A stretch of 63,744 nt of DNA, counting the filler, from Octopus bimaculoides (taxonomy: Eukaryota): NCBI RefSeq assembly GCF_001194135.2. It is 10 parts of 9 records of this genome, joined end to end, with 100 filler letters (N's around TTAATTAATTAA, not from the genome) between each part and the next. Parts side by side here need not be neighbours in the genome. Positions count along the whole stretch, not along the records: positions 46,371 to 59,814 come from NC_068994.1; 9 more parts are not named here. One strand, given 5' to 3'. Numbering within the stretch: the stretch's first letter is position 1; each line of letters begins with the position of its first letter. Positions 1-63,744 of this stretch are shown piece by piece. Position numbers and translations under genes: made by a program. Under the pieces are notes generated by a model, which saw only the letters and a program-made list of their open reading frames with translations, ran no database searches and had not been told where the DNA came from.

Positions 1-34
<34 letters not shown>

Positions 35-3000
35 TATATCATTAAAAGTGGAAAGTTATACATCTCTAATTAAAATTTCCCAACATATTAGGTTCCAACA
101 TGTGCTTCTGTTGAATGCATGTCAATTATATAGGTGTTTTCAGATCCTTTGATGAGATGGTTCTGCACAAAAGCTGTCACATCTAAGGACACTAAGACAC
201 TTATACAACAGAAACAGTTGGCATCGTATATGCTGGAAAATTTTAATTGAAGATGTATAATTCTCCATTCCTTATATGTCTTTCCAATATACTTTGGAAT
301 CTTATTTGAAATCCTTTAGAGCAAACTCAGGATTTTCCAGTTGAAATGAGTATGACTGTAATTGTTTATTCTTCATGATTCCTTATGTTTCTTGCTGTCT
401 GATATGGTTATCGAGGTCTGGCTTTCAACAAAGTATTCGTCAAATAAGAGTTTAAACACCCTCTTCCCCTGTGTGCATGTGCATGTAAGTTGTAATAATG
501 AATGATTTGGAGCAGCTTATTATATTTGACTTGGGGCAGTTTTGGGTACAGTGCACTGCTTCTTAGCATAACACAATGTATATATTTAATGTGTGTCTAT
601 GTGTATACCTAATTGCATACATGTATGTATGTGCACATGAACTGATGTGTTTATATGTGTAGAAATATATTGTGTATGTGATTGCATTTTTTACTTTTTG
701 CTGCATTTTATCTCCTCCCAAGACTTCTTTCTGTTTAATGGGCAGTCTATTTGAAAAATAAATATTTTTCACATGATCCTGCAATTTTAATTTTTAATTG
801 ATCATTCCTGGTAGAATTCTACTTTCACTCTGTATAAAGAAACAATTCCCCTGATTTGAAGTCATTTTGAAAAGTGCCAATCGTGAAACTCTCAGCCCCT
901 GAGTCACTTTTGTAACTTTTTACTCATTGAAAATAATATTAAAAAGATGTGTATGGGGTGTGTGTGTAGATCTTTACTCGGTTGTTTTTACTTTTGGCTA
1001 TCTAGTCAACAACTAAGATTCTCCCCTTTGTTCTAAACAGTCTCTGATCTTTTGGGGTATAAGCATTATGTATTCCCTATTCTTGTTCCCGAATTATACT
1101 TAAGTATATATCTACCAAACAATTTTTAAAAATAACTGTAGTAATCTCAACATACCTTCTCAACCTTATTTTGTTGATCCAACTGACTGCAATAGTTTCT
1201 TTTTAAAATAAAATTCCATAAATAAAAAAAAAATTTTTTTTAAATATTTTCAACCTTGTGAATTGTTTTTACTTTCATTTCTTTGAATTTTTTTTTTTCT
1301 CTTCTATAATATTTGTTTCACAATAAAGAAATAGTAATGTCTGAAGAATAATGCCTAGCTGTATAAAAAGGTCAGCGAAATGTTACCTTGATGGTTATTT
1401 TAAATTTGCTTTTAGCCTTCATGTAAACAAACATTCCTGATAAAATCTAGAAGGAAATGAGTAGTGCAATTTTAGAAACTATCAGGTAGTATTTCAAGAA
1501 GTTCTTTGGAGTAAGAAAGACAAAGCCTTTACTTCCATGTCAGTTGTAAATTGTTTGATGTAAATAACTTATTTATTGACCTCACTTGGATTACTCCAAT
1601 CTGTGGAGAGATAATGTTTTGTTAGATTTGGTTGTGAATATAGTTGTCTATTTTGACACGTCATTGATCACCCTTAAAAATTACCATATGTATTTTTGAT
1701 GTTTTTGTTTTTGGAAACAAAAAAAGTTTTTCAATTTTTAACTGACTGAAGCAATTTGAAACATTTCTGTAAAAACACTGTTATATTACAGTTTAAATCT
1801 TTGTCTACTTGTCGATGTGCTTATGTTGTCAAGGAAATACTAGCCAAAACCATTTTGTAGCCCCCTCCTTCCCACATCTGCTACAAGACTTCATACCTCT
1901 ATGACCATTTATTCCACCCAATGAAATGTTTTTAAAATGCTTATTTTTTTTTACAACTGTGTAAAAAAATAAATGTTTCAAAAAATCTTTTCCAACAGCC
2001 TTTATTTTTTTGTTTTTTTATCGGTCATCTTTTAAAATGACATTAAAAAAAAGAAATTGAGATGCACAACAAATACAACAGCCTCCCACCCCCTAAAAAA
2101 ACAAACAAACTGAAGTATCAAATTAATAGTAAGTGAATGCAAAATTCTGTTCATACATTTCTGATCTTTTGAGTCTTTTGGAGTGGGTTTATATAAAGAA
2201 ATAAAAAAGAGTCTTCAACTTTATTTGACTTCTGCCTTATTTTTATGTTGTAATATCTAAATTCTAGAAATATTTATTAATTGTGTCTCTTATTGAGATA
2301 AATGATGAAACCTATAGTTTTTTTTTATCTTGAACTTTAACATAAAGTGGCTTTTGACAAACACTTTGCTTAACATTATTTTCTTTGTTCTTATGTGATT
2401 TTTTCTCTCCATAATAATGTATTAGCTTTGTCATGTTGATAGCCACCCACATTATGCTCCTACACAAAAATTTACTATCTGATTTTCGAAAGTTTGCTTA
2501 ATAAAATCAAGCTGAAATGTTTTTGCAATGAGAAGAATCTGGAAATTCATTTCTTTTAGTTGGCTTCTTAGAATTTTTTCAAAATCTTTCAGTTGCATAA
2601 AATACTTGAAAACACATAATTTGCTAAACTTTAAACAACTGGTCATCGGTAACTTAATTTTCTTTGGTAGTGTTGCCATAAAATCTTTTATGAGATAATA
2701 GAAAGTCTGTCTTATCAGTGTTTTGAAGTGTGTGTTTGTGTGTGTGTTTTCACTCACTATTATTATTATTATTATTTTTTTTTTATTTTATTGTAATTAT
2801 AAACTAAAATTGTTATCTGTATAATGAACAGTCTATCATGATCCCATGATAGGTTTAGGTGAAATATGCTATGAAAGTAATTTAAGGAGTTTTTTCAGAA
2901 GACTGACTGTAATATTCAATTACTTTATACTATTTATGCTAATATATTAGTAATTCTTAAATTATTATTTCTGAATAATAGAAACTGTATTGATCTGTTT

Positions 3001-6000
3001 CAGATTATACTGGGACTAATTTTGTGATGTAACTGGTTATTTCTTCTCTTTGAAAAAATAAACAGATGTAAAAGAAATTATTCAATACCTCAACTTTATT
3101 TTGAAAATGGTATTGCAGTTTCTTTTTTTATATTTAATATCACCCTTAATTACTTATAGGTAACATGTATAATTAAAAAAAAATTAAGATAATGTATTGA
3201 AATCATGCAATAAAGCTATGGTGTCAAATAGGCTACTGATGATCCTTGTCAAGAAAAGTTGCTAAAGAAAATTCATAAGCTGGGAAGTTATAAAACTTCC
3301 AATGAGTTGCAATTAGGTACTTTAAAAAAAAAATGATTGATGTTGAATAATCATGAGCTCTGTTATTTCACTCCTGGATTATCCTTCATTATCCAGATCA
3401 CTCAACACAAACAAGAAATTGAAGTAGTCAACCTCCTTTTCTCCTTAAAATGTTTTGATTTCTGCTGACAAGCATGAATAAGCAAGTTTATCATTATCTT
3501 GCTGATTACATCATGCAATATATTTCTTTTACTGCATTTTGACTGACAACCATTTGGAACATTTTTAATCTATGAATAACCCATAATCTCTGATGGCCTA
3601 CTTATATGCTATGGGATATCAGTGAGGGTTCATTTAGAGATAGTCTTTTATATCTTTTTAGTAATGCCTTGTGATGACCTGGGTACAACATGCCTTAATG
3701 CCGATAGCATTAACCACAATAGAATAACAGAATATTGTTTTATGGATGGGCAATCATAATAATCTGCCCTGAATACTGTGAAATTGCTTAGTTGGCAGAC
3801 ATTAAATTGCAGCACAATATCAACAATATTCAAACTTATGATGTTTTCAACTTAATAGCTCTCAGTTACATTTGTCTGAAGTTATAAACTGAAAGCTTTT
3901 ATAATATTCAATCATCTACTCTAATTCTACTGTTTACAATTGTATTTATGGTTTTGGTTCATCTAAAACAATTCGTAGGACACTGACTCTTTAGTGTAGC
4001 TGCCTATACAATACAATGATGAAAGAAAATATTTAAAATGATTATTTATATTGATTTAGTTTGTGGTGATTTTGAGAGAATATTTTCTAGATCTATAAAG
4101 AAATATTCTCATGGGTTTATTCACAAATGAATTGTCCAATACAAATAAGATATTCCAGCTAAGCAATAGTACTGCTAGCTATTCACACTCTTCATCTAAA
4201 TATCTTTCTTATTTATTGTTTTCAATTACTAAGTATTTTGTGTTTTAGATATTTCATCTGACCTTATTTCTTCCCAACTAGAATTCTCTCGTGTTACACT
4301 TGACTCTCTTAATTTCCTTGTGTTTGTAATTGTTATGTATGCACACAAAGTGTTATCATTTTGATTAAATATTTTGACTTAGTGTAAACTGGACATCTTA
4401 TTAGATTTTCCAGTGAAGGCATAATTAGTTATTGATTTTCTCTTTTTGCACAAGTATTCACAACTGTCACCAAGTCCTGAAATGCATATAACTGCAATTC
4501 AAAATGTGTGGTTGTTTGGGTTTGAAAAACAGAACTTAACCACTCTTCTGTGTGAGAAACAAAGTTTAGTTTCATTTTAGATAGAGCTTCCAGTCAAAAA
4601 ACTCTGTTTGCACCATATGCATTTAATATCTAAGTGAATTTTTTTCTTTTATTTCATGTACCATAGCAGCTGAAACCTCAAACGATGAGCTAGAATTTGG
4701 TGATATTATCTATTATTAATTTAATTAGAGAAAGATAACTTAGACTTGGAAAAAAGCAACCAGAGTGACATTTCAGTATCATCTGTATACAACTGTGTGG
4801 AAGTATTAATTGGGCTTTTCAGTTCTGAACAGGAGTGGAGTGATCACATAGTTGATCATAGTATTGATGTTTTCATTAGTTAATGATAAGGATATTAAGA
4901 TAAAAAATTAGTTTACTGATATATTTTACATGTAGAGCCTCAGCATACTGGTTGATGTCTGAAAACACTAATTTATTAGTCATATAGGCCTTACAAATCT
5001 TTGAATGGAGGATATCCAGGTGTATAACTGCCAGTGTTCTCATTAAGGTTTTTAAAGATTGTATATTAGAAATGTTCATATTAGGGTTATTATGTAAAAG
5101 GGTTGTTTGATTGCTATAGACTTCTTAAAAGTATTTTCATTCCTTTTTTTTTATGTAATGATTTATTTTTATGTTGGTTTATAAATATATTTTTAGTTCA
5201 TGTAACTCAGATGCAAACATGTTTTCAATTAATTTAGCTAATTCTATTATGCTTGGTTAATAATTCTCTCATTATTATACAGTTTATTTAATTTAGATTA
5301 TTTCAAAGGTTTTATTTCTGCTCCCCACCCCTTCATGCTATCCACATGAACTTGTAAGGTGGATAAATTTGTTGTTGAGTCGATACCTTATGTTGGATTG
5401 TTTTTGATCATTGAAAGCTATCAGATGTTGTTGCAAAACTCATTTAATTGTTTGGGCATGATATTTTATTTATTTTACTTATATTTTCATCTGGAAAAAA
5501 TCTAATGAGGAACATGATGTCTGCTCCTATTCAGCTGTGTCATTGGTCTGTTGATATATTCAGTTCTCCCTTATCCCCTCACACTTTTCATGCAGGTCTA
5601 AAGAAAAACATCCAAGAGATGGTTGCTCCAATTCAGAGAAATAACAAATTGCGACTATGTCCAGTAACTGGTAAGTGTTACTAGAACTTTCCACAGGCCT
5701 GACTTTGACATACCACAATTTTAGTCTCACTACTAATTTGTTTTGTTAGTGTGTTCATCACCGAGTCTTAATTTGTTACTTGCACCTCAGCTTGTCTTTT
5801 GATTTGGTTAAAAATATAATGGATTAATTATTTCAACTCACTAAATTATCCCAGATAGGTGAGAGTTAAATGAAAGAATTAAACTTTGTTTATATAAAGC
5901 ACACAAACTTATGGAACTAAAATACTTTATTTTAAAAACTTGTTTGAAATTCTTAAGTGTGTCAGTTTTTGATAAGTCTCAGTGTAACTCTTCAGAGAAC

Positions 6001-6378
6001 TGCACTTATTCTTTGGTGAAAACTTGGATTATAATTATTTTAACATCAACATATATATATATATATTTATAAATGCTATGCAATCAGATGTCAACTGTAA
6101 AAAGAGGTTTTCCTTTTAGCTTTAGTTAGAAATAACATTACTCCACCAAAATAGTAATGAACAACTTCTTTTGATTTTACAATATAACTACACGTTTGCT
6201 GCATGTCAATTTATTAAAAAGATTTTGATAATGTTTATTTTGAAAGTTTAAATAATTTCTTGGAAAAATGTTATCAATCATATCATTGAATAATTCTATA
6301 TTTTAGTGCATGTTCACACCTCTTAGAATTAATATCAATCGGTAAATGTATGTGTGTGTGTATGTCAGACACACGCAC

Positions 6379-6426
<48 letters not shown>

Positions 6427-9400
6427 TCTGATGATATTATGTGGTAAAAGCATGTTATTTAGTTTAAAGTTATTGTTGAATCCTTTGTTTACATTACCAA
6501 TTAGATGAGTATCATTCATAAATACTGATAAGGACTGATGAAATAAAAGCTTTTATCTTTAGATTTCTTTTTCTCTTTACTTAGACATAGAAACACCATT
6601 AAATATAATCCTTCATTTGATCATGCATCTAATTATAACTGTTCTTATTTACACTTTGCAAGTTTTGTAGAAGCTGAAGGTAACGGAAAATCAAGAAAAA
6701 CAAACATGAACACTTATTGAAGCAGCTACAACTGAGCTGCATCTCTCAATCATGTGTCAGGAATAACTTCCCACATTAACTTTGGTAGATCATCAGCTTC
6801 ATGATATGTATCTCTGCCAATAACATTAATGTAGTTGAGTTTATCCTCAAAAAAGATGTGAAAGTCATCAAAATGTAACATCTGCTATGGCCAGTTGGTA
6901 ATTTTATAGTGGTGCTAATAAAGTCTACCTACATCAAGCAATGACATTAAAGATGGAGGGAATGTATCCACGACTACCCTGTGTGGTCTTGTGCTTTTAA
7001 GCAAATGTTTTTAGCCCTCAGGTAAAGACTGGTGTGTGATCCAACAAGGTGAACTTGCAGCTTCAAATTTTGGCTCCACAGAGGAGAATGCTTCAGGGTA
7101 TATATATATATATTTATATATATATATATACACACATGCGTTGAAGAAGCCAGGATTTGTTGACTTTGAAACACTCAGTTGCCATATATTTTTAAGCTTG
7201 TTGCAAGCACTGCATGTAGCATTATTTATACATTGGGCAATGAGGATGGCTTTACATGGTTGTTTAACCTGTTAGGTATAACAACCTTCAAACTATTTCC
7301 TTCAAACTACATCTTGCCATCCTAATAAAAGGATACATTGGATTAAATAGCCTAGAGTATGCTTTAGCAGAGAAGGCAGGATGATCATGGTTGGGATGCC
7401 TTTGAGGTTAACTTTTGACTCTCTACTCATTCCAAGAATATTCACTTCTGATAACTAACGTATTTGAAACTTGATGACACTGACACTTTTAAAACTAAGT
7501 TACTCAAAGAGTAGAACTATGATTATTGGAATATATAAGTAGTATACTCCCATGCAAACTTCCTTTTTTCATTAGTGGAAAAAGCTAGTGTTAGGAGGCA
7601 TGCGAATATGCATGCATACATATATACACATACACCAAAATAAAATGCTTTGTAGTGAAAAGTAAGGTGAAGAGTTTTGTTTTCATTTAATATATTGTGG
7701 TTATATGCTTAGCAAGACTTATTCCGTTTTAGACTATTGAATATTTATTTGTAGGTACCAAAGAAGAAATGAAATGATTAAACTTACAAATACCATTGTT
7801 TTAGTTTTCAAGGAGGTTGCTGTAGATGTACCATCATTAACAATGATAATAATAATAATCTACAAATTATTCTATATCTAGATAATAGGAATTGTATTTA
7901 AGTCTAGAATATCTGAAGTTTAGTTAATGCTGTAAACAACAATAGTAAGCAAAACATAGAAATATTTCTGAAAAGCAAATAATAAAATCTCTCTACATTC
8001 CAAATGTTCTTTATATTAAGTAAATGAAAATTAAATAAAGAAATGACACATAAATCACAAAGCGAACTGTTTATATTATGTTCTTGGTTGCTTCGTTTTA
8101 TAAACTGTTTTTTTTTTTTTGTCTTTCTTAACTTGATATAAAGACATCTGTACTAAGTTTGAGAATTTTAAGTTGAGGATGATTTGCATGTTACCAAAGG
8201 TGCTATTTTGTGGTTTAAATTGCATGTTTTCATTGTGTGGTTTGGCAATCTTCATATACATGGCATACATGTCTTTTAGTGAATAATCCAATTGTTTTCT
8301 GTGTATATTTTATACTGTGCTATCTTATTATATATAGATTTATTGTTGATGGAATTGAAGAAACAAAAAAAAAAATTAATCTTTAAATCTTTGACAGAAA
8401 TATTTCTCATATCTGATCTGCTTTAACAAATGCTTGCTGTTCAGTGTTGTAAAATATTGCTTACATTTCTACTCAAAGAAAGTAAAAACAAAACAAGTAT
8501 AACTGATTGTGCACTCTTACTTTCTGTTCTAGTTATATATATACCACAGTAAGATCACTATCATACTTTCTTTATCGTCTCACAGCAAAACATCATATGA
8601 ATTTTGAAGTACAAAACTATTAGCAAAAGTAAAAAATTATTAATTAATTCTTCATCGAATATTAATAGTGTAGAATAGATAAGCTTTCAAAAGAAGTGCA
8701 TGTGCGTGCACACACACACACACACACTGAATAATAGGTCAGTGGAGTTATGTATGATTGACTTTGAAGTGTAAATGAAGCCATATCAAAATAACAAGCA
8801 GCTGTCAACTGGAAACCTCGTTCGGGGATCTAAGTTTTAATGCTAAATCTGTTGGCACTTTTGACACTTCACCAGACAGGCTGATCTATTTTGCCATTGA
8901 TAAACTGGGTAAGGCAAGGGGAACTGGGTGAATTAAGAGTCAGGAATATATACATATCTTTAACAATTAGAGATATTAAATATCTGTCTATATGTGTCCC
9001 GCTTCTTCCTGCAGGTACAGTAGGGTTCTGTTTTCTAATGAAGTATACTTTTATAATCTGGAAGTTAATAGTATCCATCTATGTGTCTCATTAAGATGTA
9101 TTTCTTGATGTGTCCTCAGCATGATAAATATTTGCTGTAATACTGTATTGGCAGATGTTACTCTGTAACAGTGTTTTGTTTTTCTAATTGTAACTGCTAT
9201 TTAGATGATCCAATTTATAGGTTTTCCTCCTCAGAAGAGCAAAGTGTGCTTATATCCTAAGATACTACCTGTTCCGTAGCTGACACTATAACTCACAAGA
9301 AATCTACCACATTAGCTACTGTTCAGTAAGATCAAAGAGAGCCACTAGATAGTGTTAGCTACTGTATTTAGAAACCTATGTGATTTAGAAACTGTCCTGC

Positions 9401-11068
9401 CACTGCAGAAGTTACTCATAGCAGAACGCTTTTACAAAACATCATCACCCATCACAGATTAACATACCAAAGATATTTAAAAATACATACATCTTAGCAA
9501 GTGACACAGCTGCTGCAAGCCTTGGCATTGTGGAAGTGCACTTGATTAGATAGTAGAACCCTAATTTGAACCATAAGGGAGAGCTACATGTATGGAAATG
9601 CATATGAAATATCTTTGAACAGTAAAAGCATGAAAATTACCTGATTTCTTTCTTTCCTACTCCACTCTGTCAAATTTATTGATGAAAACACAGATCATTC
9701 CATCTGATGAAGTAGTATGTAATCAAAATTGCTCAGACTTAGCATCGAAACTTAAACTAGCAAATAGGCCTTTAGTCAACAATTTGCTTTTGTCACTTTC
9801 ATATAATATTATTTTGCTATTTTATTTTGTCACTTTATTGTAAATTGCACATAACTGCACTGACCTTCAGCTACAGTACAAATCTTATATATACATTATT
9901 GTTATTATTATTAATTCTTATAAAAACCACAAAAAGGTTTTGAAATACAGCTACCCAGGGTTTCCTGGCCAAGATATTAATTTATTTCTCCATTTCTCAA
10001 GCTGTTAAAAACAACAAGATGGTTAAGTAACTAAATTGCTGGACAGAGATCAAGTGTTATAGTGGATCAGTGGAAGGAAAATTTATATCTAGATACAACA
10101 ACCATCTTTCAACCATCAGACACCCTGAAAAAAGACTTCCAATAACTCTCTTGGCATCAATCTTAAAATTTAAAGATGTGAACTGTCAGCTAAAACATCA
10201 GATAGGAGATGCATTCTAAGACCAAACTCTATATTTATAAGTCAAAAGGATGTTTTATATGTTTGCTTGAAAAACTGTCTTAAAAAAAAAAAAACCTAAG
10301 AAGCTCCATTGATTCTCTATGTCCACACTTTAAGAAATTTGTCTTATAAGGAATTAGAGATAAATCAGCAGATACATCATAAACCATTCCAGTGTTGGTT
10401 TATGTAATTTTGATATTTGGAACACACTGCTTATATTTACTCTGAAGTTGATCATCTCCCCTGTGTTTCTCTCTGTCTTTTTCTAAATGTGTGCCCTCAT
10501 CCAAACAACAGTTACATCAAATGCAGTTACTAAAGCATCTTGTTGTTTTTAACAACTTGATAAATGGCAGAATATATTAATAGTTCAGTCATGAGACCCT
10601 GGGTGACTGTATTCCACAGGGCCTTTTGTAGTTTTTAGTATAATGATATCTTTACTCTCTTAACTGATTGAGTACTAAACTACTTTTTGAAAATCTAACC
10701 ACACACACACAAGGTGAAACACTAATTTCAAAGACGTACAAAACTCTAATCTCCTTCCAAGTAGGATCCTCTCACTTCAATACACTTATAGTGCTCCAAC
10801 CACTTCACAAAGGCCCCCATGGAAGTCTTTCGAAGTGTCTTCTTGCTGAACACTCATACATTGTCTTCAATGGGAGAGTCCATCATATGCACACATATGT
10901 ATATAAATACATGTATACATTATATATATAAATACATATCAATTTTAAGTTTATCTCTACAGATTTTGTATAGAAACTAAAGCCAGCACTGAAAGTTCTG
11001 ATGTTTTATCTCTGAATACATCCATGTAAACAATGCTGAATACATCCATGTAAACAATGCTGAAGTTG

Positions 11069-11339
11069 TTGCTCCTTCAGCACCACATTCAATTCATTAA
11101 CTATCCACAAACACATTGCTTAACACCCACCAAGTTTAGCAGTGTAACACTATTGGATTGTCCACGTTATGTATTAAACACATTCCTGGTAACTGGTACA
11201 TACATATCATCAGGAATGTGTTTAATATGTAAATTGCTCTATCCAATAGTGTTGCACCACAAAACTTAGTGGGTATTTAAGCAAGGTGTTCATGGATTCA
11301 TGACTAGTTAATTGGTTGGATGTAGTGCTAAAGGAGCAA
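11069..11339. repeat. Old imperfect palindrome, about 125-bp arms, 22-nt loop
   Basis: Inner arms TATTAAACACATTCCTG / CAGGAATGTGTTTAATA; outer TTGCTCC / GGAGCAA. Confidence 0.8.
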
Positions 11340-11621
11340 TAAGAACTCTTGAAATATGCACACACACTCCTTACCTATTTTTTTTTATCTTTGATCGCAT
11401 TGTTTACATAGAAGTATTCAGATACAAAACGTCAGAACTTACAGTGCTGGCTCTAAATTCTATAGAAAATATGTAGAGATAAACTTACAAGTGATTGTAT
11501 CACACTGCTAACACAAAAACTAGGACACAATATTTTCTTATAAACCTTTTATATACTCGGTAGTATATAATGGATGCAAAACAAAATACAGTGTCACTTT
11601 AAGCAATTAATAAATACACAC

Positions 11622-11686
<65 letters not shown>

Positions 11687-12225
11687 TACATGTGTGTGTG
11701 TATAAGCACATATACACACTTTATAATCTATCTAAATTCATTTTAAATTTCATCACTTATTCAATTGTTTCTGAGGCAGCTTTCACATAATTCCAGCTGC
11801 AACAATGAAAACAGAAGTGTAACAATTCCATCCACAAGAAGTGTCTCTATATTGAAATATCAGTTCTTAAGCTAATGGCAATAATACTGAGTGTTTTCTG
11901 ATTATTTGGGTCTAAACAGATGTTACATTAAATAATTTTCAAATCTTTAAAGATCTATGTCGGCTTCACAAATCATAGGGATACGTAGAAGCTCTTCAGG
12001 TATTAATGAAATGATAGCCATTTCATTAACTTTATAAAGATGTTACTAATTTTAATATTTTTATTCAATTAATATTGAAGTGCACCAATTTGCACATTTA
12101 ATATATTAACTAATGGTCTAAATGCATTCCTACAAGCTATGCAGTGGAAACCCAGTAGGTTAAAAAGCTTATTTCATTTTTCTTGTTACTGTTGTATTTC
12201 CAGCATGATTTCTTTAAAATGTTCA

Positions 12226-12261
<36 letters not shown>

Positions 12262-12829
12262 GCACACACACACAAGCACATACATATATATGCACATACA
12301 CGGTAACATGTAATGAATGCAATATTGCCACAAATAGATGAATAGATGTAGTAAGTGGTCTTTATAGCATCTTTTTGTGAAGTTAAAAGAAAAAAGTGTA
12401 ATTACATCTGATAAGAAGCTTCAGTTAGTGTGTGTGTATGTATATATATATATATATATGAATGCATTCATGAATGTGTTTATGAAAGGAGGTGTGTATG
12501 TGCGTATATACATAAACAGTTGTGTCTAACATATGTAATACAGTGAGTTGAACACTTTAATTAACTGAAAATATCTTTGATGAGGATTCCATTGCAGATG
12601 GGGAAATCTCAAAATATCATAGAAATCAGGTGATATACTCCCATAGAAAATTTTAGAAAATAAAGAGAATGTATATAGAGATGGGCCTCATTTTTAAAAC
12701 CAACTAGTGAAAATAACTGTCATTGTTATATCTGATAAGAGAAGCATATCCACTTCAGCTAAATTTTAAAATGCTTAAATATATATTGATGCAGAAGTAG
12801 TGATTCTGATTGTCGGTAACAATGATAAG

Positions 12830-13590
12830 ACTGGGAAATAAACCTCAAGGGAGTGTTCTGAAAACTTTCCATTATCTCTACATGTGTGTATGAAAAAGGA
12901 GTTCACTTTCTAATCATGTAGATGTGGGCTCGGTCCTACTGCATGGTACCTTGGGTCAATGTGTACATTGAGCATACTGGAAATAGATTGTCTTAAATGC
13001 TCAGATAGCTGTTGTTATTAATAGCTTCTGTTACCTAGGAGACATAGGGGGAGTATAGTAACCAGTGTAAAGATAGATTGGAAAAGTTCAGGAAGTCATA
13101 TTTACTGTTGGCAACAAAATCTTTTCCCTCAGAGTAAAGGGCAGATTGTATGATTTTTGTGTCAGAACTGTGATACTTCATTGTAGTGAGACAAGCCTTG
13201 ACTGCAGAAAGTTTGCAAAGACTACAAAGAAATGAAGGTAATATGCTTTGGTGATGTTAATGTATATGAGTACCAAAGTACAGATGAACTAAGATAAAAG
13301 TAGGGTATAAGAGGGACCAGGTGTAATAAACAAGAGAAGTGGCTGCGCTGGTATGGGCATGTGATGCATATGAAGGATGACTGCTGTGTACAGAAGTGTT
13401 TAGCACTTGGAGTTGTGGAACATGTGGAAGATGGAATTCAAAGAAAACTTGGGGACAAACTGGTAAAGACCAATCTGAAGATGTTGCATCTTCAGATTGG
13501 TCTTGTAAGACCAGATTCCTCTTGTAAGAAATGACAAAACCATGCTGACTGGCAATAAACTATGCCATAGAATACCCTTCTAATCATGGC
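12830..13590 (+). mobile_element. RTE-clade LINE fragment (RT C-terminal half), degraded
   Basis: Interrupted translation ..NSFCYLGD..RVKGRLYD..LQRLQRNEG..EKWLRWYGHVMHM. Confidence 0.8.
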
Positions 13591-14905
13591 AAAATGCATC
13601 CTAAAGTAAGTGGAGTGATTATGTGCTGTAACATATATCTGTGTGTGTGTATGAATATACGTATATGTGCATGTACTATATATGAGTATTGCTCTCCACC
13701 AATGTCATGTGACAGCCCATCACTTACAGTACACTGTCTCTTCTCCTGAGTTACCTCTATTGCCATCGTCTTACCTTCGTCCCCTCCCCGTCTTTACATA
13801 TCTAGGATGATTTCTAGCCTTTCTTTCCCTCGCTTTCCCTACTCACTATTTACTCCTATTTCATTCTCCCTACATCTTTTTCACTGCCTCCCTGCCTGCA
13901 TTGCTTTTGTGGTATTCACATTCTGCTTATCCTCTTCTTACTACCTCTATACTACCTTCTTTTGTCTACCTCTTATCTCTCACCCTCTTTTTTCTCTCCA
14001 ACATTTCCTCTGCCTCAACACCACTTCTCATTTTTTTCCCACTGACCCCACCCCACATTTTGCTTTCCTTTAAGGGCTCTCTTAGGATATCTTTCCACCC
14101 TAGTCTGTTGTTCCTTCCCATCACAACTTCTATCATTACTCACCCCTTATAATGCTGTCCTCTTTGTCACTTTATGGACAGGAAATATATATGGCATGTG
14201 TATATATATATGTGTGTAGTGTATGTATATGCACACACACATCCAGGTGTGTATATGTGTCGTAGCTATCTATCTACATGTGTATGTGTATACATATGTG
14301 TAGATATGTGCATACACATATCTATTTCTATAAATGGGTAGATATTTGGGTGTATGATTTATTTAAATTATAACTGTTTTTCTAGTTTTAACTATTTGTA
14401 TTAGTTTTTCATTGTTTTGTTTGAGTCTTTGTTTTTGAGTCTTTGAGTCATTGTTTTTGCTCTCATAGTTAATTGCATCCAAGTTTAATAGTCTATATTA
14501 GTGGGGATCTCCATATATGTTGTCCACTGTCTTCCTACCTAGTTTTGTTTTGTGTTGTACAGCATGAATTATTGCAATTGCTTATTGTTGTAAATGCATA
14601 GGAAGCCTATGGGTATTGTATTTTAACAATATAATTTACAAATCACACTGGTCATTTGTAACTTGCTCATAAGTTTACACATTTGTAGTTTGTTGTTGGC
14701 AAGGTGTCTTTATTTTAGTGTATTTGTAGTATATTGTCACTGTTTGTTAGTTGTCATAATACATTGTCTCTTTGTCTTGCTTTTATGAGATTCTAAGTGC
14801 TTTCTTCTGTTCTGTAGCATTTAAACCACACACTATGCATTGTGATGTTTTGAATGCATTGTATCTAAGCAAATGGCAGCCCCCCCCCATACATTAGAGT
14901 GTATA

Positions 14906-14953
<48 letters not shown>

Positions 14954-14983
14954 ATCTACACACAAGCATTGTGGGTATGCTTA

Positions 14984-15307
14984 GGCATAGCTGTGATTAA
15001 GAAGTTTGGGTCATAACCATGTGCATTTTGGTTCAGTACCACTTCATAGCACCTTGGACAAGTGTTTTCTGCAATAGTCTTAGGCCAGCCATATACATAC
15101 ATACATGCACCTCCCCACACCACCACATCTATTAATTTATTTACACAGGTGCATACACATGTAAACAGTTTCTGTCTACCAAATTCACTCAGAAGTTACT
15201 GGTTGGCTTGAGGCTTAACTAGAAGACACTTGCACAAGGTAGTGGCATGCATTGGGACTGAATCTTACACCATGTGGCTGCAAAACAAAATTCTTGACTA
15301 CAGAGCC
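14984..15307. mobile_element. Two degenerate family A SINEs in opposite orientation (+ 14984-15090, - 15160-15307)
   Basis: Head and body motifs recognisable on opposite strands. Confidence 0.55.
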
Positions 15308-15319
15308 GGAGGAAGTAGG

Positions 15320-15465
15320 CTTTGTATGTGGGAGATGTGCAAGAACAATAAGCACTAAAGTTGTATGGGAAACAGATCTTCTTAAATGCTCTGGAGGATC
15401 CTTTGAAGTGATAGATAGTGTCTGTTATGCAATTGACCTAATTAGCCACAAAAGGTCCCTCTTTC
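15320..15465 (+). mobile_element. RTE-clade LINE fragment
   Basis: FVCGRCARTI...FEVIDSVCY, same family region as 12830-13100. Confidence 0.6.
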
Positions 15466-15973
15466 GCTTTGAGTGAAAGGCATGATATTTATGTATAAAT
15501 AGCAATGTCACATGGGTCTTGAATGCAGAGGATCTGTTCCTCTGACTTCCATCTCTGCCACTATCATCACCTCCCCTCCCCACTCCACTCACATCTGCAC
15601 ATTATCTTCCTACTCCCTGATTTACCCACAGATACTTGATACTGCTACTCCCTTCGGTGCTGCTACTTGATACTGCTTCCATGAGCAACTTCTATCTCAC
15701 CCCTGCTTCCATACTCATAGTTACCATCAATCACACCTCCACTCTTGTTCGTCATTCACAGCATACACCTATGGTCCCATCTCAAACTTGTCACTTTCCT
15801 CCAACATGAAATTAATAAATTACCCATCCTTTTTTTACCTTCTGAATCAGTGTCTATACCAGTGGTTGCCAGTTTGTGGTCTGCAAAGGTAGTACTGGGG
15901 GTCTGTGAGCTAAATTCAAAATTTTATATATATATATATATATATAATGTATGTGTATATATATATGTGTGTG

Positions 15974-16029
<56 letters not shown>

Positions 16030-16105
16030 GTATGTGTATATATATATATATGTGTATATATATATGTGTGTGTGTATATATATATAATGTATGTGTATAT
16101 ATATA

Positions 16106-16156
<51 letters not shown>

Positions 16157-16182
16157 ATATATATAAAATACATTAGTAAAGG

Positions 16183-16508
16183 TGAAGGTGTGTGGCTGAG
16201 TGGTTAGGGCATTTGGCTCCCGATCGTGAGTTCGATTCCTGGCGACACATTGTGTCCTTGAGCAAGACACTTTATTTCACGTTGCTCCAGTCCACTCAGT
16301 TGGCAAGCATGAGTAGTACCTGTATTTCAAAGGGCCGGCCTTGTCACACTATGTGTCACGCTGAGTCTCCCTGAGAACTACGTTAGGAGTACACGTGTCT
16401 GTGGATTGCCCAGTCACTTACACGTTAATTTCATGAGCAGGCTGTTCCATTGATCATATCAGCTGGGACCCTCGTCGTCATAACCAACGGAGTGCTCCTA
16501 CTCCTACC
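16183..16508 (+). mobile_element. tRNA-derived SINE (family C'), full length, with 14-bp TSD
   Basis: A box TGGCTGAGTGG, B box GTTCGATTCC; TSD TACATTAGTAAAGG at 16169-16182 and 16509-16522. Confidence 0.88.
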
Positions 16509-16520
16509 TACATTAGTAAA

Positions 16521-16876
16521 GGCACATGGCTCAGTAGTTAAAAGTGTCAAGCTTACAATCGTGAGGTTGTGAGTTTGATTCCTGGACCAGGCTGCGTGTT
16601 GTGTTCTTGGGCAAGGCCCTTTATTTTATGTTGCTCCAGTTCACTCAGCTGTAGAAATGAGTTCCAACGTCACTGGTGCCAAGCTGTATCTGCCTTTCCC
16701 TTGGATAACATCGGTGGCGTGGGGAGGGGAGGCTGGTGTGCATCAGTGACTGCTGGTCTTCCATAAAAACAACCCTAGGTTGTGCATTCACTGGTGAGGT
16801 GACTTTTCATCCAGACTCGTACCCTGGAGGGGAATCTCTTAGGTGCCCCCATGGTCATTCATGACTGACAGTCATC
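16521..16876 (+). mobile_element. tRNA-derived SINE (family D)
   Basis: tRNA head and body similar to copies at 20045 and 53193. Confidence 0.8.
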
Positions 16877-17585
16877 AAGATATATATATACATTAAGAAT
16901 AAGCATATCAAAAGGGTCTGTGGGAAAACTCATTGAAATAAAAGGGGTCCTTGGTAGTGAAAAGGTTGGGAACCACTGGTCTATACTTTTCTTTATACAT
17001 ACATTCTTGTACCTTGAGAGTATGCTATGGCACTCCATTATAATCCTTTTTGTCTTTCAGCTACTCTGGTCCACCTTTACAATGCAGGGTAGCCATGTAT
17101 CTCCTCTATATCAAGACACCTTTAGCCTTCAACACCTGGCATAAAATCACACAAGCTTCTCAAATACACTGTCACTCAGCTGAGGGGGCTTTCCCATTTT
17201 CCTTTCTTTACTTTGTCTTGCAAGTTACTTGGCAACTGCATAAGTGCAGATGTTACAAAAACAAAAACAAAAAAATCACCCAGTACACACTATAAAGTGG
17301 TTGACATTTAGAAGGTAACCCAATCAGAAACCATATCAGAGCTGATATTGGACCTGGCACAGCTCTGTGGCTTACCAGATTGTGTCAAAGCATCCAACCC
17401 ATACCAGCAGATATTAAAAGATAATGTTTTATATATAAATGGGTGTGTATGTGTTCACCCTTCTCTTGATGTTTTGTTTACAATCATATGATGATCATAA
17501 ACAATTATCACTCATACAGGCAATGTTGTTCATTTCTAGTTTTCCATTAAAAACATTTCTGATCATTGATATATATTATTCTGCT

Positions 17586-17618
<33 letters not shown>

Positions 17619-17622
<4 letters not shown>

Positions 17623-17911
17623 AATTGCAGCATGGAAGGTGTTTATAAGCCATTTAAAATAACACACAAAAGCTGTTAGATTCACTTCAACATTTAAATT
17701 TAATTTGTCAAAATATTTTCGTCGCTTTGAGACCATGACCTGTTCACTGACAAAATTCTGTGCTGCATCTCTTGAAAATTCTTCAACTGCATCTCAGTTG
17801 AAGGCTGACGGAAATATTTTGACAAATTAAATTTAAATGTTGAAGTGAATCTAACGGCTTTTGTGTGTTATTTTAAATGGCTTATAAACACCTTCCACGC
17901 TGCAATTGTTT
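17619..17911. repeat. Foldback element: 105-bp inverted arms (17619-17723, 17807-17911), 3 mismatches, between TA arrays
   Basis: Direct reverse-complement comparison. Confidence 0.92.
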
Positions 17912-17967
17912 TCGTTCCAGCACACAATCTCAGATCAGGTCACTTGCTATGCAAGTACATCTCCATA

Positions 17968-18003
<36 letters not shown>

Positions 18004-19595
18004 TAATCTAAAGCCTGAAAGAGACAGCCTGTGAAACTTTTAAATTGCATGAAACCAAATTTAAATAGTGCATGTAACTTCTACTAAATGTGTTGAGTGT
18101 CCTTTCCTTTCATTTGTCCACTCTATTTGTGTGAATATGTGTGTGTGTATTATTAACATCATCATCATCATTTTATGTCCATGTTCCATGCTGGCATAGA
18201 TTGGGTGGTTTGACAATATCCAATGGACCTAAGGGCTGCATCATGCTCCAGTGCTGACTAACCACATTATTGTGCATACTGTATGTGTTTTCCCATGCCA
18301 TCAGCACTATCAAGGTCACTAAATAGCTCATAAAATCATGAGCCCTGATGGAATGAGGTTCAGCTTTATGCTAGGGGATAAGTGGTTATAATATGAAAAG
18401 AGGTGGGGGGAGGTAGAGCAGTTTCTTGTACAGGAGCTACATGGCTTCTCACATTTAGTGGGAGAGGGTGAGAATGATCAGTAGAAGAGATAGAGTGGTG
18501 ATAAGATCTCAAGTGCCCCTTCCCCTTCTCAAGGCATGATGTAAGTAGAAGCAGGTGGGTAGTTTGCAAGATGGTATGGGGTTCAAGAAATGAGGGCATG
18601 AAGAGGCAGACTGTAAAATTGGGTACAGGGTTAAAGGAAGGATGAGTCATGGGTTGGGGAAGATAAAATGATACAGAAGAGTGTGTGTCAGTGGCAGAAT
18701 GGCAAGATAGTATTGATGATACAATTATAGTTGGATTGACCCAATCATCATCATTATCATTATTTAATATCCATGTTATGTGTTGCCATGGGCTGGATGG
18801 TTTCCCAGGACCTGATCTGCTCCATGTCTACATGGTTTTTATGGCTTTACTGCAACCACTTTACAGTGTGTATTTGGTAGTTTTTGATGTGCCACTAATA
18901 TGAGTGACTGTCTTACAACTTCTCAGACTATGAACCTTGAGAGAGAAAGGCGTGCTAGGAGACAAGGGAGTTAAAGTATGTGAGAAGAGGTCAGAGTGCA
19001 ACAGGTTTCTTATCACATAGTTTCCTGCTTTTCAGAAGAGTAAGTGGAGGTGATCTGAATGGAATTGGGAAGAAATAAAAATGGTGGTAATGAGATGTCT
19101 GGGTTAACACTCAAAGTATGAGATAGGTAGAAGTGAGTGGAGTATGGGAGAGATGGAGATGGGGGAAGGGTGAGGGGAGTGAATGTGTTAAGTGAAGGAC
19201 AAGTGTTGAGGGATGGATGTAGTGAATGGTAAATAAGGGGTGGTGTGACCAATGAGGCATAAATGAGAACAGTAGAATTGTCATGGTGATACAGTAGACA
19301 GAAGGATACCAGAGGAGACATGTTATTTGGTAGGTTGCCGGAATGTTGGGTAGGGGTGGGAGGAAGAGACAGGTATAGTGTTTGGACAGAGTGTAGCATA
19401 TATGGTGGTGAAAAGAGAGAAATACTTTGGTAGCTCAGGTGGGGTGATCAGTGTAAATTGTAGGTGGAAAGAACTGTAGAATGATGAAGGGATGGATATC
19501 AAGTGAAATGGTTCTGCAGTTATATGATGGTTGGTGAGGGTGTCTTGAAGAGGAAATGCGGTAAAGGATTCTGTTGTGTGTGTATGTGTGTGTGA

Positions 19596-19672
19596 GCATG
19601 CGCACGCGCACGCGCACGCACGCGCACGCACGCACGCGCACGCACGCACACGCACGCACGCACACACACACA
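19596..19672. repeat. (GCAC/GCGCAC)n alternating purine-pyrimidine repeat
   Basis: Direct. Confidence 0.9.
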
Positions 19673-20044
19673 CTGCTTCCAAGACATAATTTTACAAACT
19701 TTCTCAAGAACTGCAAATTGCCAGTTATCCCAATTCTTTATCATCTCTTCTGTGACATTTCAGATCCTGAGATCAGCCATCATCATTTTGTCCTGTGTCG
19801 TCTTGAGTCACTCTCTTCTTCCAACCCCATTCACATTTATTGATCAAGCACTTTCATATACAGCTATCCTCATCGTTATGTATCGCATCCATATCAGTAC
19901 AGTCTTCTTACTTGTACACTACACGTGACTCCTATTATGCCTAGTTTTTCTATCAGAACATTTGTCCTCTATTGTTCATACACACATTGTATTTATATAT
20001 ATGTATATATATATATATATATATATGTACAATGTATATATACA

Positions 20045-20373
20045 ACATGGCTCAGTGGTTAGAGCATCGGTATTATGACTGTGAAGTTGTGAGTTTGAAT
20101 CCCGGACCGGGCTGCGTGTTGTGTTCATGAGCAAGACACTTTATTTCACGTTGTTCCAGTTCACTCAGCTGCAGAAATGAGTTGCGACATCACAGGTGCC
20201 AAACTGTATCGGCCTTTGCCTTTCTCTTGGGTAACATCAGTAACGTGGAGAGGGGAGGCTGGTATGCATGGGAGACAGCTGGTCTTCCATAAACAACCTT
20301 GCCTGGACTTGTGCCTTGGAGGGTAACTTTCTAGGTGCAATCCCATGGTCATTCATGACCGAGGGGGGTCTCC
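20045..20373 (+). mobile_element. tRNA-derived SINE (family D)
   Basis: TGGCTCAGTGGTTAG...GTTTGAATCCC head; body matches 16521 copy; sits between TA arrays. Confidence 0.85.
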
Positions 20374-20566
20374 TGATATACAATATATAATATATATGTA
20401 TATAATATATGTATATAATATATATATATATATAATAAATATATATAATGTATATATATATACAGTATATAATATATATATAATAAATATATATAATGTA
20501 TATATATACAGTATATATATATAATAAATATATATAATATATATATATATACAATATATATGCATG

Positions 20567-20607
<41 letters not shown>

Positions 20608-20824
20608 ATATATATACATAATAAATATAATATATATATATACATAATAAATATATATATATATATANNNNNNNNNNNNNNNNNNNNNNNNNNNNNNNNN
20701 NNNNNNNNNNNTTAATTAATTAANNNNNNNNNNNNNNNNNNNNNNNNNNNNNNNNNNNNNNNNNNNNCAACGCCTTTGCAATTTTATATGCGACCTCCCC
20801 ACCTCCACCATCGTTTACTGTTTA

Positions 20825-20938
20825 ATATCTCCTCCCCCGACTTTGCCTTTCATCCTTTCGGGGTCGATAAATTAAGTACCAGTTGCGTACTGAGGTCGAT
20901 CTAAATTTCGGGCCTTGTGCCTAGAGTAGAAAAGAATA
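20825..20938 (+). mobile_element. SINE family B 3' part
   Basis: GACTTTGCCTTTCATCCTTTCGGGGTCGATAAATTAAGTACC. Confidence 0.75.
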
Positions 20939-21699
20939 CCCCCCCCCCCTTTTTTTTCTGTGTTTCCTTGGTGAAGTAGTTATTGTTTTTTAATGGGTTT
21001 TTTCTCTTTTTCTTTCTCTAGCGAAATAATCAATTGGTTACATTAACATAAATTAAAAATGAAATAGGAGAATGCTATCGGTGAGTGAATGTCTTTGGAA
21101 AGTACGATGACAACTCTATGCATATTTCAATATTATAATATCCCCTCTGCGAAGCGTAGCTTAACTCGTGCTCATCAAGTTCTAAATGACTTGGTAGAAT
21201 GATAAATATTGTGAGTGAAAAGCATTTATTGATTTGGCAACCTAGAATAAAGATTGGTGGGGAAAGAAAAGTTATCATTTTATGTGAATGAATTCGATTA
21301 AGAAGGTAGGTAACTCATATATATATTTTAGAGTAGTCTCCCTTACTATGTCTTCAATAATTCCTTAATTGGTTGATCGTTCATATCTTTAAGTCTTAAC
21401 TTATTTTGCAATTTCATGTTTGCAGCATTTACAACTTTGTGACTGCAGTGTATAACCTTAGACGATATTCTTCGACCTCGAAGACTGTATTTTCTCGAAA
21501 TGATCTTCTCCCTGTCTTCTGTACAAAAATTATACACGCAGATGAATTTATAGATGCGTAGGCTAGTGGTTAGGGCATTAGACTCACAGTCGTAGGTTCG
21601 ATTCCCCAACCGGGTCTATTAGATTACATTATCATAGTATTGAGCCATCTGTTATTATGATCTGTGTGTGTGTGTGTGTTCATTTATTTTCGTCGAGTC

Positions 21700-21960
21700 A
21701 GTCTCTTGCTACTCTACGGTGAAATTAACGCGCAAGTGGCTGAGCACTCCTCAGACGCGTGAACACAGGGAAATTTAGCGTAACACAAAGTGAAACAAGG
21801 CTGGCTCTCACATATGCAGGTACTACTCATTTTTGCCAGCTGAGTGAACCGAAGCAATAGGAAAAACAGTATCTTGCTTAAGGAGACAATGCATCACCAG
21901 GAATTGAATTCACAAACTTACGATCGTGAATCAAATATCTTAAGGACTAAGCTACATGCC
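21700..21960 (-). mobile_element. Degenerate SINE (C' family)
   Basis: GAAATTAACGCGCAAGTGGCTGAGCACTCC and CAGGTACTACTCATTTTTGCCAGCTGAGTG match the family in reverse. Confidence 0.65.
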
Positions 21961-22294
21961 TTTGCTATACATATATATATATACATATGTATATGTGTGT
22001 ATGTATGTATATAATAAATAAAAAATAATATATATATGTAATAAATAATAAATAATATATATATATATATTATGTATGTATGTATGTATGTATGTATCTA
22101 TCTATCTAATAATATAAATAATATATGCATATATACATATGTATATGTGCATACTTACATCTATATGCATATATATATGCAGATGTGGGCACAGGACGTC
22201 ATGAAACGTGTACAACAAAAAATATGAAATACGAGTACATGGAATATGAAATATTTTTTCGAACAACGAAAGACACAAATGGAAAACAAGACAA

Positions 22295-22994
22295 ACAACA
22301 TAAAGAACGACCCTTCATCAGTTGCTGGTTGTTTTTCTAGTTTAGTATTTCGAGCATTTAACAACAATAGACGCTTTCGATAAAACAGTTGCTCCCACAA
22401 AGCAAATTAAATAAAACTCGGGATTTTGCGGAGGGTCAAAATTGGTAACACAAACAGGACAATGAAAACAAACAGAACAATGAAAACAAACAGGAAGCGC
22501 TGCTAAGCTTAAACAAGGTTGTGGTGGCAAACGCGTAAACCAAGGTTGGACAAGAGACAGGCAAGAACACATCTTCCTTGTTCTAGCTACAACGGAGAGA
22601 AAGAAAGAAAGAAAGAAACACAAGAAAGAAAGAAACACAAGAAAGAAAGATGGCCGATGGTCACCTGGGAGCCACGTGAGCAAAGGAAGAGGAGTGAGGG
22701 AGAGAGAGTGACAGAGTAATAGGATAGAATAGTGGGAGAAGATGAGGTAAAAGGATAAGAGAGAGAAAGAGAGAAAAACGAAAGAGTAAAAAGATCGTAT
22801 AGAGTGCGCATCAGAATTATTAAGATAAAACTTTCTTGGAAGAAGATGCGTGGCGTTCAATCATGTAATGATATAAATAATATCCTAAATTTTATTTAAT
22901 TTGCTTTGCGGGAGTATATTGTTGTTGTTAAATGCTCTAAATACGAGAGTAGAAAAGCAGCCAACAACTGATGAAGGGTCGTTCTTTATGTCGT
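22295..22994. repeat. Inverted repeat (22295-22424, 22882-22994) of a dispersed element
   Basis: ACATAAAGAACGACCCTTCATCAGTTG...GCAAATTAAATAAAA on both strands. Confidence 0.85.
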
Positions 22995-23541
22995 NNNNNN
23001 NNNNNNNNNNNNNNNNNNNNNNNNNNNNNNNNNNNNNNNNNNNNNNNNNNNNNNNNNNNNNNNNNNNNNNNNNNNNNNNNNNNNNNNNNNNNNNNNNNNN
23101 NNNNNNNNNNNNNNNNNNNNNNNNNNNNNNNNNNNNNNNNNNNNNNNNNNNNNNNNNNNNNNNNNNNNNNNNNNNNNNNNNNNNNNNNNNNNNNNNNNNN
23201 NNNNNNNNNNNNNNNNNNNNNNNNNNNNNNNNNNNNNNNNNNNNNNNNNNNNNNNNNNNNNNNNNNNNNNNNNNNNNNNNNNNNNNNNNNNNNNNNNNNN
23301 NNNNNNNNNNNNNNNNNNNNNNNNNNNNNNNNNNNNNNNNNNNNNNNNNNNNNNNNNNNNNNNNNNNNNNNNNNNNNNNNNNNNNNNNNNNNNNNNNNNN
23401 NNNNNNNNNNNNNNNNNNNNNNNNNNNNNNNNNNNNNNNNNNNNNNNNNNNNNNNNNNNNNNNNNNNNNNNNNNNNNNNNNNNNNNNNNNNNNNNNNNNN
23501 NNNNNNNNNNNNNNNNNNNNNNNNNNNNNNNNNNNNNNNNN

Positions 23542-23594
<53 letters not shown>

Positions 23595-23822
23595 ATATAT
23601 ATGTATACACACACATAGGTATAAATACGTGTATTTATTTGTACTTGTATGACTCTGCAATTACTTGTTTCTACATGTATCTGTATTAATGTTTCTACAG
23701 TAAATAAGTCTAAAGCTGTTGATGAAGCAGTAATAAATCTTATAACATTATGCCATAAGTCACAGCAGTTCTTAGTCAAAATGACTATTGCTTGCTTACT
23801 TTAATCTCTGTGTGTATACATG

Positions 23823-23915
<93 letters not shown>

Positions 23916-24541
23916 GTTAATGTCCGCCTTCTATGAACGCTCTTCAATTCTTATTCTAGCAACTATNNNNNNNNNNNNNNNNNNNNNNNNNNNNNNNNNN
24001 NNNNNNNNNNNNNNNNNNNNNNNNNNNNNNNNNNNNNNNNNNNNNNNNNNNNNNNNNNNNNNNNNNNNNNNNNNNNNNNNNNNNNNNNNNNNNNNNNNNN
24101 NNNNNNNNNNNNNNNNNNNNNNNNNNNNNNNNNNNNNNNNNNNNNNNNNNNNNNNNNNNNNNNNNNNNNNNNNNNNNNNNNNNNNNNNNNNNNNNNNNNN
24201 NNNNNNNNNNNNNNNNNNNNNNNNNNNNNNNNNNNNNNNNNNNNNNNNNNNNNNNNNNNNNNNNNNNNNNNNNNNNNNNNNNNNNNNNNNNNNNNNNNNN
24301 NNNNNNNNNNNNNNNNNNNNNNNNNNNNNNNNNNNNNNNNNNNNNNNNNNNNNNNNNNNNNNNNNNNNNNNNNNNNNNNNNNNNNNNNNNNNNNNNNNNN
24401 NNNNNNNNNNNNNNNNNNNNNNNNNNNNNNNNNNNNNNNNNNNNNNNNNNNNNNNNNNNNNNNNNNNNNNNNNNNNNNNNNNNNNNNNNNNNNNNNNNNN
24501 NNNNNNNNNNNNNNNNNNNNNNNNNNNNNNNNNNNNNNNNN

Positions 24542-24578
<37 letters not shown>

Positions 24579-25311
24579 CTTGTGTGTGTGTATATGTGTG
24601 TGTGCGCGCGCGCGCGTGAGAGAGAAAGCAACTGGTGTTAATGGCAGAATAACATTTGAAATGCAAATCTGTCAATGAAAAATAAGTTCAGACCTCTACA
24701 TGGTAGGTAGACCTGGTAGAAATAGCAGCCAAATTTCCCTCAAGACACCCTACTGTATTAATGCGAGAATTCTGCGTATTATGTTAAGAAGATGACATTA
24801 AGAATTGCTTTAACAGAAAATTACGCTGTAAGAATGAACGGGAAAATTGTGTATAAGAATTAATAGCAGACGTATCCAATTTAAGAAAAGTGAAGTATGG
24901 AATAAGTAATTGTTATACGCTTATAGAAAAACAATTTATATTATAGAAATTGATACATACCTGTTGAAGATTAAAATGAGCTATTGTTTTCGACGAGTGT
25001 ATAATCATAGTGAAACTGAAAGACATGAAATATCCGTTTGTGTATGTACATGTATGTATTTTTGGCGGGATTTTTGCATTTAGCAGGAGTTGGTTTGTTT
25101 TATCTATCAATCAATGGCCGGACAAGTCAAAAGGGAAGGCGATCTTTTGAAGTGGGCGTCGAATGAAGATACATGGCGAGTTTTATGACTGAACTTCTTT
25201 TGAAGTTGTGGTGAGAGGGGAAAATTGATGTGCGTGCGTATGTCTGTGTGTGAGTGTGTATGTTTGATGGGGTGTGCACGACAGAGAGAGTAATGTTGAT
25301 TGTGTATGTGC

Positions 25312-25352
<41 letters not shown>

Positions 25353-25620
25353 ATGAAATTTATCATTCAATTTAATTATTTATTATGTACATATGTATGA
25401 ATGGCTTCAATGACACACTCACATACACGCACGCACGCAGGTTGTTTTAATCTATTTTCTCTGTAAGTATGGGAGCTAGGGAAAAAATAAAAAGCGCGTT
25501 CCAATCTATGCACCCGTCTCNNNNNNNNNNNNNNNNNNNNNNNNNNNNNNNNNNNNNNNNNNNNTTAATTAATTAANNNNNNNNNNNNNNNNNNNNNNNN
25601 NNNNNNNNNNNNNNNNNNNN

Positions 25621-25760
25621 TAGCGGTTCGGCAAAAGAGACCGATAGAATAAGTACTAGGCTTACAAAGAATAAGTCCTGGGGTCGATTTGCTCGACTAA
25701 AGGTGGTGCTCCAGCATGGCCGCAGTCAAATGACTAAAACAAGTAAAACAGTAAAGATAT
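25621..25760 (+). mobile_element. SINE family A 3' part
   Basis: TAGCGGTTCGGCAAAAGAGACCGATAGAATAAGTACTAGG... Confidence 0.85.
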
Positions 25761-26496
25761 ATGTACACACACACGCACACACACACACACACACACATAT
25801 TTATATGTATACACACACTCATAAACACACAAAATTGGAAGGCCGTTGCCTATCTTGAGTTTAAGGTACCTTTTGACAGGATTTTAATTCTATTGCTGTA
25901 GCGAGTCCAAGAATCCATCGGTTACACAGCCCCATTAAACTATCTAGACGGGTTGCCAATTTAGTCAGCATGCAAACAGTTGTACTGGACAGCATGTTAC
26001 CAATAGCTGTCACATACATATATGAATACACACATACAAAATACATACATGCAACTCTTCGAAACGCTTAGTTTAGAATAGGGGCAGCTGATGAAGGAAA
26101 TGTTCTCTATGTGGCCTGTCTGTTTTCCTGTGTGTTCCTACCGTTGTCCAAAAAAAGTTTGTTTTCCGTGTTCTGTTTATGGTTTGGCTTTTCATTTTGT
26201 CCACAGTTCTTTGTGACGTCCTGTACCCAAATATGCATCTATATATACATGTCGATGTAGGTATGTACATACACGTACGTATATATGCATATACTCACAT
26301 TATTTGTATTACATACATATATACAGACATAAAACAAAGCATACAATCTGCACATGCTCTGATTCCGAATACTGCACGTATGCACACACATACATGAAAA
26401 AATATCCTGTTTATGGTGTTGAAATTCCAATAGATCTAGGTTAGATATTGGCTCAGTCTGTACTGGTAAGAAATCTTGAAATAAAACTATTTAATG

Positions 26497-26566
<70 letters not shown>

Positions 26567-26910
26567 NNNNNNNNNNNNNNNNNNNNNNNNNNNNNNNNNN
26601 NNNNNNNNNNNNNNNNNNNNNNNNNNNNNNNNNNNNNNNNNNNNNNNNNNNNNNNNNNNNNNNNNNNNNNNNNNNNNNNNNNNNNNNNNNNNNNNNNNNN
26701 NNNNNNNNNNNNNNNNNNNNNNNNNNNNNNNNNNNNNNNNNNNNNNNNNNNNNNNNNNNNNNNNNNNNNNNNNNNNNNNNNNNNNNNNNNNNNNNNNNNN
26801 NNNNNNNNNNNNNNNNNNNNNNNNNNNNNNNNNNNNNNNNNNNNNNNNNNNNNNNNNNNNNNNNNNNNNNNNNNNNNNNNNNNNNNNNTACTAAAACACA
26901 CACACTCACA

Positions 26911-26941
<31 letters not shown>

Positions 26942-27333
26942 TAATTTATATGCTACAAGCGATCACGATATCCGGGTCTATAGAAATCTGCGAGACCTTC
27001 TTAAGTCTTAAAGGATGAAAATTAAAAGAAGATACCCTCCTTCACAACCTTGCTGCCAAGTAGAGGGGTGACCGGTCAAAATTTGCTCTGAATTAAAAAG
27101 AGAAAGAGAACATACATACATACATATACATACATAGACATGTACATACATACATATGTACATATATTCAAAAATACATTTTTTTTTTTTTTGGTGCAAG
27201 TAAGCAAACTTTATACATATGTATTTATAGGCACAGACTAAAAGTCTATTCCGCAAGTTAAAACACATCGCAACAATGATACGTTTCCGTTTTAGCGTTC
27301 GGTCAGGGTCTCCGAAATACATACATACATACA

Positions 27334-27369
<36 letters not shown>

Positions 27370-27526
27370 TATCCATATATACATACACACATATATATAT
27401 ATACATACATACATGTATGCATACATATATATATATACATACAAGTGTACACATATACATACATATATATATGCGTACATACATACGTAATGCATCATGC
27501 ATACATATATGCATACATACATAACA

Positions 27527-27576
<50 letters not shown>

Positions 27577-27689
27577 TACATAATATATATATAATATTTT
27601 TATATAGTTTACAAATGAATTTTATACAACTTTATAAATATACATATATACATATACAATGTATATATATCTGTATTATATATATACGC

Positions 27690-27783
<94 letters not shown>

Positions 27784-28135
27784 TAGGAGACTCATCATTC
27801 CTCTCTAACTGTGGGGCAGTAGTGAGAATCCTCCCTTACTTCCGAACCCCTCTACCTGCCAACCACAACACCCCCCACCCACCGTCCCTCTAACCACCTC
27901 CAATCTATATTTGTCGGTAACGTGATCCAGGGAAGGGCAGCGTTTGGAATAACTCTGGCACCAGAGACTGGCTACAGGAAACTGTACAGAGGATATCCTC
28001 CAATATGACATCACAGAAACCCCAACAGCAATTCGCCACCCCCGCCTCCAACAGACCATTTTCAGACCCTCAGTGTGCAGCGCTCATAGCACCTCGTTCC
28101 TTTTTTATTTTTTTATTTCTGTTCATTGTTTATTT

Positions 28136-28203
<68 letters not shown>

Positions 28204-28753
28204 TGTCTCATATATAAATACACACATATATACATAAATACATACATACATACATACATACATACACGTATACTGCATACCTATAATTACACACACACAC
28301 ATACATACACGCACACACAGATACTCACACGCGCACACAGACACACTGAGATATATATGCATGTATGTGTGTGTGTGTGTATTCTACCCGTTTTTTTTAA
28401 GATGCACACCCTCGCACACCCTCATACACATTCCAACTCACTCACGTACACACAAGTACAGTCTCACCCACTCACACACACTTATCTCTATAGTTCACTC
28501 ATCCTTTCTCCCCCCACCCCCATTATTTAATTCCCACCTTCATCTGAAACAAATTTTTCTTCCGTAATTTGTGTTTTTTTTTTTTTCCAGCGAATTATTT
28601 CGGATTGAAACCTTATTCACATGATATCAGCATGTAAATTTTTTTTTTTGCCTTTTCGACTGAGTACCGAAAAAAAAAAAAATCAAAACCAAGCTGAAGC
28701 TAACCTCAGAGAAATTTTCTTCCTCCGTCTTCCTTTCTAGTGGACTTTCCCCT

Positions 28754-28789
28754 GTTTCTGAAGAAGGGGCTTTGCTCGAAACGTTAAAC
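28754..28789 (+). ncRNA. Candidate minimal type I hammerhead ribozyme (Penelope-type)
   Basis: GTTT-CTGAAGA-A-GGG(GCTTTG)CTC-GAAA-CGT-T-AAAC: core boxes, 3-bp stem II, palindromic ACGT stem III, 4-bp stem I. Confidence 0.5.
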
Positions 28790-29578
28790 CACCTTTCTTT
28801 CCTTCCCTGAGCGTCTTACGTCTTACAATACTTTACATGTACCACGTTATATATATACTTATATATGTGTGTGTTCGAAAAAGTGAGTTAGTGGCAATTT
28901 GATTAATAATTAAAACGAACTCTCAGTATCCTCCCAGTATCGATCTTGTATAGATCTCTTTGTATCTGACCTTTCTTTTCTCTTTCTTTTTTTTAAATTT
29001 TAGCTTTCATTTGCGTGGCGAATAAAACAGATTCCGGAGAAGACGGATTGAAAGAGACAGCTTTAAAATTTCACTTCCGTTTTATTTTTAATGACCAAAA
29101 TATCATCGAGATGGAAAAAGTTCAATAAGATGAACATCGTACATTCTCACTTTTTCTCTCTTACCAACATTTCGATATCATTTACATGAAATATATATTT
29201 AATGGCGAACACCATAATGTATGAAATTGTAAATTGATTGTGGCTGACAGTTCGAGGCTGTTTCAACTCCCAGATGGAAGCAATTCCACTTCAGTTCCAC
29301 CGATGAAACCCACCCTTCAATGAAATATTAGGAATCTCTACGGAGTCAGACGACCATCTAGAAATAGGAACCAAATTCCTCTAAAATCGAAACGCAAAAC
29401 GTGCTGTCAAGAAAAAGCGAAGAAACGCAAACAAAATTAAAAAATGACGGATAGTTTTGGATGGAATATGTTTGAACATAGATAAACTTGGAGTTAATAA
29501 AGTGTTGAGCAGCAACAGTAGCAGCAGTAGCAGCAGCAGCGGCGGCAGTAGCAACATCGACCATAATATACAGAGGTG

Positions 29579-29608
29579 TATATAAGCTCAGAGCAGTGCT
29601 ATCATTTT
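29579..29608 (+). promoter_or_regulatory. Candidate TATA box (TATATAAG, 29579-29586) and Inr-like TCATTTT (29602-29608) of the ASCb gene
   Basis: Motifs lie 20-50 nt upstream of the ATG; TATA-to-Inr spacing about 25 nt is slightly short. Confidence 0.4.
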
Positions 29609-29627
29609 GTTTTGTGTTGATGAGAAA

Positions 29628-30367
29628 ATGCATCGGTTCCAATCAATGGGGTTTCCCATTCTGTCACCGCGGCACATGACCTCGCCCACCTGTGACGATT
29701 TGGGAATTCCTCATAACAGCGAGGAACCACCGTACACGCTAGGATTATTGCAGCTTAGCCAACAGGATCAATACAAACAACAACAACATAACAACAAAAA
29801 CAACAACAACCACAATAACAACAGCAACATCCCCAACGATATCAGCAACAGTGAAAATATTAACAGTAACGGAGGCAGCAGCTCTAATAGTGACAATAGC
29901 AACATCATTAGCAACAACAATAGTAATAATAACAACACCAACACCACCACAAACAACAACAACAACAACAGCACCAACAACAGAAACAATAAGAATAGTA
30001 ACGGTAATATGCTGTTGGCATGTCATTTCTCGTCTGACTCCAGTAATTTCGGTTCTATTCTCCAAACGGAGGAAGGAAGAGGAGACCAGAGATTTCCGAT
30101 GGAGTCAGATCCCTCATCAATGGCAATCCCTGCTAAAAAAAACGACCCCTTTTCACCCCATTGTCTCATTCCACTTCCGAGTCATCTAATGGATTTCAAT
30201 GGTGGGTTTGAACCAGCGTTTATACGGAAGCGAAACGAACGGGAACGCGAAAGAGTACGTTGCGTGAACGAGGGCTATGCCCAGTTGAAGAAGCATCTGC
30301 CGCTGGCACAAAAAGACAAACGGCTCAGCAAGGTCGAAACGTTGAGGACTGCTATACATTACATAAG
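29628..30367 (+). CDS. ASCL3/4/5-like: Coding exon 1 of achaete-scute b (ASCL3/4/5-type) bHLH transcription factor
   Basis: ATG at 29628; EPAFIRKRNERERERVRCVNEGYAQLKKHLP...KRLSKVETLRTAIHYI is the ASCb bHLH signature; ends at perfect donor AG|GTGAGT (intron starts 30368, phase 2). Confidence 0.93.
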
Positions 30368-30536
30368 GTGAGTGGTCAATCAGTAATCTTTTGAATAAGG
30401 AGTGCGTATGGATGGCCGGGAGAATGCGGCATTGGAAAAACAGACCGAGAAGTCAACAAAGCTAAGTCTTTCACGAGCACTGAGGTTGTAGCTATCAATG
30501 CTGTTTCCTGTAGTTGTAGCTCCAAATCAATACCGA

Positions 30537-30640
30537 TCGGCGGTTTCGGGTTCAGTCCCACTGCGTGGCACTTTGGAAAAGTATCTTCTGCTATAACCCC
30601 GGGCCAACCGAATCCTTCTGAATGGAAAGAAGCCCGTCTT
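30537..30640 (+). mobile_element. SINE family A fragment in ASCb intron 1
   Basis: GGGTTCAGTCCCACTGCGTGGCAC...GAAAGAAGCCCGTC. Confidence 0.7.
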
Positions 30641-30641
30641 G

Positions 30642-30683
<42 letters not shown>

Positions 30684-31765
30684 TACATATATGTTATAAT
30701 TTAGAACAAACAGTAAGTTGTCATAGTACTCGGAGTTTCGAATGTCTGCTTGCTTCTTCCATAATTAAAATTCTACACTTACCGAGCTGAGTTATTCTTC
30801 GCAGCTGACAAAGCTGAATGACATAGAAACACATGCGTTCTACGATCTAATGATGTCACTCACAGACCGAAACAAAATATGTATTTAAACAAGTTTAAAA
30901 AGAGAATTTTCTCCCTGTGCTATGCCTGCAACGATAGGGCTTATCACGTTCAGCTACACTTAAACGTGCCGAACATGACTGTACAAGAATATATTTGTTA
31001 CAATCCGGACCCAATTAAGTTTAGAATTGTTAATCTTCCTCTGAAGTAAAAATTTAGTTAATAAAATGTATATACTTCGTCTTTTGTGGGGGCGTAATAT
31101 ATTTTCGATATGAATTTTAGAGGACACATTAATAAATAAATGAATAAATAATGTCCTCAGTATAGTAATTAAATATAAATTTAATACGATAATGGAAATA
31201 AAATTTAATACGGTAATGAAATTAAAATTGAATGCAGTAATTAAGTTAAAATTTAATACAGTAATGAAAATAGAATTTAGGTCAAAGGCATAAGAATGGA
31301 TTGTAAATATGCTTTTAAAATGGTGAGATTTGAGGTGACATTGAGCTTGTGGTGTTTCTAGCAGAGGAATCGACCAGCTAGGGGCTTCCCAAAATGGCTC
31401 ATCTAAAATTTAACAGTCTAGATTGAGGTGACTCGGTCAATCCCTTCTTCGTTGCGTGGTTTGAATGGTTTTAGATAAACGTCTCGTCTAGACAGCAGGA
31501 TTGGTATTAATTGGAATCAGACCGATAATAGAAATACGTAAATTGAAGTTTTAGCGCTACTGTTGTTGCTGTTGTTGTAGATGACGGTGATGATGATGAT
31601 GATGATGATGTGGAGGATTGTGTTATTGTTGTTTAGTCTCGGCATACCAGCCGTGCCATTCCTGTCTGTTTAAAGGAATCTTGAATCATAAAGTCAAAAA
31701 GAAGGACGTTTAGTGAAATTAGTACGCGAAGACGAAAAAAAAAAAAATTACAAGCCAAGAAAGTA

Positions 31766-31798
<33 letters not shown>

Positions 31799-31960
31799 CG
31801 ACAAGCAAGCAAGCAAAAAGAAAAAGAAGAGGAACTAGTTGAATTAATTATGTTAAACATTTGTTACATTTAATTAAGAAGGAAACACGAGTGAACAGCG
31901 AGTTGGCTGTGTTTAATGAGAAATGATAACGAAAGAGAAACTACTTGAATTTGATTTAAT

Positions 31961-32020
<60 letters not shown>

Positions 32021-32515
32021 NNNNNNNNNNNNNNNNNNNNNNNNNNNNNNNNNNNNNNNNNNNNNNNNNNNNNNNNNNNNNNNNNNNNNNNNNNNNNNNN
32101 NNNNNNNNNNNNNNNNNNNNNNNNNNNNNNNNNNNNNNNNNNNNNNNNNNNNNNNNNNNNNNNNNNNNNNNNNNNNNNNNNNNNNNNNNNNNNNNNNNNN
32201 NNNNNNNNNNNNNNNNNNNNNNNNNNNNNNNNNNNNNNNNNNNNNNNNNNNNNNNNNNNNNNNNNNNNNNNNNNNNNNNNNNNNNNNNNNNNNNNNNNNN
32301 NNNNNNNNNNNNNNNNNNNNNNNNNNNNNNNNNNNNNNNNNNNNNNNNNNNNNNNNNNNNNNNNNNNNNNNNNNNNNNNNNNNNNNNNNNNNNNNNNNNN
32401 NNNNNNNNNNNNNNNNNNNNNNNNNNNNNNNNNNNNNNNNNNNNNNNNNNNNNNNNNNNNNNNNNNNNNNNNNNNNNNNNNNNNNNNNNNNNNNNNNNNN
32501 NNNNNNNNNNNNNNN

Positions 32516-32933
32516 GTGGTGGTGGTGGTGGGGTGATGGTGGTGGTAGTGGTAGTGGTGGTGATGGTGGTGGTGGTGATGGTGGTGGTAGTGGTGGTGAT
32601 GGTAGTAGAGGTGGTAGTAGGGGCGGTGATGGTGGCGTTCGCAATTGTAAGACATGGGTGATTTTGACGGCAGTGGTGGTGGTGGTTGTGGTGGTGACGA
32701 TGGTGCGATTGAGGTGACGTTTTTGTAATATCCTCACTCATCCGACGCCCCGCCCCGTGGCAAATAAAAGAAATCTACTGCTACTACTACTACTGCTGCT
32801 GCTTCTGCTGCTGGTGGTGGTGGTACAACTACTACGAACAATACCACTACAGCACCACTACAGCACCACCACAAGCACTACCACTACTACAACTACTACT
32901 AACAGCACTACCACCACAACGATCACCGCCACC

Positions 32934-32985
<52 letters not shown>

Positions 32986-33079
32986 ACACCCGTTGAGATA
33001 ACCGTAAATTTAACTACGCAATTTCTCATTTTTTGTCTATTCATTTGCAACATTAGTAATGAATAAAAGAAGAATAAGA

Positions 33080-33110
<31 letters not shown>

Positions 33111-33280
33111 ACATCACTTGTTGTTGTTGTTGTTGTTGTTATTGTTGTTGTAGTAGTGGTGGTGGTGGTGGTGGTAAAATGAAGTAAAACTGGCACAGCA
33201 ACGCCACCATCGCCACCATGATCGCAGTCACCAACATCACCTCCACCACCACCTCCGAAAACAACAACAACAACAACAGC

Positions 33281-33315
<35 letters not shown>

Positions 33316-33330
33316 CGTCAACAACAACAA
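32516..33330. repeat. Mixed trinucleotide low-complexity block (GGT, CTA, CAG, AAC)
   Basis: Direct; in-frame stops and no usable acceptor found. Confidence 0.8.
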
Positions 33331-34155
33331 GATGACATTAATGTGTGCAAATAGCACATTCCGATCTCTTCAGAATGGCATTTAATAAAATAAAATGAGA
33401 AAATAATAAAATAAACAAATTAAAGTTCTCCCTTCTTGGTACATACATACATACATACATACATATGCATACATATANNNNNNNNNNNNNNNNNNNNNNN
33501 NNNNNNNNNNNNNNNNNNNNNNNNNNNNNNNNNNNNNNNNNNNNNNNNNNNNNNNNNNNNNNNNNNNNNNNNNNNNNNNNNNNNNNNNNNNNNNNNNNNN
33601 NNNNNNNNNNNNNNNNNNNNNNNNNNNNNNNNNNNNNNNNNNNNNNNNNNNNNNNNNNNNNNNNNNNNNNNNNNNNNNNNNNNNNNNNNNNNNNNNNNNN
33701 NNNNNNNNNNNNNNNNNNNNNNNNNNNNNNNNNNNNNNNNNNNNNNNNNNTATATATATGAATATATGCATACACATCTACACACACGCGCGCGCGCATA
33801 TTTATATCGAATGGGTTATAAAAAAACTATTAGAAGCAAAAATTAAAAAGTTAAAAAGTTGTTATTTTAGCTAAACTAATTAAGTTAGTAGTAACTTGCC
33901 TATATCAGGCAATATCCGATATCTAACCATATCATACTGTACCGTAACTGGCAATGCCATAACATATTGTACAACAACACAGAGCGGCGTATTATTTGAT
34001 ACGCCGTACCATTTGATTCACTTTTCCATACAAGCTATACTGTACTACATTATGTTGTGCCACATCATATCATGTCATAACAATAAAAATGGGATCCTGT
34101 AGTGGTCAGTTGACCTGCTAGATTTAACAGCCTAATCTCTTTCAAACAAACGCGC

Positions 34156-34300
34156 AGGCGTGGCTGTATGGTAAGAAGTTTGCTTCTCAACCACATGGTT
34201 CCAAATTCAGTCCCACTGCGTGGTACCTCAGGCAAGTGTTGGCTCGGACCAACCAGAATCTTGTGAGTGGATTTGGTAGACGGAAACTGAAAAGAACCGG
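34156..34300 (+). mobile_element. SINE family A 5' part (an antisense 3' part lies at 34570-34683)
   Basis: GGCGTGGCTGTATGGTAAGAAG head. Confidence 0.75.
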
Positions 34301-34684
34301 ACTGAATGGTACTGCCCAGGTGTCGAAAGCATAATGATATCCGTGGGGCAGCTGATGATGGAGGTATGCTGAATTGTTGGTAGGGCTGTGGAATAGTATT
34401 ATAATACATCCTTTTGATATATATTTTCTGGCTAATATATATAAATTTATATCGCGGACTCCTTAGTATATCCCGGGTTTCTGCGGCCGATAGACGTTTA
34501 TATTTTTTAAGATTTTTATTATTTCTGTGGGAGGTTTTGGAACGTAACACCTGCAATAGTCGAAGGATTACTGTCTATATTCTTTTATTCTTTTATTTGT
34601 TTCAGTCATTTGACTGCAGCCATGCTGGAGCACCGCCTTTAGTCAAACAAGTCGGCTCCAGGACTTATTCTTTGCAAGCCTAGT

Positions 34685-34825
<141 letters not shown>

Positions 34826-35515
34826 TAATTTTCTCCTTATCACAGGTTTTGTTGGAGCTCCTGGAGTCTTGCATCCGTAGCGGGCTTACTACCTGCAGCC
34901 TACGGTACCATGCTATTCGTTCTTTTCACTTACCTAATACTTACCTGATTATTCCGGCCGTGCCAACGAGGCAAACCTTTTGTAACAGTTCGACTGGGTC
35001 CCCTATACTAATTTCCTTTATGTTCCTCTTGATGCCTTCTGATACTGTCCCCAAGGACTCAGCAATAATTGACAATATCTTCACCTTCTTCGTTTTCTAT
35101 AGCCGAGCTATTTCGTATTTAAGAGGACTGCATCTATCTATCCTTTCGCCTTCCTTCTTGACCATTCGTGGGTCAAGGAGACATGCAACGTCAACTATAT
35201 AGCATATGTGGTGCATCTTGTCCACCACCACAAGTCTGGCCTCTTATGCTCTAGCACCTGATCTGTTTGGACTGGAAAGTCCCACAAGACTTTACTAGTC
35301 TCCGACTCTGCTACTCTCTGCGGTTTGTGATCATACAACGTCTTGCCTCTCTCTAGCTCTCACTTTTCGCTCAGTTTCCAATGAAGCGCTTTCGCTACCT
35401 GATCGTGTCACCACAACTTGTAGTGGTTCTGGACAAGTCTAGGACATTCGTTCGTGACATGGAAAATGGTTTCATCCATTTTATTGTAAATGCGGCACGG
35501 CGGAGACACTTGCTC
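34826..35515 (-). mobile_element. Dong/R4-clade non-LTR retrotransposon 3' fragment (zinc knuckle + restriction-like endonuclease)
   Basis: Minus translation PCRIYNKMDETIFHVTNEC...LHWKL...VLWDFPVQTD...KRPDL...IVDVAC...LQKVCLVGTAGIIR with stops/frameshift; 3' end abuts (TAA)n. Confidence 0.88.
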
Positions 35516-35524
35516 ATTATTACT

Positions 35525-35582
<58 letters not shown>

Positions 35583-36424
35583 ATAATGTTCTTGCTTTTG
35601 GTACTATCAGGAACAACAACTATCAAATACAACAATAAATATGACGTCATACAAAATGGCCTCCACTAAATGGCTGCCTGCAATCATTTGATAAGAAAAT
35701 TTAATTACCAAAACATGTCTTTTATTTTAGTTTAAGCTTACAAGATTGCAATCATGACGCTCTCCTTCGGTGAGAGTTCATTTTATATTTTAGCTTCCTC
35801 ATTTTTATTTTAATGTGAAGAAATAAACTCGATTGTTGCTCCCTCTTTTGGTTACATCTTAGTGTTTGATTATGTGTTTTTGTTTTGTAGTTTACGAATA
35901 AATATCTGATTTTCATCCTGTTTTCTTGCATTTATTGTCTTCTTTTTATTACCAAGAAATATCTGAACGAAAACGCTGCGCCCTCTTGTGGTTATTAAGT
36001 ATGGTACTTACAAATAAATATCTAGCTGAGATCGTTACGCCCTCTGTCGGTCAGAGTTTAGTTGCTTAGATGTTAGTTGTATTATTTATTTATGGTGAAG
36101 CAATTTTTCTTTCTTCCTTTTCAAAAACTATTTTATTAGTTCAAGATAGGGCGGTGGAGTGGACGAAGTGGTTTTTTTGGTGGGGTATTAAATTTCATAC
36201 TTTTATGTTTTTCTTTGAAAATTTAGAGTGCAGTATTGTCGAGTGGTTAGGGCAGTGGGACAACTAACTGAGGATTCTGTGTTTCGTGTCTGTAGCGAAC
36301 AGACAGCCTTGTGCTTTAAGACCAGGATGCTTAATTTAAGTTAGTCCGGTTCAGCCCCTCTATCTGTTATTAGGTACTAAACGGTCGTAACATTGCTGCA
36401 GAAACATACTGTTCATAGTAATAA

Positions 36425-36610
36425 TATTGACTTCAAATGTTGACTCAAGGTCAGCAATTTCAGGGGAGGAGATGAGTCGATTACATCGATCCCAGTGCTC
36501 AACTGATACTTATTTTATCGACCCCGAAAGAATGAAAGGCAAAGTCAATTAGTAATTATTTCATTGAGTCTGAAAGGATTAAAAGCAAAGTCGACCTGAG
36601 CAAAATTTGA
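36425..36610 (-). mobile_element. SINE family B fragments
   Basis: GTCGATTACATCGATCCCAGTG..GACCCCGAAAGAATGAAAGGCAAAGTC. Confidence 0.75.
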
Positions 36611-36915
36611 GGTCTGCTCACTGAGGTATGCTTTCTTTATCATCTTTCAGCTTAGCATTAGCAAATACGCAGCTACACATGCGCAGATCAGTCAAACTAA
36701 CGCAACACTAGCATCAGCGTTTGTCCTCATAGTTTTATAAAACTTCGAAGAATAAATCGACAATTTATTACATAATAGAGTGGAACTCTTTGTTTTACCT
36801 TTGGTGTTCCATTGTTCTACCAACTACACGCATTCTTATAATATATACACATACATAAATATATATATATATACGTGTCTATAAATATATATGTGTATAT
36901 ATGTATATATGTATG

Positions 36916-36981
<66 letters not shown>

Positions 36982-37128
36982 TATATATATCTGTATGTGT
37001 ATATATATGTGTATTATGTATTATATGCATCTGTGTGTTTATGTTTTTATCTATGTATATGTGTATGTAGATGTATGCATATATATGGGTGTGTTTGTGT
37101 GTGTTCTGTATATGTGTTCGTTTGAGAT

Positions 37129-37159
<31 letters not shown>

Positions 37160-37164
37160 GTATG

Positions 37165-37249
<85 letters not shown>

Positions 37250-37627
37250 CGTATGCAGGAAAGGCCTTTATATACCACATACCATATAATTTACGACATT
37301 TTACGTGACTCAGTTTTTGTATCTTTTAAAACTTATCTGACAGGCTTTGACGTTAAAATAGTTAATGCCATCGCGCTTTGATGCCATTGGTTTGAAAACG
37401 TGCCAGAAATTACGTTTTATTACGGACGCGTTATAAAATACTAAGGCTGTGACTTAACAGTTTCTTTAAGAACATCGCACAAGATAACTTGTGACTTGTA
37501 TTGTTTCTTCTGGTTGCTTATGTTCGGAGGCCGAAAATTTGCCGAAGTGAACCTTGTTCCATTCTTTAAGTGGTTGCAGAGGGCGATGTCGATTAAAGTT
37601 AGAAAGCAATAATCTACTGGCGAACAT

Positions 37628-37662
<35 letters not shown>

Positions 37663-37999
37663 TATTCAATCTACTTTGGCGTTTGATGAAGGTGGTATTG
37701 AATATATGTACTGAATACAAAATTATGCGTGTTATGTGAAACCCCACTTTACCTTGATGTGTTCCCTGTTATCTGGAATATGAAGTATCCAGTGCCTAGC
37801 TTCTAAATTTTGTTTCTTGCGTAATAACGACGTAAATGTCAGATGTGACAATATACATTTTTAGTAACATAAAGGTGATTTTAAATCTGTTTTGTTATAT
37901 TACAGTGTTTGCCTTTGTTTATAAATGAGTGGAAAGGAGACAATAACGATACTTCCTCTATGCTAGTGTGCGTGCATGTATGAGTGTATGTGCGAGGGA

Positions 38000-38155
38000 G
38001 TAAGTCGATTACATAGACCCCAGTGTTCATCTGGTGTTTATTTTATCGACCCCGAAAGGATGAAAAACGCCAAGTCGATTCGGTGGCATTTGAACTCAGA
38101 CGGACGAAATGTCGCTAAGCATTTTGCCCGGCACGCTTACGATTCTGCCTGCCCG
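38000..38155 (-). mobile_element. SINE family B
   Basis: GACCCCGAAAGGATGAAA..GCTAAGCATTTTGCCCGGC. Confidence 0.75.
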
Positions 38156-38828
38156 TACTGACAAGGTGTTTACCGAGTCTATGGAAAATGATTGAAAAAG
38201 CCCTGTTTCCCATCCCCCCGCAGTCTAAGGATGTATATGAGCATTTAACGAAAAAAAAAAAATGAAGAATAGTTGGTGAATTTCAGTTGTATATTAAGTC
38301 TTATGAAGAAAAGAAAACTCATGAAATTGCGTCCTCAACAGTTATTCCCCTAGGAAGCAAACAACAACAAGAACAATATCCATAGACAGAGAAGGTAAAC
38401 TGGGACAAGCTGCTAGCCGTTTTGCACACCAAATAAGAATTCTTACTTTAAAACCAATATTTATTAGATGACAAGCATAGAAAACGCTATTTTATAAAGT
38501 TCGTTGGTTCACCTTTATGGAATTTGAATGTCATTATCCATTGGTGGTCTTTTGAGTACTTTAGCTCTTCAGTGTAGTAAGTTAACTTTAGTATCTTAAC
38601 AGAAATGTGTCATACGCGTTAGAATTACGCTAACCACGATACGGTTATATTGAAGAATTTCCCCAAATGCTAAAAGTTAATAAGTTTTATAATATTCGGC
38701 TGGAAGCAATCAAGAATAATATCTTCGATTCCTCGAAAAGCAAGATTTAAATGAGTTCCACGAGAATAAATAGTTCAATAAACAAATCATGATATTATCT
38801 TCGTGTGATATTTGAACATTGCTCAATA

Positions 38829-39043
<215 letters not shown>

Positions 39044-39098
39044 NNNNNNNNNNNNNNNNNNNNNNNNNNNNNNNNNNNNNNNNNNNNNNNNNNNNNNN

Positions 39099-39450
39099 TG
39101 TCATAGGTGCCCTGGGAATGACAGCGAAACGGGCTGATTACTACCTAGATCAGATTCCAGGAAACCCCAAAATGGCTGAAGTTCAAAAGATAGCGCTCAT
39201 GGGAACTGCCCATATCCTACGTAAAATACTGTCTATGTGATCTCAAATTTTAAAGCAAACACATAATTTTCTTATGGTTTCTTAAACATTCACTTGAACA
39301 AAACTGTACAAATCCAAATATATGGTACCCTAGGCATAACACCTACATGAACTTCTAACTTGTTGTCTCTTGAGGTCTCTGGATGAGACTTGGATCCAAC
39401 TTGTACAAATGCAAAACAAAAGTCAAACATAAAATAATAATAATAATAAT
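39099..39450 (+). mobile_element. Dong/R4-clade LINE 3' end with 3' UTR and (TAA)n tail
   Basis: VIGALGMTAKRADYYLDQIPGNPKMAEVQKIALMGTAHILRKILSM* (stop 39238-40); flanked by AAT arrays. Confidence 0.85.
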
Positions 39451-39803
39451 GAGGAACTTTTCAACACCACCTTGTATATATTTCAAAGAGGTTCCAATCG
39501 TAATTATCATTACTTCTGAAATTCAGCCATAGTGTATCTAGGGCAACATTATTCAGTGTGTCCTTTATCGTTACGTATTTTTGTTTCGTTACTAAGGGAG
39601 TAGGGTGCGATTTAATAGCAATTTAGCTGTTATTTCTAGCAACTGGTTCAGCGCTCATCTAACCAATCTTCTCCCGTCTTTGTTTTGTTAACAGCTGTGA
39701 AGAAACATCCGCCATAGTGGAATTTCAGTTAGCGAACATACCAACGAATATGGTGTCGTTCATTGTTATATATTGTTTATATTATTTTTTTTATTTTAAG
39801 ATT

Positions 39804-39840
<37 letters not shown>

Positions 39841-40201
39841 TACATGTTGAAACAGAGAGGNNNNNNNNNNNNNNNNNNNNNNNNNNNNNNNNNNNNNNNN
39901 NNNNNNNNNNNNNNNNNNNNNNNNNNNNNNNNNNNNNNNNNNNNNNNNNNNNNNNNNNNNNNNNNNNNNNNNNNNNNNNNNNNNNNNNNNNNNNNNNNNN
40001 NNNNNNNNNNNNNNNTATATATATATATATATATATAGACAGCAAGCGCGCACATACACACACATTTACAAATACACACACTTACAAACAGAAACACACA
40101 CACACACATGTATACGCATTCACGTGTATGAACACGCATCCATATACGCAGCATGCGCGCACATACACACACATATACACACGCACGCATTTACAAACAC
40201 A

Positions 40202-40237
<36 letters not shown>

Positions 40238-40299
40238 TACATGTTGAAACAGAGAGGCAGAGAGGCAGAGAGAAAGGTACAGATGTAAATACGAACATA

Positions 40300-40411
40300 T
40301 TATTTCTCTCTCTTTCTTTCTATCTCTTTCTTTCTATCTCTTTCTTTCTATCTCTTTCTCTCTATCTCTTTGTTTCTCTCTCTCTCTCTTTCTTTCTCTC
40401 TCTCTCCCTCT

Positions 40412-40446
<35 letters not shown>

Positions 40447-40666
40447 TAGCTCTCTCTCTTTCCCTCTAGCTCTCTCTCTTTCCCTCTAGCTCTCTCTCTT
40501 TCCCTCTAGCTCTCTCTCTCTCTCTCATACACACACCAAATGCGTATATAAAGTACTCAGATATATACACACTACAGATATATACACTTCCTTGCTCTGT
40601 CTCTCTCTCGCTCTCTCACATGCACTCTCTTTCTCACTCCCTTTCGCTCTCTTTTGCTCTCTCTCT

Positions 40667-40680
<14 letters not shown>
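40300..40680. repeat. (CT)-rich polypyrimidine tract including four 20-bp units TCCCTCTAGCTCTCTCTCTT (40441-40520)
   Basis: Direct. Confidence 0.9.
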
Positions 40681-40703
<23 letters not shown>

Positions 40704-41366
40704 GATCACAGACACACATACTGTCTTTCTATCACACGCACACGCACGTAGCGTTCATTTCCCTCCATAAATACACACATATATACAATTTCGCTGTTAG
40801 TTAGATAGCACTAGCAAGCTAACTGCTGGATTAATAAAATATAATTTGTTTTCAGGTTTGTGAACAGTGAAATGGAAAAAAATAAAGTAAAATAAAGATA
40901 AAAATTACTAAATAAAAAACACCCCCAAAAATAAATAAATAAGAAAAAGGAAAAAAAACAAGAAAAATAACTATCACTCCCCCACCGCCAAAGCAAAAAA
41001 AAAATACGAAAAAGGAAAAACTAAAATAATAATAATGGTAAACTATAAAATCTTGGCCGTATATCAATGAGTGAATTAGCTGAGAGAATAGAAAATAACA
41101 AAACTAATAGAGAAAAAAAAGAAATTGACAAAAAATAAATAAAAAGCTAAAGACAATAATTAAAAAATAACAAAAAGCGGGAAACCAAAAAAAAAAAANN
41201 NNNNNNNNNNNNNNNNNNNNNNNNNNNNNNNNNNNNNNNNNNTTAATTAATTAANNNNNNNNNNNNNNNNNNNNNNNNNNNNNNNNNNNNNNNNNNNNGT
41301 AAAACATTAATGAAAAATGTGGCCCCCGTTTTAAAATAGATCCATATTAATGTATATTGTGAAAAT

Positions 41367-41985
41367 GGCGATCTGGTAGAATCGTTAACAAAATACTAAC
41401 GCCGGGCGAAATGCTTAGCGGCATTTCGTCTGACTTTACGTTTTGAGTTCAAATTCTGCTGAGGTCGACTTTGCCTTTCATCTTTTCGGGGTCAAAGAAA
41501 TAAGTACCAGTTACGCACTAGCGTCGATATAATCGACTTTTCCCGCTTCACGAAATTACTGGCCTTATACAAAAATTTGAAGCCAAAGCGGAGTAGTGGT
41601 AGAATCGTTAGCACGGCGGATAAAATGATGAGCGGAATTTCATCCGCCTTAACGCTCTGAGTTCGAATTCAGCTGAGGTCGACTTTGCTTTTCATCCTTT
41701 CGCGGGCGAAAAAATAAGTACCAGTCATGTACTGGAGTCAATATAATCGACTACCTCCCACGAAATTTCAGGCCTTATGTCGATAGAAGGAAGGATTATT
41801 TATGTATATTGCAAAACAAGGCGGTGAGCTGGCAGAAAGGTTAGCACGCCGGGCGAAACGCTTAGCGGTATTTCGTCTGCCGCTACGTTTTGAGTTCAAA
41901 TTCCGCCGAAGTTGACTTTGCCTTCCATCCTTTTGGGATCGATAAATTAAGTACCAATCAAGTACTGGGGGTCGATCTAATTTTG
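41367..41985 (+). mobile_element. Three head-to-tail copies of SINE family B
   Basis: Starts near 41367, 41588, 41820; each with TGAGTTCAAATT..GAGGTCGACTTTGCCTTTCATCC..AAGTACCA. Confidence 0.88.
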
Positions 41986-42169
41986 TTATGGATCTAATTC
42001 TTTTATCCATGACAAAATTCCCAAAGCATTTTATATTCTTTGCTTATGTATGCATGTATGTATATGTATATGTATGTATATACTTTGATAGGCTTTGGCC
42101 AGTATTGGCCCAGGCTATGACTAACTTGATAGCACCACCTGGCAAAGTCATTCAAATCAGGAATCGGAC

Positions 42170-42494
42170 AACATGGCTCACTCGAGTAGTGAGTTATTGT
42201 TTATGGAGACATATCCAGGTGTAGGAGATTTATCTGGGATTTTTTGAAGGGATTTGTTCAAAGACTTCTCGAACTTTATGGGGTTTGTTTCTGCTTTAAT
42301 GTGTTTTGGTGTAATGTGAAAGAAGACGGGATCAGTTGAGGTGAAATAATTATGCCGTATTGTTGCTATGTGATGCGAGTGTGATTTATGTCGTGGGCGG
42401 AAAGCACGGGGCCCAAGTCTTGGGTGTATCTTAAAGGTGATGCTAACATCATTTGGGCAATGCTGATGGAATATTTTCCACATCATGCAGATGA
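42170..42494 (-). mobile_element. CR1/L2-like LINE 3' ORF2 fragment
   Basis: HPRLGPR...PVFFHITPKHIK...FEKSLNKSLQKIPDKSPTPGY..NNNSLLE resembles CR1-type ORF2 terminus. Confidence 0.65.
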
Positions 42495-42594
42495 NNNNNN
42501 NNNNNNNNNNNNNNNNNNNNNNNNNNNNNNNNNNNNNNTTAATTAATTAANNNNNNNNNNNNNNNNNNNNNNNNNNNNNNNNNNNNNNNNNNNN

Positions 42595-44962
42595 CGAACG
42601 AAGTTACGTAAGTACGAACGAACGAACGATCGATCGAACGAACGATCGATCGAACGAATGTAATTACGTACGTATGTACAAATGAACGAACGTACGTAAG
42701 TACGAACGAACGAACGATCGTACGAACGGTGGAAGGAACGAACGAACGTACGTACGAACTAACGAACGAACATACGCACGTAGGAACGAGCGAACGAATG
42801 ACCGCAAGATCAAACGAACTTAATTACGTACGTACGAACGAAAGAATGGACGAACGAACGTACGTACGAATGATCAATCGAACGAAAGAACGAACTAACG
42901 AACGGACGTACGTACAAACGATCGTACGGAAGAACGAACGATCAATCGAACGTAATTACGTATCTACGTACGAACGAACGTACGATGGAAGGAAAGAACA
43001 TACGTACTTACGTACGAACGAACGTACGTATGAACGAACGAACGTTCAAACGATCGAACAAACGAACGTAGGAATGAACGTACGTACTTACGAACAAACA
43101 AACGAACAAAAGAACGTACTTACGTAGGTATGTACGTATGTACGAACGAACGAAGTTACGTAAGTACGAACGAACGAACGATCGAACGAACGTATTACGT
43201 ACGTATGTGCGAATGAACGAACGTACGTAAGTACGAACGAACGATCGTACGAACGGTGGAAGGAACGAACGAACGTACGTACGAACTAACGAACGAAGGA
43301 ACGAACGATCTAATGAAACAACGAACATACGCACGTACGTACGTAGGAAGGAGTGAACGAATGACCGCAAGATCAAACGAACTTAATTACGTACCTACGA
43401 ACGAAAGAATGGATGAAGGAACGTACGTACGAACAAACGAATGATGGAAGGAAGGAACGTACGTACTTACGTACGAATGAACGTACGTACGAGTGATCGA
43501 ACGAACGAACGTACGTACGTACAATCGATCGAACGAACGAAAGAACGAACTAACAAATGAACGTACGTACTTACGAACGATCGATCGAAGGAAGGAACGT
43601 ACGAACGAACGAACGTACGTACGAACGAACGAACGTACGTACGAATGATCAATCGAACGAAAGAACGAACTAACGAACGGACGTACGTACAAACGATCGA
43701 ACGAACGAATGATCGTACGGAAGAACCAACGATCAATCGAACGTAATTACGTACCTACGTACGAACGAACGTACGATGGAAGGAAAGAACATACGTACTT
43801 ACGTACGAACGAACGTACGTATGAACGAACGAACGTTCAAATGAAAGAACGAACATACGCACGTACGTACGTAGGAATGAGCGAACGAATGACCGCAAGA
43901 TCAAACGAACTTAATTACGTACGTACGAACGAAAGAATGGATGAACGAACGTACGTACGAACAAACGAATGATCGAAGGAAGGAACGTACGTACTTACGT
44001 ACGAGTGATCGAACGAACGAACAAACGATGGAACGAACGTACGAACGTACAATCGATCGAACGAACTAACAAATGAACGTACGTACTTAAGAACGATCGA
44101 TCGAAGGAAGGAACGTACGTACTTACGCACGAACGAACGTACGAATGATCAATCGAACGAAAGAACGAACTAACGAACGGACGTACGTACAAACGATCGA
44201 ACGTATGAACGAACGAACGTTCAAACGATCGAACAAACGAACGAAGGAATGAACGTACGTACTTACGAACGAATAAACGAACAAAAGAACGAACGTACGT
44301 ACTTACGTAGGTATGTACGTATGTACGAACGAACGAAGTTACCTACGTACGAGCCAACGAACGATCGAACGAACGTAATTACGTACGTATGTACGAACGA
44401 ACGTACGTACGAACTAACGAACGAACATACGCACGTACGTACGTAGGAACGAGCGAACGAATGACCGCAAGATCAAACGAACATAATTACGTACGTACGA
44501 ACGAAAGAATGGATGAACGAAGGTACGTACTTACGAACGATCGATCGAAGGAAGGAACGTACGAAGGAACGTACGTACCAATGATCAATGGAACGAAAGA
44601 ACGAACTAACGAACGGACGTACGTACAAACGATCGAACGGAAGAACGAACGATCGATCGAACGTAATTACGTACCTACGTACGAACGAACGAACAATGGA
44701 AGGAAAGAACATACGTACTTACGTACGAACGAACGTACGTACGTATGAAGAAACGAACGAACGTGCGTACGAATAATCAAACGATCGATCGAACAAACGT
44801 ACATCCTTACGTATGTACGAACGAACGTAATTACGTACTACATACGAATGAACGAACGTACGTACGAACGATCAAAGGAACGAACGTACGTATGTACGTA
44901 CGTACACAGGTATGTACGTACGTATGAATCAACGAACAAACGAATGAAAGTACGAACGAACA
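42595..44962. repeat. Complex CpG-dense (ACGA/ACGT/TCGA)n satellite with higher-order modules
   Basis: Fills a whole contig; landmark GACCGCAAGATC at 42800, 43363, 43891, 44463. Confidence 0.95.
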
Positions 44963-45234
44963 NNNNNNNNNNNNNNNNNNNNNNNNNNNNNNNNNNNNNN
45001 NNNNNNTTAATTAATTAANNNNNNNNNNNNNNNNNNNNNNNNNNNNNNNNNNNNNNNNNNNNGTGTGTGTGTGCTTGCGTGCGTGCGTAGTCTCCTATCA
45101 AGAAAGTGTTTGCTTTTTATATTTTGATAACGTAATGCGTTGTTGTAACGGTCTTATAAAACATTTCAGATAAGAAACCAAAACAGCGCAAAAGAAAGTA
45201 ACACATTTCTGTAATACCTCTCTAAATTCTAGAC

Positions 45235-45503
45235 CAGGGGTTTTCAAACTTTTTGACTTGCGGACCCCTTTATATTTCAGGCTTTACCTTAGGTAAACGC
45301 TTATGAAATTTATATATAAATATTTGCTTAAAATAACATATATTTTTACATTTATTTATTTAACAGTATTTAACAAATAGGTTTATTGTCAATTAAAAGA
45401 TTTCGATTAAAAAACATATATAAAATCAAATTGCCCATAAAAAGTATTTGCTGTCCACGGACCCCCTGTCTTGTCCTTGCGGACCACAGTTTGAAAACCC
45501 CTG
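45235..45503. mobile_element. hAT (Charlie-type) MITE, 269 bp
   Basis: Perfect 16-bp TIR CAGGGGTTTTCAAACT; perfect 8-bp TSD TTCTAGAC (45227-45234, 45504-45511) matching the NTCTAGAN target. Confidence 0.93.
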
Positions 45504-46370
45504 TTCTAGACGATCTAATTGATTACTAGTGTTCATGGATTCAAGTGTTAGGAGGGCAACACACAACGGATAGTTTAGTTTACACAGAGTTTCTAAATCT
45601 GAAGTCAATAACTTTGTCCTTTTGTCTTCTGTCCTTCCATTTTTGTTCAACAATAAATCACAAGTATGAAATATGTTCTATATATTTGTTTATAAGAAAT
45701 GGAACGAACATTATTAAATTCAATAAGGTATCCAACTAGATGTAGAAAGTTTATATATTTTATTCACACAATAGAAATTTGGTCCCTGCCTATTCCACGA
45801 CTGTTATGGAGAAAAAAGTGGGTTAGCAGTCGAACATAAAAAAGCAACATTAAAACAGTGAAATTTGAAAAAAGAATTCAGCGAAGGTGAAAGAAATGGA
45901 GATTTGTAGCTGTTTCGATGCATTATTGTCGAAATTGCCATTAAAATATAATTATCTGCCTTCCTTCTTGTGCCCATATGGAAAAAAAGGAATCAGCACG
46001 AAGTAAATAATGGAATAGATATACCAGAAAAATGTCATACTGACATAATATGCCTTGGAGCAGTGAATGAGAAAAGAAATCAAAATTGAGATACTTAGGT
46101 GTTAGCAAAGGTTACACAAAGAGAGAATAATGCTAAATTTCTCAGAAATCATGCTCCATTAGTAATGCTCAGGGAAATAGAACTCGGTTTACAACGCTTG
46201 AAGAAGAAAATAATCCCTAGGTTCGATTACTTAAAAGTCTGAGAGTACAAATACACATGTTACATAAAAANNNNNNNNNNNNNNNNNNNNNNNNNNNNNN
46301 NNNNNNNNNNNNNNTTAATTAATTAANNNNNNNNNNNNNNNNNNNNNNNNNNNNNNNNNNNNNNNNNNNN

Positions 46371-46407
<37 letters not shown>

Positions 46408-46444
46408 GTATATGTATGTGTATATATATATATATATGTGTGTA

Positions 46445-46478
<34 letters not shown>

Positions 46479-46487
46479 CATATATAA

Positions 46488-46679
46488 AATGAGTAGTACC
46501 TGTATTTCAAAGGGCCGGCCTTGTCACGCTATGTGTCATGCTGAGTCTCCCTGAGAACTACGTTAAGGGTACACGTGTCTGTGGATTACTCAGCCACTTG
46601 CACATTAATTTCATGAGCAGGCTGTTCCATTCATCGTATCAGTTGGGACCCTCGTTATTGTAACCAACGGAGTGCTCCT
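46488..46679 (+). mobile_element. SINE family C' 3' half
   Basis: Near-identical to 16310-16500. Confidence 0.85.
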
Positions 46680-47391
46680 TATATATATATATATATNNNN
46701 NNNNNNNNNNNNNNNNNNNNNNNNNNNNNNNNNNNNNNNNNNNNNNNNNNNNNNNNNNNNNNNNNNNNNNNNNNNNNNNNNNNNNNNNNNNNNNNNNNNN
46801 NNNNNNNNNNNNAAAGTCTTTCATGAACCATAGGCCTGTTTCCAGGATTCTGTGGGGCATATATCTCTCCACTGGATGGATTGCTGTCATAGTAATACTC
46901 ATTTTTTTCCAGCTGGGTGGCTAAAGCAATGTGAAATAAAGGCGTTTTGTACAAGAACACAATGCATCCCCCATTCCAGGAATCGAAACCATGAAATAAC
47001 AATCATGTGTCCAACACCCTAAATACTAAATCACACACCTTCACACACAGAAGCAGACAAACAGATAGATAGATAGATATGCACACATATGACGGGATTC
47101 TTTCAGTTTCCCTCTATCAAATCCACCTGCAAGACTTTAGTCATCCCAGGGATATAGTAAAAAGCTACCACACAATGAGACTGAACTTAAAACCTTGTGG
47201 TTTGGAAGTAAACTTCTTTACCACATGGCCATGTGGTTAAGAAATTTACTTCCCAACTCACCAAAGACATAATGTGAATTATGTCTTTGGTGAGTTAAGA
47301 TGAGATTCCTGAATGACAATGTAACCTTTATATATTTAAGGTATTTTCGGTCTGATGAATAGCTAGCTGAGTACCCCTCATTAAGTAATTA

Positions 47392-47412
47392 TTACTTCAG
47401 AGGATCTGCTAT
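47392..47412 (-). CDS. Candidate terminal micro-exon IADPLK*
   Basis: Acceptor ATATGTTTCTTAG| followed in phase 0 by ATA GCA GAT CCT CTG AAG TAA; nearest compatible acceptor noticed, 394 nt below the exon D donor; could be chance. Confidence 0.3.
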   Translation of the reverse strand: MADPLK

Positions 47413-47489
47413 CTAAGAAACATATATAACCTGGATTTTACCTGCTTTACTCCCTCAATTTGGATGTGTGTGCGTGTGTGTGTGCGTGT

Positions 47490-47730
47490 GCGTGCGTGTG
47501 AGCGTGCGCATGCAATAAGAAGTTTCCCAGCACCTTGGGCAACAGTCTTCTACTATAGCCTTGGGCTGATCAAAGTCTTCTGAATAGATTCAGTAGGTGA
47601 AAACTGAAAGAAGCCTATCATGTGTGTGTGTGTGTGTGTTTGTCCCCCACAACTGCTTGACAGCCAATGTTGGTGTATTTATGTCCCTGTAATTTAGCAG
47701 TTCAGCAAAAAGAGAAAAAGAGACCAACAG
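47490..47730 (+). mobile_element. SINE family A, partial
   Basis: GCACCTTGGGCAA...GAAAACTGAAAGAAGCC...TAATTTAGCAGTTCAGCAAAA. Confidence 0.7.
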
Positions 47731-47770
47731 CATATCAAGTGACCACACAGAGAGGCTCTTCCTTCAGCCC

Positions 47771-47805
<35 letters not shown>

Positions 47806-47806
47806 C

Positions 47807-47970
47807 CTTCATTGCAGACAACAATGCCCGTGCCAAGTGAATTTTATATTGGATCTGGGAGATATTCATTCGCAGCTGTTCCACGTTACTAATAACTGAC
47901 TGGTGTAAGTCTTTGGGAAGTTCCTGCAAGGTTTTGTTCATAATAGCAAAATTTTCCTTGCTTTTAGCAA
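47807..47970 (-). CDS. Exon D, resembling C-terminal end of laminin-alpha coiled coil (domain II): (V)AKSKENFAIMNKTLQELPKDLHQSVISNVEQLRMNISQIQYKIHLARALLSAMK
   Basis: Strong poly-T acceptor TTTTCTTTTGCAG|, donor AAG|GTACTA; 164 nt, phase 1 in / phase 0 out. Pattern LxxNISxIxxKIxxARxxxxxMK matches the recalled laminin-alpha domain II terminus (NISEIKELIxQARKQAxSIKV type). Exon is well supported; family call is by eye. Confidence 0.7.
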
Positions 47971-48038
47971 CTGCAAAAGAAAAAAAAAAAAAAAAGAAAA
48001 AAAAAAAAAGAAATTACACATATATATTTATAATAGGT

Positions 48039-48312
48039 GCAGGCGTGGCTGTTGTGATAAGAAGCTTGCTTACCAACTACATAATTCGGGGTTCAGTCCC
48101 AATGTGGAACCTTGTCTTCTACTATATTCTTGGGCTGATCAAAGCCTTATGAATGGATAGTAGATAGAAACTGAAAGAAACCTGTTGTATATGATGTTGT
48201 ATGTGTGTGTGTGTATTTGTGTCTGTGTTTGTCCCTCACTACCAATTGACAACTGGTGTTGGTGTGTTCACATCCCTGTAACTTAGCAGTTTGGCAAAAG
48301 AAACTGATAAGC
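48039..48312 (+). mobile_element. SINE family A
   Basis: Homologous to 50077 copy. Confidence 0.8.
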
Positions 48313-48391
48313 TCAAAGAGTCCTTTCAAACTATCTAACCCATCCAGTATAGAAAACAAAAATTAATGATGATGATATGTATGTAAGTGTT

Positions 48392-48422
<31 letters not shown>

Positions 48423-48519
48423 CTTTGTATGGGTGTGCATATGTGTGTGTATATATACGTATATATGTGTGTGTGTTTATATGTATATATATATTTTTAT
48501 ATGTATATGTGTGTGTGTG

Positions 48520-48563
<44 letters not shown>

Positions 48564-49016
48564 TATATATATAGTCAACAGATGAAATCCGAAGATTCTT
48601 GGTATAGAAAATGCTTAGTAGTGTTCATATGATCCAAACATAGACTCTGATATTTTTATGAGAAACTAACTCCATGGGGTAAAGAGTGGTTATAAGAGGA
48701 ATCTGTTATATCAGTCTCTCACTTTCTCTCCTTCTCTCTCTCGTCTTGTAGCATTGCAACCTCCAACGGTTTTTTTAAATAAGATACGTAGCAATCTTCT
48801 CTACCCACAGTTATCACATTCGGTTAAAATGTCTTACGGTTAAGTTGGATCCTATGTATTTCCCTGAAGAGAAGATTACATCTTTATCAACATCACTTAT
48901 TCCTTTGGAAGAAACCATTTGTAATCTTTGAAACATATGTTGGAAATAAAAGAATTCATTTAACATATGCGTATTACTCTATTTATTAAATTTATATATA
49001 TATATATATATATCTA

Positions 49017-49174
49017 GGAGTGGCTGTGGCAAGTAGCTTGCTTACCAACCACATGGTTCTGGGTTCAATCCTACTGCGTGGCACCTTGGGCAAGAGTCTT
49101 TTACTATAGCGTCGGGTAGACCAAAGCCTTGTGAGTGCATTTGGTAGACAGAAACTGGAAGAAGGCCATCGTAT

Positions 49175-49206
<32 letters not shown>

Positions 49207-49270
49207 CTGTGTTTGTTCCCTCACCATTGCTTGACAACCGATGCTGGTGTGTTTACTTCCCCATAACTTA
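49017..49270 (+). mobile_element. SINE family A
   Basis: Homologous to 50077 copy. Confidence 0.8.
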
Positions 49271-49324
49271 TGTCATCCCTGAAATTTTTGGCCTTGTACC
49301 AAAATTTGAAATCATCATTATTTT

Positions 49325-49690
49325 CAAGGCAGTCAGCTGGCTGAATTGTTAGCACACCAGACAAAATGCTTAGTAGCATTTCATCATTATGTTCTGAGTT
49401 CAAATTCCCCTGAGGTTGATTTTGCCTTTCATACTTTTGGGGTTGATGAAATAAGTACCGGCTGAGCACTGTAATTGATGTAATCAACCTATTCCACCCC
49501 ACTGAAATTGCCAGCCTTGTTCCAAAATTTGAAACCATTATTATGGTTTCTATCAGTTCATCTATGTATTTGGTTCTGTTGGACAGGAATTCAAGAATAT
49601 GGTTTTGCAGAAGAGGCTGCGAGCTGGCAGAATCATTAGCACACTGGATGAAATGCTACATTCTGAGTTCCACCGAGGTTGACTTGGCTA
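49325..49690 (+). mobile_element. Two family B SINEs (49325-49543, 49614-49690) flanking an exon-derived fragment
   Basis: GAGCTGGCAGAATC..TTAGCAC heads. Confidence 0.75.
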
Positions 49691-50076
49691 CTACTACTAC
49701 TAGTAGTAGTAGTAGTAGTAGTAGGAGGAGGAGGAGGAGGCAGTAAAATGACAATAAAACAGCCCCAGATTAAATATTTCAAAACATGTAATTTCATCCA
49801 TCAGCATGCTGAGTTCAATTCTTGCTGTTTCTTCGGCTTTAAATTCCCTCAGGGCAGATTATTATGAGATAGTTGTTATCTACATGGATTGATTTAAACT
49901 GGTTCCCATTTACTAACAAAATTGTGACCGTGTTCTGATGTTAAAAAACAAACATTAAAAATAGCAAAATGAAGAACTGATGTGATAAAAGTATAACATG
50001 AAGAATGGTATAATTTTTTTTTTCCAGTTTTGAAACATGTTTTTAGTTTAAAAAAAAAGATTGTAGATACAGGTGC

Positions 50077-50440
50077 AGGCATAGCAGTGTGGTAAGAAGC
50101 TTGCTTCCTAACTATACAGTTCCGGGTTCAGTCCCACTGCATGACACCTTGGGCAAGTGTCTTCTACAGTAGCCTCAGGCTGACCAAAGCCTTGTGAGTG
50201 GATTTCGTAGACGGAAAGTAAAAGAAGTCCATCATGTGTGTGTGTTTGTTCCTCCATCATTGTTTGACAACCGGTGTTAGCGTGTTTATATCCCTGTAAC
50301 TTAGCAGCTCAGCAAAAGAGACCAATAGAATAAGCACTAGGCTTAAAATTACAAGTTCTGGGGTCAATTTGTTTGACTGAAACCCTTAAAGGTGGTGCCC
50401 CAGCATGGCCGCAGTCAAATGACTGAAACAAGTAAACAAA
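50077..50440 (+). mobile_element. tRNA-derived SINE family A, full length
   Basis: GGCATAGCAGTGTGGTAAGAAGC...GGGTTCAGTCCC head to CAGCATGGCCGCAGTCAAATGACTGAAACAAG tail. Confidence 0.88.
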
Positions 50441-50714
50441 ATGAAAAAAAATAAAAATAAAGAATAAATGTATTTTGAAAATATTGAAAAAATGATGGTG
50501 TGCATATTTATTGTTAATCACATTCAGGTACACTTGAATGTAATTATGCTAACCTTTATTGTATTCCACCTTTTCCCTTTATACAATGTTTATTGATAAC
50601 ACACTCAATACAGTGATGTAAAGAGATACAGAGACATCAGTGTTTTGACAGACAATGGCATCAACACACATCATCTTTAGATGTTTTCTGAAGGTAAAAT
50701 ACAACAGCAATTAG

Positions 50715-50923
50715 CATATTGATTTCAAATTTTGGCAGAAGGCCAGCAAGTTCAGGAAGGGGCTAAGTCGATTGCATTGACCCCAGTGTACAGTGGGAAC
50801 TTATTTGCCTTTCATCCTCAAAAGGATGAAAGGCAAAGTTAACCTTAGCAGAATTTGAGCTCAGAACATGGAGATAGATGAATTGCTGCTAAGCATTTTG
50901 CCCAGCAGGCCAACAGTTCTGCC
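50715..50923 (-). mobile_element. SINE family B abutting the piggyBac MITE
   Basis: GGATGAAAGGCAAAGTTAACC..GAATTTGAGCTCAGAAC. Confidence 0.75.
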
Positions 50924-50927
50924 TTAA

Positions 50928-51149
50928 CCCTTTCGTTATCAACCCGGCTGAAACCGGCTCTGGCACTGTAGTACAAATGTCTTGTTTTTGTAAGTTTTGA
51001 ATTAAAATCTTCCACCAAACCTTAGTCACAATTTATGTTCCTAACACTAGCTGAATGATAACTAAGTTATTTTACTAAATTCTTTGTTAAATTTTAAATT
51101 AATTGAAAGAAACACAGAGCATCTCAAAATAAATACAGTAACGAAAGGG
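50928..51149. mobile_element. piggyBac-type MITE, 222 bp
   Basis: TTAA on both sides (50924-27, 51150-53); 11-bp perfect TIR CCCTTTCGTTA. Confidence 0.88.
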
Positions 51150-51373
51150 TTAACAGCAGTTAGTATATTAATGATTGAATCTGCTGAAATGTGTTAAAAA
51201 TGCATATGCATGCCATCATTTTGATTCTCACCGTATATCATGCTCACGACAATTTTAATATTCAATTGGAGAAAATGTGTAGCATGAAAAATAAAACTGG
51301 GGAAATTTGTCACAAATTATGAAAAATATTTGGAAGTGATTAGTTCAAAAATATTAAAAAAATAGTCAATTAC

Positions 51374-53065
51374 CATCGATTTCAATCTGCTTATTTAATT
51401 TTGTGACAAATTTTATGACAGCATCTTCATCTTCTGCTGTATCTGACTGCAATCTTGCACGTGTTCTATCCCTTCTACGTGGATTTCTTCTTCTCTTCTT
51501 TCTCATCCGCCTTCTCCGCCTGGCATCTCTCTTTCTATTTAAAGATCTCCTGTCTTTGTGAATGCTTTGCAAATCTCTTCTATACCTTTGTAGCTTTTTA
51601 ATTTTCAATTTTAATTTACTCTTTCTTGACTCTTGATCTTCTTTTGTAAATATTCTAGAATGTTTCTGATTCTTTATATTTACTATGTTACCAACATTCT
51701 TGCTATTCTTCTTTTCAAAATCTTCGATTTCCTTGCCTCCTCCTTTTTCTTGTAGCTTTTCATAATATCCATCTTTTCTCTCAGCCACATTTTGCTCATT
51801 TTGAAATTCACTTTCTTCATTTCTATTTAAATCTTCACTTTCACCTTCCTTCAACAATTCTTGAGACTCTATCAAATTCTCCCACAAATCTAACCAATTT
51901 TCTTTCTTGGTGTTTGAACTGCCACCCTTTTCCTTACTTTCTGTCTTGTTCATGTTTTTCCTTCTCGTGTTTTTCCTTTTCTTGCTTTTAGTATCTTTAC
52001 CTTCATTTTTTTCATTACCATTCTTCTTCTTATTGCTCCTATCATCTTTTTTAAGTACCAAAACTTTTTCCCTGTCATTATTTTCATCTTTTGTTGTTTT
52101 TCCTTCAAGTTCAGCTTTATTGGATTTTTTTCTACTTGTTTCTTCACTTATCAATTTTAGGCTTTTGTTCTTTATGACCAGATCTTCAAAGTTCACCAAA
52201 TCTTCCCAAACATCCAACCAATTTTCTTCCTTGCTATCCTTACTACCACCAATCTTATCATTTTCCTTTTCATCTTTTTTATGTTGTTTCTTTCTTTTTA
52301 CCTTTTCATTCTTTACCTCCACCTCCACTTTTTTCTTTACATCACTTTTCCCTTTACTTTCTTTCTTCATTTTCTTCCCTTTTCTATTCTCTCCTTCAAT
52401 CTCATTTTCCTTCTCTCTTACATCACTTTTACCTCTCTTTCTATCTCGTCTATTTCCAATCATTGAATACCCGTTTCTGCCAGAATGTTTATCAGTTTTC
52501 TTCCTGTTTCCTTTACTACCTAAATTCTTCCCATCTCCAAGGCTCACATCACTTTCCGATTCTGTTTTAGTGTTATCTCTTTCCTTCTTTCTCTTTTTAT
52601 TTCTGATGGGAGACACCACATCTACACCACCATCACCATCCACATCCTCATCCTCTTCAGTTGTGTTTTCTTTTGATTTGCGCTTTCCACCTGATGCCCC
52701 AGATCTGTCTCGCTGTTTATCTTTTTTCTTTCCCTTTGATTTCTTCTCTGCTGTCTTCTTTTTCCCAGTCTTATTCTTCACCTTTTTGTCTTTTACTATC
52801 TCCTTCTCTTTTTCTTTCTTCCTCTCTTCCAGGAGCTTTTTTAAATTGTCCTCATCTGCAAGAACTTTCTCTGCCAAATTATTCAAGGCCTCAATTTTAT
52901 TTAGAATAAGTTCAAGCTCAGCAGTGGTTTCTTTCAGTTCAGCTACGTATTTGGTTCTGTTGGACAGGAATTCCAAAATATGGTATTGGATAAAAGTAGT
53001 ACTATTGGCTAACTTTTCAGTTCTGGATAGTTCTGAGGATACTTGAGCCAACTTAGGTTTCAAAT
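51374..53065 (-). CDS. Giant internal exon C (1,692 nt, 564 codons): coiled-coil flanks around a Lys/Arg/Glu/Asp-rich low-complexity insert
   Basis: Corresponds to ORF 51366..53063. Acceptor TTTTATTTCTAG| at 53067-53066; donor GATG|GTAATT at 51373, just before the ORF stop; phase 1-1, length divisible by 3. Confidence 0.85.
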
Positions 53066-53192
53066 CTAGAAATAAAAAATTTTTTTTAAATTAATACAAG
53101 ACATTTTAAATTACTTTTGTTGTTATTGTTAGTATACAATTAAAATTAATTATGTGATTCTGGTGGGAATATATAGGATAAAGCAATCCCAC

Positions 53193-53480
53193 ACCCCAGG
53201 TCATGAATAACCATGGGATTGAACCTAGAAAGTTCCCCTCTGAGGCAGAAGTCTGAGCAAGCTTGTTTGTGGAAGACTAGCAGTCGCCTATGTATACCAG
53301 CCTCCCCTCTCCATGCCACCAATTTTGTCCAAGGGAAAAACAAAGGCTGATACAGCTTGGCACCAGTGACATCACAATTCATTTCTACAGCGGAGTGAAC
53401 CGGAGCAACAAGAAATAAAGTGTTTTGCTCAAGAAGACTGGGAATTGAACTCACAACCTTGTGATTATAAGCCTAATACT
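53193..53480 (-). mobile_element. SINE family D, antisense copy
   Basis: Reverse complement matches 20045-20373 body and tail. Confidence 0.75.
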
Positions 53481-54884
53481 ATAATTAATAATCACAATGT
53501 GCTTCACATTGTTTCAACTTTTGAATGATGTCACCTTAGTGGGCATGTGTGTGTGTGATATAATTTAAAATGAGTAGTGAAGTTGAAAGAAAGAAAGAAA
53601 GAAAGAAAGAAAGAAGAAAGAAAGACAAAAGTAGATAGACAGACAGACAGACAGACAATTTCCAGCAAGTTTTTGGGAGTCAGAAAACCAGGCACTCATA
53701 TATGAAAGTAACAGAGTGGGTGTATTATTTATACATTCTTTTTCTGGAAGGGGGAGACTTGAAGCAGGTAAAGCTATAAATAATAGCATGTAAATATTGG
53801 GTTGTGGATGCCCTTACTGAACCAACCACTTTACAGAGTGTACAGGGTGTCTTGTACATGTCACCAGCACAGGTACCTTTTACGTGTCATATATATATAT
53901 ATATAGGATTAAATGTAAGGATAAGCAAGTTAGGGAAGTCGATATATAAAAAATATTAAATACATTTAAAAATGTACGTAAGTTTACATATAAAAAGGTC
54001 CAACTTCCATCATTAATCTCCTTTGTGTCAACATCTCAAATGTAAAACTTCTTCCCTGACAAAGGAGTTCTGGTATTATCCGATGATGGAATCAATTTAC
54101 AATCATTATTTTAGACCACCAATCCCCCAGAAACAGCTGTTGGGCTCATAAAACTTTTATTCAACTCCTTTAATTCCTGATATCATTTCTATTTTATGTG
54201 AATTGGATCTTTTTATATGTAAACTTATGTACATTTTTTGTGTATCAGCTTGTCTAACTTGCTTATCCTTACATTTACTCCTCTATCTGCTCAAGTTTCA
54301 AGTTTAAACCTCTTGAGCACTANNNNNNNNNNNNNNNNNNNNNNNNNNNNNNNNNNNNNNNNNNNNNNNNNNNNNNNNNNNNNNNNNNNNNNNNNNNNNN
54401 NNNNNNNNNNNNNNNNNNNNNNNNNNNNNNNNNNNNNNNNNNNNNNNNNNNNNNNNNNNNNNNNNNNNNNNNNNNNNNNNNNNNNNNNNNNNNNNNNNNN
54501 NNNNNNNNNNNNNNNNNNNNNNNNNNNNNNNNNNNNNNNNNNNNNNNNNNNNNNNNNNNNNNNNNNNNNNNNNNNNNNNNNNNNNNNNNNNNNNNNNNNN
54601 NNNNNNNNNNNNNNNNNNNNNNNNNNNNNNNNNNNNNNNNNNNNNNNNNNNNNNNNNNNNNNNNNNNNNNNNNNNNNNNNNNNNNNNNNNNNNNNNNNNN
54701 NNNNNNNNNNNNNNNNNNNNNNNNNNNNNNNNNNNNNNNNNNNNNNNNNNNNNNNNNNNNNNNNNNNNNNNNNNNNNNNNNNNNNNNNNNNNNNNNNNNN
54801 NNNNNNNNNNNNNNNNNNNNNNNNNNNNNNNNNNNNNNNNNNNNNNNNNNNNNNNNNNNNATATATATATATATATGTATGTGT

Positions 54885-55095
54885 GTATATGTTTGTGTGT
54901 CTGTGTTTGTCCCCGCCAACATCACTTGACAACCGACGGTGGTGTGTTTACGTCCCCGTAACTTAGCGGTTCGGCAAAAAAGGACCGATAGAATAAGTAC
55001 TAGGCTTACAAAGAATAATCCTGGGGTCGATTTGCTCGACTACAGGTGGTGCTCCAGCATGGCCGAAGTCAAATGACTGAAACAAGTAAAAGAGT
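54885..55095 (+). mobile_element. SINE family A 3' part
   Basis: Matches 25621-25760 and 50250-50440. Confidence 0.85.
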
Positions 55096-55104
55096 ACAGA
55101 GAGT

Positions 55105-55136
<32 letters not shown>

Positions 55137-55138
55137 TT

Positions 55139-55779
55139 ATAGATAATCAGAAAATGGAGAAAACTTCAGATCAACAAACCCATCGATTGGACCACATTTA
55201 TAGCTTATTTTTTAATACAAAGCATGACATAACAAATCTTACAGCCGTTTCTGCATCCGTTGCCAAATGCTGTCTATAAATAATTCCGAAAATAAAATTC
55301 TTCATCTTCATAGGACATTTGAATTAAGGCATGGAGCTTCATCAGAGTAAAAAAACAAGAGCATCCAATATAGACAAAAGGAAGAAGGAAGAGGTAAGAA
55401 AACATGGCCTAGAAAAGAAGTCTAGAAACCGAATATATTAAAAGCATATAATCTACCATCTTGGGGCTATAAGGTCCATAGGTAAACGAGTGAACTAGTT
55501 TCCTTTTCTAGACTACTTGTTCTAGACCACAAGATGCACTTGTTTTTTACTCTGATGAAGCTCCATGCCTTAATTCAAATGTCCAATGAAGATGAAGAAT
55601 TTTATTTTTGCAATTATTTATAAACAGCGTTTGGCAACGGATGTGGAAACAGCTGTAAGATATGTTACATCACCTATTTTGTTATGTCATGCTTTGTATT
55701 AAAAAATAAGCTATAAATGTTGTCCGATCGATGTGTTTGTTGATCTGAGATTTTCTCCATTTTCTGATTATTTGTATTT
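55139..55779. repeat. Long inverted repeat, about 230-bp arms (55139-55366, 55535-55779)
   Basis: Arms roughly 90% identical by eye, with one indel of about 17 bp. Confidence 0.9.
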
Positions 55780-55938
55780 GTTTCCTGATAAAATCCTGTT
55801 TATCTTGTTGTTACCTGCACTCTATGTGCATAGTGTGCCTGCACACCAATGCCTGGTGATAACACGGGTAACAGATACCAATAGTACATATGGATATTTT
55901 ATCCCTTAGTTGGTTATTATAACTGCTAACTCTGCTTA

Positions 55939-55978
<40 letters not shown>

Positions 55979-56284
55979 CGTATGTATGTTTGTATACATA
56001 GACAGATCTGCAAGTGTATTCCTAGTCCTATAAGTAAATCCTAAGTTCACTTAGAAGAATTTTGAAAGAAATTCCTGAGTTTATTAAAAAGACAATTAAC
56101 TATATGCTTTAAAAATATTTAGTTTTGATTTTAAATAAGTATTTTGATAAATCATGTGAGTATTGCTGAAGTTGGCACAAAACTGCTTCAACGCTTGATT
56201 GTTGTGATGAAAGACATTTCAAGGAAGGTATTTTATAAATATTTGTCAGCTCCATGACAGTGAGTGTACATTACACTGAGTATA

Positions 56285-56321
<37 letters not shown>

Positions 56322-56773
56322 CATGCTCGTGCATGTGAGCACGGGTGTGTATATGTATATATACGTTTTTATATGTCCTTGTGAGCCAGTAAACTTTATA
56401 ATTCCCACAATAAAATTGTTTTTTTTTTCAAATTGTGTTTTTCTCTTTCTCTGAGACAGTTTACCTAATCCACTATACCTATATGTGTGTGCATATGTGT
56501 GTACACACAATGTTTTATATCCACTTTCCATGATGGCATAGATTGGTTAGGTTGTCCTGGTAGGAGCCAGCAGGTATCCAAGGTGTACTGCTTACTCAAA
56601 TGGGTTAGTGGACTTTCCTTTTGTTCACATTTCATTTTAGTTTGGCTTCTTTGGCTGCATGCCCTTCCTATTACCAACCACTTTACAGAGTGTACTGAAT
56701 GCTTTTCCTATACACCAGCACTAAAAGTTGTCATATCTTCACCATGATTAAAAGAAACAAAACTTTTATATAC

Positions 56774-56863
56774 CTTGAATGTCTTGCTGGACATTATAGC
56801 AACGTTTCATCACCTTTTTACTCTTGATAGTGGCCTCATCCAGGTAAGCTTCCAGCAGTCTCT
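56774..56863 (-). CDS. Internal exon B of same gene ((K)RLLEAYLDEATIKSKKVMKRCYNVQQDIQ)
   Basis: Acceptor TTTGTACTTCACAG|, donor AAG|GTATAT; 90 nt, phase 1-1, heptad-like spacing of hydrophobic residues; joins exon A and exon C in frame. Confidence 0.75.
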
Positions 56864-57959
56864 CTGTGAAGTACAAATATATCTTACAAACCTATATATA
56901 CTTATAAACACAAAGGTATATAGAAATAGTATACAAGAATATGCTACAAACTTGAGGTTAGTTCAAATATTTTTGTGACATGATTTAACATCTAAAGGTA
57001 ATTTCACTGTAGTTTATCATGGAAAAAAATTCTCACTTATGGTAAAGATGCAAATACACCATTTTTAGCGCACTGATACTATTTCTTTGACCCTAGAAGC
57101 ATTTTCAGCTCATTATGCCTTCCTGAAAGAGATAACTCTGAGCTGATTGGAAAGTCATGGCTCAGCAATTGAAACTAGTGACTGATTTGTGCTTGTTGAC
57201 CACTCAATTAGAACAAATATACGAATAAACACAAGCAGAGAACAACAATACTTACACAAACACAAACATGCGCGCATGCACACACACACACACACACACA
57301 CACATGTAGATATACAGATATAGATAGATAGACAAACAGACAGATGGATAGACAAACAGATAGACAGATACACAGATAAAGAGATAGACAGATAGATAGA
57401 TAGACAGACAGATAGACGAACAAACAAATAAATGGATATATAAATGTATGAATGTCCATCTGTATATACATATGTTTACAAATTACTCTTTTAATCCTTT
57501 AGATAACAAAAGAATAATAGCAGTGATAAATTTAATTATTTTTATCCTTTATATGAGTTTCAATGGTACAATATTATAAGCACCATTTCTTCTGAAAGTA
57601 AACAATGCAATAATAATTATGGAGAGTGTTTATACATCAACAAGTACTATAAAGATAATACAGACATTGTCTATTTCAAAGACACTATAGTGGTTGTATT
57701 GTGTTAGTAACAGAACATATGGAGTTGTAAATAAATAGTTATATGTCATGCTCTGCAGAAGGAGGGAAGGGGAACAGCCAGCTTGCTGGCCAGACAGATG
57801 GACAAATGCAGATATAATCTATTATAATTTAAGTATTATTGTGCCTCTACAGGACGTCACAAACAACTATGTATTTAGTGTGTGTGTGCATGCATACATG
57901 CATGTATGCAAGTATGTATGTATGTTTTGTTAGAGTGACAAATACTGCATTATCTATCT

Positions 57960-58240
57960 TGAAAGGACCTCTCATATAGACACGTGGTGCATAGAAGTAC
58001 TCATATCAATATCACTGCCAGGCGAGAACCATCTGCTATAGCTGCTGGAAACTGCCAGGTAACATGATTTCAACCTGTTTTGAACTCCTCGATGACAGAC
58101 ATCCAATAGCACACGACAAACAAATCATATGGACATATGGGGCTTTTATGCACCATGTGTCCATACCAGAGGTACTCTCAAGGTAAATAAGGCAGTATTC
58201 AGTGTTCTAACACAACAGCCATATCAGGTCAGGATAAAGA
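57960..58240 (-). mobile_element. Old LINE RT C-terminal fragment
   Basis: Minus LWYGHMV motif, multiple stops. Confidence 0.45.
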
Positions 58241-58326
58241 TTGCCTGCCCACCTGTCCGTCCATCTAACCATCTATGCACCTCAGTTAAAAAATTTGCCT
58301 AACACAACTCCTAAATTTTTACTTAC

Positions 58327-58546
58327 TTGTGTTAAGAGGTATAATTTCATTGCCATCAACAAACTCAAAACCATTTTCATCGACATTTTTGTTATTTGTT
58401 ATCAAGTCATCACTGTCATCAGTGCTGCCATCCAAATCACATGTAGTCTCACCATCTCCAGACCCTTCAATTGCGTCTTCACCATTTCGACAGCGCTTCT
58501 TTGCATTGAGAAACCTCAAGATGTTTGTCCATGCTTCATCAAGCTT
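58327..58546 (-). CDS. Internal exon A of laminin-alpha-like coiled-coil gene (KLDEAWTNILRFLNAKKRCRNGEDAIEGSGDGETTCDLDG...EIIPLNT)
   Basis: Pyrimidine-rich acceptor TCATTCTCTTCTATAG| and consensus donor A|GTAAGT; 220 nt open, phase 0 in / phase 1 out; frame-compatible with the next exon. Confidence 0.8.
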
Positions 58547-58679
58547 CTATAGAAGAGAATGAATTTAAGGGGAAAATAAACAAATATGATTATAAATTAC
58601 AAAAACGTATGAACATAATGATGATGATGGTGATGGTGGTGGTAGGGGTGGTTGCAGTGATGGTTGTGATAAGTCAAAT

Positions 58680-59077
58680 TTGTTGTTGTTGTTGTTGGCA
58701 CTCCGTCGCTTACGACGACGAGGGTTCCAGTTGATCCGATCATCAGAACAGCCTGCTCGTGAAATTAACGTGCAAGTGGCTGAGCACTCCACAGACACGT
58801 GTTCCCTTAATGTAGTTCTCGGGGATATTCAGCGTGACACAGTGTGACAAGGCCGACCCTTTGAATTACAGGCACAACAGAAACACAGAAACAGGAAGAA
58901 AGAGTGAGAGAAAGTTGTGGTGGAAGAGTACAGCAGGGTTCGCCACCATCCCCTGCCGGAGCCTCGTGGAGCTTTAGGTGTTTTCGCTCAATAAACACTC
59001 ACAACGCCGGGTCTGGGAATCGAAACCGCGATCCTATGACCGCGAGTCCGCTGCACTAACCACTGGGCCATTGCGCC
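58680..59077 (-). mobile_element. tRNA-derived SINE (family C), full length with (AAC)n tail
   Basis: Minus head GGCGCAATGGCCCAGTGGTTAG...GTTTCGATTCC; 3' half shared with 16183 copy. Confidence 0.88.
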
Positions 59078-59109
59078 TCCTATAAGTCAAATTATGAACA
59101 TGAAGATAA

Positions 59110-59326
59110 TAATCCTTTCTACTAAAGGCAAAAGGCCTAAAATTTTGGGGGAGGGGGCTTGTTGATTACATCGACCCCAGTACTAAACTGGTACTTATTT
59201 TATCAACCTCAAAAGGACGAAAGGCAAAGTCGACTTCAGTAGAATTTGATCTCAGAATTTATGGATGGACGCAATGCCCCGAAGTATTTTGTCCAGTGTA
59301 CTAACATTTCTGCCAATTCACTGCCT
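59110..59326 (-). mobile_element. SINE family B
   Basis: Reverse complement of family B consensus. Confidence 0.8.
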
Positions 59327-59776
59327 TAAGGGTGAGGAAAATAATGGGAATGCTAACTGTGCTGTGATTTGTTTATAATCATGATGTCATCAAGGTGATA
59401 AAAATGTCACCAGCATAACTACCGAGGATTGGCAGAATTGTTAGAATGCTGGAAAAATGTTTTGAGGTATTTGTTGCAGGGCTTCAGTTAACTAATGAAA
59501 TAATAGTAATGATAATAATGAGCTTATTGTATACAGTGTTCAGGTGCACTACAGCTCCTCATTAAAAAAGTAGAGGGAACAGAAAGCAGCAATAAGTCAA
59601 GTAAAGAAAGACAGTAATGATAGCTGCCAAAAGTGCACGTGTAATACATAGAACAGCACTAAAAGAGAGAATGGGGAAGGTAAAAGAGTTATAAAGAGGG
59701 AAAGGGTGTAAAGGAACTGGTGTATATAGACTGGTGTTAATGAATTTCAGGATGCATGGAATTTACACAGGGTGTG

Positions 59777-59814
<38 letters not shown>

Positions 59815-60227
59815 NNNNNNNNNNNNNNNNNNNNNNNNNNNNNNNNNNNNNNNNNNNNTTAATTAATTAANNNNNNNNNNNNNNNNNNNNNNNNNNNNNN
59901 NNNNNNNNNNNNNNGAAGACACCATATTTTATAATGAGATTATATATGCTTTCTCACACAACAATTAAAATATATTTATTTTAAATCGTTCATCTTTCTC
60001 CCCCCCTCTCACTCTCACACACACGCACATATACTACTTTGGGAGCGAAAGAGATTTGTTTATATTTCACAACAACAATGAAACAAAGATGTGTATGTAA
60101 CAATTTGTCAGTGAATTACACAATATAAATGGGTAAAATTTCCAAGGCTCATCCCCCACCAACCCGTTTTTCCGACCACAAAAAAGGGTTTGGTAATTTT
60201 TCAAATTAACACCTGCACGATTTCCAC

Positions 60228-60346
60228 TAGGGTGTTACGGTTAGGGTTTTAGGGTTAGGGTTAGTGTTAGGGTTAGGATTAGGATTAGGGTTGGTGTTAG
60301 GGTTACGGTTTTAGGGTCAGGGTTAGGGTTTTAGGGTTAGAGTTAA
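60228..60346 (+). repeat. Degenerate interstitial telomeric (TTAGGG)n-like tract
   Basis: Mixed TTAGGG, TTTTAGGG, TTAGTG, TTAGGA, TTACGG units. Confidence 0.85.
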
Positions 60347-60389
60347 CCTAGAAGGGACACACCCCTTAGTTTTTGGTTAAGGCTGTTGG

Positions 60390-60930
60390 TAAGTTTTCCT
60401 AAGTTACTCCAATCCATTTGGGACAGACAGTAAATATATGCTGAGGTATGGACACTGGAATTTTGTGCAGAGTAAGAGCAGGTATGAAGGCATTTTGCCT
60501 TATTTAAAGCTGTGCTCAGATTTAAATGCACAACTGATCTGCATGTTCAAGTCCAAATCTGCAAGACACTTTCATTAGTACTATTTTATCTCTGCTCCTG
60601 TATGCAAATGAGACATTGGCTGTGAAGAATCATCATCATCATCGTCGTTTAACGTCCGCTTTCCATGCTAGCATGGCTTGGACGACGAATAAGGAAGAAT
60701 AATACTGGATACAGCACTGAGAGTCATGGAAAGATCCATGCTAGGAATATATTTGCAGGAGCATTACCAAAACAAAGTAATTCAAGAATGGAATTCTAAA
60801 AGCACAAATTCTGCTGAATGGACATGTTGCGAGGCTCACAGACAATAGGTAGACTATTGCAGTTGTCAAGTAGTTTACAAGAGATCAGAAGAGCCCACTT
60901 GGAAAATCTCCAAGATAATGATGACAGCTA
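60390..60930 (+). mobile_element. RTE-clade LINE fragment interrupted by an antisense (ATG)n-tailed retroposon 3' end at about 60629-60683
   Basis: ILSLLLYANETLA | ALRVMERSMLGIYLQEH...GHVARLTDNR*TIAV. Confidence 0.75.
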
Positions 60931-61328
60931 AAAAATTGGTGTCCAAATGTGAGAGAAAGGTGCAGTCAAGGGAAGAATGAAATGTTTATTGATATTTCTT
61001 GTCACTGAAATTGTTCATTGAATATGCTCTCAAATTCTTCTGAAAAAGTCCCTTGCCTGAAAACAGTTTGGTGACAAGAAATGCATCTAGTCATAAAAAT
61101 CTTGCCTTAATATTTACTTCTGTCTAAGCCATGTTAACACAGGAAACATGTTAATCGAAAATGCAAGAGAAAGGTGCAGTCAAGGGAAGAATGAAATGTT
61201 TATTGATATTTCTTGTCACTGAAATTGNNNNNNNNNNNNNNNNNNNNNNNNNNNNNNNNNNNNNNNNNNNNTTAATTAATTAANNNNNNNNNNNNNNNNN
61301 NNNNNNNNNNNNNNNNNNNNNNNNNNNC

Positions 61329-62433
61329 TGACTGGTAATGCGTTCTCTCATGTGGTTTAAATCTGTAATCTTTATTGAGTAAACTTTCTCTTTCAAAATA
61401 CCCCAGAAAAAGAAGTCAAGGGGAGAAAGGTCTGGTGAACGAGGGCATCATTCCACATGACCCCTTCTAATCGAGTGAGTAAAAGTGTCATTAAGCCTAT
61501 CTCTAACAGTTAAGGCAAAATGGACAGGGGTCCCATCCAGCTGAAACCGATTCGGAAGTCCCTCACCTAGGCGCTCAATTTGAGGTATTAATTTGTCTCT
61601 CAACATGTTTAAATAAGTCTCACCCGTTACATGTTCATCAAAGAAGAAGGGTCCTAGCACATGGGCTTTCCACAAACCACACCACACCATCACCTTTTTG
61701 CTGCCTTGTTGTTTGGATGGATCCATCCAATGTGGATTACCTCGATACCAGTATCGAAGATTCTGTCAGTTGACCTCACCATTTACATAAAACGTAGCTT
61801 CATCACTGAACAACACAAAGTTTTTAGTAAAATTGATATTTTCATCCAATTTATCTGAAAACCATTTGCACATCTGCATTCGCCTATCAGGGTTGTCTTC
61901 ATTAAGTGATACAATATCTGTAGCTTGTATGGATGAAACTTTTCCTCAACCAGGATTTTGTGGATGGTTGATTTTAGAACACTTAACACCGTGGATGTCC
62001 GACAAAGTGATTTCTTTGGGCTAGCAGAAACCTTGCCCATGACAGCCTCTTTCCTTTCATCTGAAGTCTTTGGTCACCCGGAACGGGGTTTATCCAAGAC
62101 ACTGCCCGTTTCTTTAAACATCTTGATCAATTTCCTGACGGCAGTAAAATAAATAGGTTGCCAATAAGGGAGTCGAAGATTAAATTCTTCCGTAATTTTG
62201 TGATAAGACCATCCCTCTCGTCCACTTAAGAGTACTAAGACTATACTAACAGAGACATCATTCGATCTGGGATTCTTTCTTTGATCTAGGTAGAAAAAAT
62301 AACATAAATAAATTTAGAAAAGTAAAGTATAATTTTTATTTAATTTAAACAAAAGTAAAAAAGGAAAATTCATATTTCTTATATGTTATGATTTTATTTA
62401 CTCCATGTACCCAGACTCTGTGGACGCCCTGTA
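61329..62433 (-). mobile_element. Degraded Tc1/mariner DNA transposon, DD41D (rosa/Visitor)-like transposase pseudogene
   Basis: FSDEATFYVNGEVN*QNLRYW, KVMVWCGLW..VLGPFFF, FQLDGTPVH, E*CPRSPDLSPLDFFFWGILKEKVY; terminal TACAGGGCGTCC at 62433-62422; other end lost in gap. Confidence 0.88.
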
Positions 62434-62472
62434 TATAAATATATATAAATATATATATAAATACACACACAC

Positions 62473-62503
<31 letters not shown>

Positions 62504-62516
62504 AATACATACATAC

Positions 62517-62563
<47 letters not shown>

Positions 62564-63041
62564 NNNNNNNNNNNNNNNNNNNNNNNNNNNNNNNNNNNNN
62601 NNNNNNNTTAATTAATTAANNNNNNNNNNNNNNNNNNNNNNNNNNNNNNNNNNNNNNNNNNNNCAGATGATAAATGATAACATAAAAACGCCATGATTTT
62701 ACTTGAAATTCCGAAACGAAAACGGAATGTTGTTTACTAAAGAGGCTGTACTGAAGTGGTCTCAGAGACAGGAAGTCCATAATTTCTCCTGTCATTAAAC
62801 CTCGTAATTAAAAATAATTAAATAACTATAAGTTATCTAAATGTTCTGTTTTCTCTCCTCTACACGGAAAGTTCTTTATCGCTCTGTAGTGAACAATATT
62901 TCGTATTCGAGCCGAAAGCATAAACACACACGCGCGCACACACACACTGACACATACACACAAACACACATGTTTTCGACATGTAGGTTATATGTGAATG
63001 TGTGTGTGTGTGTAAGTGTTACATTTAAAATAAATGTATGT

Positions 63042-63478
63042 ATTCTTTTCTACTCTAGGCACAAGGACCGACATTTTGGGAGAGGGGGGGGGGCAGTCGA
63101 TTAGATCGACCCCAGTACGCAACTGGTACTTAATTTATCGACCCCAAAGAGGATGAAAGGCAAAGTCGACCTCGGCGGAATTTGAAATCAGAACGTAACG
63201 GCAGACGAAATACCGCTAAGCATTTTGCCCGGTGTGCTAACGTTTTTTATTTCTTTATTGCCCACAAGGGGCTAAACAAGGGGACAAATAACGACAGTCA
63301 AAGGGATTAAGTCGATTACAACGACCCCAGTGCGTAACTTGTACTTATTTAATTGACCCTCGAAAGGATGAAAGGCAAAGTCGACCTCAGCGAAATTTGA
63401 ACTCAGAACGTAACGGCAGTCGAAATAACGCTAAGCATTTTGCCCGGCGTGCTAACGTTTCTGCCAGCTCGTCGCCTT
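63042..63478 (-). mobile_element. Two tandem antisense copies of SINE family B
   Basis: 63042-63246 and 63305-63478. Confidence 0.85.
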
Positions 63479-63744
63479 AAATGTATATATTATCGATAAC
63501 ATTAGACGCGTAATTTGTGCACCAGAGAAAAAGTAAATATAAGAAAATATTCGATTCAACCAAATGATTTCGGGTTCAGACCCACTGCTCGGTACCTAGG
63601 CAAGTGTTTTCCCGGAGTGACCAAAGACTTATGAGTGAATTTGGTTGACGAATGTTGTGTGGATATCCGTTATATATTCTTTTACATGTTTCAGCCCTAC
63701 GGTTGTGGCCATGCTAGGACACCACCAGTTTTATATATATATAT

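What the first reader, a model, noticed from the sequence alone, without database searches (positions are those of the whole stretch)
47807..58546. Laminin-alpha-like coiled-coil gene carrying a 564-codon polybasic exon inside the coiled coil
Seen: four minus-strand exons with canonical splice sites and matching phases (0-1, 1-1, 1-1, 1-0) give one continuous frame. The ORF track treats 51366..53063 as a standalone ORF, but a donor (G|GTAATT) precedes its stop and joins in frame to exon D. Heptad-like sequence runs through exon B, the first ~75 and last ~20 residues of exon C, and exon D, bracketing ~470 residues of K/R/E/D-rich, helix-breaking sequence. Established: laminin chains trimerise through an essentially continuous coiled coil, with only the short beta-knob as a known insertion. 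Inference: a lineage-specific laminin-like chain with a huge charged loop projecting from the long arm, possibly binding sulfated glycans or condensing matrix.
Basis: partly seen in the sequence, partly recalled or inferred. Interest (0 to 1): 0.85.

Follow-up and report, generated by a model that had tools for sequence, protein, structure and literature searches.

The report
Charged insert in octopus laminin-alpha-like gene
The four exons are real and already form part of an annotated Octopus bimaculoides gene (LOC106879818), a divergent laminin-alpha-like protein whose rod region is interrupted, 78 residues before its first globular domain, by a 459-residue highly charged stretch of unknown function.

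Summary
Four minus-strand exons (58546-58327, 56863-56774, 53065-51374, 47970-47807) have canonical splice sites, phases 0-1/1-1/1-1/1-0 and one open 722-codon frame. They match residues 227-948 of two NCBI models of Octopus bimaculoides LOC106879818: XP_014785011.1 ("laminin subunit alpha-2-like") and XP_052828990.1 ("uncharacterized protein"). The large exon has 0 stops in frame against about 48 expected.

Laminin-alpha kinship is supported downstream, not in the rod:
- Three LG domains follow, and their best solved-structure matches are laminin alpha-2 and alpha-1 LG1-3.
- The last 31 residues before LG1 match the conserved coil/LG1 junction of mouse alpha-1 (shuffle p = 4e-5).
- Pfam Laminin_II stays below threshold and Laminin_I is not detected.

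The 459-residue insert is K/R/E/D-rich (net +60). It sits between heptad-rich flanks and leaves 78 heptad residues next to LG1.

Caveats:
- The model is cut at its 5' end by an assembly gap, lacks part of LG1, and has three LG domains rather than five.
- The gap at 54323-54860 lies in the intron before the large exon and could not be closed.
- Expression, trimer formation, function and lineage-specificity are untested, because no other cephalopod sequence could be reached.

Overall this is a modest curiosity in a gene model that is already annotated.

The parts
58327..58546 (-). Exon A (CDS exon 5 of LOC106879818; residues 227-299 plus one base). It opens with a short heptad segment. A 55-residue acidic G/S/D-rich non-heptad stretch with two Cys follows.
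   Evidence: Acceptor tatAG and donor GTAAGT. Identical to XP_052828990.1. Low heptad score over residues 239-295.
56774..56863 (-). Exon B (CDS exon 6; residues 300-329), 90 nt, phase 1-1, heptad-rich.
   Evidence: Acceptor cacAG and donor GTATAT. Matches the NCBI model. Heptad score 0.69-0.81, with the register continuous into exon C.
54323..54860 (.). Assembly gap (538 N) inside intron B-C. Its high-coordinate side abuts (TA)n and a SINE-like repeat.
   Evidence: N run located. The same gap is present in the public record. Flanks read.
51374..53065 (-). Exon C (CDS exon 7; residues 330-893), 1692 nt = 564 codons, phase 1-1.
   Evidence: 0 in-frame stops against 39 and 80 in the other frames. 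100% identical to residues 331-893 of P0001.
52821..53065 (-). N-terminal heptad flank of exon C (residues 330-411).
   Evidence: AlphaFold helix 3-99 at pLDDT about 90. Heptad score 0.5-0.81. Sub-threshold Laminin_II match, 15.5 bits. Two N-X-S/T sequons.
51444..52820 (-). Charged insert (residues 412-870; 459 aa). K 22%, E 12%, R 10%; 150 K+R against 90 D+E; no Cys.
   Evidence: Composition. Heptad score 0-0.44. Disordered at exon C residues 100-240 and 321-384, with moderate-confidence helices between. 0 stops, and 0 of 2000 shuffles stay open. No Pfam family. No relative among 1.84 billion representative proteins.
52164..52256 (-). First copy of the Trp motif (KIGGSKDSKEENWLDVWEDLVNFEDLV...).
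   Evidence: Predicted helical.
51840..51932 (-). Second copy of the Trp motif (EKGGSSNTKKENWLDLWENLIESQELL...), 108 residues after the first. The two copies hold all four Trp of the insert.
51456..51533 (-). Poly-arginine tract KRDARRRRRMRKKRRRNPRRRDRTRA at the C-terminal edge of the insert. It carries R-x-[KR]-R motifs of the proprotein-convertase type.
   Evidence: Net charge +17 in 30 residues.
51374..51443 (-). C-terminal heptad flank of exon C (residues 871-893).
   Evidence: Heptad score 0.56-0.69. AlphaFold helix 534-562.
47807..47970 (-). Exon D (CDS exon 8; residues 894-948). This is the end of the coiled coil, carrying the laminin-alpha-type junction to LG1 (…NISQIQYKIHLARALLSAMK|V).
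   Evidence: Poly-T acceptor gcAG and donor GTACTA. 10/31 identities with mouse alpha-1 from 5MC9, BLOSUM62 score 35, shuffle p = 4e-5, best of 919 offsets.

Best explanation
Exons A-D are constitutive coding exons 5-8 of Octopus bimaculoides LOC106879818. This is a divergent laminin-alpha-like matrix gene with the layout heptad-rich rod, then LG1-LG3.

The 564-codon exon encodes 82 heptad residues, then a 459-residue low-complexity, mixed-charge but net basic segment, then 23 more heptad residues. The charged segment is largely disordered and contains a few predicted helices.

The insert sits 78 residues (about 11 heptads) before LG1. This leaves intact a module that corresponds to the minimal laminin 'mini-E8' unit, which is about 50 residues of coil plus LG1-3.

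The most likely reading (inferred) is that the C-terminal 78-residue coil plus LG1-3 still acts as the association and receptor-binding end. The insert would then be a tolerated, flexible charged linker or loop that breaks the rod. It probably arose from a purine-rich low-complexity expansion with at least one internal duplication.

Shown: the exon structure, the open frame, the composition, the heptad and disorder pattern, the LG kinship and the junction motif. Inferred: secretion, pairing with beta and gamma chains, looping out, and any polyanion binding.
For: - Exons, splice sites and frame.
- Stop depletion.
- Identical splicing in two NCBI models from different annotation releases that differ elsewhere.
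- Three Laminin_G stretches.
- Top PDB sequence matches are laminin alpha-2 and alpha-1 LG1-3, collinear across LG1-LG2.
- The coil/LG1 junction motif matches mouse alpha-1 with p = 4e-5 and is the best of 919 offsets. [quoted passage not shown]
- Heptad-rich flanks against a non-heptad insert.
- Helix and disorder pattern.
- No internal acceptor with a pyrimidine tract in the 3' part of the exon, which argues against removal of the insert by splicing.
- N-X-S/T sequons lie in the flanks and LG domains, as expected for a secreted glycoprotein.
Against: - The rod itself cannot be shown to be homologous to the laminin coiled coil. Laminin_II scores at most 15.5 bits against a cut-off of 33, sits among unrelated coiled-coil hits, and is placed inconsistently. 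Laminin_I is not detected.
- The model has no signal peptide and no LN or LE domains. It has only three LG domains, and LG1 lacks about 45 N-terminal residues.
- The rod has two more non-heptad interruptions. In-register pairing with standard beta and gamma chains is therefore doubtful.
- No transcript evidence could be examined.
- No orthologue was available, so neither conservation nor selection on the insert is shown.
- A hidden exon in the 54323-54860 gap cannot be excluded.
Confidence: 0.55

Rival explanations
1. The locus is a decaying or neofunctionalised duplicate of a laminin alpha gene that no longer joins beta/gamma trimers. The charged insert and the other interruptions would be neutral low-complexity expansions in a rod that is no longer constrained. 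The protein, if made, would act alone or not at all.
For: - Three separate interruptions of the heptad pattern.
- Laminin_I and Laminin_II are below threshold.
- Only three LG domains, and the last lacks the usual C-terminal Cys.
- NCBI downgraded the name from 'laminin subunit alpha-2-like' to 'uncharacterized protein'.
- No detectable relative of exon C in 1.84 billion representative proteins.
Against: - All 18 CDS exons are open with canonical splice sites.
- A 459-codon A-rich stretch with no stops, against 30 and 67 in the other frames, argues for maintained coding.
- The junction motif and the 78-residue terminal coil are retained.
Confidence: 0.2
2. The insert is present in the gene but absent from the mature protein. 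It would be removed either by alternative splicing within exon C or, more plausibly, by proprotein-convertase cleavage at the multibasic motifs at its C-terminal edge. Cleavage would release a fragment of 78-residue coil plus LG1-3.
For: - R-x-[KR]-R motifs cluster at residues 823-854, just before the C-terminal flank (RYRR, RRRRR, RKKRRR), and the insert has 57 dibasic pairs.
- From general knowledge, not tested here: vertebrate laminin alpha chains are proteolytically processed.
Against: - No internal AG in the 3' part of the exon has more than 50% pyrimidines upstream, so an internal intron is unlikely.
- Cleavage is pure motif inference, and secretion itself is unproven because the N-terminus is missing.
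Confidence: 0.12
3. The joined reading frame is partly a gene-model artefact. Either a cassette exon lies hidden in the 54323-54860 gap, or two neighbouring genes (a basic coiled-coil protein and an LG-domain gene) were fused by the predictor across the gap-ridden 10-kb intron after exon D.
For: - The locus has 25 N runs totalling 12,589 N.
- The two NCBI models disagree on the exon after D.
- LG1 is truncated at its N-terminus, next to a 2378-N gap.
Against: - Exon D, which is spliced in frame to exon C, carries the laminin-alpha coil/LG1 junction motif. It ends exactly where LG1 should begin.
- B and C have matching phases and a constant heptad register across their junction.
- The gap flank is repeat sequence.
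Confidence: 0.08

Closest known systems
Laminin alpha-1 / alpha-2 chains, C-terminal E8 and 'mini-E8' region (PDB 5MC9, 2WJS; PMC5343747)
   Same: - A heptad coil runs directly into tandem LG domains.
- LG1-LG2 align collinearly with alpha-2 and alpha-1 (E 1e-9 and 3e-9).
- The last 31 coil residues match the alpha-1 junction.
- N-glycosylation sequons lie in the coil.
   Different: - A 459-residue charged insert lies 78 residues before LG1, and two more non-heptad stretches lie upstream.
- Three LG domains rather than five.
- Pfam Laminin_I and Laminin_II are not reached.
- The short arm (LN/LE) is not seen, but the 5' end is lost in a gap.
Laminin beta-chain loop (the L-beta 'knob') within the coiled coil
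   Same: A non-helical insertion that interrupts a laminin long-arm heptad sequence.
   Different: From general knowledge, the beta loop is about 30 residues, Cys-rich and lies in beta chains. This insert is 459 residues, Cys-free, highly charged and lies in an alpha-like chain.
[quoted passage not shown]
   Same: Local breaks of heptad regularity in the laminin long arm.
   Different: The described breaks span a few residues, not hundreds.
Truncated laminin alpha chains (alpha-3A, alpha-4)
   Same: Alpha chains that lack part of the canonical architecture.
   Different: From general knowledge, those chains lack parts of the short arm but keep a regular coil and five LG domains. Here the truncation is at the LG end, and the 5' end is unknown.

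Membership tests
Laminin alpha chain | Tandem LG (laminin G-like) domains at the C-terminus | tested here: met
   Pfam Laminin_G_2 at 2.1e-19 and Laminin_G_1 at 4.5e-15, three stretches each, in residues 949-1399 of XP_052828990.1.
Laminin alpha chain | LG domains closest to laminin alpha LG1-3 rather than to other LG proteins, and collinear with them | tested here: met
   The four best PDB sequence matches are laminin alpha-2 (1.1e-9), alpha-1 (2.9e-9), alpha-1 LG4-5 (5e-5) and alpha-5 (5.6e-4). Neurexin reaches 0.24. The alignment spans the end of LG1, the linker and LG2.
Laminin alpha chain | Five LG domains (LG1-5) | tested here: not met
   Three LG stretches, then a stop. No LG-like ORF in the 5 kb between the stop and the next gene, but that stretch contains two N runs.
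Laminin alpha chain | Conserved C-terminal end of the coiled coil running directly into the first strand of LG1 | tested here: met
   VISNVEQLRMNISQIQYKIHLARALLSAMKV against mouse alpha-1 LKTLEENLSRNLSEIKLLISRARKQAASIKV. 10/31 identical, BLOSUM62 score 35, shuffle p = 4e-5, best of 919 offsets. The conservation of this region is stated in PMC5343747.
Laminin alpha chain | Pfam Laminin_I (PF06008) and Laminin_II (PF06009) coiled-coil domains | tested here: inconclusive
   Laminin_II scores 12.4-15.5 bits (E 0.018-0.16) against a cut-off of 33. It sits among unrelated coiled-coil families. Two different segments both map to the first part of the profile. Laminin_I is never listed.
Laminin alpha chain | About 600 residues of essentially uninterrupted heptad repeats | tested here: not met
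   The heptad score collapses over residues 141-196, 239-295 and 407-810. Known laminin breaks are a few residues long.
Laminin alpha chain | N-terminal signal peptide and short arm (LN, LE, L4 domains) | tested here: inconclusive
   Absent from the model. The frame of the first CDS exon is open for 37 codons back to the edge of an N run, so the 5' end is cut by an assembly gap. No Cys-rich ORF in the readable part of the 10 kb upstream.
Laminin alpha chain | Heterotrimer formation with beta and gamma chains | not testable with these tools
   This needs octopus beta and gamma sequences with complex modelling, or biochemistry.

The most novel reading that the evidence does not exclude
LOC106879818 would be an octopod- or cephalopod-specific laminin alpha paralogue reduced to an 'E8-like' adhesive end (terminal coil plus LG1-3). 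It would have acquired a conserved, expressed 459-residue polycationic and polyampholyte disordered module inside the long arm. That module would give the basement membrane a built-in polyanion-binding or matrix-condensing element, with the duplicated ENWLDxWExL helices acting as a specific binding motif.
Probability: 0.15. Interest if true: 0.55.

Novelty: new variant of a known kind. Interest (0 to 1): 0.3.

Why it matters
Laminin long arms are described as about 600-residue triple coiled coils whose known breaks are short (PMC10888245). If an alpha-like chain carries hundreds of charged, mostly disordered residues inside the rod and still assembles, two things follow. The rod would tolerate very large loop-outs. 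The terminal 50-80 residues plus LG1-3 would also be shown to work as an autonomous module, as the mini-E8 work suggests (PMC5343747). If the chain does not assemble, the locus is an example of how a matrix-gene duplicate drifts through low-complexity expansion. Either way the practical value is small until expression and conservation are shown. The gene model already exists in RefSeq.

Tried and rejected
- **Word-indexed protein searches.** The 722-aa spliced product and a 263-aa insert-less construct found nothing. A 940-aa insert-less full-length query found only the gene's own older model. Searches missed that identical protein, so absence of hits from this tool is weak evidence. No other cephalopod sequence was obtained.
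- **Exhaustive HMMER search.** Exon C against 1.84 billion representative proteins gave one hit, the gene itself. Orthologues closer than 50% identity would be hidden behind that representative.
- **PDB search with the coil only.** No laminin was listed. The best hits were BLOC-1 subunit 2 (E = 0.18) and other unrelated proteins.
- **Exact look-ups.** The stand-alone ORF C and XP_014785011.1 are not on record.
- **Structure prediction.** Single-sequence AlphaFold of the C-flank through LG3 failed (mean pLDDT 35.5), so no fold search was run.
- **Missing LG1 N-terminal exon.** A search of the readable intron after exon D gave only two short stop-bounded matches (E 0.3-0.4). They were rejected as chance.
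- **Short-arm and extra LG exons.** No LE-like Cys-rich ORFs in the 10 kb upstream. No LG4-5 exons downstream.
- **Internal duplication of the insert.** The overall alignment is not significant against shuffles (score 132 against 105 ± 12). Only the Trp motif stands out. DNA direct repeats are short and weak.
- **RNA genes.** No tRNA or Rfam family in the piece.
- **Literature.** No paper mentions the locus or its accessions.
- **Rejected idea: a purine-rich intronic sequence open by chance.** Rejected on stop counts.
- **Rejected idea: the antisense 379-aa ORF (51907-53046, +) is a gene.** Rejected as a by-product of the pyrimidine-rich antisense strand.

Full report
**What is in the sequence**

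On the minus strand of the piece there are four exons:
- A: 58546-58327, 220 nt
- B: 56863-56774, 90 nt
- C: 53065-51374, 1692 nt
- D: 47970-47807, 164 nt

The acceptors are tatAG, cacAG, tctAG and (T)n-gcAG. The donors are GTAAGT, GTATAT, GTAATT and GTACTA. The phases are 0-1, 1-1, 1-1 and 1-0, and the spliced frame is 722 codons without a stop.

Exon C is 47% A and 18% T on the coding strand. About 48 stops are expected in 564 codons. The other two frames have 39 and 80, and the coding frame has none. The 459-codon insert alone has 0 stops against 30 and 67, and none of 2000 shuffles stayed open. This is a maintained coding exon, not a purine-rich intron that is open by chance.

**Identity**

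An exhaustive HMMER search of exon C against 1.84 billion representative proteins returned one hit, a 1286-aa protein that is 100% identical over 563 residues. The cluster look-up names it XP_014785011.1, [quoted passage not shown]. A second member is XP_052828990.1, "uncharacterized protein LOC106879818", 1399 aa.

They differ in the exon after D and at the 3' end.

The gene lies on CM046614.1 of GCA_001194135.2. The window piece is the same assembly, 100% identical and with the same N runs. The newer model maps to 18 CDS exons over 64 kb.

The exon is therefore already annotated. Nothing about it was found in the literature.

**The assembly gap**

The gap at 54323-54860 sits in intron B-C, 1913 nt after the donor of B and 1257 nt before the acceptor of C. 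No independent sequence closes it. Four observations favour direct continuity:
- B and C have compatible phases.
- The best heptad register is the same for windows on either side of the B/C junction.
- The readable edge of the gap is (TA)n followed by a SINE-like element. Copies of that element at 85-90% identity occur elsewhere in the locus.
- Both NCBI models join B directly to C.

A symmetric cassette exon hidden in the gap cannot be excluded.

**Is it a laminin alpha chain?**

The evidence is good at the C-terminal end and poor in the rod.

Residues 949-1399 contain three Laminin_G stretches (Pfam 2e-19). In the PDB the four best sequence matches are all laminin alpha chains:
- alpha-2 LG1-3 (2WJS), 1.1e-9
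- alpha-1 mini-E8 (5MC9), 2.9e-9
- alpha-1 LG4-5
- alpha-5

The alignment is collinear through LG1, the linker and LG2. The best non-laminin match, neurexin, is at 0.24.

The last 31 residues of exon D plus the next residue are VISNVEQLRMNISQIQYKIHLARALLSAMKV. They align without gaps to the end of the mouse alpha-1 coil, LKTLEENLSRNLSEIKLLISRARKQAASIKV, a sequence obtained from 5MC9. The alignment has 10 identities and a BLOSUM62 score of 35. The shuffle p-value is 4e-5, and this is the best of all 919 offsets along the octopus rod. [quoted passage not shown]

This ties exon D, and through in-frame splicing exon C, to the LG part of the gene.

Laminin_II reaches at most 15.5 bits (E = 0.018) against a cut-off of 33. 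It sits among unrelated coiled-coil families, and two different segments both map to the start of the profile. Laminin_I never appears.

Other departures from a canonical alpha chain:
- The rod is not continuous. The heptad score also collapses over residues 141-196, a basic patch (RRRKKKR…RSRHRR).
- It collapses again over residues 239-295, the acidic two-Cys part of exon A.
- The model has three LG domains, not five, and nothing LG-like lies between the stop and the next gene.
- LG1 lacks about 45 N-terminal residues, next to a 2378-N run.
- There is no signal peptide or short arm. However, the first CDS exon is open for 37 codons back to the edge of another N run, so the 5' end is simply missing.

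**The insert**

Residues 412-870 are 22% K, 12% E, 10% R, 8.5% N and 7.6% D. There are 150 basic against 90 acidic residues, net +60. The segment has no Cys, two Pro, and 16% hydrophobic residues.

"Polybasic" is a fair description, but acidic blocks alternate with basic ones. The strongest basic block, KRDARRRRRMRKKRRRNPRRRDRTRA, lies at the C-terminal edge and carries R-x-[KR]-R motifs.

Single-sequence AlphaFold gives the following pattern:
- a confident helix for the N-flank (pLDDT about 90)
- disorder for exon C residues 100-240 and 321-384
- helices of moderate confidence between and after those disordered stretches

The segment is therefore not uniformly helix-breaking.

A motif (G)GS..(S/T)K(E/K)ENWLD(V/L)WE(D/N)L occurs twice, 108 residues apart. 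The two copies hold all four Trp of the insert. Otherwise internal duplication is not significant.

The insert matches no Pfam family and no other representative protein. An internal intron is unlikely, because no AG in the 3' part of the exon has a pyrimidine tract upstream.

**How it most likely works**

Shown: an open, canonically spliced exon places a 459-residue charged segment between heptad-rich sequences. It leaves 78 heptad residues attached to LG1.

From the literature: about 50 residues of coil suffice for a stable laminin trimer, and that coil together with LG1-3 forms the minimal integrin-binding fragment (PMC5343747).

Inference: the insert lies just above a retained "mini-E8-like" module. 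It acts as a flexible charged linker or loop that interrupts the rod. Whether the upstream heptad segments still pair with partner chains is doubtful, given the other interruptions.

The rival explanations are a drifting, non-assembling paralogue (0.2), post-translational or splicing removal of the insert (0.12), and a gap-related model artefact (0.08).

**Novelty and verdict**

The gene model already exists, and membership is partial because several defining features are not met or could not be tested.

Nothing here shows expression, conservation, trimer formation or function. Lineage-specificity could not be addressed because no other cephalopod sequence was reachable.

This is an unusual variant of a known kind of protein. 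It is a modest curiosity rather than a high-priority finding.

Noticed in passing
L001 9888-10000 (outside the window; upstream of the annotated start of LOC106879818): The frame of the first annotated CDS exon is open for 37 codons (…EKVYLLKEHTFNQRTRLIDLLDISRQVNYTL-M…) back to the edge of an N run (L001 9291-9887). The RefSeq protein is therefore cut at its 5' end by an assembly gap, and its 'start' Met is probably internal.
   Followed up: partly
L001 35350-45802 (intron after exon D; only window 46371-47806 lies in the piece): LG1 in XP_052828990.1 lacks about 45 N-terminal residues relative to mouse alpha-1 and alpha-2. XP_014785011.1 fills the place with non-LG sequence. A 2378-N run (L001 36783-39160) begins right at the low end of the piece and may hide the exon. 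Only chance-level matches were found in the readable part.
   Followed up: partly
window 47771-47805: A perfect (TAG)11.7 microsatellite, (CTA)n on the coding strand, starts directly after the GTACTA donor of exon D. If the donor were not used, the frame would run on into a poly-Leu tail (ORF 47735-47941).
   Followed up: no
window 51907-53046 (+): A 379-aa antisense ORF rich in S, F and L lies opposite exon C. It is a by-product of the pyrimidine-rich antisense strand, not evidence of a second gene.
   Followed up: partly
window 54861-55136, 58681-59080, 49018-49257, 50070-50249, 46493-46654: Copies of SINE-like interspersed repeats, 85-93% identical to other places in the same 84-kb locus. 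One copy abuts the 54323-54860 gap. No tRNA or Rfam match in the piece.
   Followed up: partly
window 52164-52256 and 51840-51932 (-): A duplicated Trp-containing motif, ENWLD[VL]WE[DN]L, lies inside the otherwise low-complexity insert and is predicted helical. It may be a short functional motif.
   Followed up: partly
window 58327-58546 (-) and L001 21213-21569: Two further non-heptad interruptions lie in the rod upstream of the big insert. One is an acidic G/S/D-rich stretch with two Cys in exon A. The other is a basic patch (RSKWNRRRKKKRNFFKRIRSRHRRD) in the preceding exon.
   Followed up: partly
L001 79312-84357 (-), outside the window: The downstream neighbour on the opposite strand is a WD40 / CFAP43-like gene (precomputed Pfam hits). 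It lies about 5 kb after the stop of LOC106879818.
   Followed up: no
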